From IMG/VR virus record IMGVR_UViG_3300030613_000010, positions 4,353 to 68,352 of that record: a stretch of 64,000 nt of DNA. One strand, given 5' to 3'. Under the pieces are notes generated by a model, which had not been told where the DNA came from, ran no database searches, and saw nothing but the letters and a program-made list of their open reading frames with translations. Both the position numbers and the translations under genes were made by a program. The DNA is from a virus. Its lineage: Duplodnaviria > Caudoviricetes. Positions 1 to 64,000 of this stretch are shown here, piece by piece. Position 1 is the first letter of the stretch, and each line of letters opens with the position of its first letter.

Positions 1-152
1 CGCTGGAGGCCCGCCTGCGTGTCGATTGGTGCAAGCCCCAGGTCGTGCCGTGGGTGACGGCCATCGCCAAGATGCCCCTGGTGAGCACCGAGGCTGACGG
101 GACACGGGTCTACCGGATGGCCTGGCGCGATCTGCTGAAGGCGCTACGATGA
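1..152 (+). CDS. 3' end of a gene truncated by the window edge (tail region, hypothetical)
   Basis: Open frame LEARLRVDWCKPQ...LLKALR* from base 3; its TGA overlaps the next ATG (ATGA). Confidence 0.6.
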   Translation, partial: LEARLRVDWCKPQVVPWVTAIAKMPLVSTEADGTRVYRMAWRDLLKALR

Positions 153-1360
153 GCGTCCTCTGGGTTGCCTTCTGCGGCGGCGAGAGCCAGCAGACGGATA
201 AGGACGGCTCCGTTACTCCAGCGGCCGCTGCCGGTTGGACTGTCGTCACTAGCCCCAAGGTGACGGGCATTGGGGCCTGGCGCTGCAACGCCAACGGCAG
301 CCACGCGACGGCGCCCTATGTGGCCGTCGGCTACTTCGCGGCCAGCACTCCGATCGGGGCCTGGGAAGCCCAGGCTGTCCTCAGCGGATCGCCGTCAAAC
401 GCCTTCTGCTTGGCTGGCGAGAACACCGATAGCGCCCTGGCCCTAGAATGCGGGACCGACGGTAAGCTTCGGCTCGTGCGACTGGGCACGGGCGCGGCCC
501 GCTGGACGGGCCGGACGGCCCTCACCGGCTGGTCGGCGACGGCGCTGGCGACGGACGACAGCACCTTCAAACACCTCTTCTTCTCGTCCGACCCGCTGAC
601 TCTGGGAGCAACGCACTCCTGGGTCGCACTCCTGATAGACGGCGTGGAGCAGTGGACAGTAGATGTGGGCTCCCTCACTGCCCAGTACGTCTACTGCGTC
701 CCCAACATCGGCAGCGTCAACTCCGGCGTCTCTGTGACCCTGGACGACATCTTCGGCATGATAGGCACCGATGCGGGCGACGCTCCCCACCTAGTCCCCT
801 GGCCTGTGGGCGAGGTCTACAACTCATATCCGAAGAGCAACCTGAGCCAGAGTTGGACGGCCTCCGGCGGCGGCGCGGGTAGCTTCAGCGAGTGGGATGA
901 GACGTCCGCCCACGATAGCGACACCACCTACAACAAGGCCACTACCACTAACAAATTCCAGACCAGCTACGGCCAGACGGCGGCCGATCTAGGAATCTCT
1001 GGCCATACGGTGATCCTTAATGGGGTGGCGGGCTACGCCCCTGCGCTTCTCTTCTGGCACCGCATCGTCTCCGGCGTGGGCACGAAGTTCAACGGCTGGA
1101 CGACGTGCCAGAACGCGACCGATGTACAGGTTAGCCAGCCGCCGACGAGCTACACGGCGACGGGCGTCCTCCTGGAGCGCACGAGTGGCAGTTGGTCGAT
1201 CTCAGACGTGGGCAGTTGGTACGGCCTCAAGACAGAAGCCTCCGCCCACGACAACGAGTGGCGCTGCACGAAGGAGCAAGTTCACTGGCCGGTGTACATC
1301 GACACGGTGCAGGCAGCGACTACGCCACGCCTGCCAATTTCTCAAGTTTACGTGATTTGA
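149..1360 (+). CDS. putative virion/tail-associated beta-rich protein
   Basis: 403 aa, Gly/Thr/Ser/Trp-rich; lies between tail genes and the lysis cassette. Confidence 0.55.
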   Translation: MSVLWVAFCGGESQQTDKDGSVTPAAAAGWTVVTSPKVTGIGAWRCNANGSHATAPYVAVGYFAASTPIGAWEAQAVLSGSPSNAFCLAGENTDSALALECGTDGKLRLVRLGTGAARWTGRTALTGWSATALATDDSTFKHLFFSSDPLTLGATHSWVALLIDGVEQWTVDVGSLTAQYVYCVPNIGSVNSGVSVTLDDIFGMIGTDAGDAPHLVPWPVGEVYNSYPKSNLSQSWTASGGGAGSFSEWDETSAHDSDTTYNKATTTNKFQTSYGQTAADLGISGHTVILNGVAGYAPALLFWHRIVSGVGTKFNGWTTCQNATDVQVSQPPTSYTATGVLLERTSGSWSISDVGSWYGLKTEASAHDNEWRCTKEQVHWPVYIDTVQAATTPRLPISQVYVI

Positions 1361-1492
1361 GGGGGAATCAATCATAGGCCGATACGAGTAATCTGGGGGA
1401 GACCGATTCATGGTGGCGTACACACATGTTGAGCATGTCCAGGTCTGCGTAATATAGGCCGGTACAGGTGATCTGAGGGAGGCCAGGATGAA

Positions 1493-1789
1493 GTGACACC
1501 AGCAGAGATAACGCGCCTGGAGCGGGCGCTGAATGAACTCCGTGAGGAGAGGATGCGGGACTGGCAGAGTTTCCGTGACAACGAGTTCAAGCCGTTCGCC
1601 GAGCGCAACAGCCAGGAACACGGGGGCATCCTTGAACAGACCACGCAGACGAATGCCAATGTCAGAGAACTCCAACTCTGGCGGGCCAAGATAGAAGGGG
1701 CGCTCTTCGCTGGCCGGGTGATCTGGGCCGTCTTGGGCGTAGGCCTAGCCATTCTCGGTATGCTGCTGCAAGGCAAGTTCGGAGGGTAA
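1493..1789 (+). CDS. coiled-coil plus C-terminal TM protein, holin/lysis-associated
   Basis: GGAGG SD; N-terminal coiled coil; hydrophobic C-terminus (VIWAVLGVGLAILGMLL); upstream of the endolysin. Confidence 0.55.
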   Translation: MTPAEITRLERALNELREERMRDWQSFRDNEFKPFAERNSQEHGGILEQTTQTNANVRELQLWRAKIEGALFAGRVIWAVLGVGLAILGMLLQGKFGG

Positions 1790-1998
1790 TGATGCCCTAC
1801 ATCCCGCACTGCCTCTGGACGATGTTTGGGTTAAGCCTGCTGGCAGCGGTGATCGTCTTCACGTCTTGGTTCGGTGTCATGGAGGGAATCGCTATGGCCA
1901 ACGGCGCAGGGCAGGAGAGCCGCGACACGCTGAGTGAAGTGCTTTGGGACTATGGGCGGATACCGGCGGTTCTGCTCTTCCTGCTACGTTCCTGCTGA
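1789..1998 (+). CDS. small membrane protein (possible holin)
   Basis: Two hydrophobic segments; TAATG coupling to the previous gene. Confidence 0.45.
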   Translation: MMPYIPHCLWTMFGLSLLAAVIVFTSWFGVMEGIAMANGAGQESRDTLSEVLWDYGRIPAVLLFLLRSC

Positions 1999-2237
1999 TG
2001 GGCACAGAGATATGGCTGCTGCTTCACCTGATCAGCAAGGGCCGCTGGGGCCTGTAGACGCCGAGGGGGTGGGGCCGTGCCCGCCGCCGGGCTTTCGGAC
2101 GCAGGGGGCGTGGCCCGGCTGGAGCCTGCCCCTTGACGGGACAGTGAGAATGGGACCGAAGGGTACCGACTGGATCACAAACTTGCTGGCTCGCGCCTTG
2201 GGTGGGATCGGGCCGAGAGGAGAAGACTGGAGGCACG

Positions 2238-2924
2238 ATGAACTTCAAACCTGACTACAGGATGGCGGTCGCCTGGCCCGCCCACGAAAGCAACTTCGGC
2301 TATCCGCGTTCCTTCGCCGAAGAGCAGGCGCAGCAGCTCGTGAACCAGCCCAGGGCCTTCGTGCTTCACACCGCTGAGGAGCCTGGGGACCCGGTAGGCA
2401 GCACGCCGCTCTACTTTGACGACACGGGCCGCCAGGCCAGCACCCACTACTTCATCCCCTATGCCGGCGGCTGCTACCAGATGGTGCCGGAGCGGTACGG
2501 TGCCTGGGCGAATGGCCTCCAAGGCAAGCCCGCGCCCTCTTGGGCGGACCCGAACAAGAACCTGAACCTTCAGACGCTCTCGGTGGAAATCGAGGGCTAC
2601 GCCGCCAGCGTTCACCTCACGATGCCCGTAGGCAGCCCGCAGTGGAAATCGCTGGTGGCGCTTATCCAGGACCGGTGCCTCTACCACGCGATCTCCTTGG
2701 ACCGCGAGCACATCATGGGCCATTACCAAGTGTCAAATCAGCGTTCCGACCCGGGCTTGCTCTTCCCGTGGGACGCGCTGATTGCCGACTTGCAGCAACT
2801 CCGACGCGACGAGCTATTCCTGGCCGTTGTGAAGGTGAGGGCGAACCTCATCAAGCTCGCCAACGAGGACAGATGGCAGGAAATCGTAGATGCGCTGGCC
2901 TACATCGGCGTGAGGGTGCAGTAA
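2238..2924 (+). CDS. endolysin, N-acetylmuramoyl-L-alanine amidase (Amidase_2-like)
   Basis: FVLHTAE, STHYFI, AWANG, LSVEIEG and HIMGH...SDPG Zn-amidase motifs; GGAGG SD. Confidence 0.85.
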   Translation: MNFKPDYRMAVAWPAHESNFGYPRSFAEEQAQQLVNQPRAFVLHTAEEPGDPVGSTPLYFDDTGRQASTHYFIPYAGGCYQMVPERYGAWANGLQGKPAPSWADPNKNLNLQTLSVEIEGYAASVHLTMPVGSPQWKSLVALIQDRCLYHAISLDREHIMGHYQVSNQRSDPGLLFPWDALIADLQQLRRDELFLAVVKVRANLIKLANEDRWQEIVDALAYIGVRVQ

Positions 2925-2962
2925 CCGGTTGAATCGATCATCCGGTAACTGATGGGAGCGCT

Positions 2963-3232
2963 TCAGTAAAGCGGCCCTTTGGCCCGGCTGCCACCCCGTT
3001 CGGCTGGCTCCCTGATTGGCAACTCGTAGTTAATGCTCTCCAGGTCGGAACCATCGAGCACTAGGAAAGCCAGCACCCGCAGTGGGTCTTGGCTAGTCCG
3101 AATTACCTGGCAGGAGACTATCTCTGGCCGCACACCGCTAGGTGGTGTGGCTGCTTGGAGAGCCAACTCTATCTCTGCTTCGGCTTCATGATCGATGTGG
3201 AAGGTTAGGTCAACAACCTTGACGATTCTCAT
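2963..3232 (-). CDS. hypothetical protein
   Basis: 89 aa ORF coupled to the upstream gene (TAATG). Confidence 0.5.
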   Translation of the reverse strand: MRIVKVVDLTFHIDHEAEAEIELALQAATPPSGVRPEIVSCQVIRTSQDPLRVLAFLVLDGSDLESINYELPIREPAERGGSRAKGPLY

Positions 3233-3735
3233 TACTTGTGCTCCTTTGCGCCCCCTTCGGCCAACAGTCGCAGGGGGTGCTGGCCGATGATCCGGTTGAG
3301 TGCAAACTCCCCAACTTTACCATAGGCTGGCAATCTGCCATCAATAGACAGAATGCGACCTTCCAGTGTAAACCCTTTCGAACCGTTCCCTCGAAATCTG
3401 TGGTGATAGATTCGCGGGGTCGATACTGTCACTATGACGACTTTGTGCCGATAGAGTCTATACTGGAAACTGATCTGGCTACGCCAGTTCAAGCTATTCT
3501 TCGTGAGCCAGGCCCGCAACTCGGATCGCACGTGTTCCGTAAATGAGCCCTCTGCCTTGCCTTTCCCTTGGCGGTGGATTTCATCTGCGTAGTCCAAGAG
3601 GTTAGCGAGGGAAGGTTCGCCGGTCCTTCCTCGATGAGCTAAAGGCCCCGGCCAGAGCTTTCGGTTCTGCCGGAACGGCATTCGACCTCGCCAACGCTCA
3701 TCCTTGGTCATGGCTATCTCCATAACCTCCGCCAC
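3232..3735 (-). CDS. hypothetical protein
   Basis: 167 aa ORF in a co-oriented chain. Confidence 0.5.
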   Translation of the reverse strand: MAEVMEIAMTKDERWRGRMPFRQNRKLWPGPLAHRGRTGEPSLANLLDYADEIHRQGKGKAEGSFTEHVRSELRAWLTKNSLNWRSQISFQYRLYRHKVVIVTVSTPRIYHHRFRGNGSKGFTLEGRILSIDGRLPAYGKVGEFALNRIIGQHPLRLLAEGGAKEHK

Positions 3736-3866
3736 ACCCCCGCTCGTGCGAGGGCGCGGCCTATCAGCTTGTTCTTGGCCCGCGTGCCAGCCTTCTTCGG
3801 GCTTGACAGCGACTTGAGGTCGGCCGATGTGCGGGCCAGGCGGAACAAGAACGACATTAGACTCAT
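3714..3866 (-). CDS. small basic hypothetical protein (not in ORF track)
   Basis: MSLMSFLFRLARTSADLKSLSSPKKAGTRAKNKLIGRALARAGVWRRLWR*; ATGA overlap with the upstream gene. Confidence 0.55.
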   Translation of the reverse strand: MSLMSFLFRLARTSADLKSLSSPKKAGTRAKNKLIGRALARAGVWRRLWR

Positions 3867-4105
3867 GCTTCTGCTTCCTCCCTTCTCAGCCCATAGTGCT
3901 CTGACCAGTACTCAAATTCCTCCTCGCCAAGACCAGTCTCAGCGTAAAGCATCCTACGGGCCAATGTGACCGGGCAACTCACCTCATGCTTGACCCAGCC
4001 ATAAGCAAAGCTGCCACAATAAGGACAGTTAGAATGGTCTGAGCATTCAGAACTGTATTCTGAGCTGAAGGCAACAGCTCGCAGAATCTTATCCAAGTCT
4101 GTCAT
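3863..4105 (-). CDS. small Cys/His-containing hypothetical protein
   Basis: Start MTDLDK at 4105 with ATGA overlap; CPYC...H...C motif. Confidence 0.55.
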   Translation of the reverse strand: MTDLDKILRAVAFSSEYSSECSDHSNCPYCGSFAYGWVKHEVSCPVTLARRMLYAETGLGEEEFEYWSEHYGLRREEAEA

Positions 4106-4503
4106 GATTCCCCCTTCGCCTCCTTGAGGGCCTCGCGGACGTTTACCATCGGACAGCCGAAACGGTGTCCGCTGCCTGGTGCTGGAGGTTCCATAGAATC
4201 TGGCAGGCAAAGTCCGCATGTCGCTTCGCCTACGTCTTCACCTTCTCTAGCCCACACATCTACCGCCTCCAGCGCCGCCAAGAGCTTGGGGGCGGCAAGC
4301 AGTAGGCGTGCGGTTTCCTCGACGGCTGCCATGTAAGCGGCACGGCGATCTTCGGTGCCAGGACCGCCGAAGTTTGTCGTGCCGATGACGCCAAGCGCGA
4401 ACCATTCATCGCCAACCTTCACACCAAGGTTGTAGGGCGGGCCGCTGGGCACGTGGCCAGGAGGCCAACTCTCAAGCCGAATCGTCGGTGTGTGCTCGCT
4501 CAT
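4102..4503 (-). CDS. phage MSEHTP-type hypothetical protein, paralog 1
   Basis: MSEHTP start; ARLLLAAPKLLAAL segment shared with 4500-4808. Confidence 0.7.
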   Translation of the reverse strand: MSEHTPTIRLESWPPGHVPSGPPYNLGVKVGDEWFALGVIGTTNFGGPGTEDRRAAYMAAVEETARLLLAAPKLLAALEAVDVWAREGEDVGEATCGLCLPDSMEPPAPGSGHRFGCPMVNVREALKEAKGES

Positions 4504-4808
4504 TGTCCCTTCGCCTCCCTGATGGCCTCGCGGGCCTGCTTGGCGAGGCGTTCCGCCGTCTCCTGAATGTCAGCCCCGCTGTCGAAGGGCATCCAACCCC
4601 ACAACTCTTCCAGCGCCTTCAGCGCCGCCAGCAGCTTGGGGGCACAGATAATCAAGCGGGCATTGGCCTCGCCCTCTATGCCGTCTTTGTCTCGTGGGCT
4701 TACATCTGCTACCCACCCAGCAGAGTCGTCAATGGTGAACCCCCTATGGTTTTCAGACCTGCTGAGCTTCGTGCGATAGAACCACGGGCCCGGTGTGTGC
4801 TCGCTCAT
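4500..4808 (-). CDS. phage MSEHTP-type hypothetical protein, paralog 2
   Basis: MSEHTPGPW...ANARLIICAPKLLAAL, a pattern common in phage proteins. Confidence 0.7.
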   Translation of the reverse strand: MSEHTPGPWFYRTKLSRSENHRGFTIDDSAGWVADVSPRDKDGIEGEANARLIICAPKLLAALKALEELWGWMPFDSGADIQETAERLAKQAREAIREAKGQ

Positions 4809-4841
4809 CTATCCCCTCACTTTCCGGCGGGCGGTGCCACC

Positions 4842-5477
4842 TTACCAATAGGACTGTCGCTTGGCGTTGTTGTGCTCCTGCTGCACGTAGTCCTTGAGCC
4901 AGCCCGTACAGATGCCACCGGCGCGCCGAAACTTGCGGTACTGAGCTAGAAGCGGCTTCATCTGTTCCCAGTTGTCGGAGCAAATCGACTGCCAGATGTC
5001 GAGATAGATGCAATCGAACGCCTTGCCCCTCAACGGCTCATGATAGGCGTCGGCCAGCAGCACCGTCAGTTTGGGATGCCTGATGTGCGGCTCGACCAGC
5101 CCAATGACATGCGGTTCTAGCTCCAGCACCACAACTGAGCGCACCTGTTCCTTTGCGCAGAGAGCCATGGGCAACATGCCGATGCCGAGACCTGCCAGCA
5201 GGACATCACCGAAGGCGTCCCGCAGGAACTCACTGTTGCTCATGCGCTCCAGCCACGTGTCTGACATCCACTGCTTCACATAGCCATTTCGGACCTGGTG
5301 CAGTACGCAGTAGGTTCCTGCCTCCAGGCCGTTGTTTGTCCAGTCGCGGCGGAACATCGCCATCATGCTCTCATGCTTCACTCGCTCTTCGTCAAGCACT
5401 TGGTGGCTGATGAAGAAGCCGCTACCGCCGTTCACGGGGCATTGCGCCTTTGGGGTCTCTGGAATGATCTCGGCCAT
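4842..5477 (-). CDS. class I SAM-dependent methyltransferase / spermidine-synthase-like protein
   Basis: VLLAGLGIG (motif I), VVVLELE, LADAY, FDCIYLDIW; the likely start is MAEII at 5477 (the ORF extends to 5639). Confidence 0.75.
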   Translation of the reverse strand: MAEIIPETPKAQCPVNGGSGFFISHQVLDEERVKHESMMAMFRRDWTNNGLEAGTYCVLHQVRNGYVKQWMSDTWLERMSNSEFLRDAFGDVLLAGLGIGMLPMALCAKEQVRSVVVLELEPHVIGLVEPHIRHPKLTVLLADAYHEPLRGKAFDCIYLDIWQSICSDNWEQMKPLLAQYRKFRRAGGICTGWLKDYVQQEHNNAKRQSYW

Positions 5478-5666
5478 GAGTGGGAAACCGAATGTTCTCA
5501 AGACTCTCCCTTCTGTCTCTTCCGGCCTCAAGCGACCGGCGTGGAAATATCTCTTCTTGAGTACTGCTATCTGAAGCCTTTTTCTACTGCACAGGGCCTC
5601 TCCTCGGTTCCCGGAAACCTTCCAAGCGTGCTCCCGCATGCAGGCGAGAACCCCCCAGAATGGGCC

Positions 5667-7589
5667 TCAGAAGAGTGTCCTGTCCCCCGATTTACCATTC
5701 GCTCGGTAATACACACGCTTTCGCCCACGAAGCTCCTCGCTGACAAGCGCTCCGTCGAGCTCAAATTGCCGGAGGTGCCTCTTGACCGTCCTAGGGGCTT
5801 GCCCGGAGAGTTCAATAACGCGGGCCTCCGTCAGGCCTTTATCCCCGCAGACATCGAAGAGGGCCAAGGTCTTCTCGGGACTCCAGCGTATCTCAGACAG
5901 TTCCGGCTCATACCGGTAAAGGTCATTACCGAAACCGAGTTCAAAGCCGGAACTTTGCGGAGAATATTTCCCTTCCAGTTTCAAACTGACCTTCTGACGG
6001 CCCTCCTCTAATTCTTCTTTTTCCATATTCCAAACGATCTCGCAGAAAGCCCCGATAAAAGTCGAACCCATCCCGGCGGTCCGGGTATCCCGGTCCTCAG
6101 AGGACCGCCCTTTGTGGTGAATCAGGAGAAAACCGCAGTCGTACTCAGCCCGGAGTTCTTTCAAAGGGGCCATCATCCCCGGCAGGGAGGCACCCCAGTC
6201 TTGTGGGTTGTAACCGGCCAAGTAAAGGCCATCGATGATACAGAGCACCGGATGGTGGGCTTCGAGGTCCTCCCGCAGTTTATCAACCCAACCAGGGATA
6301 GCGAAATGAAATCCTCCCATGCTCCAGTAGAAAGGCACATGCTCGGCCTGCGGGTCCACCCGGAGGTATTCCAAGATGTTTTGATAACGCCGGGAAAGCA
6401 TCTCCGGAGGGTCATCCAAGGCATGGTAGATCACCGGTCCTGTCCGTTGCGGTCTAATGTGAAAGAAAGACCGTTCCGTGGCAAGACAAAGGCCCATGTG
6501 ACTGGCAACCCAGCTTTTTCTGGAGCCAGGACCTCCAACAATCATCCCTATGGCCCGCTTCGGCCAGAAGCCGGTCAAGTCCCAGCGGATTTCGGCGTCG
6601 ATCGCTAACAATTCCTCGGAGTCGTGCAAAACCCACAAAGGAACATCTTGCAGTCGCACCCCCGGTGTCCGTCCTTTAGGCTCTGTTCCCGGAGCCCAGG
6701 GGAGAGAAGCCGAAGGTGCATTGCGATGTACGAGTTCATCAGCCTTGAGAACTTCGGTCCAGAGCCTTTGGGGCCTGTCTCGCCATTTGTTCGAACGGGC
6801 GTGGTAACAAGCGGAAAAAACTTCCTTGGTAGACACTCCCATGACCAGAAGCCGGTAGATGAACTGGCTCATGTGGAGTGACCGTTTCCCCTCTGGTATG
6901 GATTCATCCCACATTTTGAGCAGCGGGGACCAGGCACGGAGCCACCGGAGGACTTCCCCCTTGGGGGAAGGCACCGGAACCACCGAAGCATCCAAGCTGG
7001 GCGCAACTTCGGAGGTCCCAAAGAGGCTGGGGGCATAGGCCATTCCGGAAAAGCTTTGTAGCCGAACAGGCCAATCCCCCGCTTGAGGTTTTCGGTTGAG
7101 AGTCCCCGGCAGACGGAGCCTGCGACTGGTGTCGAAGGAGGGATCAGCCCCCAAGTCCTTAAGTTGGTCGTAGAGCCAGTGATTGCGGGCCGTTCGTTCT
7201 TCTTGTGGGGGATTCCGATCAAGCAACCACAGAGCTTGAAAATGACCCTCAGAAGTTTCCCAAACGGCTGAGGGTTGTGGCACCGTTTGGGGGAATTGAG
7301 AAGGGTTCGCGGTGTCAAGGTCTAGCCAAAGCAAAGGGGTAGGTGAGGCCAATTTGGCCTGGGTTCCCTGAAAGCGGAAGGCGGAGGGGTAAAAGTATAA
7401 TTCCTCGTGCTCTGCCAAAAGACCTTGGATTTCCTGAAGATCGGACTCTTGATCAGGGGTTACCCGGAGGAAGTCGATAACGTTCTCGACCCCATAACCG
7501 CCTTCCCACCAGGCGAAGGCTCGATAGATACCCCCGGTGGTGGCTTTTACCCACAAACGCAGGAAATCCAACCGATCTGCCATCTGCAA
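5667..7589 (-). CDS. primase-helicase: RepB-type (AEP) primase fused to AAA_25/RecA-family helicase
   Basis: WLDLD, WETSEGHFQALW and RRLRLPGTLNRK primase motifs; Walker A GGPGSRKS; Walker B CIIDG; LLIHH. Confidence 0.85.
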   Translation of the reverse strand: MQMADRLDFLRLWVKATTGGIYRAFAWWEGGYGVENVIDFLRVTPDQESDLQEIQGLLAEHEELYFYPSAFRFQGTQAKLASPTPLLWLDLDTANPSQFPQTVPQPSAVWETSEGHFQALWLLDRNPPQEERTARNHWLYDQLKDLGADPSFDTSRRLRLPGTLNRKPQAGDWPVRLQSFSGMAYAPSLFGTSEVAPSLDASVVPVPSPKGEVLRWLRAWSPLLKMWDESIPEGKRSLHMSQFIYRLLVMGVSTKEVFSACYHARSNKWRDRPQRLWTEVLKADELVHRNAPSASLPWAPGTEPKGRTPGVRLQDVPLWVLHDSEELLAIDAEIRWDLTGFWPKRAIGMIVGGPGSRKSWVASHMGLCLATERSFFHIRPQRTGPVIYHALDDPPEMLSRRYQNILEYLRVDPQAEHVPFYWSMGGFHFAIPGWVDKLREDLEAHHPVLCIIDGLYLAGYNPQDWGASLPGMMAPLKELRAEYDCGFLLIHHKGRSSEDRDTRTAGMGSTFIGAFCEIVWNMEKEELEEGRQKVSLKLEGKYSPQSSGFELGFGNDLYRYEPELSEIRWSPEKTLALFDVCGDKGLTEARVIELSGQAPRTVKRHLRQFELDGALVSEELRGRKRVYYRANGKSGDRTLF

Positions 7590-7664
7590 CCCTTCTGAAA
7601 GCGGAGCCCCGGAGGGGGCTACCCCGGAACGGGCAACCCCCTCCGGCGGGTCGGGACTCCCAAT

Positions 7665-8264
7665 CTAGAAGGGCGGTTCCGGCGCACCTCCACGGGGCGG
7701 AACCGGACGATGGACGGGTGGTGATGCCGGACGAGCGGCCGGAGCCGGCCGCCGAGCAGCGGCGGCCGGGGCAGAACGGGCTGACGGGGCAACAGGCGCA
7801 GCAACCGGTGCTGGGTTCCTCGCAACCTCGGGGGAAATCGCGTCCGGCACATAATCGTCGAGAGATCGGACGCAGGTGACCCGGTTGCGCTCTTTGTTCT
7901 CGTAGATATCGATGTCAGTGTCTACGGCGCAGGTGGCCCCGGCCGCGATGCTATCCATCTCCTCGGCGAAGTCCTCAAAGGATTCGAAGTCCTTTTCCTC
8001 CAGGGCGCTGTCGAGGCCGAGAACCGCCAGCACATGCCAGAGCCCGGTGTCCGGGTAGGGTAGGGCGGCTTCGGCCATGCTGGTTATCAAGAAGAGAGAA
8101 GAACCGGCCAGGTCTCCATCGAAGACCCGCAATTGCCAGCCGAGATAGGGCGTTCCTGTGGCCCCCCAGCCGGGCTTGATCTTCTCGACTTGGACTGCGT
8201 AACGGTCCGGTGGAAGGATGGGGAAACTACCGACTTCGCGGTCCTTGGGCACGTAAGTGGGCAC
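7665..8264 (-). CDS. putative ssDNA-binding protein (DUF669-like)
   Basis: F.ILPPDRYAVQV N-terminus, OB-fold-like core, Pro/Ala-rich tail ending PPF; beside recombination genes. Confidence 0.7.
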   Translation of the reverse strand: MPTYVPKDREVGSFPILPPDRYAVQVEKIKPGWGATGTPYLGWQLRVFDGDLAGSSLFLITSMAEAALPYPDTGLWHVLAVLGLDSALEEKDFESFEDFAEEMDSIAAGATCAVDTDIDIYENKERNRVTCVRSLDDYVPDAISPEVARNPAPVAAPVAPSARSAPAAAARRPAPAARPASPPVHRPVPPRGGAPEPPF

Positions 8265-8296
8265 TTTTGTTCTCCTTCTGCGTCCTTTTTAGACGC

Positions 8297-8797
8297 TTAC
8301 TTGATCCGCAGGTGCATCTTGTCTGTGTGGATTTCCACGCCAAGGACGACTTCGCCCGTCTCTCGGAAGTGTTTTAGGATTTCATCCCGGCGGATTACCG
8401 GGGGCGGTTGATATTTCCACTCCTCAGCTACAGCATCTTCGTCCGTGACCTCGCAAGAGGGCGGCGACTTCTGGAGCCAGGTTGTGAAGAGTGGGCCTTT
8501 TGCCCGGTAACCTTCGATGTCACGTAACTGGCCTTCCAGGTAGTCCCGCCACCATTTTGCTGAGTTCTCGAGAGTCTGCTTCCGCCGCTGCAGGCGCATG
8601 ATTTCTTGCTGGATCGGGCCGACCCCCTCGACTTCGATGGTTCGAATGAGCTTGCAAAGGTTCTCGGCCTTCTCCTCGATGGCCTCCTGGAGTCCCTCTG
8701 CCAACTGCTCGAACCGCCCGGCTTCAACCTCATCTTCGGCTTCTTCGATGGCCCGGAGCGCCTCGATATAAGAGCCAGTGAGTTCGTAAAGCTTCAT
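8297..8797 (-). CDS. Siphovirus Gp157-family protein
   Basis: MKLYELT...IEEKAEN...EIMRL..RK..LEN pattern. Confidence 0.85.
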   Translation of the reverse strand: MKLYELTGSYIEALRAIEEAEDEVEAGRFEQLAEGLQEAIEEKAENLCKLIRTIEVEGVGPIQQEIMRLQRRKQTLENSAKWWRDYLEGQLRDIEGYRAKGPLFTTWLQKSPPSCEVTDEDAVAEEWKYQPPPVIRRDEILKHFRETGEVVLGVEIHTDKMHLRIK

Positions 8798-9174
8798 GAC
8801 GTGCGCTCCTCCATCCAATCACCGGAACCCAGCCCGCCATCGCGCTCCTCTTCCGGGTGCGCGGCGTCGTAGCGGTCATCGGCAAGGGGCGCGAAGATGG
8901 GCACCGCCTCGCCCTTCAGCATGGCGCTGATGCCCGTTGTCTTCTCCCCAAACCAACGACACTCTCCGTCCGGCTCCCAGGCCAGGCCTTCACGAGCGGC
9001 GGCATTGCGCATCTCTTGCCACTCATCCCAGACGTTCCACCCATCGAAGCAGGCCACCTCGCCGCACTTGGGGCAGGGCATCTTCATGCCATTCATCACC
9101 CCAGCCAGGCTGCGAGGTTCGTGGTCATAGGCCCAGACGACAGTCTTACAACGGAGACAGGCGATCATGCTCAT
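8794..9174 (-). CDS. Zn-ribbon hypothetical protein
   Basis: CLRC and CPKC pairs; ATGA overlaps on both sides. Confidence 0.6.
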   Translation of the reverse strand: MSMIACLRCKTVVWAYDHEPRSLAGVMNGMKMPCPKCGEVACFDGWNVWDEWQEMRNAAAREGLAWEPDGECRWFGEKTTGISAMLKGEAVPIFAPLADDRYDAAHPEEERDGGLGSGDWMEERTS

Positions 9175-10043
9175 GATTGCACCTTCTTGTTCTCCATGTC
9201 CACCGTGGCCAGGGCATCGTTGACAGTGAAGCCCCTTGCTATGAGTTCCTCCAGCCGGTCGATCCGCTCGTTGGCGTCAACCCAAGACCGGTTCGGCAAC
9301 CAGTAGGCGCGAATCGCCCCGACTTCCACCGAAGGCAGGTTCAGCAGCCGCCCCAGCTCTTCGCTTTTGTGGGTCCAGCCGTGCTCACGAAGCCGGGCGA
9401 AGAATCGAGAACGCTCTGCTGTGTCGGTGTCCTCGGTCGGTGCTTCCAACTCCGGCAGTGCGGTGCTTTCGGGCAGTTCCTCAGTACCTAGAAGCGGGTA
9501 ATTGCTGTTGCTGACGGTGATCAGCACATCGGGGAAGGCCCGGCGGAGGCAGCGAATCCGGCCGGTCTTAAGGGCCAGCCTCCAGGGCTCCTCATGGACG
9601 GCGGCCAGATGCCGGTCTGCCGACCGGACCCGCGTCACCGAAAGGAAAGCCGTGTCCTTGAAGACGACCTCTCGTTCGGGATGGGCCGGGAAGACTCGGT
9701 GAACCTCGGCTAGGGCCAGCCAACCGGAAGAGCGGATTCCCAATTCTTCGGCTTCCTCCTTGGTGCCGAGGTGACATTCGTCGTAAACCTTCTGGCCGGG
9801 GCACCGCTGCTCAATAAGCCTGAGCCAGCCTTGCTCCGTGACATAGGGACGCCCATGCATGGGTAGGATTTCCCCAAGGAAAGGGTTCAGACCTGTAGTC
9901 AGGCAGACCGCCACAAACTGGCCGACGGCCTCCTTAGTGATCAGATCCTTGGGGAATTTGGCCCGCAGCAGCAGCGGGTTTAGCCCAGGGCCGTTGCGGA
10001 CCATGACTTCAGTCGTCGTAGTTGGTTCTTTCTTTTCTGCCAT
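9171..10043 (-). CDS. RecT/Bet-like single-strand annealing protein
   Basis: CLTTGLNPFLGEI, PYVTEQGW and KTGRIRCLRRAFP motifs; start MAEKKE at 10043. Confidence 0.7.
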   Translation of the reverse strand: MAEKKEPTTTTEVMVRNGPGLNPLLLRAKFPKDLITKEAVGQFVAVCLTTGLNPFLGEILPMHGRPYVTEQGWLRLIEQRCPGQKVYDECHLGTKEEAEELGIRSSGWLALAEVHRVFPAHPEREVVFKDTAFLSVTRVRSADRHLAAVHEEPWRLALKTGRIRCLRRAFPDVLITVSNSNYPLLGTEELPESTALPELEAPTEDTDTAERSRFFARLREHGWTHKSEELGRLLNLPSVEVGAIRAYWLPNRSWVDANERIDRLEELIARGFTVNDALATVDMENKKVQS

Positions 10044-10053
10044 GGCGAACCTT

Positions 10054-10665
10054 TTAAGCCGGGGTAGCGGCGACTCCCTGGCACTTGCACCTACCGGCCC
10101 GACAGACCGGACCCATGCCTGACTCATGCACGACCGCTTGCTTGCCGCAGCAGGAGCAGATCATCAGGTTCTGGAGGACGGCGGCGGAGAACTGCTCCTG
10201 GATCGCTTCCCAGGTGGTCTCTTCGTTTTCGAGTCGGGCGAGTGCGCCCTTGAGTCTGGCGTCGTGGCCGGGAGCCCAAGTCTTCTTGGTGACCACACCA
10301 CAACCGCATGCACAGAGCCGTTCCGCCTGTAGGTCCTCCATCGTGGCCTGAGCGGCGTTGAGGCGCTCGTTGATCGCCTCCAACCGCCGGCGCTTCCCAG
10401 CCACGGCCCGGCCGTCAGCGCCATTCTGCTCCAGTTCCACGAGTTCCTGTTCGGTTGCCTCCTTCTCGATCTCCAACTGCCGGATGTTGTTCTCCAGAGT
10501 CATCTTTTGGACTCCTTTCTTGGGCAAGTGTTTTACTGCCCTCTTTGCGCACCGCTGGCAGAGAAGACCCCGCCCCGGTACCTCCAGCATGCTCATTGAG
10601 GCATGATAAGCTCCACATGCTGCACAGGTGATCATTGCTTCTCTTCCCTCTCCGCATTGTCTCAT
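10054..10665 (-). CDS. hypothetical protein with Cys clusters and coiled coil
   Basis: CACGCG...WAPGHDARLK motif, seen in other phage proteins. Confidence 0.6.
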   Translation of the reverse strand: MRQCGEGREAMITCAACGAYHASMSMLEVPGRGLLCQRCAKRAVKHLPKKGVQKMTLENNIRQLEIEKEATEQELVELEQNGADGRAVAGKRRRLEAINERLNAAQATMEDLQAERLCACGCGVVTKKTWAPGHDARLKGALARLENEETTWEAIQEQFSAAVLQNLMICSCCGKQAVVHESGMGPVCRAGRCKCQGVAATPA

Positions 10666-10679
10666 CCATCACCTCCTTA

Positions 10680-10709
10680 AGTAAAGCACAGCCGTGACTC
10701 TCTGTCAAG
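10680..10709 (-). promoter_or_regulatory. sigma70-type promoter with CTTGAC-N5-GTCACG near-palindrome
   Basis: Minus strand TTGACA (10708-10703), 17 bp, TTTACT. Confidence 0.55.
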
Positions 10710-10872
10710 TATCCCTCTCTGAGAGTTTCCGGCCCTGGCCCCTGAGCTGAGAGCCTACTGACGGGATTCTGGTCTCGGCTCCTGTGACCGCGCAAGGGGT
10801 TTCGCGCCGCGTCTCAGGTCACCTTCCCTGCCCACTTGCCTTCGACTTCCTCAGCCCAGGGGCGAGCGCCGA

Positions 10873-11001
10873 CTAGCTGCCATGTTTGGTTACGATACCG
10901 CATCGGGTACAAGTGATTTGCAGCGATGTAGACGTGAGTTTGATCTCCTGTCGTGCCGGAAATTGACAGTGTGGGCATCGCCATGTTGCCGTCTTGATCA
11001 T
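10873..11001 (-). CDS. 42 aa Zn-ribbon protein (not in ORF track)
   Basis: MIKTATWRCPHC...CTRCG; SD GGCAGGAGG. Confidence 0.6.
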   Translation of the reverse strand: MIKTATWRCPHCQFPARQEIKLTSTSLQITCTRCGIVTKHGS

Positions 11002-11066
11002 CTCACCCTCCTGCCTCTTCACCCGCCCCCGAACATCAGGGGCGCGTCGAGCGGCAGGAGCCGCCC
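11002..11066 (-). repeat. repeated intergenic leader element, copy B
   Basis: GGCGGCTCCTGCCGC..GACGC.CCCC..GGGGGCGGGTGA..AGGCAGGAG, closely similar to 11549-11614. Confidence 0.8.
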
Positions 11067-11074
11067 GGGGGGTG

Positions 11075-11296
11075 CTAGGACAAGTGCCAAATGCCGGTTG
11101 CCAGGTTGTCGTGATCTCCGAAGATGGCTGGCACCGTCTCGTGGATTGTGCCGTCCTCGTATAGGCGGAAGTTTATCGTGTGGCCCTCCCGCTTGCCGTA
11201 TGGCGTCCAGTCATCAAGCGCCACTGGACCACCGTAGGTCTCTACCTGTGAGAACCCTGCTTGCTTGGCTGCTTGTACTGCCTCATCTCGTGTCAT
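11075..11296 (-). CDS. small hypothetical early protein
   Basis: 73 aa; SD GCAGGAGGGG. Confidence 0.7.
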   Translation of the reverse strand: MTRDEAVQAAKQAGFSQVETYGGPVALDDWTPYGKREGHTINFRLYEDGTIHETVPAIFGDHDNLATGIWHLS

Positions 11297-11363
11297 CGTA
11301 TCCCCTCCTGCTTCTTCCCATGCCCGCTGCGGTCAGTGGGCATGGCAGGCGGCGGGAGCCGCC
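11297..11363 (-). repeat. repeated intergenic leader element, copy C (diverged)
   Basis: GGCGGC-TCCC-GCCGCC hairpin, second hairpin CCATGCCC/GGGCATGG, then the SD. Confidence 0.65.
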
Positions 11364-11371
11364 CGTAGGGG

Positions 11372-11548
11372 CTAGTAGTCGCTCTCCTTCTCGCCCATGT
11401 CGCGGGCGATCTTCTTGAGTTCCTTCGCGATCTCGTCGGCGTCGCTGAACGGGTTATAGTTGTTGGTCGCCATGTAGATCGCGCCCTTATAGCCCCGCGC
11501 CGCCTTTTGGAGATGTTTCGCAAAGTCTTTGGCTGTCTGTGCCTTCAT
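11372..11548 (-). CDS. 58 aa hypothetical early protein (not in ORF track)
   Basis: MKAQTAKDFAKHL...EKESDY*; SD GGCAGGAGAAGG. Confidence 0.65.
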   Translation of the reverse strand: MKAQTAKDFAKHLQKAARGYKGAIYMATNNYNPFSDADEIAKELKKIARDMGEKESDY

Positions 11549-11614
11549 CGTCCTTCTCCTGCCTGCTCACCCGCCCCCTGCCTTCAAGGGGTGCGTCAGG
11601 CGGCAGGAGCCGCC
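11549..11614 (-). repeat. repeated intergenic leader element, copy A
   Basis: GGCGGC-TCCT-GCCGCC hairpin directly at the upstream stop codon, second C/G-rich hairpin, SD. Confidence 0.8.
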
Positions 11615-11838
11615 TATCGAACCTCCTCGAATCCCTGTTCCGCCAGAATCTCCCGGAGTTTTTCCAGGGAGGGCGCGACCCGGTAGCGCTTCCACCCGTC
11701 CGACCAGCGACCCAGTCCTTTGGAGACGTAGGTCATCCGCCGGATGAGCCAGCCGTCCTCTTTGAGAGCGAAATCAATCGCCCCGCCGCCGGGCCTGTCC
11801 TTATGCCACCGGGCAATTGGGGTTCCGAGTTTGGCCAT
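11614..11838 (-). CDS. small hypothetical early protein
   Basis: Start MAKLGT at 11838 with SD GGAAGGAG. Confidence 0.65.
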   Translation of the reverse strand: MAKLGTPIARWHKDRPGGGAIDFALKEDGWLIRRMTYVSKGLGRWSDGWKRYRVAPSLEKLREILAEQGFEEVR

Positions 11839-11857
11839 CTTCAGGACTCCTTCCCCG

Positions 11858-12133
11858 CTATCGATTCGGGTAATCCGGGTGACTGCCGACGGTTGGATCG
11901 GATTCTCCTTCTGGTTCTGGAATTTCACCCGCCAGCCATTGCTCCACAGCACCCTGGCCGGTGATTCCAGTCTCCAACGCCCATTGGGTCAGCTCGTCCA
12001 CCACCTCTCCGAGGTCCCCCTCGTCCAGCCCTTCGCGGTCGAGCGCCGCGTGAACGTCCTCGCTGCTGGCGGACTCCAGAGCGACCTGTACCTGCTCGAT
12101 CATCTCAGTGACCTGCTTGCTGGTTCGTTCCAT
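11858..12133 (-). CDS. acidic small hypothetical early protein
   Basis: 91 aa; SD GAAGGAG directly 3' of hammerhead 2. Confidence 0.7.
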   Translation of the reverse strand: MERTSKQVTEMIEQVQVALESASSEDVHAALDREGLDEGDLGEVVDELTQWALETGITGQGAVEQWLAGEIPEPEGESDPTVGSHPDYPNR

Positions 12134-12145
12134 CGTTCTCTCCTT

Positions 12146-12208
12146 CGGCCTGTCTCATCAGCAGCGAGCGGCCATTCTCGCTGGACCGCTCTTGCGAGCG
12201 GTTTCGAC
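12146..12208 (-). ncRNA. hammerhead ribozyme, type II
   Basis: GTC-GAAA-CCGCTC-GCAA-GAGCGG-TC|CAGCGAG-aatggccg-CTCGCTG-CTGATGA-GAC-a-GGCC. All core nucleotides, a 7 bp stem I, a GNRA-capped stem III, a 3 bp stem II and a loop I/3' tail GGCC pseudoknot are present. Confidence 0.92.
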
Positions 12209-12209
12209 T

Positions 12210-12422
12210 TCAACCCGTCTTTGTTGCGGCGTCTGCCCGGCACTGTTCACATCCTCTCGGCCAGAAGTAGCCGTACTCCACCGCCGCATCGTGGACATGG
12301 CCCTCGATGCCCGATGTCGTGCGCTTCCCGCAACTACGACAGACCACTACTTCAACCTTTCCACTCCTGAAGGGTCGTCCTTTGACCATCTTCACTGCTC
12401 CTTTCCTTACACCATATTTCAT
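12210..12422 (-). CDS. 70 aa Zn-binding early protein flanked by two hammerheads
   Basis: CRSC...CEQC; SD GGGAG. Confidence 0.7.
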   Translation of the reverse strand: MKYGVRKGAVKMVKGRPFRSGKVEVVVCRSCGKRTTSGIEGHVHDAAVEYGYFWPRGCEQCRADAATKTG

Positions 12423-12436
12423 CTTCTTCTCCCTTT

Positions 12437-12553
12437 GGCGTTTCGCCCTTCTGGGGCTCTTCAGCAGGGCGGGGGTGGCGGCATTCGGCCGGAACCATCT
12501 CTGGTTTTACGACTTGAGCAGTCGCGCCATCCACCCCTCTATCCCTGGACGCC
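12437..12553 (-). ncRNA. hammerhead ribozyme, type III, with a large branched insertion in stem I
   Basis: GGCGTC|CAGGG...CCCTG-CTGAAGA-GCCC-cagaa-GGGC-GAAA-CGCC. The core is complete and stems I, II and III all pair. Confidence 0.88.
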
Positions 12554-12693
12554 TCGCCCCGGTATTCCGGGACTTCCAAGCCTGCGCCTTGCGCGGCATG
12601 TCGCTTGGCCTTCTTGTGTGTGGGCTTGTCGGCTCTCCGCCTGCCTGCCCCTGCGCTTCCTTTTTCTGTTTTCCTCTCCTCTCTTACATTACT

Positions 12694-12723
12694 ATTATAC
12701 CAGAACCTTGACTCCCTGTCAAG
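12694..12723 (-). promoter_or_regulatory. consensus sigma70 promoter with CTTGAC-N5-GTCAAG operator-like palindrome
   Basis: Minus strand TTGACA (12722-12717), 17 bp, TATAAT (12699-12694); perfect palindrome at 12707-12723. Confidence 0.9.
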
Positions 12724-12813
12724 TATTTCAGGGCCGGATGTGAAAAACGAAGGAACATTGGACATGCCGTTGACCCCTTCAATATGCTACCCGGCATGTT
12801 GAAGGCTCCAGGG

Positions 12814-12844
12814 CTTGACACCGAGTCTAGGGCTGTGCTATACT
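12814..12844 (+). promoter_or_regulatory. sigma70 promoter of the replication operon
   Basis: TTGACA (12815), 18 bp, TG-n-TATACT (12839); CTTGAC-N5-GTCTAG near-palindrome. Confidence 0.75.
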
Positions 12845-12851
12845 GAGAGGG

Positions 12852-13328
12852 ATGACAAGAGAGGTCTTCGAAGCGGTAGTGCCGGGAGAGCCGGAACCAG
12901 CCGGGTCGCCGAAGGTAATTAGCCTGGGAGGGAGACCGGCTATCCGCTGGCAGAAAGGACCCCGGTGGACGAACAGGGTAAGGTCGGTAATCTCGGAGCA
13001 GATACCCCTGAGTTCCCGGCCCTGGCTGGCAGGACCGGCAGCAGTAGTCTTAGAATTCCGCCTGCTGCGGCCCAAGAAGCCGATGTTCGAAGTCCCAGCC
13101 ACAAAGCCCGATATTGATAAGCTGGCCAGGGCCACCCTGGACGGGCTTTTCCTCCAGACCGGGAGACAGTGTTTACCCCTGGTTCTGGTGGATGACGCCC
13201 GAGTTGTCAAATTGGAAGTCTTGAAGACCTACACGGAGAACCCTCTCCTGACCGGCGTTACAATAAAGGTGGAGCCCTATGGCTGTGAAGACGTTGGACC
13301 TGAGAGCCTTCGAATCGTTCGGAGCTAG
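12852..13328 (+). CDS. rusA: RusA-family Holliday junction resolvase
   Basis: VPGEP, KPDIDKLARATLDGL, DDARVV..K.Y motifs. Confidence 0.88.
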   Translation: MTREVFEAVVPGEPEPAGSPKVISLGGRPAIRWQKGPRWTNRVRSVISEQIPLSSRPWLAGPAAVVLEFRLLRPKKPMFEVPATKPDIDKLARATLDGLFLQTGRQCLPLVLVDDARVVKLEVLKTYTENPLLTGVTIKVEPYGCEDVGPESLRIVRS

Positions 13329-13503
13329 GGCCGAACTTGCCCGGCGGTGCGGCTGTAGTATTTCTTATGTCAGCCTGCTCCTCCAGGGCAAAAGGACTCC
13401 TTCCCTTGCCATGAGTAGGAGATTAGCGGCGGCGCTAGGTATCGGCCTGGACGAGCTCAATGGATGGCTCGTCTCTTTGGCTCCTTCGCCCGACCGCTCA
13501 TGA
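13279..13503 (+). CDS. XRE/Cro-like helix-turn-helix regulator
   Basis: AELARRCGCSISYVSLLLQGKRTPSL...LAAALG. Confidence 0.85.
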   Translation: MAVKTLDLRAFESFGARAELARRCGCSISYVSLLLQGKRTPSLAMSRRLAAALGIGLDELNGWLVSLAPSPDRS

Positions 13504-15311
13504 TCCTCACCGATCCGCTCCAACTTCATTCCTATGTTGCCTCCGCCAGAGAACTCGGCGAATGCGCCTTCGACACAGAAACCACGGGGCTTAAGTCCTC
13601 GGAAGGAGCCCGTCTCTGTGGGTTTTCCCTTTATCACCCCAAACTCGGCGGCTTCTACGCCCCAGTAAGGCATCAAGGCCTCTTCGTTGAGAATGCCCCC
13701 GAATCCATCATCCAGGAATTGGCCCCCCTCTTCGACGGCTCCGTCCTGATCATCGGGCATAACCTCAGCTTCGACCTCCCTTTTCTTTCGGTCGAAGGGA
13801 TTGATCCCTACCGCGCCCCGGTCTGGGACACTCAATATGCGAGCTTTCTCTGGCGGAACGATTTAGACAGCTACGCTCTAAAGCCCCTGGCCATCACCCT
13901 ATTTAAGGACGAAGCTCTCCGGGCTGAAAAAGACCTACTAGACACCTGGCTGGTCGCCCACCCGAAGGCCAGCTACGACTTCGTGCCCCTGGAAGTCATC
14001 GGCCCTTACGCGGAGCGCGATGCCGAACTCGCTTGGCACTTGCGTGAGTACCTGCTCCCACGCATCCTTTCCATTGATCCCTGCTACGAAGGGCTGATCG
14101 ACGAAGAGATGCGTTGGGTAAAGCTTCTGGCTAAGATGTCTATGGAAGGATTGTTGGTTGACCTTGATCGGTTAAAAGAAATAGAACATTCTCACGAGCA
14201 ACGTTACATCGAAGTCTGCAAGGAACTATCCGAAGCCTACCGGCCCGGATTCAACCCAAATGCCCCAACCCAGGTCAAGCATCTGTGCGACTGGCTCAAA
14301 GTCCCCCTCGACGACTCCACGGAAGAAATCGAACTGGTCCTTCGCGCCGACGAATTCCCCATCCTCAACAAAGTTATCCTGGCCCGACAGCTTTCCAAGG
14401 TCCTCACCTCCTGGCTCCGACCTTATCGCCAATACGCACGGGCCGGGGGAGGAAGAGTGCATACCAGCTTTGGGTCTGCCGGGGGCCGAGCCGCTGCCGA
14501 CACTTGGGGATTCGCCCGGACGGGGCGGCTGCGGTCGAGAGACCCGAACCTCCAGGCGGTGCCAGCCTATGACGAAGATATTTATCGTGTCAAAGAAATC
14601 GTGGTGGCCCCAGAGGGTTGGAAACTGGTAAGCCTCGACTTCTCGCAAGCCGAGATACGGATAGTGGCCCACTACACCCAAGACCCGCGTCTTATTTCCG
14701 AGCTCAACGACCCAAATGGGGACGTCCATGGGGCTGTGGCAAAGGTTCTCGACATGCCACGGCGGGGGGCGAAGCGGGTAGTGTTCGGTGGCGGTATCTA
14801 CGGAGCCGGGGACATAACTCTGGCTGTCACCTTAACGCAGGAACTCAAACGACGGGTGAGTCCGGAGGAAGCTGCTGTCTGGCGGGCGACGTTCCACAGA
14901 CGATTTCCAAGGTTCCCCGACATGATGAGACGTGCGGAGAGGGCGGCAAAGCAGCGGGGCTACGTGAAGATTTGGTCGGGACAAAGATTCTGGTTCACTA
15001 ACGAAAAGTTATCCGACCCCCATAAGGCATTCAACACTCTGATCCAGGCCGGGGTTGCTTCGGTCGTCAAACGGGGTATGCTTGCGGTAGACGACTACAT
15101 TCAGGAACGCCGATTGCGGGCGCGTATTACCTTACAGATTCATGACGAAATACTGATCTTCCTCCCAGAAGCGGAACTCTGTCACATTCCTGAATTTGCC
15201 TCACTTTTAACTTCTCCCGGCCCGACGGACGGGTGGACCTGCCCACTCCGGGTAGAAGTAACAATCGGGGACCGCTGGAGCGAATTGAAAGAATGGGGAG
15301 TGGTTGCTTGA
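13500..15311 (+). CDS. family A DNA polymerase (3'-5' exonuclease plus polymerase; no 5'-3' exonuclease)
   Basis: FDTETTG, GHNLSFD, YAERDA; motif A LDFSQAEIR; motif B RRGAKRVVFGGGIYG; motif C IHDEI. Confidence 0.93.
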   Translation: MILTDPLQLHSYVASARELGECAFDTETTGLKSSEGARLCGFSLYHPKLGGFYAPVRHQGLFVENAPESIIQELAPLFDGSVLIIGHNLSFDLPFLSVEGIDPYRAPVWDTQYASFLWRNDLDSYALKPLAITLFKDEALRAEKDLLDTWLVAHPKASYDFVPLEVIGPYAERDAELAWHLREYLLPRILSIDPCYEGLIDEEMRWVKLLAKMSMEGLLVDLDRLKEIEHSHEQRYIEVCKELSEAYRPGFNPNAPTQVKHLCDWLKVPLDDSTEEIELVLRADEFPILNKVILARQLSKVLTSWLRPYRQYARAGGGRVHTSFGSAGGRAAADTWGFARTGRLRSRDPNLQAVPAYDEDIYRVKEIVVAPEGWKLVSLDFSQAEIRIVAHYTQDPRLISELNDPNGDVHGAVAKVLDMPRRGAKRVVFGGGIYGAGDITLAVTLTQELKRRVSPEEAAVWRATFHRRFPRFPDMMRRAERAAKQRGYVKIWSGQRFWFTNEKLSDPHKAFNTLIQAGVASVVKRGMLAVDDYIQERRLRARITLQIHDEILIFLPEAELCHIPEFASLLTSPGPTDGWTCPLRVEVTIGDRWSELKEWGVVA

Positions 15312-15503
15312 CCGATTTTGCTGTCGTAGTCGCCGACCCGCCTTGGGTTTATCCTCCCCCCACACGCGCCGGGGTACGGTACAGAAAAGCAGGACCGCAT
15401 CGAACGAGAATTGCCCGGTCCGTATCTTGAGTTATTCGCAAGGCGACAGCGGCCCGGATGGACCTGCTGGGGCAATGAATTAACCCCGAACGAAGGAGGG
15501 TAG
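15308..15503 (+). pseudogene. internally deleted, frameshifted MT-A70 methyltransferase remnant
   Basis: DFAVVVADPPWVY in one frame; DRIERELPGPYLELFARRQRPGWTCWGNEL in the +1 frame; most of the domain is missing relative to 17618-18157. Confidence 0.8.
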
Positions 15504-15511
15504 AGGCTTTT

Positions 15512-16582
15512 ATGGATTCAGAACCAGTTCGAATCATCATTGGGGGCCAGTACGGCTCGGAGGGCAAAGGCGCTGCGGTTGCGTATCTTACGGACGCGCA
15601 GCGCTGTCAAGCGCCCGTGGTTGTCCGAACCGGTGGGCCTCAAGCTGGCCATTCGCTCCGCTACAACGGCCAAACCTTCGCCATGCGTCAGGTCCCCGTG
15701 GCTTGGGGGAATGAAAAGGCAGACCTTTGTATTGGCCCCGGCGCACTCATCGACATAGAAGTGCTCAGGAATGAAATCGATTTCGTTGAGAAGGCCCTCT
15801 ACGGCGGTTCCGGCTCCCCTCGGAAGAACCGTCTTGTAGGGAGACTCTGGATCGATCCGAATGCCGCAATCGTGTCAGAGGAACACAAGCGCCGGGAAAG
15901 CGCCCTCGGCCTGTCCCAAAGCATCGGCTCGACAAAAGAGGGGGTCGGGGCCTGCCAGGCGGACCGGGTGATCAGGCAGGCGGAACTGGCCAAGGACTGG
16001 GCAGAGCTCCGACCGTACCTTGCCGATGTCCCAGACCTCCTCTGGGCAGAGCATAAGCGAGGTCGGCCGATCTTCGTCGAGTCCACTCAGGGATTCTTCC
16101 TCAGCCTAACGCGCAGCGGTTACTATCCGAATTGCACCTCCCGCGACATTACCCCGGCGGCCGTTCTCAACGACGCAGGCATTCCGACGACTTGGCCTCA
16201 TGAAATCATCATGGTTCTCCGCACTTACCCCATCCGCATCGCCGGGCCTTCGGGCCGGATGCCCAAAGAGATCACTTGGGAAGAGCTGGCTGAGCGAACC
16301 GGCGGGTACGTCAAGCCGGAATTGACGACGGTCACCAAGAAGACAAGAAGGGTCAGCGAGTGGGACTACGCCCTGGCCCGGACGGCTATCCGGCATTGCA
16401 CACCGACTGCGATCTGGCTGAGTTTCGCGGATTATTGGTGGCCCCACCTGGCCGGAGCGGATCGCCTGGATGACGAAGCCGAGGCACGGGTTGCCTTTCT
16501 GGAGCAAGACTTGGGGGTACCGATCAAATGGGTGAGCTTGGGATTCCAACAAGTGGTGGGGAGGCAACCCTCCATTGGGTAG
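15512..16582 (+). CDS. purZ: PurZ/PurZ0-like adenylosuccinate-synthetase homolog (2-aminoadenine pathway candidate)
   Basis: GGQYGSEGKG (Ser at the PurA catalytic Asp), GGPQAGHS, IGST..GVG, ESTQG, TSRD, RTYPIRIAG, ELTTVT...RR, LSFAD. Confidence 0.82.
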   Translation: MDSEPVRIIIGGQYGSEGKGAAVAYLTDAQRCQAPVVVRTGGPQAGHSLRYNGQTFAMRQVPVAWGNEKADLCIGPGALIDIEVLRNEIDFVEKALYGGSGSPRKNRLVGRLWIDPNAAIVSEEHKRRESALGLSQSIGSTKEGVGACQADRVIRQAELAKDWAELRPYLADVPDLLWAEHKRGRPIFVESTQGFFLSLTRSGYYPNCTSRDITPAAVLNDAGIPTTWPHEIIMVLRTYPIRIAGPSGRMPKEITWEELAERTGGYVKPELTTVTKKTRRVSEWDYALARTAIRHCTPTAIWLSFADYWWPHLAGADRLDDEAEARVAFLEQDLGVPIKWVSLGFQQVVGRQPSIG

Positions 16583-17636
16583 CTAATGACGAGAAAGTCA
16601 TCCTTTATCACGGTGACATGCAGAGCGTCTTGGCAGAACGCCCCGCTGACAGTGTTGACGCCATTGTAACAGACCCGCCATATGGCCTTCGGTTCATGGA
16701 CACCATCAAGGTGTGGGACCAGGGCACTCCCTGTATCCCTGTTTGGTTGGCTGCCTTCCGTGCTTTGAAACCGGGTGGTTTTTGTTGGTTATGGGTGGGA
16801 CGCGTACCCATCACCGTCTTTGGTGCGCTATCGAAGACGCAGGATTCGAGATACGGGACACGCTCGGCTGGTTCTACGGCTCCGGCTTCCCGAAGTCGCT
16901 GGACGTGAGCAAGGCGATAGACAAGGCGGCGGGGGCGGAGCGGGAGGTCGTCGGCCAGCACCCAGGCACAGGAAACAAAAGGATGTGCGGCAAAGAGGTC
17001 GGCAAAGGGTTTGGTCCAATTGTAAGGGTAACATTGCCCGCTACCGACGCATCCCGCCGGTGGGAAGGTTGGGGAAGTGCCCTTAAGCCCGCCTGGGAAC
17101 CCATCGTCCTGGCCCGCAAGCCGCTGTCGGAGCCAGGCATCGCCGCCAACGTGCTGAGGTGGGGCACCGGCGGGATTAACATCGGCAGGTGCCGAATAGG
17201 AACAGAACAGCGGTTTCTTCCCCCTGCTGGAAATGATGGTTTGTCCCCCACGTCCATTGCACCACAAAACATAAGTGGCTACTTAGGACATGCCGTTGTG
17301 GGCCGCTGGCCCGCGAACCTGGTGCTGGACGAAGAGGCAGCCGCCATGCTGGACGCCCAGAGCGGCAAATCCTCCCGTTTCTTCTACTGCGCCAAGGCAT
17401 CTCCTTCCGAGCGCAACGGTTCGAATCATCCCACAGTAAAACCGCTGGCCCTAATGAAGTGGTTAATAACACTCGTGACGCCACCAAATGGTATAGTACT
17501 CGATCCTTTCTGTGGCAGTGGGACAACGATAGAAGCAGCACGTATCTTGGGCTTTCGGGCCATCGGCATTGATACCCAAGCCGAATACTTAGAGGACACC
17601 AAGAAGAGATTGGCACGATGCAGCGTTTCTCCGTGA
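16528..17636 (+). pseudogene. beta-class N6A/N4C DNA methyltransferase split by a frameshift in a T5 run
   Basis: ILYHGD...IVTDPPY...LKPGGF in one frame; LLVMGGTRTHHR...GFPKS...HPTVKP...LDPFCGSGTT in the -1 frame; one extra T at 16779-16783 restores KPGGFLLVMGG. Confidence 0.8.
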
Positions 17637-18157
17637 TCGTTTCGGACCCCCCATGGCCCTCCAGGCCTATTTCCCCTCGCTGGGGCAATAAACAAGCTTC
17701 TCACCTCCACTACGATTTGATGTCACTGGACGATATTTGCTCTTTCCCATTGCCTCCGCTTACGGACTACTGCGTACTCTTTTTATGGCGATTAGCCTCC
17801 ATACAGAAAGAAGCTATCTTAGTCTGCGAAGTTTGGGGATTTCGCCCACAATCAGAATTAGTGTGGCATAAGAAAACGACCGGAGGCAAGGACTGGTTCG
17901 GTATGGGCCTGCTCCTACGGGGCGCTCACGAAACCTGTCTTGTAGGAGTCCGGAAGCTGCCCATGCCCAAAGTCAAGAACGTTCGTTCGATCTTTGAGGC
18001 TCCCTATACCGGCTGCCACAGCGGGAAACCAGAAGCCTTTTTCGACTTAGTCGAGAACTTACTGCCCGGCCCATATCTCGAGCTCTTCGCACGTAAGCAG
18101 AGACCGGGCTGGACTTGCATAGGGAAAGAACTCCCAGCGGTTTCAACCTCGGTTTGA
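17618..18157 (+). CDS. MT-A70-family adenine methyltransferase
   Basis: VIVSDPPW, LFLW, WGF, HSGKPE, YLELFAR motifs; appears intact. Confidence 0.88.
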   Translation: MQRFSVIVSDPPWPSRPISPRWGNKQASHLHYDLMSLDDICSFPLPPLTDYCVLFLWRLASIQKEAILVCEVWGFRPQSELVWHKKTTGGKDWFGMGLLLRGAHETCLVGVRKLPMPKVKNVRSIFEAPYTGCHSGKPEAFFDLVENLLPGPYLELFARKQRPGWTCIGKELPAVSTSV

Positions 18158-18205
18158 ACGGAAGAAGTCCTGGTGGTGGGGCGGATATGACTTGTTGTTG
18201 GAGGC

Positions 18206-20209
18206 ATGATGCTTTCCTTAACCGACACTGCCCTGACCGTGCTCGAAAAGAGATATCTCCGACGCGACCCCGAAGGCAACCTTATCGAAGACCCAGAGGG
18301 TATGTTCCGGCGGGTGGCTCACGCAGTAGCCCAAGCGGAGCCTCCGGACAAACGGGAATGGGCTGAGGAGAAATTCTTCGAGCTGATGTCCTCCCTCCGG
18401 TTCCTCCCCAACTCACCGACTCTCATGAATGCCGGGATCACCGGCACTCTCTCGGCCTGTTTTGTGCTCGACATCGAAGACTCCCTCCAGGGAATTCTCG
18501 AGACAGCAGCACGGGCCGGGAAAATCCTCAAATACGGCGGGGGTTGTGGCTTCAACCTCTCAAACATCCGTAGCCGAACCGAAAGGGTCCGCAGCACCAA
18601 CGGTAAAGCCTGTGGCCCCGTGTCTGTCCTCCGACATCTCCATAGCCTCAACACCATGGTGCAGCAGGCCGGCAAGCGGAACGGCGCGAACATGGCGGTG
18701 CTCCGCTGTGACCACAAAGACATCGGGGAGTTTGTCACTTGCAAGCGGGAGAGCCCAGACTCCATTTATAGCTTCAACCTTTCTGTGGCCCTCACCGACG
18801 AGTTCATGAGGAAGGCGGCCCAGCCAAAGACCCCAGAGCGGACTTTACTCTGCATCATGGCTGAGGGGGCTTGGACCACGGGGGAACCGGGTTGCTTTTT
18901 CATCGACACGGCTAATCGTTACAATCCAACCCCAGAGTATGGGAATTATTCGGCTACGAACCCTTGCGGTGAGGTGCCTTTGCTCCCTAATGAGTCCTGC
19001 AACCTTGGGAGCCTCAACGTTGCGGCTTATTGGCAGGGAGGCATGAAGTGGGAACGGCTGGCTGGAGATGTAAAGCTGGCGGTGCGCTTCCTTGACGATG
19101 TGATAACGACCAACGACTGGCCCGACGAGCGGATTGCGGCGGCGGTAGCCCGAACCCGCAAGGTTGGCCTCGGCGTCATGGGTTGGGCCGACTTGCTGGC
19201 CACCCAGGGAATTCCTTACGATTCCAAAGAGGCAGTCGCCAAGGCCGGGGAGCTCATGGCCTTCATCCAGGGGCACGCCGAAGACGCCGACCGGGCGCTG
19301 GTCCTCGAAGGGCGCTCGGCGTACTCACCCTCCACGACCCACCGTAACGCCGCCCGCACTTGCATCGCTCCTACCGGCACTATTTCTCTTATTGCTGGAT
19401 GTTCGGCCGGCATCGAACCCCATTGGTCTTCGGATTACAACCACCTGATGGCGGATGGAACCAGATTGAAAGTTTCTCACAAAACCGAAGCAAAGACCGC
19501 TTTGGAAATCGACCCTGAATGGCATCTTCTTCATCAAGCTGCCTTCCAGCAGTTTACAGACCAAGCGGTGAGCAAAACCGTGAATCTCAAAGAGACCGCT
19601 TGTGCCGAGGATGTAATGAAGGTTTTCCTCCGGGCCTGGGAACTCGGCTGCAAGGGAGTCACGGTCTACCGGGACAACAGTCGCCAGGGGCAGGTCCTGA
19701 CCACTCTGGGATCGACACCGATTGTTGTCCAGCCGGAGACAGAGGTAAACAGGAGACGGCGGCTTCCCCGCGAAAGGCCCGCCCTTATTCACAAATTCAC
19801 CGTGGGGGGCCAGGATGGCTACGTGGTACTGGGGCATTATGAAGACAAGGGTTTAGGAGAGGTCTTTATTGTTATCAATCAACAAGGGGCGACCATTCGG
19901 GGTTGGGCAGACCTCGTTGCGACTCTAATTAGTGTTGGTATTCAGTACGGAGTGCCCCTGGAGAAAATCGTCGAGAAACTCCGGTTCACGACTTTCGATC
20001 CTGCCGGTCTGACTGGGAACCCAGAGATACCCTTTGCGACCAGCGTTCCCGACTATGTTGGGCATCTCCTGGAGCAGATGTTTCTCCAGGTCTCCGGCAG
20101 TCCCCCTGCCCCTATGGGTGCACTTTGCCCACAATGCGGCGGGGCCAATGTGGCTATCCAAGAGGGTTGTTTATCCTGCCGGGTCTGCGGTTGGACCCGT
20201 TGCGGGTAA
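18206..20209 (+). CDS. nrdJ: class II (adenosylcobalamin) ribonucleotide reductase with C-terminal TSCPD/Zn-ribbon domain
   Basis: FLPNSPTLMNAG, SACFV, ATNPCGEVPL, ESCNLGSLN, IAPTGTIS, KGVTVYRD, terminal EGC..C..CGW..C; no small-subunit gene seen. Confidence 0.9.
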   Translation: MMLSLTDTALTVLEKRYLRRDPEGNLIEDPEGMFRRVAHAVAQAEPPDKREWAEEKFFELMSSLRFLPNSPTLMNAGITGTLSACFVLDIEDSLQGILETAARAGKILKYGGGCGFNLSNIRSRTERVRSTNGKACGPVSVLRHLHSLNTMVQQAGKRNGANMAVLRCDHKDIGEFVTCKRESPDSIYSFNLSVALTDEFMRKAAQPKTPERTLLCIMAEGAWTTGEPGCFFIDTANRYNPTPEYGNYSATNPCGEVPLLPNESCNLGSLNVAAYWQGGMKWERLAGDVKLAVRFLDDVITTNDWPDERIAAAVARTRKVGLGVMGWADLLATQGIPYDSKEAVAKAGELMAFIQGHAEDADRALVLEGRSAYSPSTTHRNAARTCIAPTGTISLIAGCSAGIEPHWSSDYNHLMADGTRLKVSHKTEAKTALEIDPEWHLLHQAAFQQFTDQAVSKTVNLKETACAEDVMKVFLRAWELGCKGVTVYRDNSRQGQVLTTLGSTPIVVQPETEVNRRRRLPRERPALIHKFTVGGQDGYVVLGHYEDKGLGEVFIVINQQGATIRGWADLVATLISVGIQYGVPLEKIVEKLRFTTFDPAGLTGNPEIPFATSVPDYVGHLLEQMFLQVSGSPPAPMGALCPQCGGANVAIQEGCLSCRVCGWTRCG

Positions 20210-20218
20210 AAAGAAAGG

Positions 20219-20428
20219 ATGGACAAAATGCCGGTGCTTTATCTTCGCTTGGAATACGAGGAATACAAAAAGTTAGAGGAAACCCTAGAACGGTGGGAAA
20301 ACATTGAGACCACCCACAAGACTGAGGGCTTTTATCACAAAAGCCTCAGGCTCCCGCTTGGCAGTTTGACTTTGGAGATTCATGGGCCGTTTGTCCAAGC
20401 TGCTTATCCCGAAGGCCCTGCGGCCTAG
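20219..20428 (+). CDS. hypothetical protein
   Basis: 69 aa with AAGGA SD; last gene of the rightward block. Confidence 0.55.
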   Translation: MDKMPVLYLRLEYEEYKKLEETLERWENIETTHKTEGFYHKSLRLPLGSLTLEIHGPFVQAAYPEGPAA

Positions 20429-20765
20429 CTTCAGTTTCCTGTGGCGACACAACCTTGAGCAGCCTAGCAGCAACCGCTGAAGCCTTGTCTGGACTGTCTA
20501 TCAAGAGCACACCATCGTAGGCTGCCTGGAGTTCCTTGAACCGTTCTACAACTTCTTCGCTAGCATTCAATCCCCAAGCATTATGAGGTACTGATGCCGC
20601 GAAGTCTGTCAAGGCGAGTAGAATGGCTTCGCTTTCGACGATGGCCCCTACGGCCCTGAAGAGCCGGTCTACATAAGGGGGCCAAGGGTCAGCGTAGTGG
20701 TGCTCCCTCAACCTAGCCTCCACCCTCCGCCGCCTCTCACATAGGAACCAAAGGGGTAATTTCAC
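20346..20765 (-). CDS. hypothetical protein
   Basis: ORF at the distal end of the leftward accessory array. Confidence 0.45.
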   Translation of the reverse strand: MKLPLWFLCERRRRVEARLREHHYADPWPPYVDRLFRAVGAIVESEAILLALTDFAASVPHNAWGLNASEEVVERFKELQAAYDGVLLIDSPDKASAVAARLLKVVSPQETEARPQGLRDKQLGQTAHESPKSNCQAGA

Positions 20766-21019
20766 CGCACGTAGTCCTTTCCATCACCAGCCACCTTCCG
20801 AGCGTCTTTGCGAGCCTGATGATCCCACATCTGATGTCGCCTACGAGCACTAATTGCCCGCTGTCGTCTGCCTGCGTGAGTCAGCTTTGTCATCTCAATG
20901 TCTCCACCACAAACACTTCTCAGGTAGCCCAGCTCTGACTCTCTTGCCAGGGCTTTTGTGGTCCCAGCTACAAAGTCGTCCACAAACCGTACAGCGATCT
21001 GTGCCTCTTGGACCCCCAC
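20762..21019 (-). CDS. hypothetical protein
   Basis: 85 aa; GTGA overlap with the next gene. Confidence 0.5.
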   Translation of the reverse strand: MGVQEAQIAVRFVDDFVAGTTKALARESELGYLRSVCGGDIEMTKLTHAGRRQRAISARRRHQMWDHQARKDARKVAGDGKDYVR

Positions 21020-21227
21020 CAGAAACAGGCCACCAAGAGGAGTAGTGAGGAAGCAATAGCCAGCACAGCCGTATCAGCCCGGTGTTGCCTTTGTAATCAG
21101 AAGCCGTTACTGGACGGACTTCTATGTCACCCATCTCTGCTCCTTTTGTTTGGAAGCCAGAGCAGTGGGTCGTGGCAGGTGAGCGGGCACCCGCTCGCCA
21201 CTGCCCTGACCATGCTCACAACGGCGT

Positions 21228-21941
21228 TCATCTGCCTAGCAAACGTCGCCACCAACCAGCACGGCTGGTAGGCAGGACGCCACCACCGACTTGGCCGTGG
21301 TAGCCCTTCAATTCACAAGTGCCAGCCCAACAATCAGGCCCACACCGGCCAATTCCCTGACCGCCCCCTTGGGGGTCAGCGACCCATAGGTGGCATATAT
21401 GATTGCGAGGTGGATCATCCCTTTCCATCCGTTCGACAAGAGCCCGGAAACAATCCTGCTCGTTTGGGGCCTCATGGAGTTCAGTAGATTCACCTTGATG
21501 GCCTTGGTAATAGATCGTCGGTCCATTGTAGGTCGATAGGTAATAGAGCGTCACCGAACGGCCAGCAAAGTGAGCACAGCGCACGATATATTCGGCGCTC
21601 CCTCCGTGGCCTTCAAGACAGGTAGGAGCTGATTGGTAGACCTTGGCAGGCATCTCCTCTTTCGTCTTGAATCGCCAGCGCCACCACTCATGATCGCCTT
21701 TAGGGCAGGATGTGGACTTCAGCCTCTCTAGGAGAACCATGCCACGAAGTGCTTCCCAGCCCTGTCTCTGCCATAGCAAATCACCCTCACTCAATAGAAT
21801 GGTGATTGTCTCTTGACTCGGCAATTTGAAAGCCACTTGGTAACATGGTGGCTCTTCAACCTCACAATCGTCGCAGCGATAGTAAGGTCGCCTCCAGATA
21901 GGTATGAGTCCATTGATAGACTCCAATTTCTGCGTCTCCAT
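21228..21941 (-). CDS. hypothetical Cys/His-rich protein
   Basis: 237 aa with several CxxC/CxxH clusters; SD present. Confidence 0.55.
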   Translation of the reverse strand: METQKLESINGLIPIWRRPYYRCDDCEVEEPPCYQVAFKLPSQETITILLSEGDLLWQRQGWEALRGMVLLERLKSTSCPKGDHEWWRWRFKTKEEMPAKVYQSAPTCLEGHGGSAEYIVRCAHFAGRSVTLYYLSTYNGPTIYYQGHQGESTELHEAPNEQDCFRALVERMERDDPPRNHICHLWVADPQGGGQGIGRCGPDCWAGTCELKGYHGQVGGGVLPTSRAGWWRRLLGR

Positions 21942-22193
21942 GCCTAATCAGCCCCCACAACTGCCCAAAAGAAAAGCAGGGTGGCTGCTACCCCGAATAT
22001 CGAAGCCATGACAATTTCCAATGTATCAGTTAAAACAATCATGACCGCCGCCACCAATGGAGATTGCTTCGAGCGTCATTTGTTGTAGCTCCACACACTC
22101 TACAGACCATTCGCCAGGGGCATTCCTTAACACCCCTAAAGTCAGCATGATGATAACGACGAATCCAGCAGACCGGGTGCAGCAGAAACTTTA

Positions 22194-22373
22194 TCACAGC
22201 TTTCTCCCCGGCTCCCGCCTACGGTACAGTTCTGACCTCCCCACCTCATCCACATAACCACACTGCAGGCAGGTCCAGTACTGGCCCCACTTGTCGCTTT
22301 CTTTAGTAAGCGTCCCTGTGCATCTTGGACAGGCCTGCAGTCTCAGCAGTGGCACTACCAGTGTTGGCGTCAT
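22194..22373 (-). CDS. 59 aa Zn-ribbon protein (not in ORF track)
   Basis: CPRCTG...DKWGQYWTCLQCGY. Confidence 0.6.
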   Translation of the reverse strand: MTPTLVVPLLRLQACPRCTGTLTKESDKWGQYWTCLQCGYVDEVGRSELYRRREPGRKL

Positions 22374-22387
22374 TTAGACCACACCCG

Positions 22388-22609
22388 TCACGGTTTGGCC
22401 CCTGGCAGTCGCATGAAGCGACGGAGCTGCGCATTAAAGAGAACGAATCCTCCAGCATCTCGCATCCCATAGCCAGAAGCAAAAGACGAGACAGCCAAGC
22501 CAAGTGCTCCAAACCAATCGGGACCAGGCCAAAGGATCATACCTATCCCGACAAAGGCGAAGAACATTGGCCATTTCTTAAACGGGTATGGCATGAGGTT
22601 CCTCCTCAT
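22388..22609 (-). CDS. small membrane protein
   Basis: Two hydrophobic helices. Confidence 0.5.
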   Translation of the reverse strand: MRRNLMPYPFKKWPMFFAFVGIGMILWPGPDWFGALGLAVSSFASGYGMRDAGGFVLFNAQLRRFMRLPGAKP

Positions 22610-22922
22610 CCTCGTAAGGCGCTAGGGCATCCAGGATCATCTCCAGGTTCTGCTTCGTCTCTTCCCAACGCCCTTGCTGCTTGAGCGCCCCCTCAAACTT
22701 GGGCTCAAGGCCCAGCCTGTAGGTATTGGCTAGGTGCCTAGCCCCCCAGAAGAAGTCATTCGGAGTTGTGATTCGCTCTCGCTGTTTGGGCTGCATCCTT
22801 CTTATTCCTTCCAAATGTACAAAGCAGTTGCGAATAAGAACGCCGAGATTGATAGCACCAGAACAATTAAGACGATGAAGATGATCACTTGCCCCGCTGT
22901 CTCCATTACAAAATCTCCTCAA
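22578..22922 (-). CDS. hypothetical protein
   Basis: ORF in the co-oriented array. Confidence 0.4.
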   Translation of the reverse strand: MRRFCNGDSGASDHLHRLNCSGAINLGVLIRNCFVHLEGIRRMQPKQRERITTPNDFFWGARHLANTYRLGLEPKFEGALKQQGRWEETKQNLEMILDALAPYEDEEEPHAIPV

Positions 22923-23115
22923 TGCCCTAGCGCTGCCTTCCAGATTTTGATGACACCCACGATGATGACCCAGAGGACTACAGAGGTTGTCAGCACCTCA
23001 ATCATGACCGGCCTCGTCTGGCGGTAAGCAACCGCTCGCGCAGTACCAACTTGCAAATGGCGCGGCGACGGCGCGGCTGATGGTCGTGTAGCCAGAGCCG
23101 CCGACCAAGTTCAGT

Positions 23116-23529
23116 TCAGAGACAATTGCCAATTTCATACTTGTCCCCTTGTGTGGGCTCTTCCGAGGGTTTCAACTGGCCCGCGTACGGCTCCAGGGCT
23201 TCGCCGAAGGCATCAACAGCTTCTGCGGTAGCCTGAAACTCGTTGCGGTTCAGATGATAGCCTTCCCTGACAGCCCGATTGATGGCACGGCGACGACGCC
23301 AATCCCGAAGCCATCGTCCTGGAAGTGCCCAAAGTCTCACTGTAGCCCCCTTTCGGTCCCCAACTCCTGCCGCTTGTCGCCCCACTTCTCCAGCAGTGCC
23401 AGCTCGCGAAGGATTATTCCCCCTCCCACTCCCGCACGATGGCGGTGGCAGCACGGACATCAGCGAGAGTGATGACAAGGTCGCTGCCGCCAGCGGGATC
23501 ACATCGTGCCAAGAGGCAGTCAGTATCAT
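23116..23529 (-). CDS. hypothetical protein with N-terminal hydrophobic segment
   Basis: 137 aa ORF in the array. Confidence 0.45.
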   Translation of the reverse strand: MILTASWHDVIPLAAATLSSLSLMSVLPPPSCGSGRGNNPSRAGTAGEVGRQAAGVGDRKGATVRLWALPGRWLRDWRRRRAINRAVREGYHLNRNEFQATAEAVDAFGEALEPYAGQLKPSEEPTQGDKYEIGNCL

Positions 23530-23746
23530 TGTGGGGCGGCCCCTTATAGCTAGTAGCTATACGCCCAAACGCCCTCAGCGCCTCCACGGCCCGCTCGTAG
23601 GCGGCGGCGAGGGCGGGCAGGTCCCCAATCAAGATGTCCTGAATCCACTCCTCTAGGTGCGGGCCAGGCTCGATATGGCTCTGGTCAATCCGCGTCTTCA
23701 TGGCCGCCAGCCGCTCGCGGGTCATGGGGTCGGGGTTAGTGGTCAT
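23414..23746 (-). CDS. hypothetical protein
   Basis: MTTNPD...; coupled to the upstream stop. Confidence 0.45.
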   Translation of the reverse strand: MTTNPDPMTRERLAAMKTRIDQSHIEPGPHLEEWIQDILIGDLPALAAAYERAVEALRAFGRIATSYKGPPHNDTDCLLARCDPAGGSDLVITLADVRAATAIVREWEGE

Positions 23747-23939
23747 GGCTGCTACCGCGTGATGTTACACCTGTTGCCAATCCGCCCACGCCACTAAGGA
23801 AGCCCAGGGCGTACCAAACTCCGGCTCGTGCCTCATTCCAAATGGGCCAATTCTCCTTCAGTCCCCCTATGTGGAGCCCAAGGACAATGAGGGCGCTGGC
23901 CCCGTTCCACCAGCCCCAGAGCAAGTCTTCATACCACAT
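23736..23939 (-). CDS. small membrane protein
   Basis: Two hydrophobic helices; GGAGG SD. Confidence 0.6.
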   Translation of the reverse strand: MWYEDLLWGWWNGASALIVLGLHIGGLKENWPIWNEARAGVWYALGFLSGVGGLATGVTSRGSSHDH

Positions 23940-24247
23940 CCTTCACCTCCGGCCGCCGTCACGGGCAGGCCACGTTTCTGTCTGGCAGCCTCAAGCGATG
24001 GCCGAGTTGCCTCCTGAAACTTGAGCAGGGCTTGGGCAGCCAGCTTCCACTCAGCCATCCCGTCCTCTGAAGCTTCCCATTGACGAGGCTCAAGCAGCGG
24101 GCCTAGTATCTCGGCTCTGTCAATCATCGCCAGGAAGCCTTCTAGGTCCATCTGCTCGACTGCCTGGGTTATGAGGCCAATCTGGTCGCGCACCTGCCCG
24201 ATGCCTAAGGTCACAGATTCCTCATCCTGCATGGGCTCACTCCTCAC
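23867..24247 (-). CDS. hypothetical protein
   Basis: 126 aa ORF; GTGAGG SD. Confidence 0.5.
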   Translation of the reverse strand: MRSEPMQDEESVTLGIGQVRDQIGLITQAVEQMDLEGFLAMIDRAEILGPLLEPRQWEASEDGMAEWKLAAQALLKFQEATRPSLEAARQKRGLPVTAAGGEGCGMKTCSGAGGTGPAPSLSLGST

Positions 24248-24265
24248 GGCTTACACCCCCACGGC

Positions 24266-24490
24266 CTAGCAATCAAACAGGTAGTGCTTTCGCGTCGGGT
24301 CCTTGTCACACGTACACGGCTGGGGAGTGCCGTCAGAGAACTCCTTATCGTCTGACAGGCTCCACCCCTTCGTCGTGCCCGCTATCTCGCGGCGGCAGAA
24401 CCACGTCTCCGTCTCTTCCGCCGATAGCGGCGAACAAACCGTGGCGTAGCACAGTCCGATGCCCAGGATCACAGGCTCTTGTTGGTTCAC
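24266..24490 (-). CDS. Cys-rich hypothetical protein
   Basis: CYATVC...GTT.GW..S...F...QPCTC...R.HY...C pattern. Confidence 0.65.
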   Translation of the reverse strand: MNQQEPVILGIGLCYATVCSPLSAEETETWFCRREIAGTTKGWSLSDDKEFSDGTPQPCTCDKDPTRKHYLFDC

Positions 24491-24500
24491 GGTTCATTCC

Positions 24501-25418
24501 TCACGGCTTGCAGCTCCACGGCCCCCACCCTTGGTCCAGCCACAGATCGTAGGCCACGCACAGGTTCGGGCCAGCCTCTAGCATCTCCTCCCATGAGTAG
24601 CCGAGGCGGGCGGCGCGGGCCTTATGGATCACGTTCAACTGCATTAGTCCCCAGTTCTGACCGTCAGGGGAGATATTCGTTGGGTCGCCTGAGCTTTCGC
24701 ACTCGGCGACGGCGGCGACGGCGGGCAAGAGGTCGGCGGGCCAACACGGGTAAACGCCGACTCCTGGTCCTGCCAGTGGCACTGTGGGCAGATCAGTTCG
24801 TCCCTCGACCGGGAAGCCTCCTGCTCCCTGCGCCACGCCTCCAGGGCCTCCAGCCGCTGCCCATGCTCCAGAATCAGCGACTTCCAGAACTCCCATGTCG
24901 CCTGTGCCATGCGAGGCGGGCTCGATGCCGTCGCCTCTGCGGCCGAGGACGCGCGGCTCTTCCATTGCCCGCTGTCGTCCAAGTACATCGGGCTCAATGC
25001 CGGCCCCTCGCCTTCCGAGGACGGCGTAAGGCCATCCGCCTCCAGATTCGTCAGCAGCGCCCCCAAGTGCTCCAAATCCTCCGTCCACCTGTTGCGAATC
25101 TGTGTCAGGCGACGGATGACGGTGTTGCTGTCCATCTACCCCCTCCTCTCTGCTTCCTGTATCGCCTGCCGGTACGACCTGTCGTACAGGGCTGCACCAT
25201 CGGGCCGCAGTCCCCGCGTCCATTGTTCTATCGCCCACTGATGTCGTAACTCGCAGACCACACCATGGGTTATCGAGCCGGATATCACCAGCAGCGACAG
25301 GGCTCCGACTATTGCTAGGCCGTAGATGATTGTTGTCATTGGCGGTTCCTCCTTCCGCAAGTACAAGACCCAGCACCAGCGCCGCTAACAGTGTGGTAAC
25401 TGGGCGGGGACACTTCAG
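24501..25418 (-). CDS. lytic transglycosylase (SLT-like) with putative signal peptide; likely CTG start
   Basis: C-terminal AVAECESSG...WGLMQLN...NL..AY.LW...GWGPWSC; the open frame extends to a CTGA overlap giving MKCPRPVTTLLAALVLGLVLA. Confidence 0.7.
   Translation of the reverse strand: MKCPRPVTTLLAALVLGLVLAEGGTANDNNHLRPSNSRSPVAAGDIRLDNPWCGLRVTTSVGDRTMDAGTAARWCSPVRQVVPAGDTGSREEGVDGQQHRHPSPDTDSQQVDGGFGALGGAADESGGGWPYAVLGRRGAGIEPDVLGRQRAMEEPRVLGRRGDGIEPASHGTGDMGVLEVADSGAWAAAGGPGGVAQGAGGFPVEGRTDLPTVPLAGPGVGVYPCWPADLLPAVAAVAECESSGDPTNISPDGQNWGLMQLNVIHKARAARLGYSWEEMLEAGPNLCVAYDLWLDQGWGPWSCKP
24644..25135 (-). CDS. hypothetical protein nested in the +1 frame of the SLT gene
   Basis: SD GAGGAGG; coiled-coil-like segment and CPQC. 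Confidence 0.45.
   Translation of the reverse strand: MDSNTVIRRLTQIRNRWTEDLEHLGALLTNLEADGLTPSSEGEGPALSPMYLDDSGQWKSRASSAAEATASSPPRMAQATWEFWKSLILEHGQRLEALEAWRREQEASRSRDELICPQCHWQDQESAFTRVGPPTSCPPSPPSPSAKAQATQRISPLTVRTGD
25136..25339 (-). CDS. small membrane protein nested in the +1 frame of the SLT gene
   Basis: SD AAGGAGG then MTTIIYGLAIVGALSLLVISG (TM helix). Confidence 0.5.
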   Translation of the reverse strand: MTTIIYGLAIVGALSLLVISGSITHGVVCELRHQWAIEQWTRGLRPDGAALYDRSYRQAIQEAERRG

Positions 25419-25762
25419 GCTTCCTCTCGCTTGCTGTAGCCGTCACAATTCTCCAGCCAGAGAGGGTCGAAGTTGTGGGGCCAGTTGAACCAGCCGCGAG
25501 CGATACCGTGAGGGTCCCCGACGATGTTAAGTTCGGGTGTCGTCCCTACAATCGGCGGCGCACGCCCAACGATATGGCGTCTTGTCCGCCGAGTGTATGG
25601 GGAAGCGAAGATAGCCATCACCTTTTCCAGCGGCGGCCGTTCGCCAATCGACGGATGGGCGCAGGCTGAATGGGCTGAACCAGGAACCTCTTTACGATGT
25701 TCGCAGGTCCAGCAATCAGGTTTCACTCTTGTTGTCATGCTTCCTTCTCCTTCCCCCTGCAC
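25415..25762 (-). CDS. phage hypothetical protein
   Basis: CWTCEH...AHSAC.HP...GIARGWFNWPHNFDPLWLENCDGY pattern. Confidence 0.7.
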   Translation of the reverse strand: MQGEGEGSMTTRVKPDCWTCEHRKEVPGSAHSACAHPSIGERPPLEKVMAIFASPYTRRTRRHIVGRAPPIVGTTPELNIVGDPHGIARGWFNWPHNFDPLWLENCDGYSKREEA

Positions 25763-25794
25763 AGCGGCAGGGTCAGCGCCGGGGCCACCAATTG

Positions 25795-26088
25795 CTACGT
25801 CGCATGGGGTTCGTCCTTGGGCTCTACGGGGTCATACTCCTGGCAGGTGCAGTCCTCGCAGGGTGCTTCTCCATAGTCATGATTGCCTAGAAGGTGGCCA
25901 CACTTGCAAAGCGGCACACAGCCCTCGCACCAGCATTTGTCCTTCCAGAAGCGCCAGTCGAAGTTCTCGGCCTCCTCACGGGCCAACTCCGGCGTGGGCA
26001 TGTGATAGATCACGCCGTCACCGCTCTCGTACTCTTCGCCGCACGTATCGCAGCGGGCGATGTAGCATGTCTCCTGCCTAATCGGCAT
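25795..26088 (-). CDS. multi-Zn-finger hypothetical protein
   Basis: CDTC, CWCEGC, CKCGH, CEDCTC. Confidence 0.65.
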   Translation of the reverse strand: MPIRQETCYIARCDTCGEEYESGDGVIYHMPTPELAREEAENFDWRFWKDKCWCEGCVPLCKCGHLLGNHDYGEAPCEDCTCQEYDPVEPKDEPHAT

Positions 26089-26332
26089 GGGGTTCCTCCT
26101 TCGGCTCCATGCCCTCCACGTAGGGCAGGATCGGCTGAAGCGGGCGGCCGAACGTCATGAGTTCGAGGTCCAACCGCCGCCCGAAGAGGACGGCTAGCCG
26201 CTCCCGCCAGGTTAATTGCCAACGGGTGTGGGCGATGCCATCCTGTACTCGTGCTGGCAGCGGGTGATACTCAGGCTGATCAGCCGCAAAGTTGACATAC
26301 TGGCCATGAGTCTTCGGGTCAATAGGCTTCAC
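26078..26332 (-). CDS. phage hypothetical protein
   Basis: FAADQPEYHPLPA...TRWQLTWRERL..LFG...L..MTFG.PLQP pattern. Confidence 0.7.
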   Translation of the reverse strand: MKPIDPKTHGQYVNFAADQPEYHPLPARVQDGIAHTRWQLTWRERLAVLFGRRLDLELMTFGRPLQPILPYVEGMEPKEEPHAD

Positions 26333-26532
26333 AGTTCCTCCTTCACGCCCAGCGCGTCGATACGGGCCTTCTGCTCTTCGTACTCGCCGTCTCCTGCGTA
26401 CCAGCCCAAGTCGTAGGCCGCATGTAGGGCGGCACGGACGGCGGCCTCTGCATCGTCATAGCTGGTTTCTTCGTAGAGGTCAGATAGGACTTGGGACAAT
26501 TTCGCCCATGCATCCTCAATCGCGCCCATCAC
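26329..26532 (-). CDS. hypothetical protein
   Basis: GTGA overlaps on both sides. Confidence 0.6.
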   Translation of the reverse strand: MMGAIEDAWAKLSQVLSDLYEETSYDDAEAAVRAALHAAYDLGWYAGDGEYEEQKARIDALGVKEEL

Positions 26533-26807
26533 TCACCTCCTTGGAACCCGCCCGCCTTGACGCAGGCACGCAGTTTGCCGATCAACATTCCTAGATCGTC
26601 CTCATCGTCAGGATTCTCGTCTTGCTCACACCATCGCTCAATGTCGTCCAGCACCGCCATCTCCCCCCGCTGGGCCTCGGCCTGGGCGTAGGCGTCAGCC
26701 AGCCTGCGTAGGCTAGCCTTACGATCAGGGTGGGCGATCAGACGGTTCACTTCGGCCTCAAAGGCTTCCAGCGCCGCCCGCGCCTCCTGCGCCCGCTCGT
26801 CAGTCGT
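26529..26807 (-). CDS. MTDER-type paralog 2, apparent ACG start
   Basis: AAGGAGG-6nt-ACG ACT GAC GAG CGG; paralogous to 26800-27075. Confidence 0.6.
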   Translation of the reverse strand, partial: TTDERAQEARAALEAFEAEVNRLIAHPDRKASLRRLADAYAQAEAQRGEMAVLDDIERWCEQDENPDDEDDLGMLIGKLRACVKAGGFQGGE

Positions 26808-27075
26808 GGGGAGCCTCCTTGAACTCGCCCGCCAGGATGCGGGCGCACAGGGCGTCATGCTTGTGCTTTGGGGCGTAGTAGCCCAGGGCGGCCAGCACCG
26901 CGAGCGACTGCCGCTCAGCCTCGGCCTGGGCGAGTTCATTGGTGGTTAGCCTCACAGCCCCTAGCAGGACATCAAGCGCCGTTTCATTCTGGCCGCAAGC
27001 GCGCCACTCTTCCAACACCGCCCCCAGGGTGATGTTCACTTTGGCTTTCGCCTCCCGCACCCGCTCGTCAGTCAT
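26800..27075 (-). CDS. MTDER-type paralog 1
   Basis: ATG ACT GAC GAG CGG; AQAEAERQSLAVL. Confidence 0.65.
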   Translation of the reverse strand: MTDERVREAKAKVNITLGAVLEEWRACGQNETALDVLLGAVRLTTNELAQAEAERQSLAVLAALGYYAPKHKHDALCARILAGEFKEAPHD

Positions 27076-27538
27076 GGTGCATCCTCTCATAATTTCCGCC
27101 ACTCTCAACGTGAACGTCTGGAGGCATCGCTTTCGGACTAGCCTCCTTCCCCGCCAGCAGCGCACAGGCCTCGTCGCGGTCAGTTTCTCCGGTGCCATGC
27201 TTGCCGGGACTAGCCCGGTAGTGAAACCGTGGGGCTTCATCAAACGCCCCCTTTACCCACAGCACAGACACGACACCATCCCGCCAGTTTAGTTGGCAGT
27301 AGGCCCCGATTTCCGGCGTCGTATACTTATTGACCAGACGTTCCAGGGTACTGAGTGGATCGTCTAGTAACACCAGCCGCCTTACCTCCGCCCGCAGCGC
27401 CTCGTGGCTGTCGCAGAGGCGCAACAACTCGGCACTATCCCAGTTGCCACGCGGCCAGTTCTGTAACTGGTAGCGCATCGTCCCCACTTCCAACGGGGTC
27501 ATGATCTCTTCCGGCGTCACCATTCGCTTCTCTGTCAT
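27068..27538 (-). CDS. hypothetical protein
   Basis: 156 aa; SD and overlap coupling. Confidence 0.6.
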   Translation of the reverse strand: MTEKRMVTPEEIMTPLEVGTMRYQLQNWPRGNWDSAELLRLCDSHEALRAEVRRLVLLDDPLSTLERLVNKYTTPEIGAYCQLNWRDGVVSVLWVKGAFDEAPRFHYRASPGKHGTGETDRDEACALLAGKEASPKAMPPDVHVESGGNYERMHHD

Positions 27539-27732
27539 GTCACCCCCCTTCGGATAATCGTCCTGTAGCCCGCCCTCTCAATGAGGCACTTGGCGACGTA
27601 AAGCTCCAGGATCGCCACGTCACTCTTCGTCGGCGCGTCGAGTCCTAACACGCGCCGGACATCAGCGGCAGTGAATTCATGCAGCGCCAGGAAGGGTGTC
27701 AGCATTATGCTTTCTCGCCAGCGGCCTCAGGC

Positions 27733-28068
27733 TCAGAATGCTTTCCCATGACGGTAAGAGCGGCTTGCGTTGTAAGCCATCTTTTTCCGGAGGGCGGATT
27801 CAAGGTCCACACCCAAATACCCAGCCAAGTCGGCAGCCCTGATAATGATGTCAGCGAGTTCCCACTGGACGCCTTGAACTTGCCCTAGAGTTAGTGAGTC
27901 TTCAGCTTCGGAAAAGCCGGGAAGGGAATTCATTCGGAGGACCTCTAGGAGTTCGCTGGCCTCGCTGTGAATGAGGGCGACTTTCTCGGCAAGGTTTTGT
28001 CCTTCGGGCCAGAAACCATGCCGGACGGCGCAGTCGTGGGCCTGGGAGACTAGCTCATCAATGTTCAT
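27733..28068 (-). CDS. MazG-like nucleotide pyrophosphohydrolase
   Basis: ALIHSEASELLE...ELADIIIR..D...VDLE.A...KM.YN..R.YRHGK. Confidence 0.85.
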   Translation of the reverse strand: MNIDELVSQAHDCAVRHGFWPEGQNLAEKVALIHSEASELLEVLRMNSLPGFSEAEDSLTLGQVQGVQWELADIIIRAADLAGYLGVDLESALRKKMAYNASRSYRHGKAF

Positions 28069-28419
28069 GTCTTCCCCCTTTTGTTTAACCCCACCCGATT
28101 GACCCGCAGAATTCCTCGATATAATCATGTTCATTCCCGCGAAGCGCCCAGTAGACTAATCGTCTCCATAAACCGATCATTTGGCTTTTTTCCTTTCGAA
28201 AGGTAAGAAGAAGGGAGAGCCGATCCATCTCCCCAGACAACCGGCTCCCCCTCTGACCTGTCTGGGCCGCCATCGCTTCCGACCCAGCAGGCCACGAACG
28301 CCGGAGAGGATAAAGGCCGGGACCGAGTACCTGGACCTCTCTACCTTCCTCAGAAGCTTCAAGAGTTTCGGCCTTCCTCCGGGTTCGACTCCCGGAGTTC
28401 CTCCCCCTTGTCCTCCGGT

Positions 28420-28449
28420 AGTATAACACACCCTTGACTGGCTGTCAAG
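28420..28449 (-). promoter_or_regulatory. sigma70 promoter with perfect CTTGAC-N5-GTCAAG palindrome
   Basis: Minus strand TTGACA (28448-28443), 17 bp, TATACT (28425-28420). Confidence 0.85.
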
Positions 28450-28491
28450 TCCCTACGGATTGCCAAGGAATCGGTAGGTCCCCCTATGGAT

Positions 28492-28722
28492 TCATTCAAA
28501 TTTGGACTGGGTTTTACCGGTTCCTTCACACTCCTCGCAGTCGGGCTGAGGTTTGCTGTCTTCGACACAACCGCAACCGACTTCGTAAGGCTCGACTTCC
28601 AATTCTTCGTAGTAGGGGGCCAGCAGGAGATCGACGGCGCTCCTGACTTCAACTTCGTCACTTGCTCCCAAGAGGGCGACATATTGCGGGGGTAGGAGAA
28701 CCACACAACTAAAGTGACTCAT
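28492..28722 (-). CDS. hypothetical protein, possibly truncated
   Basis: MSHFSCVV...LAPYYE.LEV...CEECEGTG. Confidence 0.55.
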   Translation of the reverse strand: MSHFSCVVLLPPQYVALLGASDEVEVRSAVDLLLAPYYEELEVEPYEVGCGCVEDSKPQPDCEECEGTGKTQSKFE

Positions 28723-28737
28723 GAACTTTTTCCTTTC

Positions 28738-29232
28738 CTAACTCTTGGTGTATTGCTTCACTTTGGCGACGATCTCCTCCCAGGAGTTCAAGGAAGGGAG
28801 GTCTACCTTTTTACCCTCCGGGGTGACGTAATAACCACGACCCGGGTAGGAAGCGGGCGGATAAACCTTGCGGCTTTCAACGATTTGGGGTTTGATTTCT
28901 TCAGGTAGTTCCAAAGATTTCTGTCGGGGCTCGGTAAGAACCCGCCAGATTTTCCGGTTTGCCGGCCCTTTGTCGAACCGGATCAAGCGACGCTTTTCGA
29001 GGAGCTTGAGCTTCTGGCTCACGGCCGGGGCTTGCATGTTAAGCGCACGGGCGATCTCCGAGGTGGTCAGGCCTAAGTCGTCGGCCTCCTCTAGGGCGGC
29101 AAGGACACGACCGGTGTTCCGGCCCCAATGCTGCCATTGCTCCCGGACCGGCTCTCGTGCTTTCAGTTGGAGACGCACCCGCTCCAATTCTTCGTTGGTC
29201 AGGCTGACTTCGGGAACAGCTTCCTCAACCAT
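28738..29232 (-). CDS. winged helix-turn-helix (MarR/ArsR-like) regulator
   Basis: GLTTSEIARALNMQAPAVSQKLKLLEKRRLI; SD AAGGAGG. Confidence 0.8.
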   Translation of the reverse strand: MVEEAVPEVSLTNEELERVRLQLKAREPVREQWQHWGRNTGRVLAALEEADDLGLTTSEIARALNMQAPAVSQKLKLLEKRRLIRFDKGPANRKIWRVLTEPRQKSLELPEEIKPQIVESRKVYPPASYPGRGYYVTPEGKKVDLPSLNSWEEIVAKVKQYTKS

Positions 29233-29263
29233 TTTTCCTCCTTTCTTTGTCCTCTTCGGAGTC

Positions 29264-29293
29264 ATTATAACATAGAACCAAACCGGTTGTCAA
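29264..29293 (-). promoter_or_regulatory. sigma70 promoter of the leftward accessory array
   Basis: Minus strand TTGACA (29293-29288), 18 bp, TATAAT (29269-29264). Confidence 0.8.
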
Positions 29294-29559
29294 GTAGTCA
29301 AACATCATAGGCTCACAAATGGCCCTAGAAGTGGCAATCTGTGGTATTCCCATGGGCACAATAGGTTGGGGGTAGTCGAAGTATACCATCAACTAGGCCC
29401 TGGTGCTTTGACGGTAGATTGTCGAAAGCTAGTAATTGTAAGGCAAGGTGGGATAAACCGGTAATAGAAGTAGAATAACACCGGCTATCGGGTGTTCGGA
29501 AATCCGGCATTTGACTAAACGCAAGCTTCTGTGTCAGGTTTTTCTTGGTGCCCCCCCCA

Positions 29560-29675
29560 AACCCCCCCTACCAGGACGGTGGTGGGACGCCGTCCTTGGA
29601 CGGGGTCTCCCCCACTGGAGGTGGGTCCTCCCCGTCTCTTTGGACGGGCCACCGTCCTGGGGTAGTGGTGGGGGT
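29560..29675. repeat. GC-rich nested inverted repeats in the divergent intergenic region
   Basis: CCAGGACGGTGG (29571-29582) / CCACCGTCCTGG (29649-29660), with inner GACGGGG/CCCCGTC. Confidence 0.65.
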
Positions 29676-29792
29676 CACTACTGTTCGACCTATCCTCAAT
29701 GATGCGAATGGTGAAGATTCGGAGACGACAGATTCCTGTCGCTATCGTCGTTTGTCTTGTGGGGTTCTCGTGGTGGCTTTCACGTGAGATAC

Positions 29793-29822
29793 TTGACAGA
29801 GAAGCCCCAGTGGGTGTTTACT
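29793..29822 (+). promoter_or_regulatory. putative promoter of the morphogenesis operon
   Basis: ATACTTGACAGAGA, shared with the 10700 and 12720 promoters; weak -10 (TTTACT). Confidence 0.5.
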
Positions 29823-29847
29823 ACACATAAGCAAGGAGGCCGCTCCC

Positions 29848-30432
29848 ATGCTGGAAGAACCCCAGGCCAGCCTTGGTTCCTCGCCCAAAACTCTTGTTTC
29901 CCCCTCGGTGTTAACGACTGGTCGGTCGGCTTGGGTGAACTGCAAAGCCACTGTGGTAAGGGTCGAGAGGGTTTACGCTGCTTGGTTAGAAGGAGAGGGT
30001 GTTGGTAGCATTGCGAACCGAGAGGGAATCAGTCGTGTTACGGCTTATCACGATATTGAACGGGGTAGGCAACTCGCTCTTCTTGACTCTGCCGTTTCTG
30101 TGGTTGAAAAAAGGCAGGAAGCAGTTTCAACCCGGCGTCACATTCAGCACCTCGCTCTCAAAGATCGTGAGAGCGCTGAGCCTGACGATGCCAGTGGGCG
30201 CTCACAGTTGCTACGAGTCGTCACCGGAAACCAGGACGCCGTAGAGGAATTGCAGGGTCTCAAGGCTGCGGAGCAAGCTCCGCAGCAGTCCGTCCAGACT
30301 TCTGTGGTTGTGGTGTCTGCACAAGGCATCAGCAAAAGCATGGAGGACCTGGACGAGTCGGAGCTTGATGCGCTGATCCAGCGGCTGGAGTCGGCTGGCA
30401 GCGGCCACGAACAATTATGGAGTGAACAATGA
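29848..30432 (+). CDS. terS: terminase small subunit (putative)
   Basis: N-terminal HTH (GSIANREGISRVTAYHDI), helical body, acidic C-terminus; first gene of the head operon. Confidence 0.7.
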   Translation: MLEEPQASLGSSPKTLVSPSVLTTGRSAWVNCKATVVRVERVYAAWLEGEGVGSIANREGISRVTAYHDIERGRQLALLDSAVSVVEKRQEAVSTRRHIQHLALKDRESAEPDDASGRSQLLRVVTGNQDAVEELQGLKAAEQAPQQSVQTSVVVVSAQGISKSMEDLDESELDALIQRLESAGSGHEQLWSEQ

Positions 30433-31028
30433 CTCTGGATTACTTGCCCCAAGGAGCATCAGAACCCTACGCGGAGATGATGAAGACCCTACTGACTGGG
30501 GGGAAGCGTACTTATACTAGGGATGCTATTGGCCGCTTTTCGTCAACCGGCGGTGGGGGTGGCGGCGGTGGAGGGGGAGAACCATTAACAAGTGCAAGGG
30601 TTGAAAAAATGTCGGAGACGGAGGCATTAAACTACTTCAAAAAGAACGCTGTCAGAGAGGGTTTGTATGATGAAAGCCAAGTGGAATGGGTAACCAAACA
30701 ACCAGACGCGGGGGGATTGGCTAAGCAAGCACTCAAGAACAGTGCACGGGCTCGTGAGAATCCAGTACCAGGGGGGGATATTGGCATACCTGCTAGGAAA
30801 ATAACCCCTCAAAGGATGAATAATTATTGGCAGAATAACGGTGGGAGTGTTGAGAGGACCCTTGGGGATAATAAAAGGATGTTCACGAATAGAATGCAGT
30901 CTTTCGAAGGGAGGACCTGGAGCCAAGTTACACAGACAAAGAAAGGGTCCTTTTTGGAAGATTATCAACGGCAGCCTTGGGCGAGTGAGGCGGGCGAGAT
31001 GTTGTGGCCTGCTTCCGCCTTGGGATAA
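30429..31028 (+). CDS. GRF-tag cargo protein between terS and terL
   Basis: GKRTYTRDAIGRFSSTG(G)n, followed by an AT-richer unknown domain. Confidence 0.7.
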   Translation: MTLDYLPQGASEPYAEMMKTLLTGGKRTYTRDAIGRFSSTGGGGGGGGGGEPLTSARVEKMSETEALNYFKKNAVREGLYDESQVEWVTKQPDAGGLAKQALKNSARARENPVPGGDIGIPARKITPQRMNNYWQNNGGSVERTLGDNKRMFTNRMQSFEGRTWSQVTQTKKGSFLEDYQRQPWASEAGEMLWPASALG

Positions 31029-31034
31029 ACCATC

Positions 31035-32603
31035 TTGGTTACTCTCTACAAGCCCCCACAGCCCAAACCGGCCCCAACCCTTGAGGACCTCAATCCCAAG
31101 GAGCAGGCCTTTCTGCTGCAGCGAGCCAAAGAGGAGAAAGCAAAGAAAGCCTGTCAGCGTTCCTTCCTGGAGTTCTTGCCCTATTGGCAGTTTATTAACC
31201 GGGAGACCGGAAAAATAACTTCCTTCGCGGATCTCTGGCCGGGGCAGCGGGAGTTTGCCGAACTCGCAACCCAGCGCAACTGGATTCTGGCCCTGAAGGC
31301 AGGCAAACTTGGATTCACCGAACTCGAATGCGCCTACGACGCTTGGATCGCATTGTTTGGCCCTCCGAATACTAGGGTCCATGTCTTCAGCCGGACCGAC
31401 CTGGCGGCCCAGGAGCTCATCGGTTACATCAGGTTCGGAGTAAACCATCTTCCTGATTATCTGCGACCGAAGTATGTTGGGAAGATGAGCTTCGAGAAGG
31501 GTCAGCCCACTACCGCTACCCAGCACACTATCAAGTTCCATAATGGCACTGAGGATATCCGAAAGATTGTCAGCTACGCTGCGGGCCAGAATGTTTCGGT
31601 TGAACAAAGTTGTATGCACGCCCATGTTGACGAATTGGCCCGGATGCCTTTCCCCAAGCAGACCTGGCAGGCGGTGTACACCACTGTGGCACCGGAAGGC
31701 TCCTGTCATATTGTTACCAGGGGGGCTGGAGAAGCGAACTTTGTCGCTACTCTGTGGAAGGCGGCCAGCGCCGGGACTTCGAAGCTATATTCCTTCTTCC
31801 AACCCTGGAGTCAAAGGCCGGACCGGGACCGGAGGTGGTACGAAGTGCAGGGTGGTTCGATGACCCTTCAGGGCCTACATCATTACGCCCCGGAGACCCC
31901 CGAAGATGCGCTGGCCGGAGACGAAGAGTCGGAATTCTTGCCTATCATACTCTGGGACCGCTGCTGGGACAGGGAAATGTCGCCCTTTGACCCTGGTGAC
32001 CCAACCCCTTGCATCTTGGGTGTTGACGCTGCCGTGACCAGCGACTGTTTTGGTGTGGTAGCCGTCACTAGGCACCCAGACAGGCACGACGACGTAGTCA
32101 TCCGGGCCGTCAGGAAGTGGGACCCACCACAAGGCGGGGCTATTAACTTCCTGGGTCCTGAGGGCTTCATTCGTTTCCTCTGCCAAGGTGGCTGCGCTGC
32201 CGGCCACCCGCAGTATGAACCCTACATCAATCCCGACTGCGAGGCCTGCCAAAGCCACATCTTGGTGCCTGCCTACAATATTGTTCAGATTGCCTACGAC
32301 CCCTATCAGCTTGAAAGCATGATGCAGGGGATCAGGCGTGACCTCATCGCCTGGTGCGAACCCTTCTCGCAAATGAAAGACCGCTATGTGGCGGACTCAG
32401 AGTTGAGGGACATGGTCATCAACCGGCGGCTGACTCACAACGGCGACCGGGACCTCCGGGAACATATCCAGAACGCGGCGGCCAAGATTCAACTCCAAGA
32501 AGACAGCCGCATTCGTATTGTCAAGAAAGCGCCGGACCGGAAAGTTGACTTAGCGGTAGCGACAAGTATGGCAGTGCACCGCTGTCGTTACCTCGTGATC
32601 TAA
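31035..32603 (+). CDS. terL: terminase large subunit
   Basis: LKAGKLGFT Walker A variant, HAHVDE Walker B, ILGVDAA nuclease motif, KVDLAVA C-terminus. Confidence 0.88.
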   Translation: MVTLYKPPQPKPAPTLEDLNPKEQAFLLQRAKEEKAKKACQRSFLEFLPYWQFINRETGKITSFADLWPGQREFAELATQRNWILALKAGKLGFTELECAYDAWIALFGPPNTRVHVFSRTDLAAQELIGYIRFGVNHLPDYLRPKYVGKMSFEKGQPTTATQHTIKFHNGTEDIRKIVSYAAGQNVSVEQSCMHAHVDELARMPFPKQTWQAVYTTVAPEGSCHIVTRGAGEANFVATLWKAASAGTSKLYSFFQPWSQRPDRDRRWYEVQGGSMTLQGLHHYAPETPEDALAGDEESEFLPIILWDRCWDREMSPFDPGDPTPCILGVDAAVTSDCFGVVAVTRHPDRHDDVVIRAVRKWDPPQGGAINFLGPEGFIRFLCQGGCAAGHPQYEPYINPDCEACQSHILVPAYNIVQIAYDPYQLESMMQGIRRDLIAWCEPFSQMKDRYVADSELRDMVINRRLTHNGDRDLREHIQNAAAKIQLQEDSRIRIVKKAPDRKVDLAVATSMAVHRCRYLVI

Positions 32604-32635
32604 CTTGGAGGCGGGAAGAATAGGCAAGTAGGGGA

Positions 32636-34183
32636 ATGCCGGAGTCCGACAACGGGCAGGACAAATCCCTAGCCGAAAAGACCTCTTCTGTAGACGTTCT
32701 CGAAAGAAGCGTCATCTCTCCTGCTTCTTCGGCGGTGGCAGGCGACGGTTATATCCTTTGGGTGGCCCAGCTTGCCGATGAAATCCTTCCTTGGGGTAAG
32801 AGTCCTAAGGCCCGCGATCGCCAGCTCCGCCAGTTCTTTCCTACGGAGAATTTCCTTAACTCGGCTCTCGGAATCGTAGCCTCCCGTAATGCTGCTTTCT
32901 CCTGGACACTTGAAGGAGGACAGCGTACTTCTAAAGTCTACCAAGACATCTTGGAGAATGCTTGCTTTGGTGGCGGCTGGCAGGAGTTCATAGTAAAATT
33001 TTCTATCGACCTCCTCACTCAAGATTCAGGGGCCTTCGTCGAATTGATACGGCAGACAGACTCCGAGACTTCGCCTGTGGTGGGTATTAATCATCTTGAT
33101 GCCGGACACTGCTGGCCGACAGGCAACGCCGAGACACCGGTCATTTATGTGGACCGGCTGGGTAAGATGCACGGGCTGAAGACCCACCAGATAGTCAACC
33201 TCCACGAGATGCCTTCGCCTGTGGAGCACCCTCAGTTTGGCCCGCTCTACAAACTGCAGTACTGCGCCGTCACTCGACTCCTCCGTGCCGCTCAGGTCCT
33301 CCGCAACATCACCATCTATAAGGAGGAGAAGACAGGCGGGCGCTTCAACCGGGCCATTTACCTAGTCAAGGGCATCACACCCAAGCAGATAGAGGACGCC
33401 CTAGCCAAGCAGAAATTCAATGCCGATAACATGGGGCTGATGCGTTATCTGCAGCCGCTCTTGGTGGGGACGGTGTCTCCCACAGCCGACGTGGGCCACG
33501 ACACCATCGAGCTGGCTACTCTGCCTGACGGCTTCGATGAGGAAGTCACTTTCAAGCACTACATCTCGGCCATCGCCATGGCTTTCCTCAGTGACTATCA
33601 GGAGTTCGCGCCGCTGCCCGGCGGTGGTCTGGGCACCTCGGCCCAGTCCTACATCTTGCACCTCAAGAGCCGTGGCAAAGGCCCTGCCCTGTTCCAGAAG
33701 CTCATGTCCCGTCTCATCAACGAGTATGTGCTCCCAGACAACGTCGAGTTCCACTGGGATGAGCAGGATGTGCAGGCGGAGACGGAACAGGCAGCCCTGG
33801 AGAAGACCAGGGCCGAGACCCGCAAACTCCGCATCGAGTCAGGGGAGATCACGCCTGAGGTGGCTCGCCAGATCGCCAAGGACGAGGGTGACCTGGCTCC
33901 CGAGATATTCGACGCTCTGGGTGGGGCAGACCTGACACCGCACGTTACCCTCCAAGACCAGGAGAAGCCAGAAGTTGAAAGCGAGAAGCCCCCAGTCCAA
34001 CCGCAATTGGCAGCACCGGCGCAACCGCCGGAGGAGAAGCCTCCTGCAGCAATGGCAGCCAAGGCCCTCGAGGAGATCGAAGACGAGCGCCTGGAGGCAG
34101 AGGACCTGGTGAAGGAACTATCGCTGAGAGCCCTCCGCCGGATGAAGAAGCGTGTGGTGGCCAGGCTGAGGACAGAGGAATGA
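32636..34183 (+). CDS. portal protein
   Basis: 515 aa directly after terL; DLLTQDSGAFVE and HLDA..CW.TG patterns. Confidence 0.8.
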   Translation: MPESDNGQDKSLAEKTSSVDVLERSVISPASSAVAGDGYILWVAQLADEILPWGKSPKARDRQLRQFFPTENFLNSALGIVASRNAAFSWTLEGGQRTSKVYQDILENACFGGGWQEFIVKFSIDLLTQDSGAFVELIRQTDSETSPVVGINHLDAGHCWPTGNAETPVIYVDRLGKMHGLKTHQIVNLHEMPSPVEHPQFGPLYKLQYCAVTRLLRAAQVLRNITIYKEEKTGGRFNRAIYLVKGITPKQIEDALAKQKFNADNMGLMRYLQPLLVGTVSPTADVGHDTIELATLPDGFDEEVTFKHYISAIAMAFLSDYQEFAPLPGGGLGTSAQSYILHLKSRGKGPALFQKLMSRLINEYVLPDNVEFHWDEQDVQAETEQAALEKTRAETRKLRIESGEITPEVARQIAKDEGDLAPEIFDALGGADLTPHVTLQDQEKPEVESEKPPVQPQLAAPAQPPEEKPPAAMAAKALEEIEDERLEAEDLVKELSLRALRRMKKRVVARLRTEE

Positions 34184-35910
34184 CGACGGCGCTTAGGGAA
34201 GAGGTCCTGACCGAATTCGAAGCCCTGCTGGGAGAGAAGTACGCCGGACAACCCCGTGACCGCATAGGCCGCTTTGCTTCTGGCTTGGGCGGCGGGGTTC
34301 AATTAGCTAGCGACACCCCGAATTTGGATCAAGCCCTAGCTGCCAATGTCCAGGTTTCGGGGGGAAATCAAGAATATCTTCAGCAGGCTTGGGAACAAAA
34401 CCCTAAGGAAGCTCGGATTCTTAAAGAGAAAGCCCAACAGAAACTGGATGAAATGTATCCGGGGAAAGACAAAGTTACGGTTTGGCATGTGGGCAGAAGG
34501 GAATTTTACGAAGAGGGCCTTTACAGTGAAGGACTGAAGCCCTTTACGTCATTTACGACGTCCAAAGCTTCTGCAAATCAATTTATTGAGGACTTTGGGC
34601 TTACCAATGAACGGCCTGTCATATTTAAGATGGCTGTCCCCAAGGGGTTTGTGGCAACTTTTTGGGCAGCGAATCCAATATTCAACCAACCTGGGTTGCC
34701 CGCCAGCTACCAAAAGGAAATTCTCTTCGACCATCAACTGGATTGGAAGAAATACATTGTTGGGTTTTCAAGTGACCGAGCCAAGTCCCTTGAATCCTTC
34801 CTTGATGACCAGGAGTTCTGGGAAGAAACGGGCGATCTCGTGAAAGCACAGATGGCCCCGGTCTTCCGAAAGCTCCTGGAGGCTGGCGCTGAGGTAGGGT
34901 TGGAGGAGGTCCTGGGAACTGCTGAAAAGGACAATCCTTGCCATGATGAGCGTGGGAGATTCTGTGAGACGGGTGGTGGGGGCGCTCAACTATCCGTAAA
35001 CGAGCAAGAGGCTGCTCTGGAAAAGTTAAGTTCTCTTGAGAGAGTAGAGGCATTCCGAGACGGTCCAAAGGACTCCATTTTAAACCGAGAGGCCGGATGG
35101 GAGCCACAGAAGCACCTTGAGATTTATGCGGAGTGGCATGAACACGAGCTCTCCCCCCAACAAAAGAAAAGTATGGTACTGGCAGACATTCCTAGAAAAC
35201 AAATCCACTACGTACAGTCTACAGTGCCTGTGGCCGGTGTAGAAGCTTACATTCGCAAGATGCCCAGCGAGAGGCCTGTTGTGGGGCTCAATCCTAAAGG
35301 GGAATTGTGGACTCTGTCGGGGCATACTAGACTGACGGCACAATGGCTAGCCGGACGGGAGACCGCCCAAGTCTTAGTCATGGGGGTCACGGACAGGGGT
35401 AAGCAGGTTAGGCAGAAACCAGATTTGTCAGGAGTTCCTGGGGCAGAGGTTGTGCAAGCGTCTGTAAAGCAGCTCTCCGGCACCGTAGACACAGCCCTTC
35501 TTAGCTCACTCACCGAAGCCGAGTCAGTGGCCTTTGCTACTCAGTGGTGGCAGCAGATAGAGACCACCACCAAAGACCGGCTGCGCTCGGCCATACGCGC
35601 CCGCGCTGAGACAGGCATGGTGCTGGAGGACCTCATCAAGGACATAGAGCCTCTCTTCGGTGAGAAGCGGGCGGAAGCCATCGCTGTGACCGAGACCACG
35701 CGCCTCTTCGCTCGTGGCGCTGTCCTCAGCTACCAAGCAGCAGATGTGCGGGAGGTGGAGTGGCGGACGGTAGAGGACAGTGCTGTTGAGGAGATTTGCC
35801 GGGGCCTGAACGGCCAGAAGTGGCCCATTGGCCAGCACCAAGAGCCCCCGGCACATATCCGATGCCGATGCTTCCTGTCACCTGTAGTTGAGATACCAAA
35901 GGCTGAATGA
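34180..35910 (+). CDS. MuF (gp7-like) minor head protein carrying ART-like and ParB-like cargo domains
   Basis: C-terminal RAEAIAVTETTR...EWRT..D..V..IC...NG...PPAHIRCRC; two internal GRF-tagged cargo domains. Confidence 0.85.
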   Translation: MTTALREEVLTEFEALLGEKYAGQPRDRIGRFASGLGGGVQLASDTPNLDQALAANVQVSGGNQEYLQQAWEQNPKEARILKEKAQQKLDEMYPGKDKVTVWHVGRREFYEEGLYSEGLKPFTSFTTSKASANQFIEDFGLTNERPVIFKMAVPKGFVATFWAANPIFNQPGLPASYQKEILFDHQLDWKKYIVGFSSDRAKSLESFLDDQEFWEETGDLVKAQMAPVFRKLLEAGAEVGLEEVLGTAEKDNPCHDERGRFCETGGGGAQLSVNEQEAALEKLSSLERVEAFRDGPKDSILNREAGWEPQKHLEIYAEWHEHELSPQQKKSMVLADIPRKQIHYVQSTVPVAGVEAYIRKMPSERPVVGLNPKGELWTLSGHTRLTAQWLAGRETAQVLVMGVTDRGKQVRQKPDLSGVPGAEVVQASVKQLSGTVDTALLSSLTEAESVAFATQWWQQIETTTKDRLRSAIRARAETGMVLEDLIKDIEPLFGEKRAEAIAVTETTRLFARGAVLSYQAADVREVEWRTVEDSAVEEICRGLNGQKWPIGQHQEPPAHIRCRCFLSPVVEIPKAE

Positions 35911-36332
35911 TGCCAGGCCTAACCCTCCGTCCCATCCTGCCCAAGAAGCCACCGGTGCAAGTCAGCGCCACGGCGCTGCAGGCTGGGCTGAGAGCCTTCA
36001 GCCTCGACATGGTTAGGCAGATGCAGACCTATCCACCCATCATGCCTTGGAAGCACGGCTTCCCAAAGAAAGGGCTGCGCCGAGGAGGCAATCGCACCGG
36101 GGTTCTTGCCAAGAATTGGTCCTACGATCTCAAGCCCGGCGAGGCAATCGTGGCCAACCGGGTGCCCTATGCTGGTTATGTCGAAGGCTACAGAGGCCGG
36201 GGAGACAAGGGGGAGAAGCAAACAGCAGCCATGACAGCCAGGGGCTGGGGTAGTATCTCAGATGAAGCCAAGATGGTCTGGGCCAGGCACGTACCAGGGC
36301 TCAAGCTTGTACTGGCTGGGAGGAAGAAGTGA
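35907..36332 (+). CDS. HK97 gp10-like virion morphogenesis protein (putative)
   Basis: YPP...RTG.L...W...VANRVPYAGYVEG...GW. Confidence 0.5.
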   Translation: MMPGLTLRPILPKKPPVQVSATALQAGLRAFSLDMVRQMQTYPPIMPWKHGFPKKGLRRGGNRTGVLAKNWSYDLKPGEAIVANRVPYAGYVEGYRGRGDKGEKQTAAMTARGWGSISDEAKMVWARHVPGLKLVLAGRKK

Positions 36333-36601
36333 GGACTATCTCTGAAGTCCCGGTCAGTATCACCTTGGCTGACTATGCTGCCTCCTGCGAGCCAGATAAG
36401 GAGCCCCAGCCGATAGCTACTAAGGGTGTCGAAGGCTGCCAGCACCACTGGCTCATCGATGCGCAGAACAAAGGCACCTGTAAGTTCTGTGGTGAAGTCA
36501 GGCAGTTCGGGCAAAACTATGTGGCACCTTGGAACAAGAAAGAGATGGACCACTGGATGAACCGCCGGCGCAAGCCGGGCAAGCGGGAGGTACTGGCCTG
36601 A
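36329..36601 (+). CDS. Zn-finger hypothetical protein
   Basis: CQHHW.I...G.CKFCGE.R.F. Confidence 0.6.
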   Translation: MRTISEVPVSITLADYAASCEPDKEPQPIATKGVEGCQHHWLIDAQNKGTCKFCGEVRQFGQNYVAPWNKKEMDHWMNRRRKPGKREVLA

Positions 36602-37233
36602 TGCCATACTCAGGACCCGAAGACAAGAACCTCCCTAGCAACGTGCAGGCGCTGCCGGTGGACTTGCGCAAGCAATGGGTTGCAGTCTGGAATTCTACTT
36701 ACAGGAACTGCATGGATCCGAGCAAGGGTGGTGGTGCGGGCCGCGAAAAAGACTGCGAGGGGGCAGCTTTCCGTTTTGCTAACGGTGTTACTGAGAAGCA
36801 GGCCAAAGAACTCGAAGACCCAGCGGTTTCCTATAAGGAACAACTCCTCCAGTTCGTCGGTGTTCATTCCAGCAGTGCTTTATGGGGTGAGAAGCGCGGT
36901 TATGCCCGAGATAGTATGGGCCGGTTCGCCTCCACAGGGGGCGGCGGCCCAGCGGCGACGGGCTCGAGGGCGGAGCAAAAGGCAGGGGCTCTTAAGAAGT
37001 TAAGCGAGCCTAGCCGGTTGGGGACGGCCTCGGCGACGGTGGCTGGTCCAAGGGGGTCTTACACCGTTGGCCGCATTAACAGGTTTACTAAAAAGGGGGA
37101 TGTCCCAACGTATCGCATTTTTAATGACCGGACTGGGAAGCTTGTTGGCGCTACTGGTGCGCGGGGAAGTGGGCGGTACTTTGACAAGCCGGAATCTGCC
37201 GTGGATCACGCGCTGAATCTGGCGGGTGTCTGA
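36601..37233 (+). CDS. ChaB-domain protein with GRF-tagged cargo
   Basis: MPYS....LPSNVQALP....KQWVAVWNS.Y...A...AN; then EKRGYARDSMGRFASTGGGG. Confidence 0.75.
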   Translation: MPYSGPEDKNLPSNVQALPVDLRKQWVAVWNSTYRNCMDPSKGGGAGREKDCEGAAFRFANGVTEKQAKELEDPAVSYKEQLLQFVGVHSSSALWGEKRGYARDSMGRFASTGGGGPAATGSRAEQKAGALKKLSEPSRLGTASATVAGPRGSYTVGRINRFTKKGDVPTYRIFNDRTGKLVGATGARGSGRYFDKPESAVDHALNLAGV

Positions 37234-37250
37234 CAGGGAGGAGGCCGGGG

Positions 37251-39122
37251 ATGGCCACAAAGATTACGAAGTTTGAAGCCGGGGCTGATTTCCCAGCCGA
37301 GGACTATGCCGACGTTCCGGACTTGGAGAAACCTTCTACCTGGAAGTTGAGGCTCACCGAGTCCCCTGGCCGCCTGACTGTGGCCCAGATTGCTCGTGCT
37401 ATCACGGCCATGCAGCCAGGCGGCTTCCGTGGGCAGCAGGTGGAGATTGGCACCTCCAAGGCCGAGGTGGCCAAGCGCATCAATGCTGCCATCGGCAAGG
37501 TCGAGGGGGACGAGTCGCAGAAGGAGGGTCTGAGGCAGCGCCTCTCTGCTGTCAAGACCACTGACGAGGACGAGAAGTGTGGCGAATCGCTGCCAATGGC
37601 TCCTTCTCCGATGTATGGTGGGGCTACCTCTTTTGCCGAGGTTGACACCTGGATGGCATCGATGCGGGAGAAGGGCAAGATTGAAGAGCAGACTTACGTC
37701 TTCAATGACCTTGTTCGCAATATCCAGGTGAGCGATGAGCTGAGCATTGCTGAGAAAGCCTCCCGTATCGCAGCTGCGGCAGCTCTGCTGCCTTCGCGGG
37801 TCTCCAATCCTCCTGAATACAAGACAGTCGTGGCTGAGGAGGAAGCGGCTGAAGACGACGAGAAAGTAGGCAAGCGGCTCCAAGGCAACTGGAAGGCCAA
37901 GGTCAAGGATGCCCTGGCCACCCTCGCCAAATTCCTCAACTGGTCTGACTACGACGAAGAGGAAATGCCCAAAGAGGGCATGATGGCTGATGAGAAGAAG
38001 GAGCTAGAGGAGCCTGTCTCATTCAATATCTTCGCCGCCAATGAGCCCTCTGGCTTCAAGGTATTCCGTGACAAAGCAGGCCACGATCGCTGGCTGGCCT
38101 TTTCCTCCAATGCTTTCAGGGACCGGGAGGGTGAAGTCTTTACCACCAAGGCCCTCCAGACAGCAGTAGAAGAGGCTGACAAGACAGGGCACCACGGCAC
38201 ACTCAGGCTATTCCATGTGCCCAGCTCCGATGTTGGGACGTGTGATTTTCAGGAAGTGGTTGGGCGGTTCTTGGTAGAGTCGGGTATCTTCGACGACACC
38301 GACAAAGGAAGGAGGGCCGCTCAATACTTCAAAGCAAGCGACCAAGACTACGGGGTGTCTATCGGTTATCGCTATGAGAAGGCCGACCGGGCCGACAAGG
38401 TCTACGATTGGCTGGAGATTTTCGAGCGGTCGGTCGCACCCAGGTCAGCAGTGGCCAACCCCTGGACCACATTCAAAACAGCAGGAGGTGGGATGGACAG
38501 TAGAAAGAAAGCCTTCCTCACGGAAGTGTTGGGAGAAACTCTGACCAAGGAGGTGATTGAGACGGCTGAAACTCAGACCAAAGAACTCGAAGGCCAAGTG
38601 GCTTACAAAGAGCTAGGGGGAAAGGTGGAGGAGCTCATCTCCTCTGTTAGCGACCCCGAACTTAAGGCCAAGCTGGAAGAACATACCACGGCTATCAAGG
38701 CCCTCCTCGATGGCGATGTCAAAGAGGAAGCCAAGGAGGAAACGCCGGTAGAAGCTACGGCTGAGGCCGAAGTGGAGACTGAGTCGGTGGCCTTGACCAA
38801 GGAAGATGTGGTGGAAGCCATTCAGGAGGCCACCCAGCCCCTCAGTCAGGCCATTGAGGAGCTGGCCAGCTCGCACAAGGAGTTCGAGGAGAAGACAGCA
38901 GCCACCCTCATCGAGCTGCAGCGCAGCGAAGATGAGAAGGTAGCCGATCTCTTCTTCCCCCGGACCAAAGTGCCAGTGGGTCAGAAGGCCCCATCCCAGG
39001 ACGATGGCAACGTCATCGATCCCAACTCCGACATCGCCAAGGCGGTGGCGGAGGAAACCAAAGAAGGCCCCGCTGCTCCATTTATGGATCAGCTCAAGAC
39101 AGTATTGGGGGTGAGCGCCTAA
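37251..39122 (+). CDS. prohead protease/scaffold fusion (XkdF-like)
   Basis: SSNAFRDREGEV, LRLFHV, SIGY...EI.ERS..P...ANPWT protease region; acidic coiled-coil C-terminus; directly before the capsid gene. Confidence 0.75.
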   Translation: MATKITKFEAGADFPAEDYADVPDLEKPSTWKLRLTESPGRLTVAQIARAITAMQPGGFRGQQVEIGTSKAEVAKRINAAIGKVEGDESQKEGLRQRLSAVKTTDEDEKCGESLPMAPSPMYGGATSFAEVDTWMASMREKGKIEEQTYVFNDLVRNIQVSDELSIAEKASRIAAAAALLPSRVSNPPEYKTVVAEEEAAEDDEKVGKRLQGNWKAKVKDALATLAKFLNWSDYDEEEMPKEGMMADEKKELEEPVSFNIFAANEPSGFKVFRDKAGHDRWLAFSSNAFRDREGEVFTTKALQTAVEEADKTGHHGTLRLFHVPSSDVGTCDFQEVVGRFLVESGIFDDTDKGRRAAQYFKASDQDYGVSIGYRYEKADRADKVYDWLEIFERSVAPRSAVANPWTTFKTAGGGMDSRKKAFLTEVLGETLTKEVIETAETQTKELEGQVAYKELGGKVEELISSVSDPELKAKLEEHTTAIKALLDGDVKEEAKEETPVEATAEAEVETESVALTKEDVVEAIQEATQPLSQAIEELASSHKEFEEKTAATLIELQRSEDEKVADLFFPRTKVPVGQKAPSQDDGNVIDPNSDIAKAVAEETKEGPAAPFMDQLKTVLGVSA

Positions 39123-39123
39123 T

Positions 39124-40584
39124 ATGGAAAATGTCCTTCAGAAACTAGCGGAAGCCCTAGCGCCGGAGCTGGCTTCGGTAGTCGGGAGACAGTGGGGGGT
39201 AGGCTACAAGCACGATGCCTCAGGCACCCCCATCACTGTCGGGTATTCACATGGGCCTGGTGGGAACCTGACCTTCCCCGGCGTTGACCCGGTGGTGTTC
39301 CAAACCATCGTCGGCAACCGGGGGATCATGGGCCAGCTCCCCGTCAACCCCAGCGTCTTCACCAACCCGACCTATCTGACCATCACCGGCGTGCAGGCCA
39401 CGACCGGCAGCCATAAGGACACTGTCTGTGAGAATGCCCCCACAGCAGGGCTCTTGAAGCAGTGTATCGTTACTAGCGTCTTCGGGCGTTACGAGCTGGC
39501 CACGCCCGAACTGGAGCTGAACCGCCTTGGCCAGCGCAATGACCGGGCCGACCCCATGGACCTCAGGATGGTGGGCTCGCCCATCTACCAGGCAGGTCCC
39601 TTCGCGTCCGGCCCCAGGAGCCCAGCGACCCCGGCAGACCTCCTCCAGAACGAGATCAGCCGCAAGTTCTGGGAGCTCAATGTGGCCTTCCACCGGCTGC
39701 TCTCTGTCCAGTTGTGGCAGGGCAACCCTGTCAACAACTCGGCTGGGGGCGGCTACAAGGAGATGACCGGCTTCGACCAGCTCATCAACACCGGCTATGT
39801 GGACGCCGAGACCGGCGGCGCTTGCCCGTCGGTGGATGCCGACCTCAAGGACTTCGGGTGTTTGAACATGACGGACAATGCGGACGCCTTGATCCGCATG
39901 ATGTCCTACTTGTACTTCACCCGGAGAGACCTGGCCCAGCGCACCGGCGTAACGCCGGTGAGGTGGGTCTTGGCCATGAGGCCGGAGCTGTTCTGGGAGT
40001 TGACTGCTTTGTGGCCTTGCTCCTACCTGACCTACATGTGCCAGATGGGGGGCAACGAGCAGCTGGTGGTCAACGCCGCTGACCAGGTCAAGTTCCGCGA
40101 CGAGATGCGGGCTGGCAGCTACCTGCTCATCAACGGCGACCGCATCGAGGTCGTGGTAGATGATGGCATAGCTTATGACACGCCGACGACCAATGCCAGT
40201 GTGTCCGAAGGCTGTATGTGCTCTGACATCTATCTGGTCCCGATGTCGGTCATCGGTGGGCAGGCAGTGACCTTCATGGAGCACTTCGACTACGGCAACC
40301 CGTCGTTGAATGATGCTCTGGGAGGCAACCTGGTGCTGGCCAGGGCTGAGGGGGCTTTCCTGACTTGGATCAGGCAGCTCAACCAGTGCATCGTCTGGCA
40401 GTCGAAGATCGAGCCTCGGCTAGTGATCAGGACGCCGTGGCTCGCCGGTAGGCTCCAGAACGTCGAGTACTGCCCGGCTCAGGTGCCGCGCAGTCCGTTC
40501 CCTGAGGACAGCTACTTTGTCGATGGTGGACGGACCAGCAGGCCTGGACCGAGCTACTACTCAGTCTGGGGGTCTAGGCAATAG
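39124..40584 (+). CDS. major capsid protein
   Basis: 486 aa, strongly biased GC3 codon usage, follows the protease/scaffold gene. Confidence 0.75.
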   Translation: MENVLQKLAEALAPELASVVGRQWGVGYKHDASGTPITVGYSHGPGGNLTFPGVDPVVFQTIVGNRGIMGQLPVNPSVFTNPTYLTITGVQATTGSHKDTVCENAPTAGLLKQCIVTSVFGRYELATPELELNRLGQRNDRADPMDLRMVGSPIYQAGPFASGPRSPATPADLLQNEISRKFWELNVAFHRLLSVQLWQGNPVNNSAGGGYKEMTGFDQLINTGYVDAETGGACPSVDADLKDFGCLNMTDNADALIRMMSYLYFTRRDLAQRTGVTPVRWVLAMRPELFWELTALWPCSYLTYMCQMGGNEQLVVNAADQVKFRDEMRAGSYLLINGDRIEVVVDDGIAYDTPTTNASVSEGCMCSDIYLVPMSVIGGQAVTFMEHFDYGNPSLNDALGGNLVLARAEGAFLTWIRQLNQCIVWQSKIEPRLVIRTPWLAGRLQNVEYCPAQVPRSPFPEDSYFVDGGRTSRPGPSYYSVWGSRQ

Positions 40585-40756
40585 CCCGTGAGGGCAGGGG
40601 GAGTTGAGAGCCGGGTCTTCTGATGAGAGTTCCGCCCATCAAAGGACGGCCCGGCTCCTTCCCCTGGGCATAGAAGGTCCCTCCTGTCCGGGACGTTGGG
40701 TGGGATAGGTTCTCTCCTACCACCAGGCCTGCCCCACCCCAATAAAAGAGGCGAAG

Positions 40757-41686
40757 TTGAAAAGAGTTCTCATCACAGGCGGAGCAGGCTTCCTGGGCAG
40801 AGCCATCCTCCTTAGGGCTCAGGAGGAAGGGTGGCTCGATGAGGTTACGGTCTTCTCTCGTGACGAGCACAAACACCAACTCCTCCAGCGCCGCTGGCCC
40901 AAGGTGCGCTGCATTCTTGGTGATGTGAGAGACTACGATCGACTTGAGGTGGCTGTGGCCGGGCATGACTTGGTGATCCACGCCGGGGCGCTCAAATATG
41001 TGCCAGAGGCTGAATGGAATGCCTTCGAGGCGTTGGGTGTGAATGTTGAGGGGTCTGCGAATGTGGCCAAGGCTGCTACCAGAACAGGCGTGGCTACAGT
41101 CGTAGGGATCTCAACAGATAAAGCCTGCCGTCCGGTTAATGTTTACGGCGCAACCAAGATGCTGCTTGAGCGCCTGTTCTCTGAGGCTGCTCGTTGGGGA
41201 GGCCCTGCCTTCATCACATGCCGCTATGGCAACGTAGTCGGCAGCACGGGCTCGGTCATTCCTCTCTTCCAAGAGCAGCTCAAGGCCAAAGGCCGAGTTT
41301 CTCTAACTGACCCCAACATGACTCGCTTCTGGCTCTCACCCAGCGAGGCTGTGACCTTGGTGCTCTGGACGGCCGAGAATGCTGAGAAGTACAGAGGCTC
41401 AGTCATTATCCCTCGCTGTGCCGCCATGAGGATGGGAGACTTGGCTACAGCCATTGCTGGTGAGGCAGTGGAACTCATTGGCCCTCGCCCTGGTGAGAAG
41501 CAACACGAGGAGTTGGTGCAGTATGAGGAGTCAGGGCGGGTGGAGCAAATGGGCGGCTACTACCGCCTGAGCCCGCTGGGAGAGCCAGAGTCCAGTCAGC
41601 GTTGGACCTACGCCAGCCACACCCCTGCTCATTGGGTAGAGGTCCCAGAGATGCGGGAGATGATAGAGGAAGCAAGCAAAATATGA
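40757..41686 (+). CDS. UDP-GlcNAc 4,6-dehydratase (PseB/CapD-like, Polysacc_synt_2)
   Basis: LITGGAGFLG, SRDE.K, GDVRD, HAGALKYVP, STDKAC.P.NVYGATK, RYGNV.GS.GSV, MTRF. Confidence 0.9.
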   Translation: MKRVLITGGAGFLGRAILLRAQEEGWLDEVTVFSRDEHKHQLLQRRWPKVRCILGDVRDYDRLEVAVAGHDLVIHAGALKYVPEAEWNAFEALGVNVEGSANVAKAATRTGVATVVGISTDKACRPVNVYGATKMLLERLFSEAARWGGPAFITCRYGNVVGSTGSVIPLFQEQLKAKGRVSLTDPNMTRFWLSPSEAVTLVLWTAENAEKYRGSVIIPRCAAMRMGDLATAIAGEAVELIGPRPGEKQHEELVQYEESGRVEQMGGYYRLSPLGEPESSQRWTYASHTPAHWVEVPEMREMIEEASKI

Positions 41687-42780
41687 TCCCAGTCTTCAAA
41701 CCCGAGCTTGCTGGCCCTCCCGATAGGCTCCTCCAAACTTTGGAGTCCTCCTGGTGGGGCACCGGGCCAAGGGTGGCTGAGTTCGAGTATGAGTTCTCAA
41801 AGTACTTGGGCACCGACCCGTCGCGCTGTCTTATGCTCAACTCCTGCACTGCAGCATTGCATCTTGCTCTTCTACTCTGGCCTAACTGTCACCGGGTGCT
41901 GGTGCCTGGTATCACTTTCGTCTCCTCAGCACTGCCAGTTATCTACGCTGGGAAGCAACTCATCTTCGTTGATGTGGGGGACGACCTCTGCATCGATCAG
42001 GACGATGCATTGAGAAAACTCCAGAGCGAAAACGACGTTATTGCGGTGGTTCATATGGGGGGACAGGCAGCGGATATAGGCAAACTTTTAGGTCTCAGAC
42101 GGATAGAGGACTGTGCCCATGCTCTTGGAACCTTTGCATATGGAGATCACGTGGGTATCTATGCACCCGGCTGCTTCTCCTTCCAGGCCACGAAGGTTCT
42201 ACCTATCGGTGATGGTGGAATGCTGGTGTTGAATTCCGTGCAAGACCGCAAAGAGGCGGAAGCGCTGGCGTGGTGTGGTATTTCGCAGTCTACCTGGAAC
42301 CGCAGTAACGGCGGTTATCAGTGGCTCTACGACGTGCAGAGTATTGGTTACAAGTACCGGGCTAACGATGTCCAGGCTGCTCTGGCCCTCGATCAGTGGG
42401 CGGGGCTGGGGAATATTCTGGAGAGAAAGGAGGCGGTCGCCAAGCTTTACGACGAGGCACTGGCGGGCCTTGAGTGGCTGCGACTGCCCAAGGCCCGCCC
42501 CGGCACTAAGCCTAGTTGGCAGGAGTACATCATTAGGACACCTTTACGGGATGGTTTGAGCCACCACTTAGCTGAGAAAGGCGTCGCTACGACTGTTCAT
42601 TACTATCCAATCAGCCAGTACGAACCATTCCACAGACTGGATGAGGGCATCCTCTGCGCCGATAGTCTTCCTAATTGTGAACGACTCTGGCGAGAGATAC
42701 TCACCATACCCTCCTACGCTTCCATGACTGACCAAGAGATAGAGCAGGTGATTGATGGCGTTAGAAGCTTCCAGCCCTGA
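41683..42780 (+). CDS. DegT/DnrJ/EryC1/StrS sugar aminotransferase (PseC-like)
   Basis: NSCTAALHLAL, IEDCAHALG, FSFQATK(PLP lysine).GDGG, GYKYR.ND..AA. Confidence 0.9.
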   Translation: MIPVFKPELAGPPDRLLQTLESSWWGTGPRVAEFEYEFSKYLGTDPSRCLMLNSCTAALHLALLLWPNCHRVLVPGITFVSSALPVIYAGKQLIFVDVGDDLCIDQDDALRKLQSENDVIAVVHMGGQAADIGKLLGLRRIEDCAHALGTFAYGDHVGIYAPGCFSFQATKVLPIGDGGMLVLNSVQDRKEAEALAWCGISQSTWNRSNGGYQWLYDVQSIGYKYRANDVQAALALDQWAGLGNILERKEAVAKLYDEALAGLEWLRLPKARPGTKPSWQEYIIRTPLRDGLSHHLAEKGVATTVHYYPISQYEPFHRLDEGILCADSLPNCERLWREILTIPSYASMTDQEIEQVIDGVRSFQP

Positions 42781-42846
42781 CATACCCCCGCCGAGCCGGC
42801 CACAAATAGTCAAATTAGGGTGGGGTGCGCTTTGGCATTCGGCTAG

Positions 42847-43317
42847 TTGGAACTGGTTGAGACGGCGGAAAGAATGATGCCAGAAACTTTCGGCCTTAAG
42901 GCCAGACGGGCCAATGCGGGGGATGCTGACTTCTTAACTGATCTCCGGAACACACTTGCTTCCGGTTTCCTGAGCCAAATGCGGGCCACTCGGCAGAAGA
43001 CGCTGCTTTTGCTTGCGGGCTCGCGTACCTACATCATCGAGCGGAAGGGGCAAAGGCTGGGTTCCTTCGCCCTCTACAATCAGCATAACAACAAGGCAGA
43101 GTTCGGCCGTTTTATGGTGGTACCAGAGGAGCAGCGGAACGGTCTGGGAGCCTGGGCGTTGGATAAAGCCTTCGAACTAGCCCAGGCCCAGCGGGTCAAC
43201 CGTCTCACTTTGACAGTGAGGGAAGACAACGCTGTCGCCAGCAATCTCTACACCAAGCAAGGGTTCTTCCCTGTACGTCGAGGTCCTGGCTACACCGTTA
43301 TGGAGAGAGTCCTTTAG
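42847..43317 (+). CDS. GNAT N-acetyltransferase (PseH-like position)
   Basis: AEFGRF....QRNGLG, L.VREDN..A..LY.K.GF. Confidence 0.8.
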   Translation: MELVETAERMMPETFGLKARRANAGDADFLTDLRNTLASGFLSQMRATRQKTLLLLAGSRTYIIERKGQRLGSFALYNQHNNKAEFGRFMVVPEEQRNGLGAWALDKAFELAQAQRVNRLTLTVREDNAVASNLYTKQGFFPVRRGPGYTVMERVL

Positions 43318-43458
43318 GGAAGAGAGAGCATGTTTCTGGATGTAAACATCAGCCAAGGTACACTCACAACAATGCTGCTTGTGGTGGGCATTGTTGCGGT
43401 GTGTATCTTCATCTGGAATCACGTGAAGCACTAGCGTCGCTGCGAAAGGAGGTTCACC

Positions 43459-43674
43459 ATGAGCAGCATACCGCCAAAGGGGTATGTCATAAAGTGGGGC
43501 CAGGAGACGTTGTGGTTCCTTTTCCTGGCTGTAGGTATCTTTGTGTTCACTACGGTCGGCGATTTAGAGAGTGTTGAGGATTGGAAGACTTGGGCCATTA
43601 GTGTTGGTGGTGGTCTAGCCCGTGTAGTAGGTGCAGTTGTCACTAACCAGTTTATCAAATTGACGGGGGTGTGA
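43459..43674 (+). CDS. small two-TM protein (holin-like)
   Basis: Two hydrophobic helices; AAGGAGG SD. Confidence 0.55.
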   Translation: MSSIPPKGYVIKWGQETLWFLFLAVGIFVFTTVGDLESVEDWKTWAISVGGGLARVVGAVVTNQFIKLTGV

Positions 43675-43882
43675 CTATGGGCTTCAGAAGAATTTGGCTC
43701 TGCTGTAGAGCCAGAAAGGGGGGTTGTATGGACGTAGAGCTGAAAGGCCTGCCGGTGCCTGACGATGAGCATCCCGGGGTTGAGGTGACTATCATCGTTG
43801 AGCGCAATAAGGCTCATCGGCTCATAGCAAGAATTGAACCAATAGGGCCAGTGGAAAAGCGCTGAAAGGAAAGGAGCCAGAA

Positions 43883-44212
43883 ATGGCATTCATACTCAAG
43901 GATGGGCAGAAGGTTCCTCTGCAGCTGGTGATTACCGACGCAGAGGGCAACTCCGCTGCTGGCGAAGGCGATCCTATCTGGGCATCGAGCGACAAGACTT
44001 TGGTTGTAGTTACCGTGGACGCAGCCGACGCAACAAAGGCAGTTGCTTCGACAGTACCTGGTCCGGGCCTAGGCACCGCCACCGTGTCCGCTGTCGTGGA
44101 TGCTGATCTAGGCGAAGGTGTCACCGAAGTGACCGGCCAGCTTGACATCGAAGTCGTTGCTGGTGATGCAGCCATTGTTAATATTGAAGCCGGGACCCCA
44201 GAGCCTCGCTGA
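43883..44212 (+). CDS. Ig-like domain virion protein (putative decoration)
   Basis: D..GN...W.SSD..V..V...A....G.G.ATV.A..DAD Big_2-like pattern. Confidence 0.65.
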   Translation: MAFILKDGQKVPLQLVITDAEGNSAAGEGDPIWASSDKTLVVVTVDAADATKAVASTVPGPGLGTATVSAVVDADLGEGVTEVTGQLDIEVVAGDAAIVNIEAGTPEPR

Positions 44213-44286
44213 GAGCTAAGGAGGGAGTTTGCCCGTGCCTTGGCCTATGTAGGGCATGGGAGACTTCTCCTCGGGAAGGGGCCGCG

Positions 44287-44883
44287 ACGCAGAGCAAGTG
44301 GGATGCTCCTGGGGTAGCAACTCTCATAGAGGACTACTGGACGCAGTCCGGGTCCGACGCTGCCCGTCGCGAGGCGGGTGAATGGATAGGGCCGCAGACG
44401 GGCGAGTTCCTCGACTTGGGTTGCGGCACAGGCCGTATGGCGCAGTTCCTCCAGGGTGGTAGTTATATTGGGGTGGATGCGTCGGAAGAAATGCTACGGT
44501 TGGCTACGGGTATTGGGCGGCTGCCAATTAAGTCGGTACGGCTTGCCGATCTGAGCAGAGAACTTCCCTTCCGAGATGGCTATTTCAGAGCAGGTCTTTG
44601 CATGGAGGTCGTCAGGCATCTCAGCGACTACCAGCCTGCTCTCAAGGAGTTAGCACGACTGGTCACCAAGAGGGCCTACATCGTAGATGTGTTCCAAGAG
44701 GGCTGGGACTCTCATATTGACCAGCAGGAGATTCTTGGTCAGGTCTTCCCCAACAACTGTTGGTCGTTGTCTCAGTTTCTGGCGGACGTGAATCAGCACT
44801 TCCCTGGCTGGCAGACAGAGGTTCATGGGTTCAGCAATGGTGAACTGGGCATTCGGATAGAAGCAAGGGGGGACACACTGTAA
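44287..44883 (+). CDS. class I SAM-dependent methyltransferase (start uncertain, probably non-canonical)
   Basis: FLDLGCGTGR, YIGVDASEEM, LPF.D..F...C.EV..H; no ATG/GTG/TTG in frame upstream of motif I. Confidence 0.75.
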   Translation, partial: TQSKWDAPGVATLIEDYWTQSGSDAARREAGEWIGPQTGEFLDLGCGTGRMAQFLQGGSYIGVDASEEMLRLATGIGRLPIKSVRLADLSRELPFRDGYFRAGLCMEVVRHLSDYQPALKELARLVTKRAYIVDVFQEGWDSHIDQQEILGQVFPNNCWSLSQFLADVNQHFPGWQTEVHGFSNGELGIRIEARGDTL

Positions 44884-45081
44884 TGCGTGAACTTACTATT
44901 GTGCTTTCAGTAACAACTAACATGGGAGGTGCACCAGATCACGTACTCAGGCGATTCGTTGGTCTCCAGAAGTGGGAAGAACTGAAAGAGGCAATGGGCT
45001 CCCAAGAGGGCCTTAATCTCTGCGGCATCGCCATTAAGGACGTGGAAAAGAAGTGAATCTGCCACCCATCATAGAGGCGTA

Positions 45082-45714
45082 ATGGAAGTTCCTGAGGCCT
45101 ACCACTTTTGGCTCTTCGAGCATAGTCTTCACGGCAGGATGACCTACTTGGGAGTGCCCATCCGCAAGCTGGTCGCTGACCTCTGGAATTATCAGGAGAT
45201 CATCACAATCCTTCGGCCTGGCCTGGTTATCGAGTTTGGCACCGACCACGGCGGAAGTGCCCTCTACTTCGCGGAGATTCTGCGAGCGGTGAATCCAGCG
45301 GGCCTAGTTCTCACAGTTGACATTGGAGATGGGCGTCTTGGCGCTGTAAAGCAGCACCCCCTGATCCAGTTCTTCCTTTCCGATTCTGCCGACCCGTCTG
45401 TGGCAGAACGGATTAAGGAGTTGCGAACGCAGCACCCCGGCCCAGTGTTTGCCATCTTGGACAGCGACCACACGAAGTCCCATGTTTTGGCAGAAATGGC
45501 GCTGCTGCGTGATGTTCTGGTCTCGGGTGACTATCTCATCGTCGAGGATGGGAACATTAATGGGCATCCTATTGCGGCTGGTTGGGGAGAGGGGCCGTGG
45601 GAGGCCTTGGAAGACTACACGGCCCTGTACCCAGATGACTACCGAAGAGACGTAGAGCGTGAGAGCAAGTTTGGGCTTACATTCGCACCGAATGGCTACC
45701 TGGTGAGGCGCTAG
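45082..45714 (+). CDS. CmcI/cephalosporin-hydroxylase-family methyltransferase (sugar O-methyltransferase candidate)
   Basis: YLGVPI.K...DLW.YQEII...P..IE.G..GGSA, ILDSDH...HV..E, GDYLIVED, P.GYL.R. Confidence 0.88.
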   Translation: MEVPEAYHFWLFEHSLHGRMTYLGVPIRKLVADLWNYQEIITILRPGLVIEFGTDHGGSALYFAEILRAVNPAGLVLTVDIGDGRLGAVKQHPLIQFFLSDSADPSVAERIKELRTQHPGPVFAILDSDHTKSHVLAEMALLRDVLVSGDYLIVEDGNINGHPIAAGWGEGPWEALEDYTALYPDDYRRDVERESKFGLTFAPNGYLVRR

Positions 45715-46425
45715 ATGGACCTGCCGCCTATCACTGTCGTCTTCACCGTTTTCATCCCACCCACTGAGGGTGGCACTTCTCGGCTCATGGGCGCGAAGCA
45801 GACGGTGATTTCGTGGGGTCGGCACTTGCGGTACGCTGGGAGCTTGCACCTTCACATCGCGGATGACTCGGTTGTGGCTGCCGAGGGGGAGATCGCCAAG
45901 ATAGAACAATTCAGCCCCTTTCCTACAACAATCTCGCACACGCACGGGAAGGGGCTTGGCGGAGCCATCAACGAGGGTATTAAGCACGCCTTCGGGCTCT
46001 CGCCACTGGTGCTCATGACTGACGACAGCTACTCTCTCGTCAATGACCTAGACCTGACGCCCTGGGCCACAGTGTTGATGAGGCACGAGGACATTGGGGC
46101 GCTGAGCATGATGCCACCTCGCCCTGGGCAGAACGGGGGAGAGGTTGCTTACATCTACAACATCCGGACAGAAGGGCTGGCTTGCATGGGATTCCACCGC
46201 CACGCCTTTGCTTGGAATGGCAGGCCTGCGCTCTACACCCAGCGGTGGTTCAACGCCTATGGCTGGTTCTTGGAGAATGTGTCTGGCTATGAGCTAGAGA
46301 TAGAGTACGCCAAACGATATGTAGATACACCGGGGCCTTCCATCATGTATCCCTTCTTTGACCCTTGGCAGCACGTATGGTCGGGTGTTCAACTGGGTGA
46401 CAAACCTCCGGGGTGGAACGGATGA
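45715..46425 (+). CDS. GT-A (GT2-like) glycosyltransferase
   Basis: HIADDS, GLGGAIN.G, LMTDDS. Confidence 0.7.
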   Translation: MDLPPITVVFTVFIPPTEGGTSRLMGAKQTVISWGRHLRYAGSLHLHIADDSVVAAEGEIAKIEQFSPFPTTISHTHGKGLGGAINEGIKHAFGLSPLVLMTDDSYSLVNDLDLTPWATVLMRHEDIGALSMMPPRPGQNGGEVAYIYNIRTEGLACMGFHRHAFAWNGRPALYTQRWFNAYGWFLENVSGYELEIEYAKRYVDTPGPSIMYPFFDPWQHVWSGVQLGDKPPGWNG

Positions 46426-47120
46426 CAGACCTACCAGAAATCAACCTTGTAGCGGCTATCTACTTTCCTCCTGATGAGCGAGGGCCAGTGCGAGAAGCGG
46501 GGTTCAGAGAGTCGCTCTACTCTTGGTATACCAATCTCTTCTACGGAGGGGAACTGCGGCTAGTCATGGTTAACGATGGGCCTCCTTTGCCGTCCTATCG
46601 CGAATGGCATCGGGAGTGCAAGAGCCTTGGCCACGAGCGTAGTGGTGTCGGTGGCTCGCTCAATGTCGGTTTCAAGGCTGCTCTCGAACGCTCACCGCTC
46701 ATCCTGAGCATCAACGATGATTGGCTGCTGACAAGGCAGCTTGACTTGACGCCATGGGCACAACTCTTGCTTGAGGACGAGCACTTCGGAGCGGTCAAAC
46801 TCATGGCCCCACATCCTGACACGAGCGGCAGGGTCACGCCGCTGTGGCGGACGCCTACTGAGCAGTACGGATGGGGCCTTATATTCGACAGGCGCAACCT
46901 GGCTGCGGGTCTTCTCCCGTCTCTCTACCATCAGCGCTTCTTCGATGCCTACGGCTGGTTCGATGAGAACATCAGCGCCTGGGAGTGTGAGCAGCGGTTC
47001 AATGCTCGTTTCTGCCAAGGTCAGGGGCTGGACATTGTTATGGCCCTACCGCCCTTCTGGGAGCCGGGACCAGGCAGCGCGGTGGACCTTGGGCAAGAGA
47101 GCCCGGTGGGAGTAAGCTGA
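46422..47120 (+). CDS. GT-A (GT2-like) glycosyltransferase
   Basis: VMVNDG, GVGGSLN.G, SINDDW; paralogous to its neighbours. Confidence 0.72.
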   Translation: MTDLPEINLVAAIYFPPDERGPVREAGFRESLYSWYTNLFYGGELRLVMVNDGPPLPSYREWHRECKSLGHERSGVGGSLNVGFKAALERSPLILSINDDWLLTRQLDLTPWAQLLLEDEHFGAVKLMAPHPDTSGRVTPLWRTPTEQYGWGLIFDRRNLAAGLLPSLYHQRFFDAYGWFDENISAWECEQRFNARFCQGQGLDIVMALPPFWEPGPGSAVDLGQESPVGVS

Positions 47121-47317
47121 TGGGAGTCAAGGACATCTGGGCTCGTTGGCGATCTCAGCGACTACGGCCAGGACAGAAATGCCCTATCTCTGGGCAGTAT
47201 CAGAACAGCCAGCACCATCGACAAGCCACTTGCGTCAAAGGTGAGAAAATGCCACCGGGGCCAAAGGGGTCGGTATGGCAGCTGAGTGATCCATCACGAC
47301 ATAAGGTCCCCTCATGA
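47120..47317 (+). CDS. YjzC-like small protein
   Basis: RPGQKCPISGQY...ATCVKGEKMPP...W.L.D. Confidence 0.65.
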   Translation: MGVKDIWARWRSQRLRPGQKCPISGQYQNSQHHRQATCVKGEKMPPGPKGSVWQLSDPSRHKVPS

Positions 47318-48021
47318 CTGACTGGCCTAATCTCTGCATCTGTCTCTTGACTTACAACCGGCTGGAGTATGCCCAGCGTACCTTGCGCTCGGCGCTGGAC
47401 AGCCTACATTACTCAGGCGAACTCCGCGTCCACATTGCCGATGATGGCACAGGAGAGGAGTATCGCCAGGGGCTGAAGGAACTGGCGGGTGGGTACTCTC
47501 ACATAGCTAGTGTGGGGATGTCAAACTCAGAGCGCCGGGGCTACGGGGCCAACTACAACTTAGCGATGCAGACGGTTCACAGTCACTCTCAGATTGTGCT
47601 ACCCCTGGAGGATGATTGGCAGCTAATGCGGCCGTTTGACCTTGATCCTCTGGTAATGGCATTAGACGAGAAGAAGTTTGGCTGCATCCGGTTGGGCTAT
47701 CTAGGGATGACTCAGCCTTTGTACGGGGAGTTTGTGATAGCTAACGGGATCATCTGGTTGCTCCTCGATCCGGAGTCGGCCGAGCCTCACGTTTTCGCCG
47801 GGCACCCACGCTTGGAGACGGTTGAGTGGGAGCGGACAGTGGGGCCGTGGCCGGAGGAGCTTGACCCTAATACGACTGAGTTTGTGGTCACGCACAGTGT
47901 TGATGCACGGACGGGCGTGGTCTGGCCCGTGGCTCTGTTGACCACTAATGGTGGGCTGTTTGCCCATATCGGCTCCGAACGGGCTCCTAGCGAAGTTATC
48001 TCCATAGAGGCGGGCGGATGA
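47314..48021 (+). CDS. GT2 glycosyltransferase
   Basis: CLLTYNR, HIADDGT, GYGAN.N, PLEDDW. Confidence 0.8.
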   Translation: MTDWPNLCICLLTYNRLEYAQRTLRSALDSLHYSGELRVHIADDGTGEEYRQGLKELAGGYSHIASVGMSNSERRGYGANYNLAMQTVHSHSQIVLPLEDDWQLMRPFDLDPLVMALDEKKFGCIRLGYLGMTQPLYGEFVIANGIIWLLLDPESAEPHVFAGHPRLETVEWERTVGPWPEELDPNTTEFVVTHSVDARTGVVWPVALLTTNGGLFAHIGSERAPSEVISIEAGG

Positions 48022-50753
48022 AGGTCCACATCTATCCATCGTTCGCTGGTGAAGATAAAGGCGACGGTGGCATCCGTCGGGTAGTCGAAGCTCAGATGAA
48101 GCACCTACCTGCCTTCGATGTGGAGCTGGTAGACGCTAAGAAGGCCGACATCATCGCTTGCCATGCCATGGCCCCTGACACCTATTTCAATCTCTACCCC
48201 GACAAGTCCTTTGTGGCTCACAACCACGGCCTCTACTGGGCGGAGTACGATTGGCCCGCCTGGGCTATCAAGGCCAACAAGGACTGCATGGAGCTGATAC
48301 GGCGGGCCGATCTGGTGACGGCTCCTTCGGAATGGGTAGCTCAGGTACTCAGGCGACACACGATGCGTGACGTAGTGCCGGTGGGCCATGGCATCAGCTT
48401 AGAGGAGTTCTCACCAGCAGATGAACAATGGGGCTATGTCCTGTGGAACAAGACCCGTGTGGACCCGATCTGCGACCCTTCCCCAGTCAACGCGCTGGCT
48501 AAGCTGATGCCTCAGCAGAAGTTTGTCACCACCTTTGGCCAGCCGGCAGAGAACGTGGTAGTGAGCGGTGTGGTGCCTTACGAAGAGGCCAAAGAGGTCC
48601 TTGCGCGGGCTGGTGTTTACCTCTGCACCACAAGGGAGACATTCGGCATTGGCACCCTTGAGGCGATGGCCTCTGGTGTGCCAGTAGTGGGCTGGGCTTG
48701 GGGCGGACAGTGTGAGATCATCGAGCACAAGAAGACAGGTTGGCTTGTAGAGCCGGGAGACTTCAAGGGCCTGGCAGAAGGCGTGCACTGGGCGCTGGGC
48801 GGCCGTGTAGAGATTGCTGAACGAAGTCGAGAGCTGGTTGAGAAACAGTACCCATGGCCGGTGGTCATCCAGCGATATGCTGACCTCTACAGCAGCCTGC
48901 TACGTAGGCCTGCTGGTCCCAAAGTCTCTGTGGTGGTGACGGCCTACAGCCTTGAGCAGTACCTGCCTGAGTGCCTTCAGTCCATCTTGGCTCAGACCTT
49001 GCAAGATTGGGAGTGCATCATCGTTGACGACGCCTCGCCGGACAACTGCGGTGCCATCGCCGATGAGTGGCAGTCACGTGACCCTCGCTTTCGGGCAGTC
49101 CACAATGCTGAGAACCAATACCTTGCAGGAGCGAGGAACACCGGCGCTTCAGTGGCAAGAGGCCAGTACATTCTCCCCCTTGATGCTGATGATATGCTGG
49201 CTGCACCAGCCTTAGAGCTTTTGGCCAAGGCCCTCGACAAAGATCGGAGTATCCATGTCGCCTATGGCAACGTGCTCTTCCTGGAGCCCGATGGTAAGAC
49301 CTGGCACTCAGGCTGGCCAATGCCCTACCGGCACGACTGGCAGCTCTCACAGCGCAACCTGCTACCCTACTGCTCCATGTTCAGGCGACAAGTCTGGGAG
49401 GTTACGAAAGGTTATCGCACCCGCTGCCGGACGGCTGAGGACGCCGATTTCTGGTGTAGGGCCAGCAGCTACGGCTTCCGCCCGGCGATGGTGACTAATT
49501 CTGACACCCTCATCTACCGCAATCGTCATGACTCCATGAGCCGTGAGATCAAGATGCCCGACTGGTCAGCGTGGTTCCCCTGGTCTACCTTGCCAGAGAT
49601 CACACCGGCTGGGGCTGTTACTGAGGCCCAGATGCCTGTGCCCAGCCTTGAGCCAGTCAAGGTCTCAGTTATCATCCCTGTAGGGTTGGGCCATGAGAAG
49701 TTGGTGCAGGATGCGATTGACTCGGTCGACGCCCAGACCTTCCGCCGGTGGGAGTGCATCGTCGTCAATGATAGTGGGCATCAGCTTAATCTGCCAAGTT
49801 GGGTAAAACTGCTCTGTGGTGACGCTACCTGCCCCTGTAATGATGGGGACGCCTGTCACTATCAGGGTAAAAAACCAATGGCCTACACGCCAAAAGGAGT
49901 GGCAGCGGCCCGCAACCTCGGTATCAAGGCCAGCACAGCCAGGCTCTTTGTTCCTCTTGATGCCGATGACTTCCTGCAGCCTGATTGCCTTGAGGTGCTG
50001 CTCCAGGTCTGGGAGGAGGTCAAGGGCGGAGTCATTTATAGCGACTGGTGGCAGGAGTTCGCAGACGGCAGTATCACGCTTTACGAAGCCCCTGATTACG
50101 ATCCTAAGCTCCTGACTACCAAGGGCTGTATCTATGCTGTCACTGCTCTTTACTCCAAGGCTGACTGGGAGCTGGTGGGTGGCTTCGATGAGAAACTGGA
50201 GGCCTGGGAGGACTGGGACTACCAGCTCAAGCTGGCAGACAAAGGTATCTGCGGGAGCCGAGTCCCATCTCCCCTCTGGGTCTATCGGAAACATACAGGC
50301 TTCCGGCGCGAAGATCATTATGCTCGGAAGGAAGAGACCAGAGCCATTATGATGGCACAGTGGCCGGGGCTTTGGGAGGATGGGGAGAAAAGGAGGGAGC
50401 TGATGGCTTGTGGAGGATGCAGGCAGGGTGGAGCTAGAATGGCACCTTCGGCTCCCCCTCCTATGAGGAAAACAGAGGCTGCCACCAATCAGGATGTGGT
50501 GGTGGTCGAGTACACTGGTGCTGCTCAAGGTGGGCGCAGTTTCAGAGCCCCCACCGGCACAACCTACCGCTTCGATGGCACTACTGCTGGACGGTTGAAA
50601 TATGTCCTGCGGGAAGATGCAAAGATGTTTGAGGGTCGTCGGGACTTCCGGGTCCTTGATCTGCCTAGCACCCAGCACAAGAACGGTGGCGAGAAGAAAG
50701 AAGGCCCAGAGCTGATAGCTGCTGGGCCACCAAGACGAGATGTTGTGGCTTGA
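48018..50753 (+). CDS. three-domain glycosyltransferase (GT4 + GT2 + GT2) with extra C-terminal module
   Basis: GT4: ETFGIGTLEAMASGVPVV; GT2a: VVVTAY..VDDAS..LPLDADD; GT2b: VIIPV..VNDSG..VPLDADD..EDWD. Confidence 0.9.
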   Translation: MKVHIYPSFAGEDKGDGGIRRVVEAQMKHLPAFDVELVDAKKADIIACHAMAPDTYFNLYPDKSFVAHNHGLYWAEYDWPAWAIKANKDCMELIRRADLVTAPSEWVAQVLRRHTMRDVVPVGHGISLEEFSPADEQWGYVLWNKTRVDPICDPSPVNALAKLMPQQKFVTTFGQPAENVVVSGVVPYEEAKEVLARAGVYLCTTRETFGIGTLEAMASGVPVVGWAWGGQCEIIEHKKTGWLVEPGDFKGLAEGVHWALGGRVEIAERSRELVEKQYPWPVVIQRYADLYSSLLRRPAGPKVSVVVTAYSLEQYLPECLQSILAQTLQDWECIIVDDASPDNCGAIADEWQSRDPRFRAVHNAENQYLAGARNTGASVARGQYILPLDADDMLAAPALELLAKALDKDRSIHVAYGNVLFLEPDGKTWHSGWPMPYRHDWQLSQRNLLPYCSMFRRQVWEVTKGYRTRCRTAEDADFWCRASSYGFRPAMVTNSDTLIYRNRHDSMSREIKMPDWSAWFPWSTLPEITPAGAVTEAQMPVPSLEPVKVSVIIPVGLGHEKLVQDAIDSVDAQTFRRWECIVVNDSGHQLNLPSWVKLLCGDATCPCNDGDACHYQGKKPMAYTPKGVAAARNLGIKASTARLFVPLDADDFLQPDCLEVLLQVWEEVKGGVIYSDWWQEFADGSITLYEAPDYDPKLLTTKGCIYAVTALYSKADWELVGGFDEKLEAWEDWDYQLKLADKGICGSRVPSPLWVYRKHTGFRREDHYARKEETRAIMMAQWPGLWEDGEKRRELMACGGCRQGGARMAPSAPPPMRKTEAATNQDVVVVEYTGAAQGGRSFRAPTGTTYRFDGTTAGRLKYVLREDAKMFEGRRDFRVLDLPSTQHKNGGEKKEGPELIAAGPPRRDVVA

Positions 50754-51057
50754 ATTGGTGGCTGTAGGCCTAGCTTCGTGGCGTCTGGCTTCCCTCTTGT
50801 GTAGTGAGGTCGGCCCGATGAGGGTCTTTGTCCGCTTGCGGTCGCTGTTTGGTATTGAGCATGATGCCGAGGGTAACCCAACGACCTGGCCAGATAATCT
50901 GGCCGCTGGCCTTTTGTCCTGCGTCTGGTGCGCCAGCATCTGGGCGGTTTTCCTCTTGTGGGGTATTTGGCAGTGGCGCTGGGAGCCGGTGATGCTGCTG
51001 GCCGCCTCGACTATAGCTATCGGAGCAGAGAGGTGGAACCGTGGCTCTACCAATTAG
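50740..51057 (+). CDS. DUF1360-like membrane protein
   Basis: LASWRL..L...GP...F..LR...L.C.WC.SIW. Confidence 0.7.
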   Translation: MLWLELVAVGLASWRLASLLCSEVGPMRVFVRLRSLFGIEHDAEGNPTTWPDNLAAGLLSCVWCASIWAVFLLWGIWQWRWEPVMLLAASTIAIGAERWNRGSTN

Positions 51058-51241
51058 TCTGTGTCAATTCATCTACCTACACAAGCAGCGACCTGTCACG
51101 TTAGAGAAGTATGAAGATGGGTACGAGTTGCGCCATTACCGCTGTCGTTGGTGTGGCTCGACAAGTGGATTAGTTGTTGAGGGGCCTAACTCGATGACAG
51201 ACTGGCGGCGGTTTAAGGGTGCTCATTATGGCCAGGGCTAG
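51041..51241 (+). CDS. small Cys/His protein
   Basis: C...H...CRWCG. Confidence 0.5.
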   Translation: MALPISLCQFIYLHKQRPVTLEKYEDGYELRHYRCRWCGSTSGLVVEGPNSMTDWRRFKGAHYGQG

Positions 51242-52475
51242 CACATTGACAAAGCTCTCTATCGACCGCTGGGCGCACCTACTGGGCATCCACCCTCTGC
51301 ATATCAACCAAGTACAGATACTGGTCAATGGGGAGCCACTGGGCTATTCATGCAATCACCTTTGGCACCAGCATGCTTGGCAATCCGCAGACCAGGTGAG
51401 CCGTGAGGACCTGGCCCAAGCCATCAGGCAGGCCGAGGACGACATCGAACGGCTGCTGGGTTTCCGCCTGGCTCCGGCCTGGGAGGTAGATGAGTGGAAG
51501 CCGACAGCTAGGCCCCGGCAGCCTGAGAACGTCAACTACTACGGGACCGACATCCGAGGCTACGCTGCTGGTGTACAGGTTAATTGGGGACACTTCATCT
51601 CAGGCGGTGTCAAGGCCAAGACACTCATCGGTGCTCTAGCAGCCATTGCCTGGAGCGATGTTGATGGGGACAGCTACGATGAGACAGGAACAATCTCGGT
51701 GGCTACCACAATCACCGACGAGTGTGAGATCGGTGTCTACTACCCAGGCAAGGCTGGAGCCGACGAGTGGGAGATCAAGCCCATCAATGTCTCAATTGCT
51801 GGGGGTGTGGCCACCATCACCTTCCGCCGGGAGTTGTGCGTCCTGGAAGCCTTGCAGGAGGCCTTGGTCCCGGCAGCAGTTGATGGCCTCGACGATGCCA
51901 GCTTCCTCGACGAGGTCGATGTCTATCGAAAGTGGAATGACCCACAGACGCAAGCGTCTTTCTTGTGGGAACACCTACCAGGCACTTGTGGCTGCGGCGA
52001 TGCTACCTGCCAGGTTTGCCAATACAGCGCCCAGGCGGGTTGTCTGAATGTGCGTGATGCCAGACGGTCACTCATCACTTACTCCCCAGCCACCTGGGAT
52101 GCAGCGGCTGCGACCCTCGACTCGGCTGCATGGGCGGTGGGGCGACAGCCAGATATCGTGAGGCTGTACTACAAGGCTGGTCTCCGGCGCAATGACCTGG
52201 CCTGTCCCGACTGGTCTATGGACCCAGCTTGGGAGCGCATCGTTGCTGCTTATGCAGCCTCGCTCCTTGACCGCCCAGTCTGCGATTGCAGCAACGTGGC
52301 AGGCAAGATAGAGCAGTACCGGACAGACCTTGCCTTCAGCAGTGGAGCAACTGAGCTTGCAAGCTACTCTCTGAGCCCTGAGGACCTCGCTAACCCTCTG
52401 GGCACTACGAGAGGGGCTGTTATGGCCTGGAAACGGGTCAAGCAAGAGAGTCTAGGGGAGGCCATCTGTGCATGA
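51228..52475 (+). CDS. virion head-tail adaptor/neck protein (putative)
   Basis: About 415 aa between the head and tail genes; AEDDIERLLGF..AP.W...V...YKAG pattern. Confidence 0.55.
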   Translation: MARASTLTKLSIDRWAHLLGIHPLHINQVQILVNGEPLGYSCNHLWHQHAWQSADQVSREDLAQAIRQAEDDIERLLGFRLAPAWEVDEWKPTARPRQPENVNYYGTDIRGYAAGVQVNWGHFISGGVKAKTLIGALAAIAWSDVDGDSYDETGTISVATTITDECEIGVYYPGKAGADEWEIKPINVSIAGGVATITFRRELCVLEALQEALVPAAVDGLDDASFLDEVDVYRKWNDPQTQASFLWEHLPGTCGCGDATCQVCQYSAQAGCLNVRDARRSLITYSPATWDAAAATLDSAAWAVGRQPDIVRLYYKAGLRRNDLACPDWSMDPAWERIVAAYAASLLDRPVCDCSNVAGKIEQYRTDLAFSSGATELASYSLSPEDLANPLGTTRGAVMAWKRVKQESLGEAICA

Positions 52476-52905
52476 GTCAAGGTACACTGATGAAAGGGGG
52501 CGTCGATGGAAAGTACTGCTTCCGGATGGAGTGCCGGACGCTGAGGCCAGCATGGGCATACCTGCCGGGCCACCCTCCCTGGAGTCCTTAGGACTGCCAG
52601 AGGAGATAGAGGCCCGGCTCCATAACCAGCTCTTCGACCGGAGCCTTTTCAGCTTCAAGGATGTGCGGGCCAGGCCGGTCGATGTGATGGGTGCCTTGAT
52701 GGCCGCTCTCAAGGTTGACAAGGGGCGGATAGTCGCTCTCTACCTGGAGGCAGAGGGAGCTGGAGGAAGGAATGGGAAACGACCCGTCTCTTCAGAAGAC
52801 AAGTCAGACCCGCATCTGGATCATAGCAGACCGGGCCGGGCCGTCACACGTCCCAACCTACCAAGGGCGAGGACGCGCAACAGGCCTGACCTGGCCCCAA
52901 GGTGA
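52468..52905 (+). CDS. hypothetical virion-operon protein
   Basis: Y.DERGR.W.V.LP...GIP.GPP.L..LGLP...LHN.L. Confidence 0.6.
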   Translation: MHESRYTDERGRRWKVLLPDGVPDAEASMGIPAGPPSLESLGLPEEIEARLHNQLFDRSLFSFKDVRARPVDVMGALMAALKVDKGRIVALYLEAEGAGGRNGKRPVSSEDKSDPHLDHSRPGRAVTRPNLPRARTRNRPDLAPR

Positions 52906-54277
52906 TGTAACTCCTATAAGGGCACCGTCACCTGACGAATCCGAGAAGTTCCTGACGGTCGATACCTTAATTGGCCAGCAGGGGCTGCCTTCCCTGACTA
53001 CAGAGTTCCGGCTCACACGGGACCTCTCGGATGTGCTGAAGCTGGTCCGCAAAGGGTGTCCTGTGGACCTGCAGCTTCACGCCGGGGCCTGCAAAGAGCC
53101 GACCAACTTCAACAAAGGCTGGGAGAAGGTCTATGTCCTGGAGAATGCCAGGGCTACGGACTACGGCACTAGTGATCTGGGCGCTCTCAGTGACGACCAG
53201 AATGCTGTCTCCCTGGAGACGGTGCCCTGGTCAGGTGACAACTGGTTCGAGATCGCTCGTCTCATCCCAGCAGAATTGGGGGAGACTGAGATTGCCCAAG
53301 AGATTATCGCTGTCGTCATCTGTGACTCGGCGAGTTGTGGGGCTTGTGGTATAGCCAGCGATGGTTGCCAAAAGGTCTTTGCACTCACCTTGTCGGCTGG
53401 TGGCTCACCTGGTCTCCCGGCCGAGGTGATCTACTCGCCGGATGCTGGCATGACTCTTGGGGACACCAACATCACCACCCTTCCTGCCAACCGGGACCCA
53501 TCCGATATGGCTTGTGTAGGCATCCATCTGGTGGTAATTAGCAACATGGATGATGCTCTGCATTATGCCGAGCTGGCGGACATCCTCAATGCTGCCGAGA
53601 CCTGGGCACGGGTGGGCACAGGTTTTGTCGGCGCTGGGTCCCCCAACGCCATCTTCAGCGTCAACTCTATCATGACCTGGATCGTCGGTGATGGTGGGTA
53701 CATCTACTTCACCAGTGACCCGACGACTGGGGTTGTGGTGCAGAATGCTGGGGTGGCAACGATCGAGAATCTGAACGACGTCCACTTCATAAATGAGCTG
53801 AATGGTGTGGCTGTTGGGGCTGCCAACGCTGTTGTAGTCACTGCTAATGGAGGAGCAACCTGGTCGGCCATCACTGGCCCGGCTCCGGCAGTGGTCCTCA
53901 ACTGCGTGTGGATGAAGAGCCGTCTGGAGTGGTTTGTGGGAACTGCTGGCGGCGAACTTTACTACACAGTTGATGGCGGAGTCAACTGGACTGCCAAAGC
54001 CTTCCCAGGCTCTGGTGCAGGACAAGTCCGGGAGATCAGCTTCGCAACCAACAGCGTAGGCTACATGGCGCACGACACAGCTACCCCGGCGGGTCGCATC
54101 CTGCGGACCATCGACGGTGGCTACACCTGGTACGTGCTGCCAGAGGAGACAGGTACGATGCCTGCCAACGACCGGATCAATGCCCTCGCTGCCTGCGAGG
54201 AGGACGTGAACCTGGTCTATGGTGGTGGGCTAGCGGACGATGCCATCGATGGCATCTTGGTGAAGGCTTCGGCCTAG
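52772..54277 (+). CDS. major tail tube protein with C-terminal beta-propeller (BNR/YCF48-like)
   Basis: Directly before the chaperone and tape measure genes; T.DGG..W repeats. Confidence 0.65.
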   Translation: MGNDPSLQKTSQTRIWIIADRAGPSHVPTYQGRGRATGLTWPQGDVTPIRAPSPDESEKFLTVDTLIGQQGLPSLTTEFRLTRDLSDVLKLVRKGCPVDLQLHAGACKEPTNFNKGWEKVYVLENARATDYGTSDLGALSDDQNAVSLETVPWSGDNWFEIARLIPAELGETEIAQEIIAVVICDSASCGACGIASDGCQKVFALTLSAGGSPGLPAEVIYSPDAGMTLGDTNITTLPANRDPSDMACVGIHLVVISNMDDALHYAELADILNAAETWARVGTGFVGAGSPNAIFSVNSIMTWIVGDGGYIYFTSDPTTGVVVQNAGVATIENLNDVHFINELNGVAVGAANAVVVTANGGATWSAITGPAPAVVLNCVWMKSRLEWFVGTAGGELYYTVDGGVNWTAKAFPGSGAGQVREISFATNSVGYMAHDTATPAGRILRTIDGGYTWYVLPEETGTMPANDRINALAACEEDVNLVYGGGLADDAIDGILVKASA

Positions 54278-54298
54278 TAGTCCAGAAAGGGCGGACAA

Positions 54299-54985
54299 GT
54301 GGACAGAGACATCACTATGGGTGATGTGATGGCAGCCAAGGAGGCAGCCGCCGAAGTAGCGGCTGAGGAACAGGGCTGGGAGCTACCTCCCAGGGAGCTG
54401 ACCTTGAGTACAGGCATCACCCTCAAGCTCAAGCCCGTGCCACAAGCCGTTATCAGGCGTGCTGCCTCCAAGGTGCCCAGGCCGGTGCCTCCGAAGTTCT
54501 TTGTGCCGGACAAGGATCGGGAAGAGGAGAATCCCGATGATCCGGATTATCTCCGGGCTGTTGATGAGTGGACAGCTCAGCAGGCTCTGGCTGTCCAGAA
54601 GGTTGTCTATCTGATGGGCACAGAACCTGCGATGATACCCGATGGTGCAGAGGGGCCACAGGGGCAAGGGTGGCCTGAAGTCCCTCTGTACCTCGGGATC
54701 ATCAGCGAAGAGGAATTGGAGAATCCTTACTTACGCTATATTGCCTGGCTGGAGACCTATGCAGCCAGGACAGAGAAGGACCAGCTCGATCTCCTAACGC
54801 TCCCCATACAGTTAGCTGGCATCACTGAGCAGGAGGTGATGAACGCTATTACTTCCTTTCGCAGTCGAGCGAGAGGAGGAGCCGATAACGGAAGCCCAGC
54901 TCCGGCGGGCGGTGAAGACGGGGATAACCTACCACGCGCACTGCGCCGGGCTCGTGCCCGAAGTGGAAGAAAGAGAGGCGGCTAG
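54299..54985 (+). CDS. tail assembly chaperone (G)
   Basis: Position before the tape measure gene; TCC TTT CGC slip site at 54854-54862. Confidence 0.75.
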   Translation: MDRDITMGDVMAAKEAAAEVAAEEQGWELPPRELTLSTGITLKLKPVPQAVIRRAASKVPRPVPPKFFVPDKDREEENPDDPDYLRAVDEWTAQQALAVQKVVYLMGTEPAMIPDGAEGPQGQGWPEVPLYLGIISEEELENPYLRYIAWLETYAARTEKDQLDLLTLPIQLAGITEQEVMNAITSFRSRARGGADNGSPAPAGGEDGDNLPRALRRARARSGRKRGG

Positions 54986-55136
54986 GTTCAACGGCTACAC
55001 CTGGGTGGCTTGGGAGCAGCTCAAGCGCCGTGAGCAGGTTGATAGTGTGGCCTACTTCCGGTTGGCGAAGCTGATAGACATGCACAAAGACGAAGCGGTG
55101 TACGAGGATGCAGAGAGGCGGAGCAAGAGGCGCTAA
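54860..55136 (+). CDS. tail assembly chaperone extension (GT) in the +1 frame
   Basis: The +1 frame stays open from the slip site: AVEREEEPI...EEREAARFNGYTW..W...VAYFRL. Confidence 0.6.
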
Positions 55137-58100
55137 GTGGCCCAGCTAGAGAAAATCGGCGTCCAGGCGACTATTGATGGCTTGCAGCCTTATCTGTCTG
55201 GCATTAAGCAGATGGACACAGCTACGGCCAACCTGGGAACTAGCCTTGGGACAAAACTCAAGGTTGGGGCAGTTGCGGCTGCTGCTAGCTTCGCTGCCGT
55301 TGGCGCTGCGGCGGTGGGCTTTGGGCTCAAGGGGCTCCGCACAGCCGACCAGATGGAGCAAATGAAGCTGGGCTTCGAGACCCTGCTCGGCTCCGCGGAT
55401 GCGGCTCAGAAGCGTATTGAAGAACTAGCTAAGTTTGCCGCCGAAACCCCATTCGAGCTTGCAGGCATATCGAAGGCTGCTCGCCTCATGGAGACCTTCG
55501 GCCTGTTCTCAATGAAGAACCTGAAGATGGTGGGCGATGCGGCAGCCGGTGTGAGCGTTGGCATCGAGGAAATCGCCTTCTGGGTAGGCCGGGCCTACAC
55601 CGCCATCCAGTCAGGTAGGCCCTTTGGTGAGGCAGCTATGCGCCTCCAGGAGTTGGGGCTTCTCTCTGGAGTGGCCCGCAACAAGATGGAGGAGATGACG
55701 AAGTCCGGCGCAAGTGCCGACGAAATCTTTGCTGCCTTGTCTGAGGAGCTGGGGCGCTTTGAAGGCCTGATGGTGAAGCAGTCCACCACCATCGGCGGTC
55801 TGCAATCCACCTTGAGTGACAACTTCAACCTGATGCTGGCGGCGATGATGCAGCCCTTCGTGTCGAAGTACAAGGCCGGTCTTGGGACTGTGATTGGGCT
55901 GATAGAGGAAAACCAGGCCAAGATAGTTGGTGCTGCCAACAAGACCATCGGGGCCATGGATACATTCTTCGGTATGATGGCCAAGGGAGTGGGGGTCGTC
56001 GCTCCTCTTGCCTCCTCTCTTCCTGTCGTTGTAGCAGGATTGGTGGCATTAGCAGCAGCATTCGCTGCAGTTCAAATAGCAGCTTTTATCAGTCAGTGGA
56101 TTGCCTTAGAGAGAGCGATGATGGTGTCTCTTGGCACCACTAGTTATCTTAGGGGTGCTGTGGCAGGGCTAGGAGCGGTCTTTTCAACGACGCAAGGCCA
56201 GATAGGGTTACTCGTCATCGCTCTTATTGCGGTAGATCAAATTGTGAAGAGACTCACCGGCAGTGGGATGCTCTCATGGCTTCGTGGCACACAGAGTGAT
56301 GCGAAGAATGCTGCGGCGATGGTTAAGTCGTATGGTGACTCCTTGGCCTTTGTTGACACCGCTATGCGGTCCGGTCTCTCTGCCACTGAGGCCCATTCGC
56401 GGGCTTTGGCTGTCTGGACACAGAAGGCAAAAGATGCGGCCAACATCCAAGCTGAGATCATAAACATAAGCGGTCCTGTGTGGGCAGCGACAGAGGCACA
56501 GGAGAACGCCTACAAGAACCTAGCCAAGAGCATCCTGGCCCTCAATCCCACTTTCCTGGAACTGTCTCGTGTCATGACGGAGGTCCCCGGTATTACGCCT
56601 TATGTGAAAGATGCGTTCAGCAAACTGCAGAGGGCCGAGATCGATCTCGCCAAGAGCACTGATGCTGTGACAGCCGCAACTACTCGCATGCATGAGGAGT
56701 TTGGTGGCATCGTAAAGGATGCTCCCAAGGTGGCCGACGCTCTGGTGGGTGTGGGCAAATCTGCAGGAGAAGTTGCAACTCAGATATCCGGGACTGATGC
56801 GGCTATCTCTGAACTCAGCAGCGTTGTCCTGCCCTTGTTGGTAGACAACCTAGAACAGTTAGAACTTCAGCGCAGGGTCAATGAACTGGAGGCGCTCAAG
56901 GAGGCGCTCGGAGAGGCCTTCGAGGACCAAGGGGAGCTAGACACGCTCAATACCAGGATAGGCCTCCTGAAACGAGTGAGTGACGAGACAGAAATCCGTC
57001 TCAAAGTCCTTGGGGAACGGCTTCGGAAAGCCTTCGGCAATGATGCAGCAGCCAAGATAGAAGAGATCATAAAGACCATCAAGGCTCTACCTGCAGAGAC
57101 AGTCGTTGAGATTCTTCCCTATCTGGACCGCATGAGCGTCCGGCAAGTTCTGGAGTTCATGTCGTATTTGACGGCTGGGGTCTCGGTGCCCGTAGCATTT
57201 GTAATGTCCGAGACAGGTACTAAGCGCGGTGTCACAACTGTTGACCGCATCTTGCAGGGTCTGCATGAAATCCGTACTGCTGCACCACGGGTCGGTCTTG
57301 ATATCGAAGACCTTATGGATAAGTACGTAAACTTTGGTAGCCAGGCGTCGGATGCAGCAGGAAGTGCTGCTGAAGCCACCGAGGACTTGATTGATCCGTT
57401 GCAGGAGATAGCGGGCCTCTTCGCCGAGCTTGCAGGCAATGTTGACACCTACACTTCGGCCCTTGATCGACTCCTCAATTTGCCTACGAGAGAGAGTGTG
57501 CAGGAGGATATTCGGCTAGCGGAGTTGCGGCTGCTGCTCTACGATCAGGAGGCTGTTGCAGAACAAGGCAAGTTAGCTCGCGAGCAGCAGATCGCTGACC
57601 TCCAAGACCGCCTAAACCAAATCCAGGGCAAGGGCAATGAGCTCCTGGAGAAGAAACTGCAGGGCCAAATTGAGAAAGTTGAAGCTGGACTTAGTCCGGC
57701 TGAGCGAGAAGCACAAGCACTTCAAGACCAAATAACTGCCATTGAAGACCAGCAGGAGAGACGGCGGCTGGTCAACGACCTCACACGGGCACAGGCTGCA
57801 GCCCTTGACCAGAGTCTTCTGACCCAGGGGGAGATCAACTACTTAGTGGCTGGACTCATTGCCAAGATTCCACAGATCACATCGGAGCAAGTGACAAACA
57901 TAACTGCTGCCTTGACCTGGTTGGGGGTGAATCAAGACATCTCGGATGTGTACGCTCGCATCTACAGTCAGCTCAAGGATATTGCTCTTCTTCAAACTAT
58001 TGTGGGAATGCCTTCGGCAATCCCTACAGGGCCTACTGGGAGTGGCTGGTCCTTTGTGAATGGCCAGTGGGTCTATGCGCCATCGATGCAAATGGGGGGC

Positions 58101-58331
58101 ATCGTGCCTGGGGCCGTTGGCCAGCCACGAATGATAATCGCCCATGGTGGGGAGATGGTCATCCCACCGAGCAAGTTAGCCCTCAACATGCCCTTGACCA
58201 TCAATCTACCAATGGGAACTGATTGGAACATAGTGAGACAGGTGGCTCATGCAGAACTAGATTCGGCGCTCAATCGAGCTAGGACTGATAGTTTCAAGGG
58301 CGGCAACTCCCTAGGATCGGGGATAGGCTGA
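55137..58331 (+). CDS. tape measure protein
   Basis: 1064 aa, Ala-rich; FETLLGS...LAKFAAETPFEL (tape-measure N-terminal domain); C-terminal MQMGG.VPG....IIAHGGE.V. Confidence 0.92.
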   Translation: MAQLEKIGVQATIDGLQPYLSGIKQMDTATANLGTSLGTKLKVGAVAAAASFAAVGAAAVGFGLKGLRTADQMEQMKLGFETLLGSADAAQKRIEELAKFAAETPFELAGISKAARLMETFGLFSMKNLKMVGDAAAGVSVGIEEIAFWVGRAYTAIQSGRPFGEAAMRLQELGLLSGVARNKMEEMTKSGASADEIFAALSEELGRFEGLMVKQSTTIGGLQSTLSDNFNLMLAAMMQPFVSKYKAGLGTVIGLIEENQAKIVGAANKTIGAMDTFFGMMAKGVGVVAPLASSLPVVVAGLVALAAAFAAVQIAAFISQWIALERAMMVSLGTTSYLRGAVAGLGAVFSTTQGQIGLLVIALIAVDQIVKRLTGSGMLSWLRGTQSDAKNAAAMVKSYGDSLAFVDTAMRSGLSATEAHSRALAVWTQKAKDAANIQAEIINISGPVWAATEAQENAYKNLAKSILALNPTFLELSRVMTEVPGITPYVKDAFSKLQRAEIDLAKSTDAVTAATTRMHEEFGGIVKDAPKVADALVGVGKSAGEVATQISGTDAAISELSSVVLPLLVDNLEQLELQRRVNELEALKEALGEAFEDQGELDTLNTRIGLLKRVSDETEIRLKVLGERLRKAFGNDAAAKIEEIIKTIKALPAETVVEILPYLDRMSVRQVLEFMSYLTAGVSVPVAFVMSETGTKRGVTTVDRILQGLHEIRTAAPRVGLDIEDLMDKYVNFGSQASDAAGSAAEATEDLIDPLQEIAGLFAELAGNVDTYTSALDRLLNLPTRESVQEDIRLAELRLLLYDQEAVAEQGKLAREQQIADLQDRLNQIQGKGNELLEKKLQGQIEKVEAGLSPAEREAQALQDQITAIEDQQERRRLVNDLTRAQAAALDQSLLTQGEINYLVAGLIAKIPQITSEQVTNITAALTWLGVNQDISDVYARIYSQLKDIALLQTIVGMPSAIPTGPTGSGWSFVNGQWVYAPSMQMGGIVPGAVGQPRMIIAHGGEMVIPPSKLALNMPLTINLPMGTDWNIVRQVAHAELDSALNRARTDSFKGGNSLGSGIG

Positions 58332-58711
58332 TGTCGTACCCCTTCGCTGGCTTCGGTGCTTTCCTCTTCCAGCGTGAAGAATGGCCGATCCACGGGACAG
58401 ATGGTGGTTGGAATCGGAGTCCCAGTATCAATCGCAGCAGACCCCTTGGCTCGGCCACCGACGACATTGTAGCCCTGGCCATTGGCTCCGCTGAACGCTC
58501 CTTTGAGTGTTACTTGACTCCTGCTCGCTATGCCTCTTTGGAGGCCTTGGTCAACACAACCGGGACCTTCGTGGACTGGGCACGGCCCACGCCCGACAGC
58601 CGCTCATCCTATCTAGCCAAGGTTACTCAAGCGGGATGGGTGGCTGTGCTTTGTGAGGATGGGCAGACCAGGCGCAAGATACGGACAAGGCTGGAATTCG
58701 TGAGTCAGTGA
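58331..58711 (+). CDS. distal tail (Dit-like) protein
   Basis: 126 aa directly after the tape measure gene. Confidence 0.55.
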   Translation: MSYPFAGFGAFLFQREEWPIHGTDGGWNRSPSINRSRPLGSATDDIVALAIGSAERSFECYLTPARYASLEALVNTTGTFVDWARPTPDSRSSYLAKVTQAGWVAVLCEDGQTRRKIRTRLEFVSQ

Positions 58712-58712
58712 T

Positions 58713-61700
58713 GTGCCGACACTTACCGAATATTACGAGGAAGTAGATGCCAAGCGGGCTAGTCACCGGGTGGTCATCGCTGGCTCTCAAGTGGCAGGTG
58801 TGCAATCTGTCTCTTGGAACTTTGCCATCGGGCAGGTCCCCTCGGCCAGCATCCGCCTGAAGAATCCCCCCTCGGCTTCCATCGCCTATTTCGCCGATGT
58901 TTACATCGAGGCTGGTTTCAACAACGTTATGCAGCGCGTGTTCACTGGCAAGGTGATGCACGTCAATCCGGATGAGCGTGGCTGCAGCATCGAGTGTGTT
59001 GGCAAGTCTTGGCCTCTCGACTTCCACTGGCACAAGGTCATCTACACCTTCAGCAGCGTCGATGCCTCGGTTGCTGTCGCTGCCTTGCTTACCCAGGCGG
59101 GCATCGCTAACTTCGAGGTCAATCTGCTTGCTTGGACCATCGGCACGGTCTGTGAGCAGACGCTGGAGTTCCAGACCTACGGCGAGGCCATTAGCAAGGT
59201 GGCAGAGGTTGATGGTGGGCGCTGGTATGAGATGCCCGACGGCACAGTCCGGGTAGAGGTCTGCGACCAGATACCGGCCCTGAATGCCTGGCGCACCTAC
59301 TTCGGTATGGAACTCACAGGCATCGCTGAGGGCTACCCAGCCGGGATAGCCGCGCCACAACGCCCACGGTTGCGCTCGGTCAAGGTTGACCAGCAGATCA
59401 GAGAGGTCAAAAACCAGGCGTTTGTCACCGGCTGTACCTACACCCAGACCAATGCCGATGGCAGCGAGGACAGCATTGAAATCAAGGGTGAGGCTCTAGC
59501 GCCTAGTCCCTGGGTCCTGGCCCCTGACGGCTCCCAGGCCTACAACGACATGAAGTTCCCCAACGAGCTTATCGACACAGCCGTCAAGGCTGGGGCAGTA
59601 GCAGCGCGCCTCGTCACCACCAAGAACCGGCTCCTTGAACACATCGGACCTATCGTCGATGGCGATCCCCAAGTCTTCCTCCGTGGAACGGTGGGCATCG
59701 AGGACCCTGGCTACTCGCGGGTCACGGGCCGCTGGTTCACCGAGGGCTATCGCACGACCCTGGATGAACGGGACTTCGCGACCAGTCTTGATCTCTATGG
59801 GGGTGTTGAGGCTGGGAGCCACGTCACCATCTGCCCGATGGCACTTTTCAGCCACGTGGGTGATCTGGAAGTCATGGGCGACCGGCTCTGGCTCGTCGTC
59901 ACTTTCGATGGGCGAGGCAGCGTTGACCCCGACGGCGGCGCACTCACCTACTCGTGGACCGACAACCAGGCACCGCCTATCGTCACTGGCACCGATCCTG
60001 TCGTCACCGTTCGGGCCGATCCCGCAACGCTGGTCACGCCCTGGGAGGTCACGCTCACCGTTACCGACTCCGACGGTTGCTCGGACGACATCACTCTGAC
60101 CATCCCGGTTGAGCCTGGTTCCGAGGACCTCTACATCCCGGCCCTCATCGCTGCCTTCGATCAATGGCTCTCGGGCTCACCTGATGGTGGACAGACTTGG
60201 AACGATGCGGCTGATCCTGGAGGCGATCCGCCGGTATTCATCAGCGCTGGGCTGAAGATCGTCACCGATGGCGTGACTTTCGGCGTAAGTTGGGGTGGTA
60301 CAAGGGCGGGGGCCATCTACAAGACGACCGACTACTGCGCCACAGCCCCGACCCTGGTCATGGCCGCTGTCGGCTCACCCATTGAGCATATCTGGCCCGA
60401 CACCAACTTCCCGCCGGATGCTTGGGCGATCACTAGGGACGGGCGACTGTACCGCTCCCAGGACGATGGCGATAACTGGGTACTTTACGATGACCTGCGG
60501 CTTGTCTTCGACCTGCCTGACATCCGCCTGAGTCGCATCGCTACACCTGCGCCTGATGGCGTCTGGGTGTTCGGCGGCGAGGGTGTGGCACCTGGCCCAC
60601 TGATAGCCTTCGACCCAACACGGAGCCATGCCTGGGCGAAGGCGGTGATAGGCGGAGAACTGGCGGCAGACCTGGGCGGTAGCGGAGGATTTGCCCCGGT
60701 AGGAGTGGTAGGTGCTCAGTCATTTTCAGCCGATTATGAGTTCCTGCGTCATGACCCCGGCGACTGGGTAGAGCAAAGTGCTACGGCTCCCGCTTCTGGC
60801 CGGTATTGCTGGATCAAGAACTTGAACGGGACGCTCTTCAGGCTCAACTGTTCGGTGGGTGGCAACCTTGGCAAGATTTCAGGTAGCCTCCAGCGTTCTC
60901 CAGATGATGGCGTCACATGGACAGAAGTCTTTGCTGGTGATGTGGCGGGCCAGATAGGGATCATCGACTTCGACAGAGCTGCCGACGGCACACTCTGGGC
61001 TGTCTGGGGCCACTGGACGCTCAGTCTAGGCAAGCCGAGGGTCTACAAGTCCATCAATGATGGGCTGACCTGGACACAGGTCTATGAGTTATCGCTCACC
61101 AACTACTTCCCGGTAAGCATTGCGTGCCATCCCACTGACCCGCTGAAGATAGCCTTCATCTGCCGCTACTATTCGACTCCATTTAACGCCAGGTTGGGCT
61201 ACACCGTGAATGGCGGCGGTGCATGGACAGAAGTGGACTGCGGCTGGTACTACCTTGCCTCAAACACATGGTGGAATCAGCTCATCTGGGGCGACAGCGA
61301 CAGGTTGATGGCCACTAACAACAATACCACCAGTATGGTCCGCATCAGCGACGATTTTGGCGTGACCTGGACCGTGCAGCTCACCATTGCTGATACGGCT
61401 GTGAACTTCGCCCAGATAGTGCGTGGCACTTCTGTATCCGAATACTTCCTACTCCGGTATGTAGCAGCTACACCCTTTGGTTACATCGCAAGGTCTACTG
61501 ACAATGGCTGGACGTGGAATGCGACGTGGATGGGATTGCTTGCGGATGTCGGCTTTGGCGCTAGCGGCTATGCTCTGGCCTATGACAACTACGCAGACAG
61601 GCTCTATGTCGGCAGGTCCTCTACTCCTCTTGCACCAGGAGCCGTAGTAAAGACCTGGAACGTAACCGAGGGTTGGCTGGATATCACCGACGACATTGCC

Positions 61701-63518
61701 ACCGAGTTCGGCCTAGAGAATATGGGGCAGGGTTTTCTCTGCTCTCCAACAGCCAGCGGTACTCCCCCTGCTCCCGCCGACATCTACGTCCGCGAGGCTG
61801 CCTCCCGCGAGGCGGACGAGCTGGCCATCATTCTCGACAGTGACAGCCACACGCCTGCTGTCTACTACACCTGGGACATCCTCTCGGCCGACGGCGCAGA
61901 GTGGTCGCGTTGCGTGGATTGCCCTGCTAAGCCGCATGGTCGCTGGATCGCGCCTGATCTGGAGTTTGGCCTCTTCTGCTTCGCCTTCAATGACAACATC
62001 AACTACCGAGGCGACGTTGATCCGGTAACGGGCATCATGACGGCCACGGTTGCCCCCGGCCAGCTGGGTGCAGGCTACGAGGCAGAGCACGGCGTCTGGA
62101 TCGGCAACCTCATCGGTGGCATGGCGGGCTGTTACATCGTGGCCGCCCTTGATGGAGCGGGCGCTGTTGACGGTTTCCTCTACAAGACGTGGGATCGCTT
62201 CGAGACTAACCCAGTTGAGCTGCTGCGACCGGCTGCTGGCTTCCCCGCTGCGCCTGCCGGGGCCAGGGGCTACATGGTGGCCTTCGAGGGACAAGGGAGC
62301 GGAGGGGGACCGCCGCCACATCTGTGGGAAGCATTGCCGATCGCCATTGTTCACGACGTAGGCGGCGCTACCACCTGGGACATCTCTTACCCTGAGTCTG
62401 ATTACTCTGAGTGGCTGGACGTAGCCCTGCCAGCCAATGTGACCAATGTCCGTCCTCGGCCCCACTGCCTGACCCCTCTTCTATGGTTTGTAGCCAACAT
62501 TCCCGGTTTCCCACGTCCTGATTCGCCTGAATGCAACCGGCAGATGGCTAGGAGTCAAGATGGTGGTGCGACATGGGACTCTATCGCAGTTGGTGATGAG
62601 ACTTGCATCACAGATCGCAGCTCTTCAGGTGACGAAATAAACCACTTTTCGCGCATAGTCCGAGATGCCGGTGGTAGGCTTTGGGCTGCGAGACAGCGGG
62701 GGACGAATAATACTCATCCTATCCGCTGCGAGGTCTGGTATTCCGATGATGATGGTGACAACTGGACTCTTAGTACCACATTAACCTCGGCAGGGACAAA
62801 CCAATTTTGTATAGCTCTATTGGCGCATCCAACAAATCAAGCAGTCATCGCTTTGGTGTCTGCCTGTGTGTCTGGGGTAATAAGTGATAATCGGGTAGTC
62901 ATTCACTATACTGCTGATCGTGGCGCATCATGGACAACCAATGCTCCCACTGTTGCTAGTGGTAACAACTTCGCCCACACAGAAAACGGTCAAGCAAGCC
63001 GACACATGATGCTGCCGAATGGCCGTCTGGTGATTGTGAATCGTGAGTTTACTTCCGACTGGTTCAAAATCTACACGTCGGATAACTATGGGCTTACGTG
63101 GCAACTCCGTTACACCGAGACACTTGCCAATGAAGATTCTATGCTGCTCTTCCGCCAGGGTCAGTGGCTAGCGAATGGCGTGCATCTCGTTGGTCTCCGG
63201 GTGCCAGTGTCCTCAGGCGTTGCCGGGATGTTTGCCGTCATGGAATCGGTGAACGCAGGGAACACATGGACCGCGCGGGTCCTGTCCGAGCCGCCCAATC
63301 CTGTCTATGGGAACAACTGGGATGCGGTCTATGACTCAGCACACGATGCGTTCTATGTCCAGAATGGGGATCGAGGGACACCAGGAACGAATCGAGTCCT
63401 GCGCTTGCAGAATGCCACAAATGGTGGGGACACTTGGGAGGAGTTTACTGGTGATCTTCCTTGGGTGAACCCAAGTAACATGCACTGGGAGGGGATCGCG
63501 TTGATCCCATCATTCTAG
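58713..63518 (+). CDS. baseplate hub/tail-tip protein with PKD-like domain and Asp-box beta-propellers
   Basis: Hub-like N-terminus; FDGRGS.DPDG..LTYSW...VTLTVTD; about ten S.D.G.TW repeats. Confidence 0.8.
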   Translation: MPTLTEYYEEVDAKRASHRVVIAGSQVAGVQSVSWNFAIGQVPSASIRLKNPPSASIAYFADVYIEAGFNNVMQRVFTGKVMHVNPDERGCSIECVGKSWPLDFHWHKVIYTFSSVDASVAVAALLTQAGIANFEVNLLAWTIGTVCEQTLEFQTYGEAISKVAEVDGGRWYEMPDGTVRVEVCDQIPALNAWRTYFGMELTGIAEGYPAGIAAPQRPRLRSVKVDQQIREVKNQAFVTGCTYTQTNADGSEDSIEIKGEALAPSPWVLAPDGSQAYNDMKFPNELIDTAVKAGAVAARLVTTKNRLLEHIGPIVDGDPQVFLRGTVGIEDPGYSRVTGRWFTEGYRTTLDERDFATSLDLYGGVEAGSHVTICPMALFSHVGDLEVMGDRLWLVVTFDGRGSVDPDGGALTYSWTDNQAPPIVTGTDPVVTVRADPATLVTPWEVTLTVTDSDGCSDDITLTIPVEPGSEDLYIPALIAAFDQWLSGSPDGGQTWNDAADPGGDPPVFISAGLKIVTDGVTFGVSWGGTRAGAIYKTTDYCATAPTLVMAAVGSPIEHIWPDTNFPPDAWAITRDGRLYRSQDDGDNWVLYDDLRLVFDLPDIRLSRIATPAPDGVWVFGGEGVAPGPLIAFDPTRSHAWAKAVIGGELAADLGGSGGFAPVGVVGAQSFSADYEFLRHDPGDWVEQSATAPASGRYCWIKNLNGTLFRLNCSVGGNLGKISGSLQRSPDDGVTWTEVFAGDVAGQIGIIDFDRAADGTLWAVWGHWTLSLGKPRVYKSINDGLTWTQVYELSLTNYFPVSIACHPTDPLKIAFICRYYSTPFNARLGYTVNGGGAWTEVDCGWYYLASNTWWNQLIWGDSDRLMATNNNTTSMVRISDDFGVTWTVQLTIADTAVNFAQIVRGTSVSEYFLLRYVAATPFGYIARSTDNGWTWNATWMGLLADVGFGASGYALAYDNYADRLYVGRSSTPLAPGAVVKTWNVTEGWLDITDDIATEFGLENMGQGFLCSPTASGTPPAPADIYVREAASREADELAIILDSDSHTPAVYYTWDILSADGAEWSRCVDCPAKPHGRWIAPDLEFGLFCFAFNDNINYRGDVDPVTGIMTATVAPGQLGAGYEAEHGVWIGNLIGGMAGCYIVAALDGAGAVDGFLYKTWDRFETNPVELLRPAAGFPAAPAGARGYMVAFEGQGSGGGPPPHLWEALPIAIVHDVGGATTWDISYPESDYSEWLDVALPANVTNVRPRPHCLTPLLWFVANIPGFPRPDSPECNRQMARSQDGGATWDSIAVGDETCITDRSSSGDEINHFSRIVRDAGGRLWAARQRGTNNTHPIRCEVWYSDDDGDNWTLSTTLTSAGTNQFCIALLAHPTNQAVIALVSACVSGVISDNRVVIHYTADRGASWTTNAPTVASGNNFAHTENGQASRHMMLPNGRLVIVNREFTSDWFKIYTSDNYGLTWQLRYTETLANEDSMLLFRQGQWLANGVHLVGLRVPVSSGVAGMFAVMESVNAGNTWTARVLSEPPNPVYGNNWDAVYDSAHDAFYVQNGDRGTPGTNRVLRLQNATNGGDTWEEFTGDLPWVNPSNMHWEGIALIPSF

Positions 63519-63519
63519 G

Positions 63520-64000
63520 ATGCCCGCTGAACTCCAGAAGCTAGAAGACCTCCTCGTCCTTCATGACCGCTGGATACGGGCGCTCAGGACGTGGAAAGAG
63601 GCTGTCTCAGCGGGCACAACCATCAAGGGCACTTCTATCCCAATCATCCCCACGGTCGCAGCTCCCTCGGTGGGTGCTGTCTCCCGGTGGGAGAACCAGA
63701 GCGGGGCGCAGCGAGATCAAGGCACGGTTGTTATCTGGAACGGTGATCGCACATTCGGCGTGACCAACATCGTCGATGACCTGGATGTGATTGGTGTCCT
63801 CGATGAGGATGCCATCGGGGTGGGGGCGGATGGGAAGGTGCGCCACGTCGGTTACCAGTCGGTTGTGCTGGTGCAGGGCAATGTGGCAGTAGGCAACTAT
63901 CTGCGGGCCTCAGCGACCACCACGAGGGCTGAGGATGCAGGTGCAACCCCATCTATCGGCTCTTTTGGTGTGGCCTTGACTGTTTATGGTGGTGGGGGAG
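63520..64000 (+). CDS. tail-region protein, truncated by the window end (not in ORF track)
   Basis: Open frame MPAELQKLEDLL... with no stop before base 64000. Confidence 0.7.
   Translation, partial: MPAELQKLEDLLVLHDRWIRALRTWKEAVSAGTTIKGTSIPIIPTVAAPSVGAVSRWENQSGAQRDQGTVVIWNGDRTFGVTNIVDDLDVIGVLDEDAIGVGADGKVRHVGYQSVVLVQGNVAVGNYLRASATTTRAEDAGATPSIGSFGVALTVYGGGG

Follow-up and report, generated by a model that had tools for sequence, protein, structure and literature searches.

A type II hammerhead ribozyme and a probable type III hammerhead flank a small orphan gene in a predicted early operon of a tailed phage

Described ribozyme arrangements and the phage locus

The closest described counterparts of the locus analysed here are the hammerhead clusters of prophages. 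[quoted passage not shown] The function of bacterial and phage hammerheads was still listed as unresolved in a 2019 review (PMC6765202). Two other systems share some of the elements. In E. coli, RiboJ, which consists of the type III hammerhead of sTRSV and a hairpin placed between a promoter and a ribosome-binding site, brings about a ca. 2-fold rise in transcript abundance and a 2- to 10-fold rise in protein (Clifton et al. 2018, PMC6206723). In the Avsunviroidae and in retrozymes, double hammerhead cleavage produces a unit RNA with 5'-OH and 2',3'-cyclic phosphate ends, which can be ligated by an enzyme of the tRNA-ligase or RtcB type (PMC6765202, PMC7229834).

Our analysis concerns a stretch of 64 kb, called here the window and to which all coordinates refer unless another contig is named, from an IMG/VR viral record of 68,352 nt. 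The locus corresponds to the definition of a gene-flanking cluster, that is, at least two hammerheads on the same strand within one phage transcription unit and flanking a gene. As in the clusters of Perreault et al., two same-strand hammerheads of mixed types bracket a gene in one phage transcript, the type II element has a pseudoknot, and the role that can be proposed is the cutting of a polycistronic RNA into gene-length pieces. On the other hand, a consensus promoter is followed directly here by the first ribozyme, which lies in the 5' leader and has an unusually large branched stem I, and the genome, a free phage contig, comes from a lineage that is not otherwise related to theirs. An earlier note on this DNA had implied that the arrangement was new. 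Because this layout was published for phages in 2011 (PMC3088659) and is common in viral contigs, the locus is a good new example and not a new type of system; the features that are its own are the large branched stem I, the location in the leader close behind a consensus promoter, and the enclosure of a single orphan gene by two different topologies.

The order of elements in RiboJ is also that of the window, with a promoter, a discarded leader, a type III hammerhead and a ribosome-binding site, which would give the mRNA a 5'-OH and a folded ribozyme at its beginning. RiboJ, however, is a synthetic part with a minimal stem I, whereas the window has a natural element, for which an effect on expression is presumed. 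The likeness to viroids and retrozymes goes less far. In those RNAs copies of one ribozyme close the unit on either side and a rod-like fold brings its ends together, whereas the unit of the window, bounded by two different ribozymes, belongs to a DNA phage and probably codes for protein, and in the predicted folds the ends of its 364-nt product are unpaired and not juxtaposed, which places it outside the circular RNAs of that kind.

The early operon and its two ribozymes

The locus is surrounded by genes of a tailed phage, which according to Pfam and PHROG encode a family A DNA polymerase with a 3'-5' exonuclease domain, a fusion of RepB-primase and AAA helicase, a RusA resolvase and a PurZ-like adenylosuccinate synthetase. 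The DNA had no match among 50,697 GenBank phage records, and the polymerase is less than 30% identical to any GenBank phage protein. As far as sequence comparison tells, the phage is isolated in sequence space.

A sigma-70 promoter is located on the minus strand at positions 12722-12694 (TTGACA, a spacer of 17 nt, and TG-n-TATAAT), with 12 matches out of 12 in the hexamers and an extended -10 element. The transcription start is predicted, from promoter spacing only, at ca. 12687. From there the predicted transcript comprises a purine-rich 5' leader of ca. 140 nt, as read from the sequence (12687-12549), the type III ribozyme, a GGGAG Shine-Dalgarno sequence with the ATG at 12422, a 70-aa ORF, the type II ribozyme and a 91-aa ORF, after which four further small ORFs follow in the operon. 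The claim that a single small ORF, behind a consensus promoter, stands between two hammerheads is thus borne out. No terminator-like site was found on the minus strand between 9000 and 15000, and the leader had no match to any Rfam family at E values up to 10. The 91-aa ORF (12133-11858; the feature, with its upstream region, spans 12143-11858) is preceded by an AAGGAG Shine-Dalgarno sequence (12145-12140) and shows the pattern of GC content over codon positions that coding sequences usually have; it had no family match in Pfam or PHROG and no homologue in IMG/VR, and for none of the small proteins of the early operon was a Pfam or PHROG match found. A second promoter, with 11 matches out of 12, lies on the plus strand at 12815-12844 and diverges from the minus-strand one, so that the region 12694-12844 contains back-to-back near-consensus sigma-70 promoters that would drive two divergent early operons. 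The leader also contains a putative ORF of 30 codons (12599-12507, minus strand) with a weak ribosome-binding site.

The type II hammerhead occupies positions 12209-12144 of the minus strand. It was detected by the Rfam model RF02276 with 51.4 bits, the gathering threshold being 37 (E 1.2e-07), in a match over the full length of the model (1-66), and Hammerhead_II was the sole Rfam family found above gathering in the whole window. The core sequences CUGAUGA (12161-12155) and GAAA (12205-12202), the cleavage triplet GUC and the three helices are all in place, with stem II open; the cut would fall between C12184 and C12183. Stem II is formed by 3 bp between G12208-C12206 and G12154-C12152, stem III has 6 bp and a GCAA loop, and stem I has 7 bp. 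Moreover, positions U12174-C12170 of loop I can pair with the tail G12150-G12146 through four G-C pairs and one G-U pair, which constitutes the pseudoknot between loop I and the 3' tail that, with at least 4 bp, is required for fast cleavage in the type II class (PMC3088659). On its 5' side the element follows the TGA stop codon (12212-12210) of the 70-aa ORF at a distance of 1-2 nt, and on its 3' side it abuts the next ORF's Shine-Dalgarno sequence. The minimum free energy (MFE) fold of the region is the hammerhead itself with an extension of stem II; a hairpin at the stop codon that would mask the cut site was considered, and was not seen in that fold. On sequence grounds the type II element is a genuine hammerhead, for which self-cleavage is predicted.

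The type III hammerhead (12553-12437, minus strand) was found with a descriptor of our own, which was written for all three hammerhead types (I, II and III) and applied to both strands. It demands CUGANGA and GAAA without deviation, U-H where the cut falls, and uninterrupted pairing adjacent to the core. In the 64-kb window this descriptor found exactly two elements, the type II hammerhead validated by Rfam and the type III hammerhead claimed in the earlier note, which is located on the same strand 228 nt upstream. Stem III, which is open, pairs GGCG (12553-12550) with CGCC (12440-12437) and is continued by U12549-A12441 (the U16.1-A15.1 pair). C17 corresponds to C12548, in a GUC site, and the cut would fall between C12548 and C12547. 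Stem I pairs CAGGG (12547-12543) with CCCUG (12469-12465) and encloses a branched insert of 73 nt. The core is made up of CUGAAGA (12464-12458) and GAAA (12444-12441), and stem II is GCCC/GGGC with a CAGAA loop, so that stems I, II and III have 5, 4 and 4 bp, respectively. In 4000 shuffles that preserved dinucleotide composition, a loose version of the type III descriptor gave 0.012 matches per window, and a match equal to or better than the observed one appeared once (0.00025 per window). The rule of acceptance used by Perreault et al. asks for all invariant core positions and for Watson-Crick pairs 10.1-11.1, 1.1-2.1 and 15.1-16.1 (PMC3088659), and all of these are found in the element, the three pairs being G12457-C12445, C12547-G12465 and A12441-U12549. 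The presence of two hammerheads with complete cores, as the earlier note had stated, is therefore upheld, by the covariance model in one case and by the descriptor and the published rule in the other.

The search with the Rfam hammerhead models that had been suggested as a check supported the type II element (51.4 bits against a gathering value of 37) but not the type III element, for which the best RF00008 score was 13.3 bits, at 12439-12511, against a gathering value of 48.5. The type I model RF00163 matched only the enzyme half (CCCUG, CUGAAGA, stem II and GAAA; 12425-12470), as a truncated hit of 12.8 bits. The failure of RF00008 weighs little, because at gathering this model also misses all nine of the descriptor-called type III hammerheads on which it was tried, from phage contigs L033, L038, L057, L088 and L112, eight of which have ordinary short stem I loops, and the same Rfam library at gathering recognises the type II elements of L088 and L112. 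It reflects, therefore, the model and the insert of 73 nt. The element is very likely a genuine hammerhead. In practical terms, phage type III hammerheads are missed by the Rfam type III model at gathering, and this looks like a blind spot of RF00008.

No aptamer, riboswitch or ribozyme family of Rfam matched the stem I insert at E values up to 10. Pattern scans found no close kin of the type III ribozyme in viral contigs, and in metagenome contigs they gave a single match, which is an unrelated type I hammerhead. Cleavage in trans was also considered and set aside, since the substrate strand GGCGUHCAGGG is present only at the cis site; matches to it with one mismatch numbered 10 against 5.2 expected, and 10 or more were obtained in 5 of 100 shuffles, which is near chance.

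The ORF between the ribozymes (12422-12210, minus strand) would encode a protein of 70 aa with two CxxC pairs and is preceded by the GGGAG Shine-Dalgarno sequence at 12433-12429; the public gene call starts at an internal Met (ATG at 12389) and has 59 aa. Its product had no homologue in IMG/VR, was the only match to itself among 5.8 billion proteins, and had no Pfam or PHROG hit. The nearest feature clusters in the ESM Atlas contain small zinc-ribbon-like proteins, which is a weak lead only, and AlphaFold2, run on the 70-aa protein without an alignment, gave an uninformative prediction (mean pLDDT 47). The alternative of a structured non-coding RNA between the ribozymes was rejected, since the body of the ORF has no excess of RNA structure (z = -0.3), as would be expected of an mRNA. 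The GC content by codon position, however, is flat along this ORF, so that it is likely, but not certain, to code for protein.

Similar loci in viral contigs

Relatives of the phage were chosen by their polymerase, which rendered five phages with 44-47% identity. No hammerhead was found in any of these five, either with Rfam or with our descriptor, and no locus homologous to either ribozyme was detected by ORF homology, among the polymerase relatives or by pattern scans. A side observation from the comparison concerns the replication genes. The family A polymerase of the window is followed by the gene of the PurZ-like adenylosuccinate synthetase (13464-16582; phrog_1211, E 2e-65), the pairing is kept in the five nearest relatives, and in three of the contigs (L006-L008) a dGTP diphosphohydrolase-like gene (PF18909) lies directly upstream of the polymerase. 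The region looks like a candidate 2-aminoadenine (Z-genome) module.

A census of similar loci was carried out by scanning IMG/VR for the type III core together with the stem II pattern, which is matched by at least 120 contigs. As these contigs were fished with the candidate's own stem II, a type III covariance model built from them would be circular. Among the 120 matching contigs listed, the descriptor found 184 hammerheads in 114 contigs, and 37 contigs have two or more on the same strand. Adjacent same-strand pairs among the contigs listed number 68; their median spacing is 647 nt, 14 of them lie no more than 400 nt apart, and up to six hammerheads occur in a row. For practical purposes, same-strand hammerhead pairs are thus very common in the IMG/VR contigs listed. 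Long arrays of type I hammerheads are on one strand with a roughly gene-length spacing: six between 8696 and 13192 in contig L019, and five each in L062 and L117.

The earlier note had also proposed to look for the same arrangement in related phage contigs. Absent from the five polymerase relatives, it was found in two of the contigs listed, in which a type III hammerhead is followed by a type II one and each abuts a ribosome-binding site (L088:809-1420, minus strand, and L112:2500-3375, plus strand). The type II elements of these contigs scored 44.5 and 46.5 bits with Rfam, respectively. As in the window, the type III ribozyme stands before a Shine-Dalgarno sequence and an ATG, and then come small genes, the type II ribozyme and the next ribosome-binding site; the differences are that two or three small genes are bracketed and that stem I has an ordinary span of 18 nt. 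The cleavage sites are 567 nt apart in L088 and 828 nt apart in L112, with different small ORFs between them, which suggests an exchange of cargo between conserved ribozyme boundaries. A third contig, L057 (1130-1260, minus strand), resembles the window in another respect: its type III hammerhead has a GCCC/GGGC stem II, GAAAC, a short stem III followed by a Shine-Dalgarno sequence, and a stem I that is equally expanded. Stem I spans there 85 nt as a long interrupted rod, the leader has ca. 1 kb, and the GAAAC-stem III segment runs straight into the GGAGG and ATG of a gene of 98 aa. Neither the cargo genes nor the stem I inserts of L057, L088 and L112 have sequence homology to those of the window.

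Predicted processing of the early transcript and its alternatives

Hammerhead cleavage leaves a 5'-OH and a 2',3'-cyclic phosphate, and the decay of mRNA is known to depend on RNases that act in a 5'-end-dependent manner. In this locus the cleavage sites are 364 nt apart (12547 to 12184), with a single ORF and no terminator between them and one promoter for the whole, and each ribozyme abuts a Shine-Dalgarno sequence. The cleavage positions after 12548 and 12184 and the size of the product had been given correctly in the earlier note, and the 5'-OH and 2',3'-cyclic phosphate ends that it assigned follow from hammerhead chemistry. Transcription by the host RNA polymerase would start at the consensus promoter, near 12687. 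The cut of the type III ribozyme after C12548 would then remove the leader of ca. 140 nt together with its 5'-triphosphate, the leader ending in a 2',3'-cyclic phosphate, and would leave the type III scaffold as a structured 5'-OH end right before the Shine-Dalgarno sequence of the CxxC gene, in the manner of RiboJ. With the cut of the type II ribozyme after C12184, a monocistronic RNA of 364 nt would be produced that ends in the 6-bp, GCAA-capped hairpin of stem III and a 2',3'-cyclic phosphate, and the downstream polycistronic mRNA would have a 5'-OH and the stem I hairpin at its head, ca. 40 nt before the next ribosome-binding site. The outcome would be three separate RNAs, whose decay and translation would be uncoupled from each other and from the leader.

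We consider it reasonably probable that both ribozymes cut constitutively in cis in this way, separating the leader, the single-gene RNA and the downstream mRNA. Confidence in this model is supported by the prophage clusters that serve as precedent, since these were cleaved in vitro and in E. coli, by the recurrence of the type III then type II order in L088 and L112, and by a hammerhead-constrained type III fold whose energy comes close to the MFE. What the sequence of the window shows in silico is the two motifs and how rarely they arise by chance, the promoter, the order of the genes and the lack of terminators; cleavage in vivo and an effect on stability or expression are what we infer. 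The locus is, moreover, compact and easily tested, with one consensus promoter, two ribozyme topologies, one small gene and ribosome-binding sites that lie against the ribozymes.

It can also be the case, although it is unlikely, that only the type II ribozyme is active, so that a single cut is made between the first and second genes. The type III element would then be a decayed or chance look-alike, and its large stem I insert and short stem III would prevent efficient cleavage. Such an interpretation would agree with the RF00008 score, which is far below the cut-off, with the lack of a homologous locus for either ribozyme in our searches, and with the remark of Perreault et al. that some clustered hammerheads may be non-functional (PMC3088659). 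It would also agree with the folding energies. The hammerhead fold exceeds the MFE by 0.6 kcal/mol in the minimal element and by 1.2 kcal/mol in the whole leader, in which an alternative hairpin is more stable by 1.2 kcal/mol; the model predicts an accessible fold, but one with a competitor, and type III cleavage could be slow because stem III has only 4 bp and the A-U pair and because the alternative hairpin is more stable. Against it, a motif this complete is expected only 0.00025 times per window, and the element adjoins a real hammerhead and is in the matching position before a Shine-Dalgarno sequence. Furthermore, RF00008 also misses phage type III hammerheads that look acceptable, and the design with a large stem I recurs in L057.

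Constitutive cleavage by both ribozymes has also to be weighed against the idea, which we hold to be quite unlikely, that cleavage by the type III ribozyme is regulated. The gate could be a factor bound by the 73-nt domain of stem I, the competing hairpin, which would sequester strands of stems I and II, or translation of the leader ORF. A stem I of this size is indeed exceptional, since 44 of the 46 other type III matches of the descriptor in the sample listed have stem I spans of 13-20 nt, and the active and alternative folds are nearly isoenergetic. The putative leader ORF (12599-12507) extends through the point where the type III ribozyme would cut and takes in one strand of its stem III and a portion of its stem I, and a comparable coupling to translation can be imagined at the type II ribozyme, whose stem II strand lies 1-2 nt past the stop codon, where a terminating ribosome would cover it. 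However, the insert and the leader match no known aptamer or riboswitch family, the ribosome-binding site of the leader ORF is weak, and homologues in which conservation of the insert could be seen were not found. We know of no natural allosteric hammerhead; if cleavage were regulated, the 73-nt domain of stem I would make the leader ribozyme a natural regulated one.

A further proposal, in our view very unlikely, is that the ribozymes are the boundaries of a mobile single-gene cassette, similar to a moron, which travel with the gene and insulate its expression. The bracketed gene is an orphan that is absent from the related phages, which have no hammerheads, the near-identical type III and type II ribozymes of L088 and L112 enclose cargo of 567 and 828 nt, respectively, and Perreault et al. 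noted that the identities of flanked genes are not constant (PMC3088659). Nevertheless, all the small genes of the operon are orphans, and not just the bracketed one. Mobility of this kind is compatible with processing by the two ribozymes and is not opposed to it.

The suggestion of the earlier note that the excised RNA of 364 nt is circularised, as would be done by a host ligase of the RtcB type to give a stable and translatable circular mRNA, is highly improbable: the ends are those that RtcB joins by established chemistry, the Shine-Dalgarno sequence and the start and stop codons are all inside the piece, and the ligated junction would not form a cleavable hammerhead again, since stem III would be mismatched there, as the note had rightly pointed out (GCGG would face CGCC, at the cost of two of its four pairs), but no helix in the MFE or centroid folds of the product pairs its 5' and 3' ends, the two ribozymes differ in type and their ligation would restore nothing, unlike in viroids and retrozymes, RtcB, Rnl2-type and T4 Rnl1-type ligases were not found in the 68-kb contig (estimated to be 67% complete), and a search of comparable arrangements for circular or spliced products detected none (PMC3088659). 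If true, it would mean that a DNA phage makes, by ribozyme excision, a protein-coding circular RNA resistant to exonucleases and to re-cleavage.

Processing by the two hammerheads would, in any case, be confined to the beginning of the operon. The earlier note had described the locus as a processing system for the first early transcript, and as a general statement this goes too far, since ribozymes sit in only two spacers of the operon, those around the first gene, and the three next spacers (11549-11614, 11297-11363 and 11002-11066, minus strand) hold a different hairpin leader, which is repeated. In each of these, a hairpin of the form GGCGGC-UCCY-GCCGC adjoins the upstream stop codon and is followed by a second hairpin, and the Shine-Dalgarno sequence GCAGGAG is complementary to the CUCCUGC of the first hairpin. 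No Rfam ribozyme or other Rfam family was found in the three spacers at E values up to 10. A role of the GGA-rich leader as a CsrA sponge was considered and dropped, a CsrA gene being absent from the contig. Small genes of the CsrA family (PF02599) are present in the replication modules of three relatives (L006:6553-6654, L007:41-199 and L013:3353-3514).
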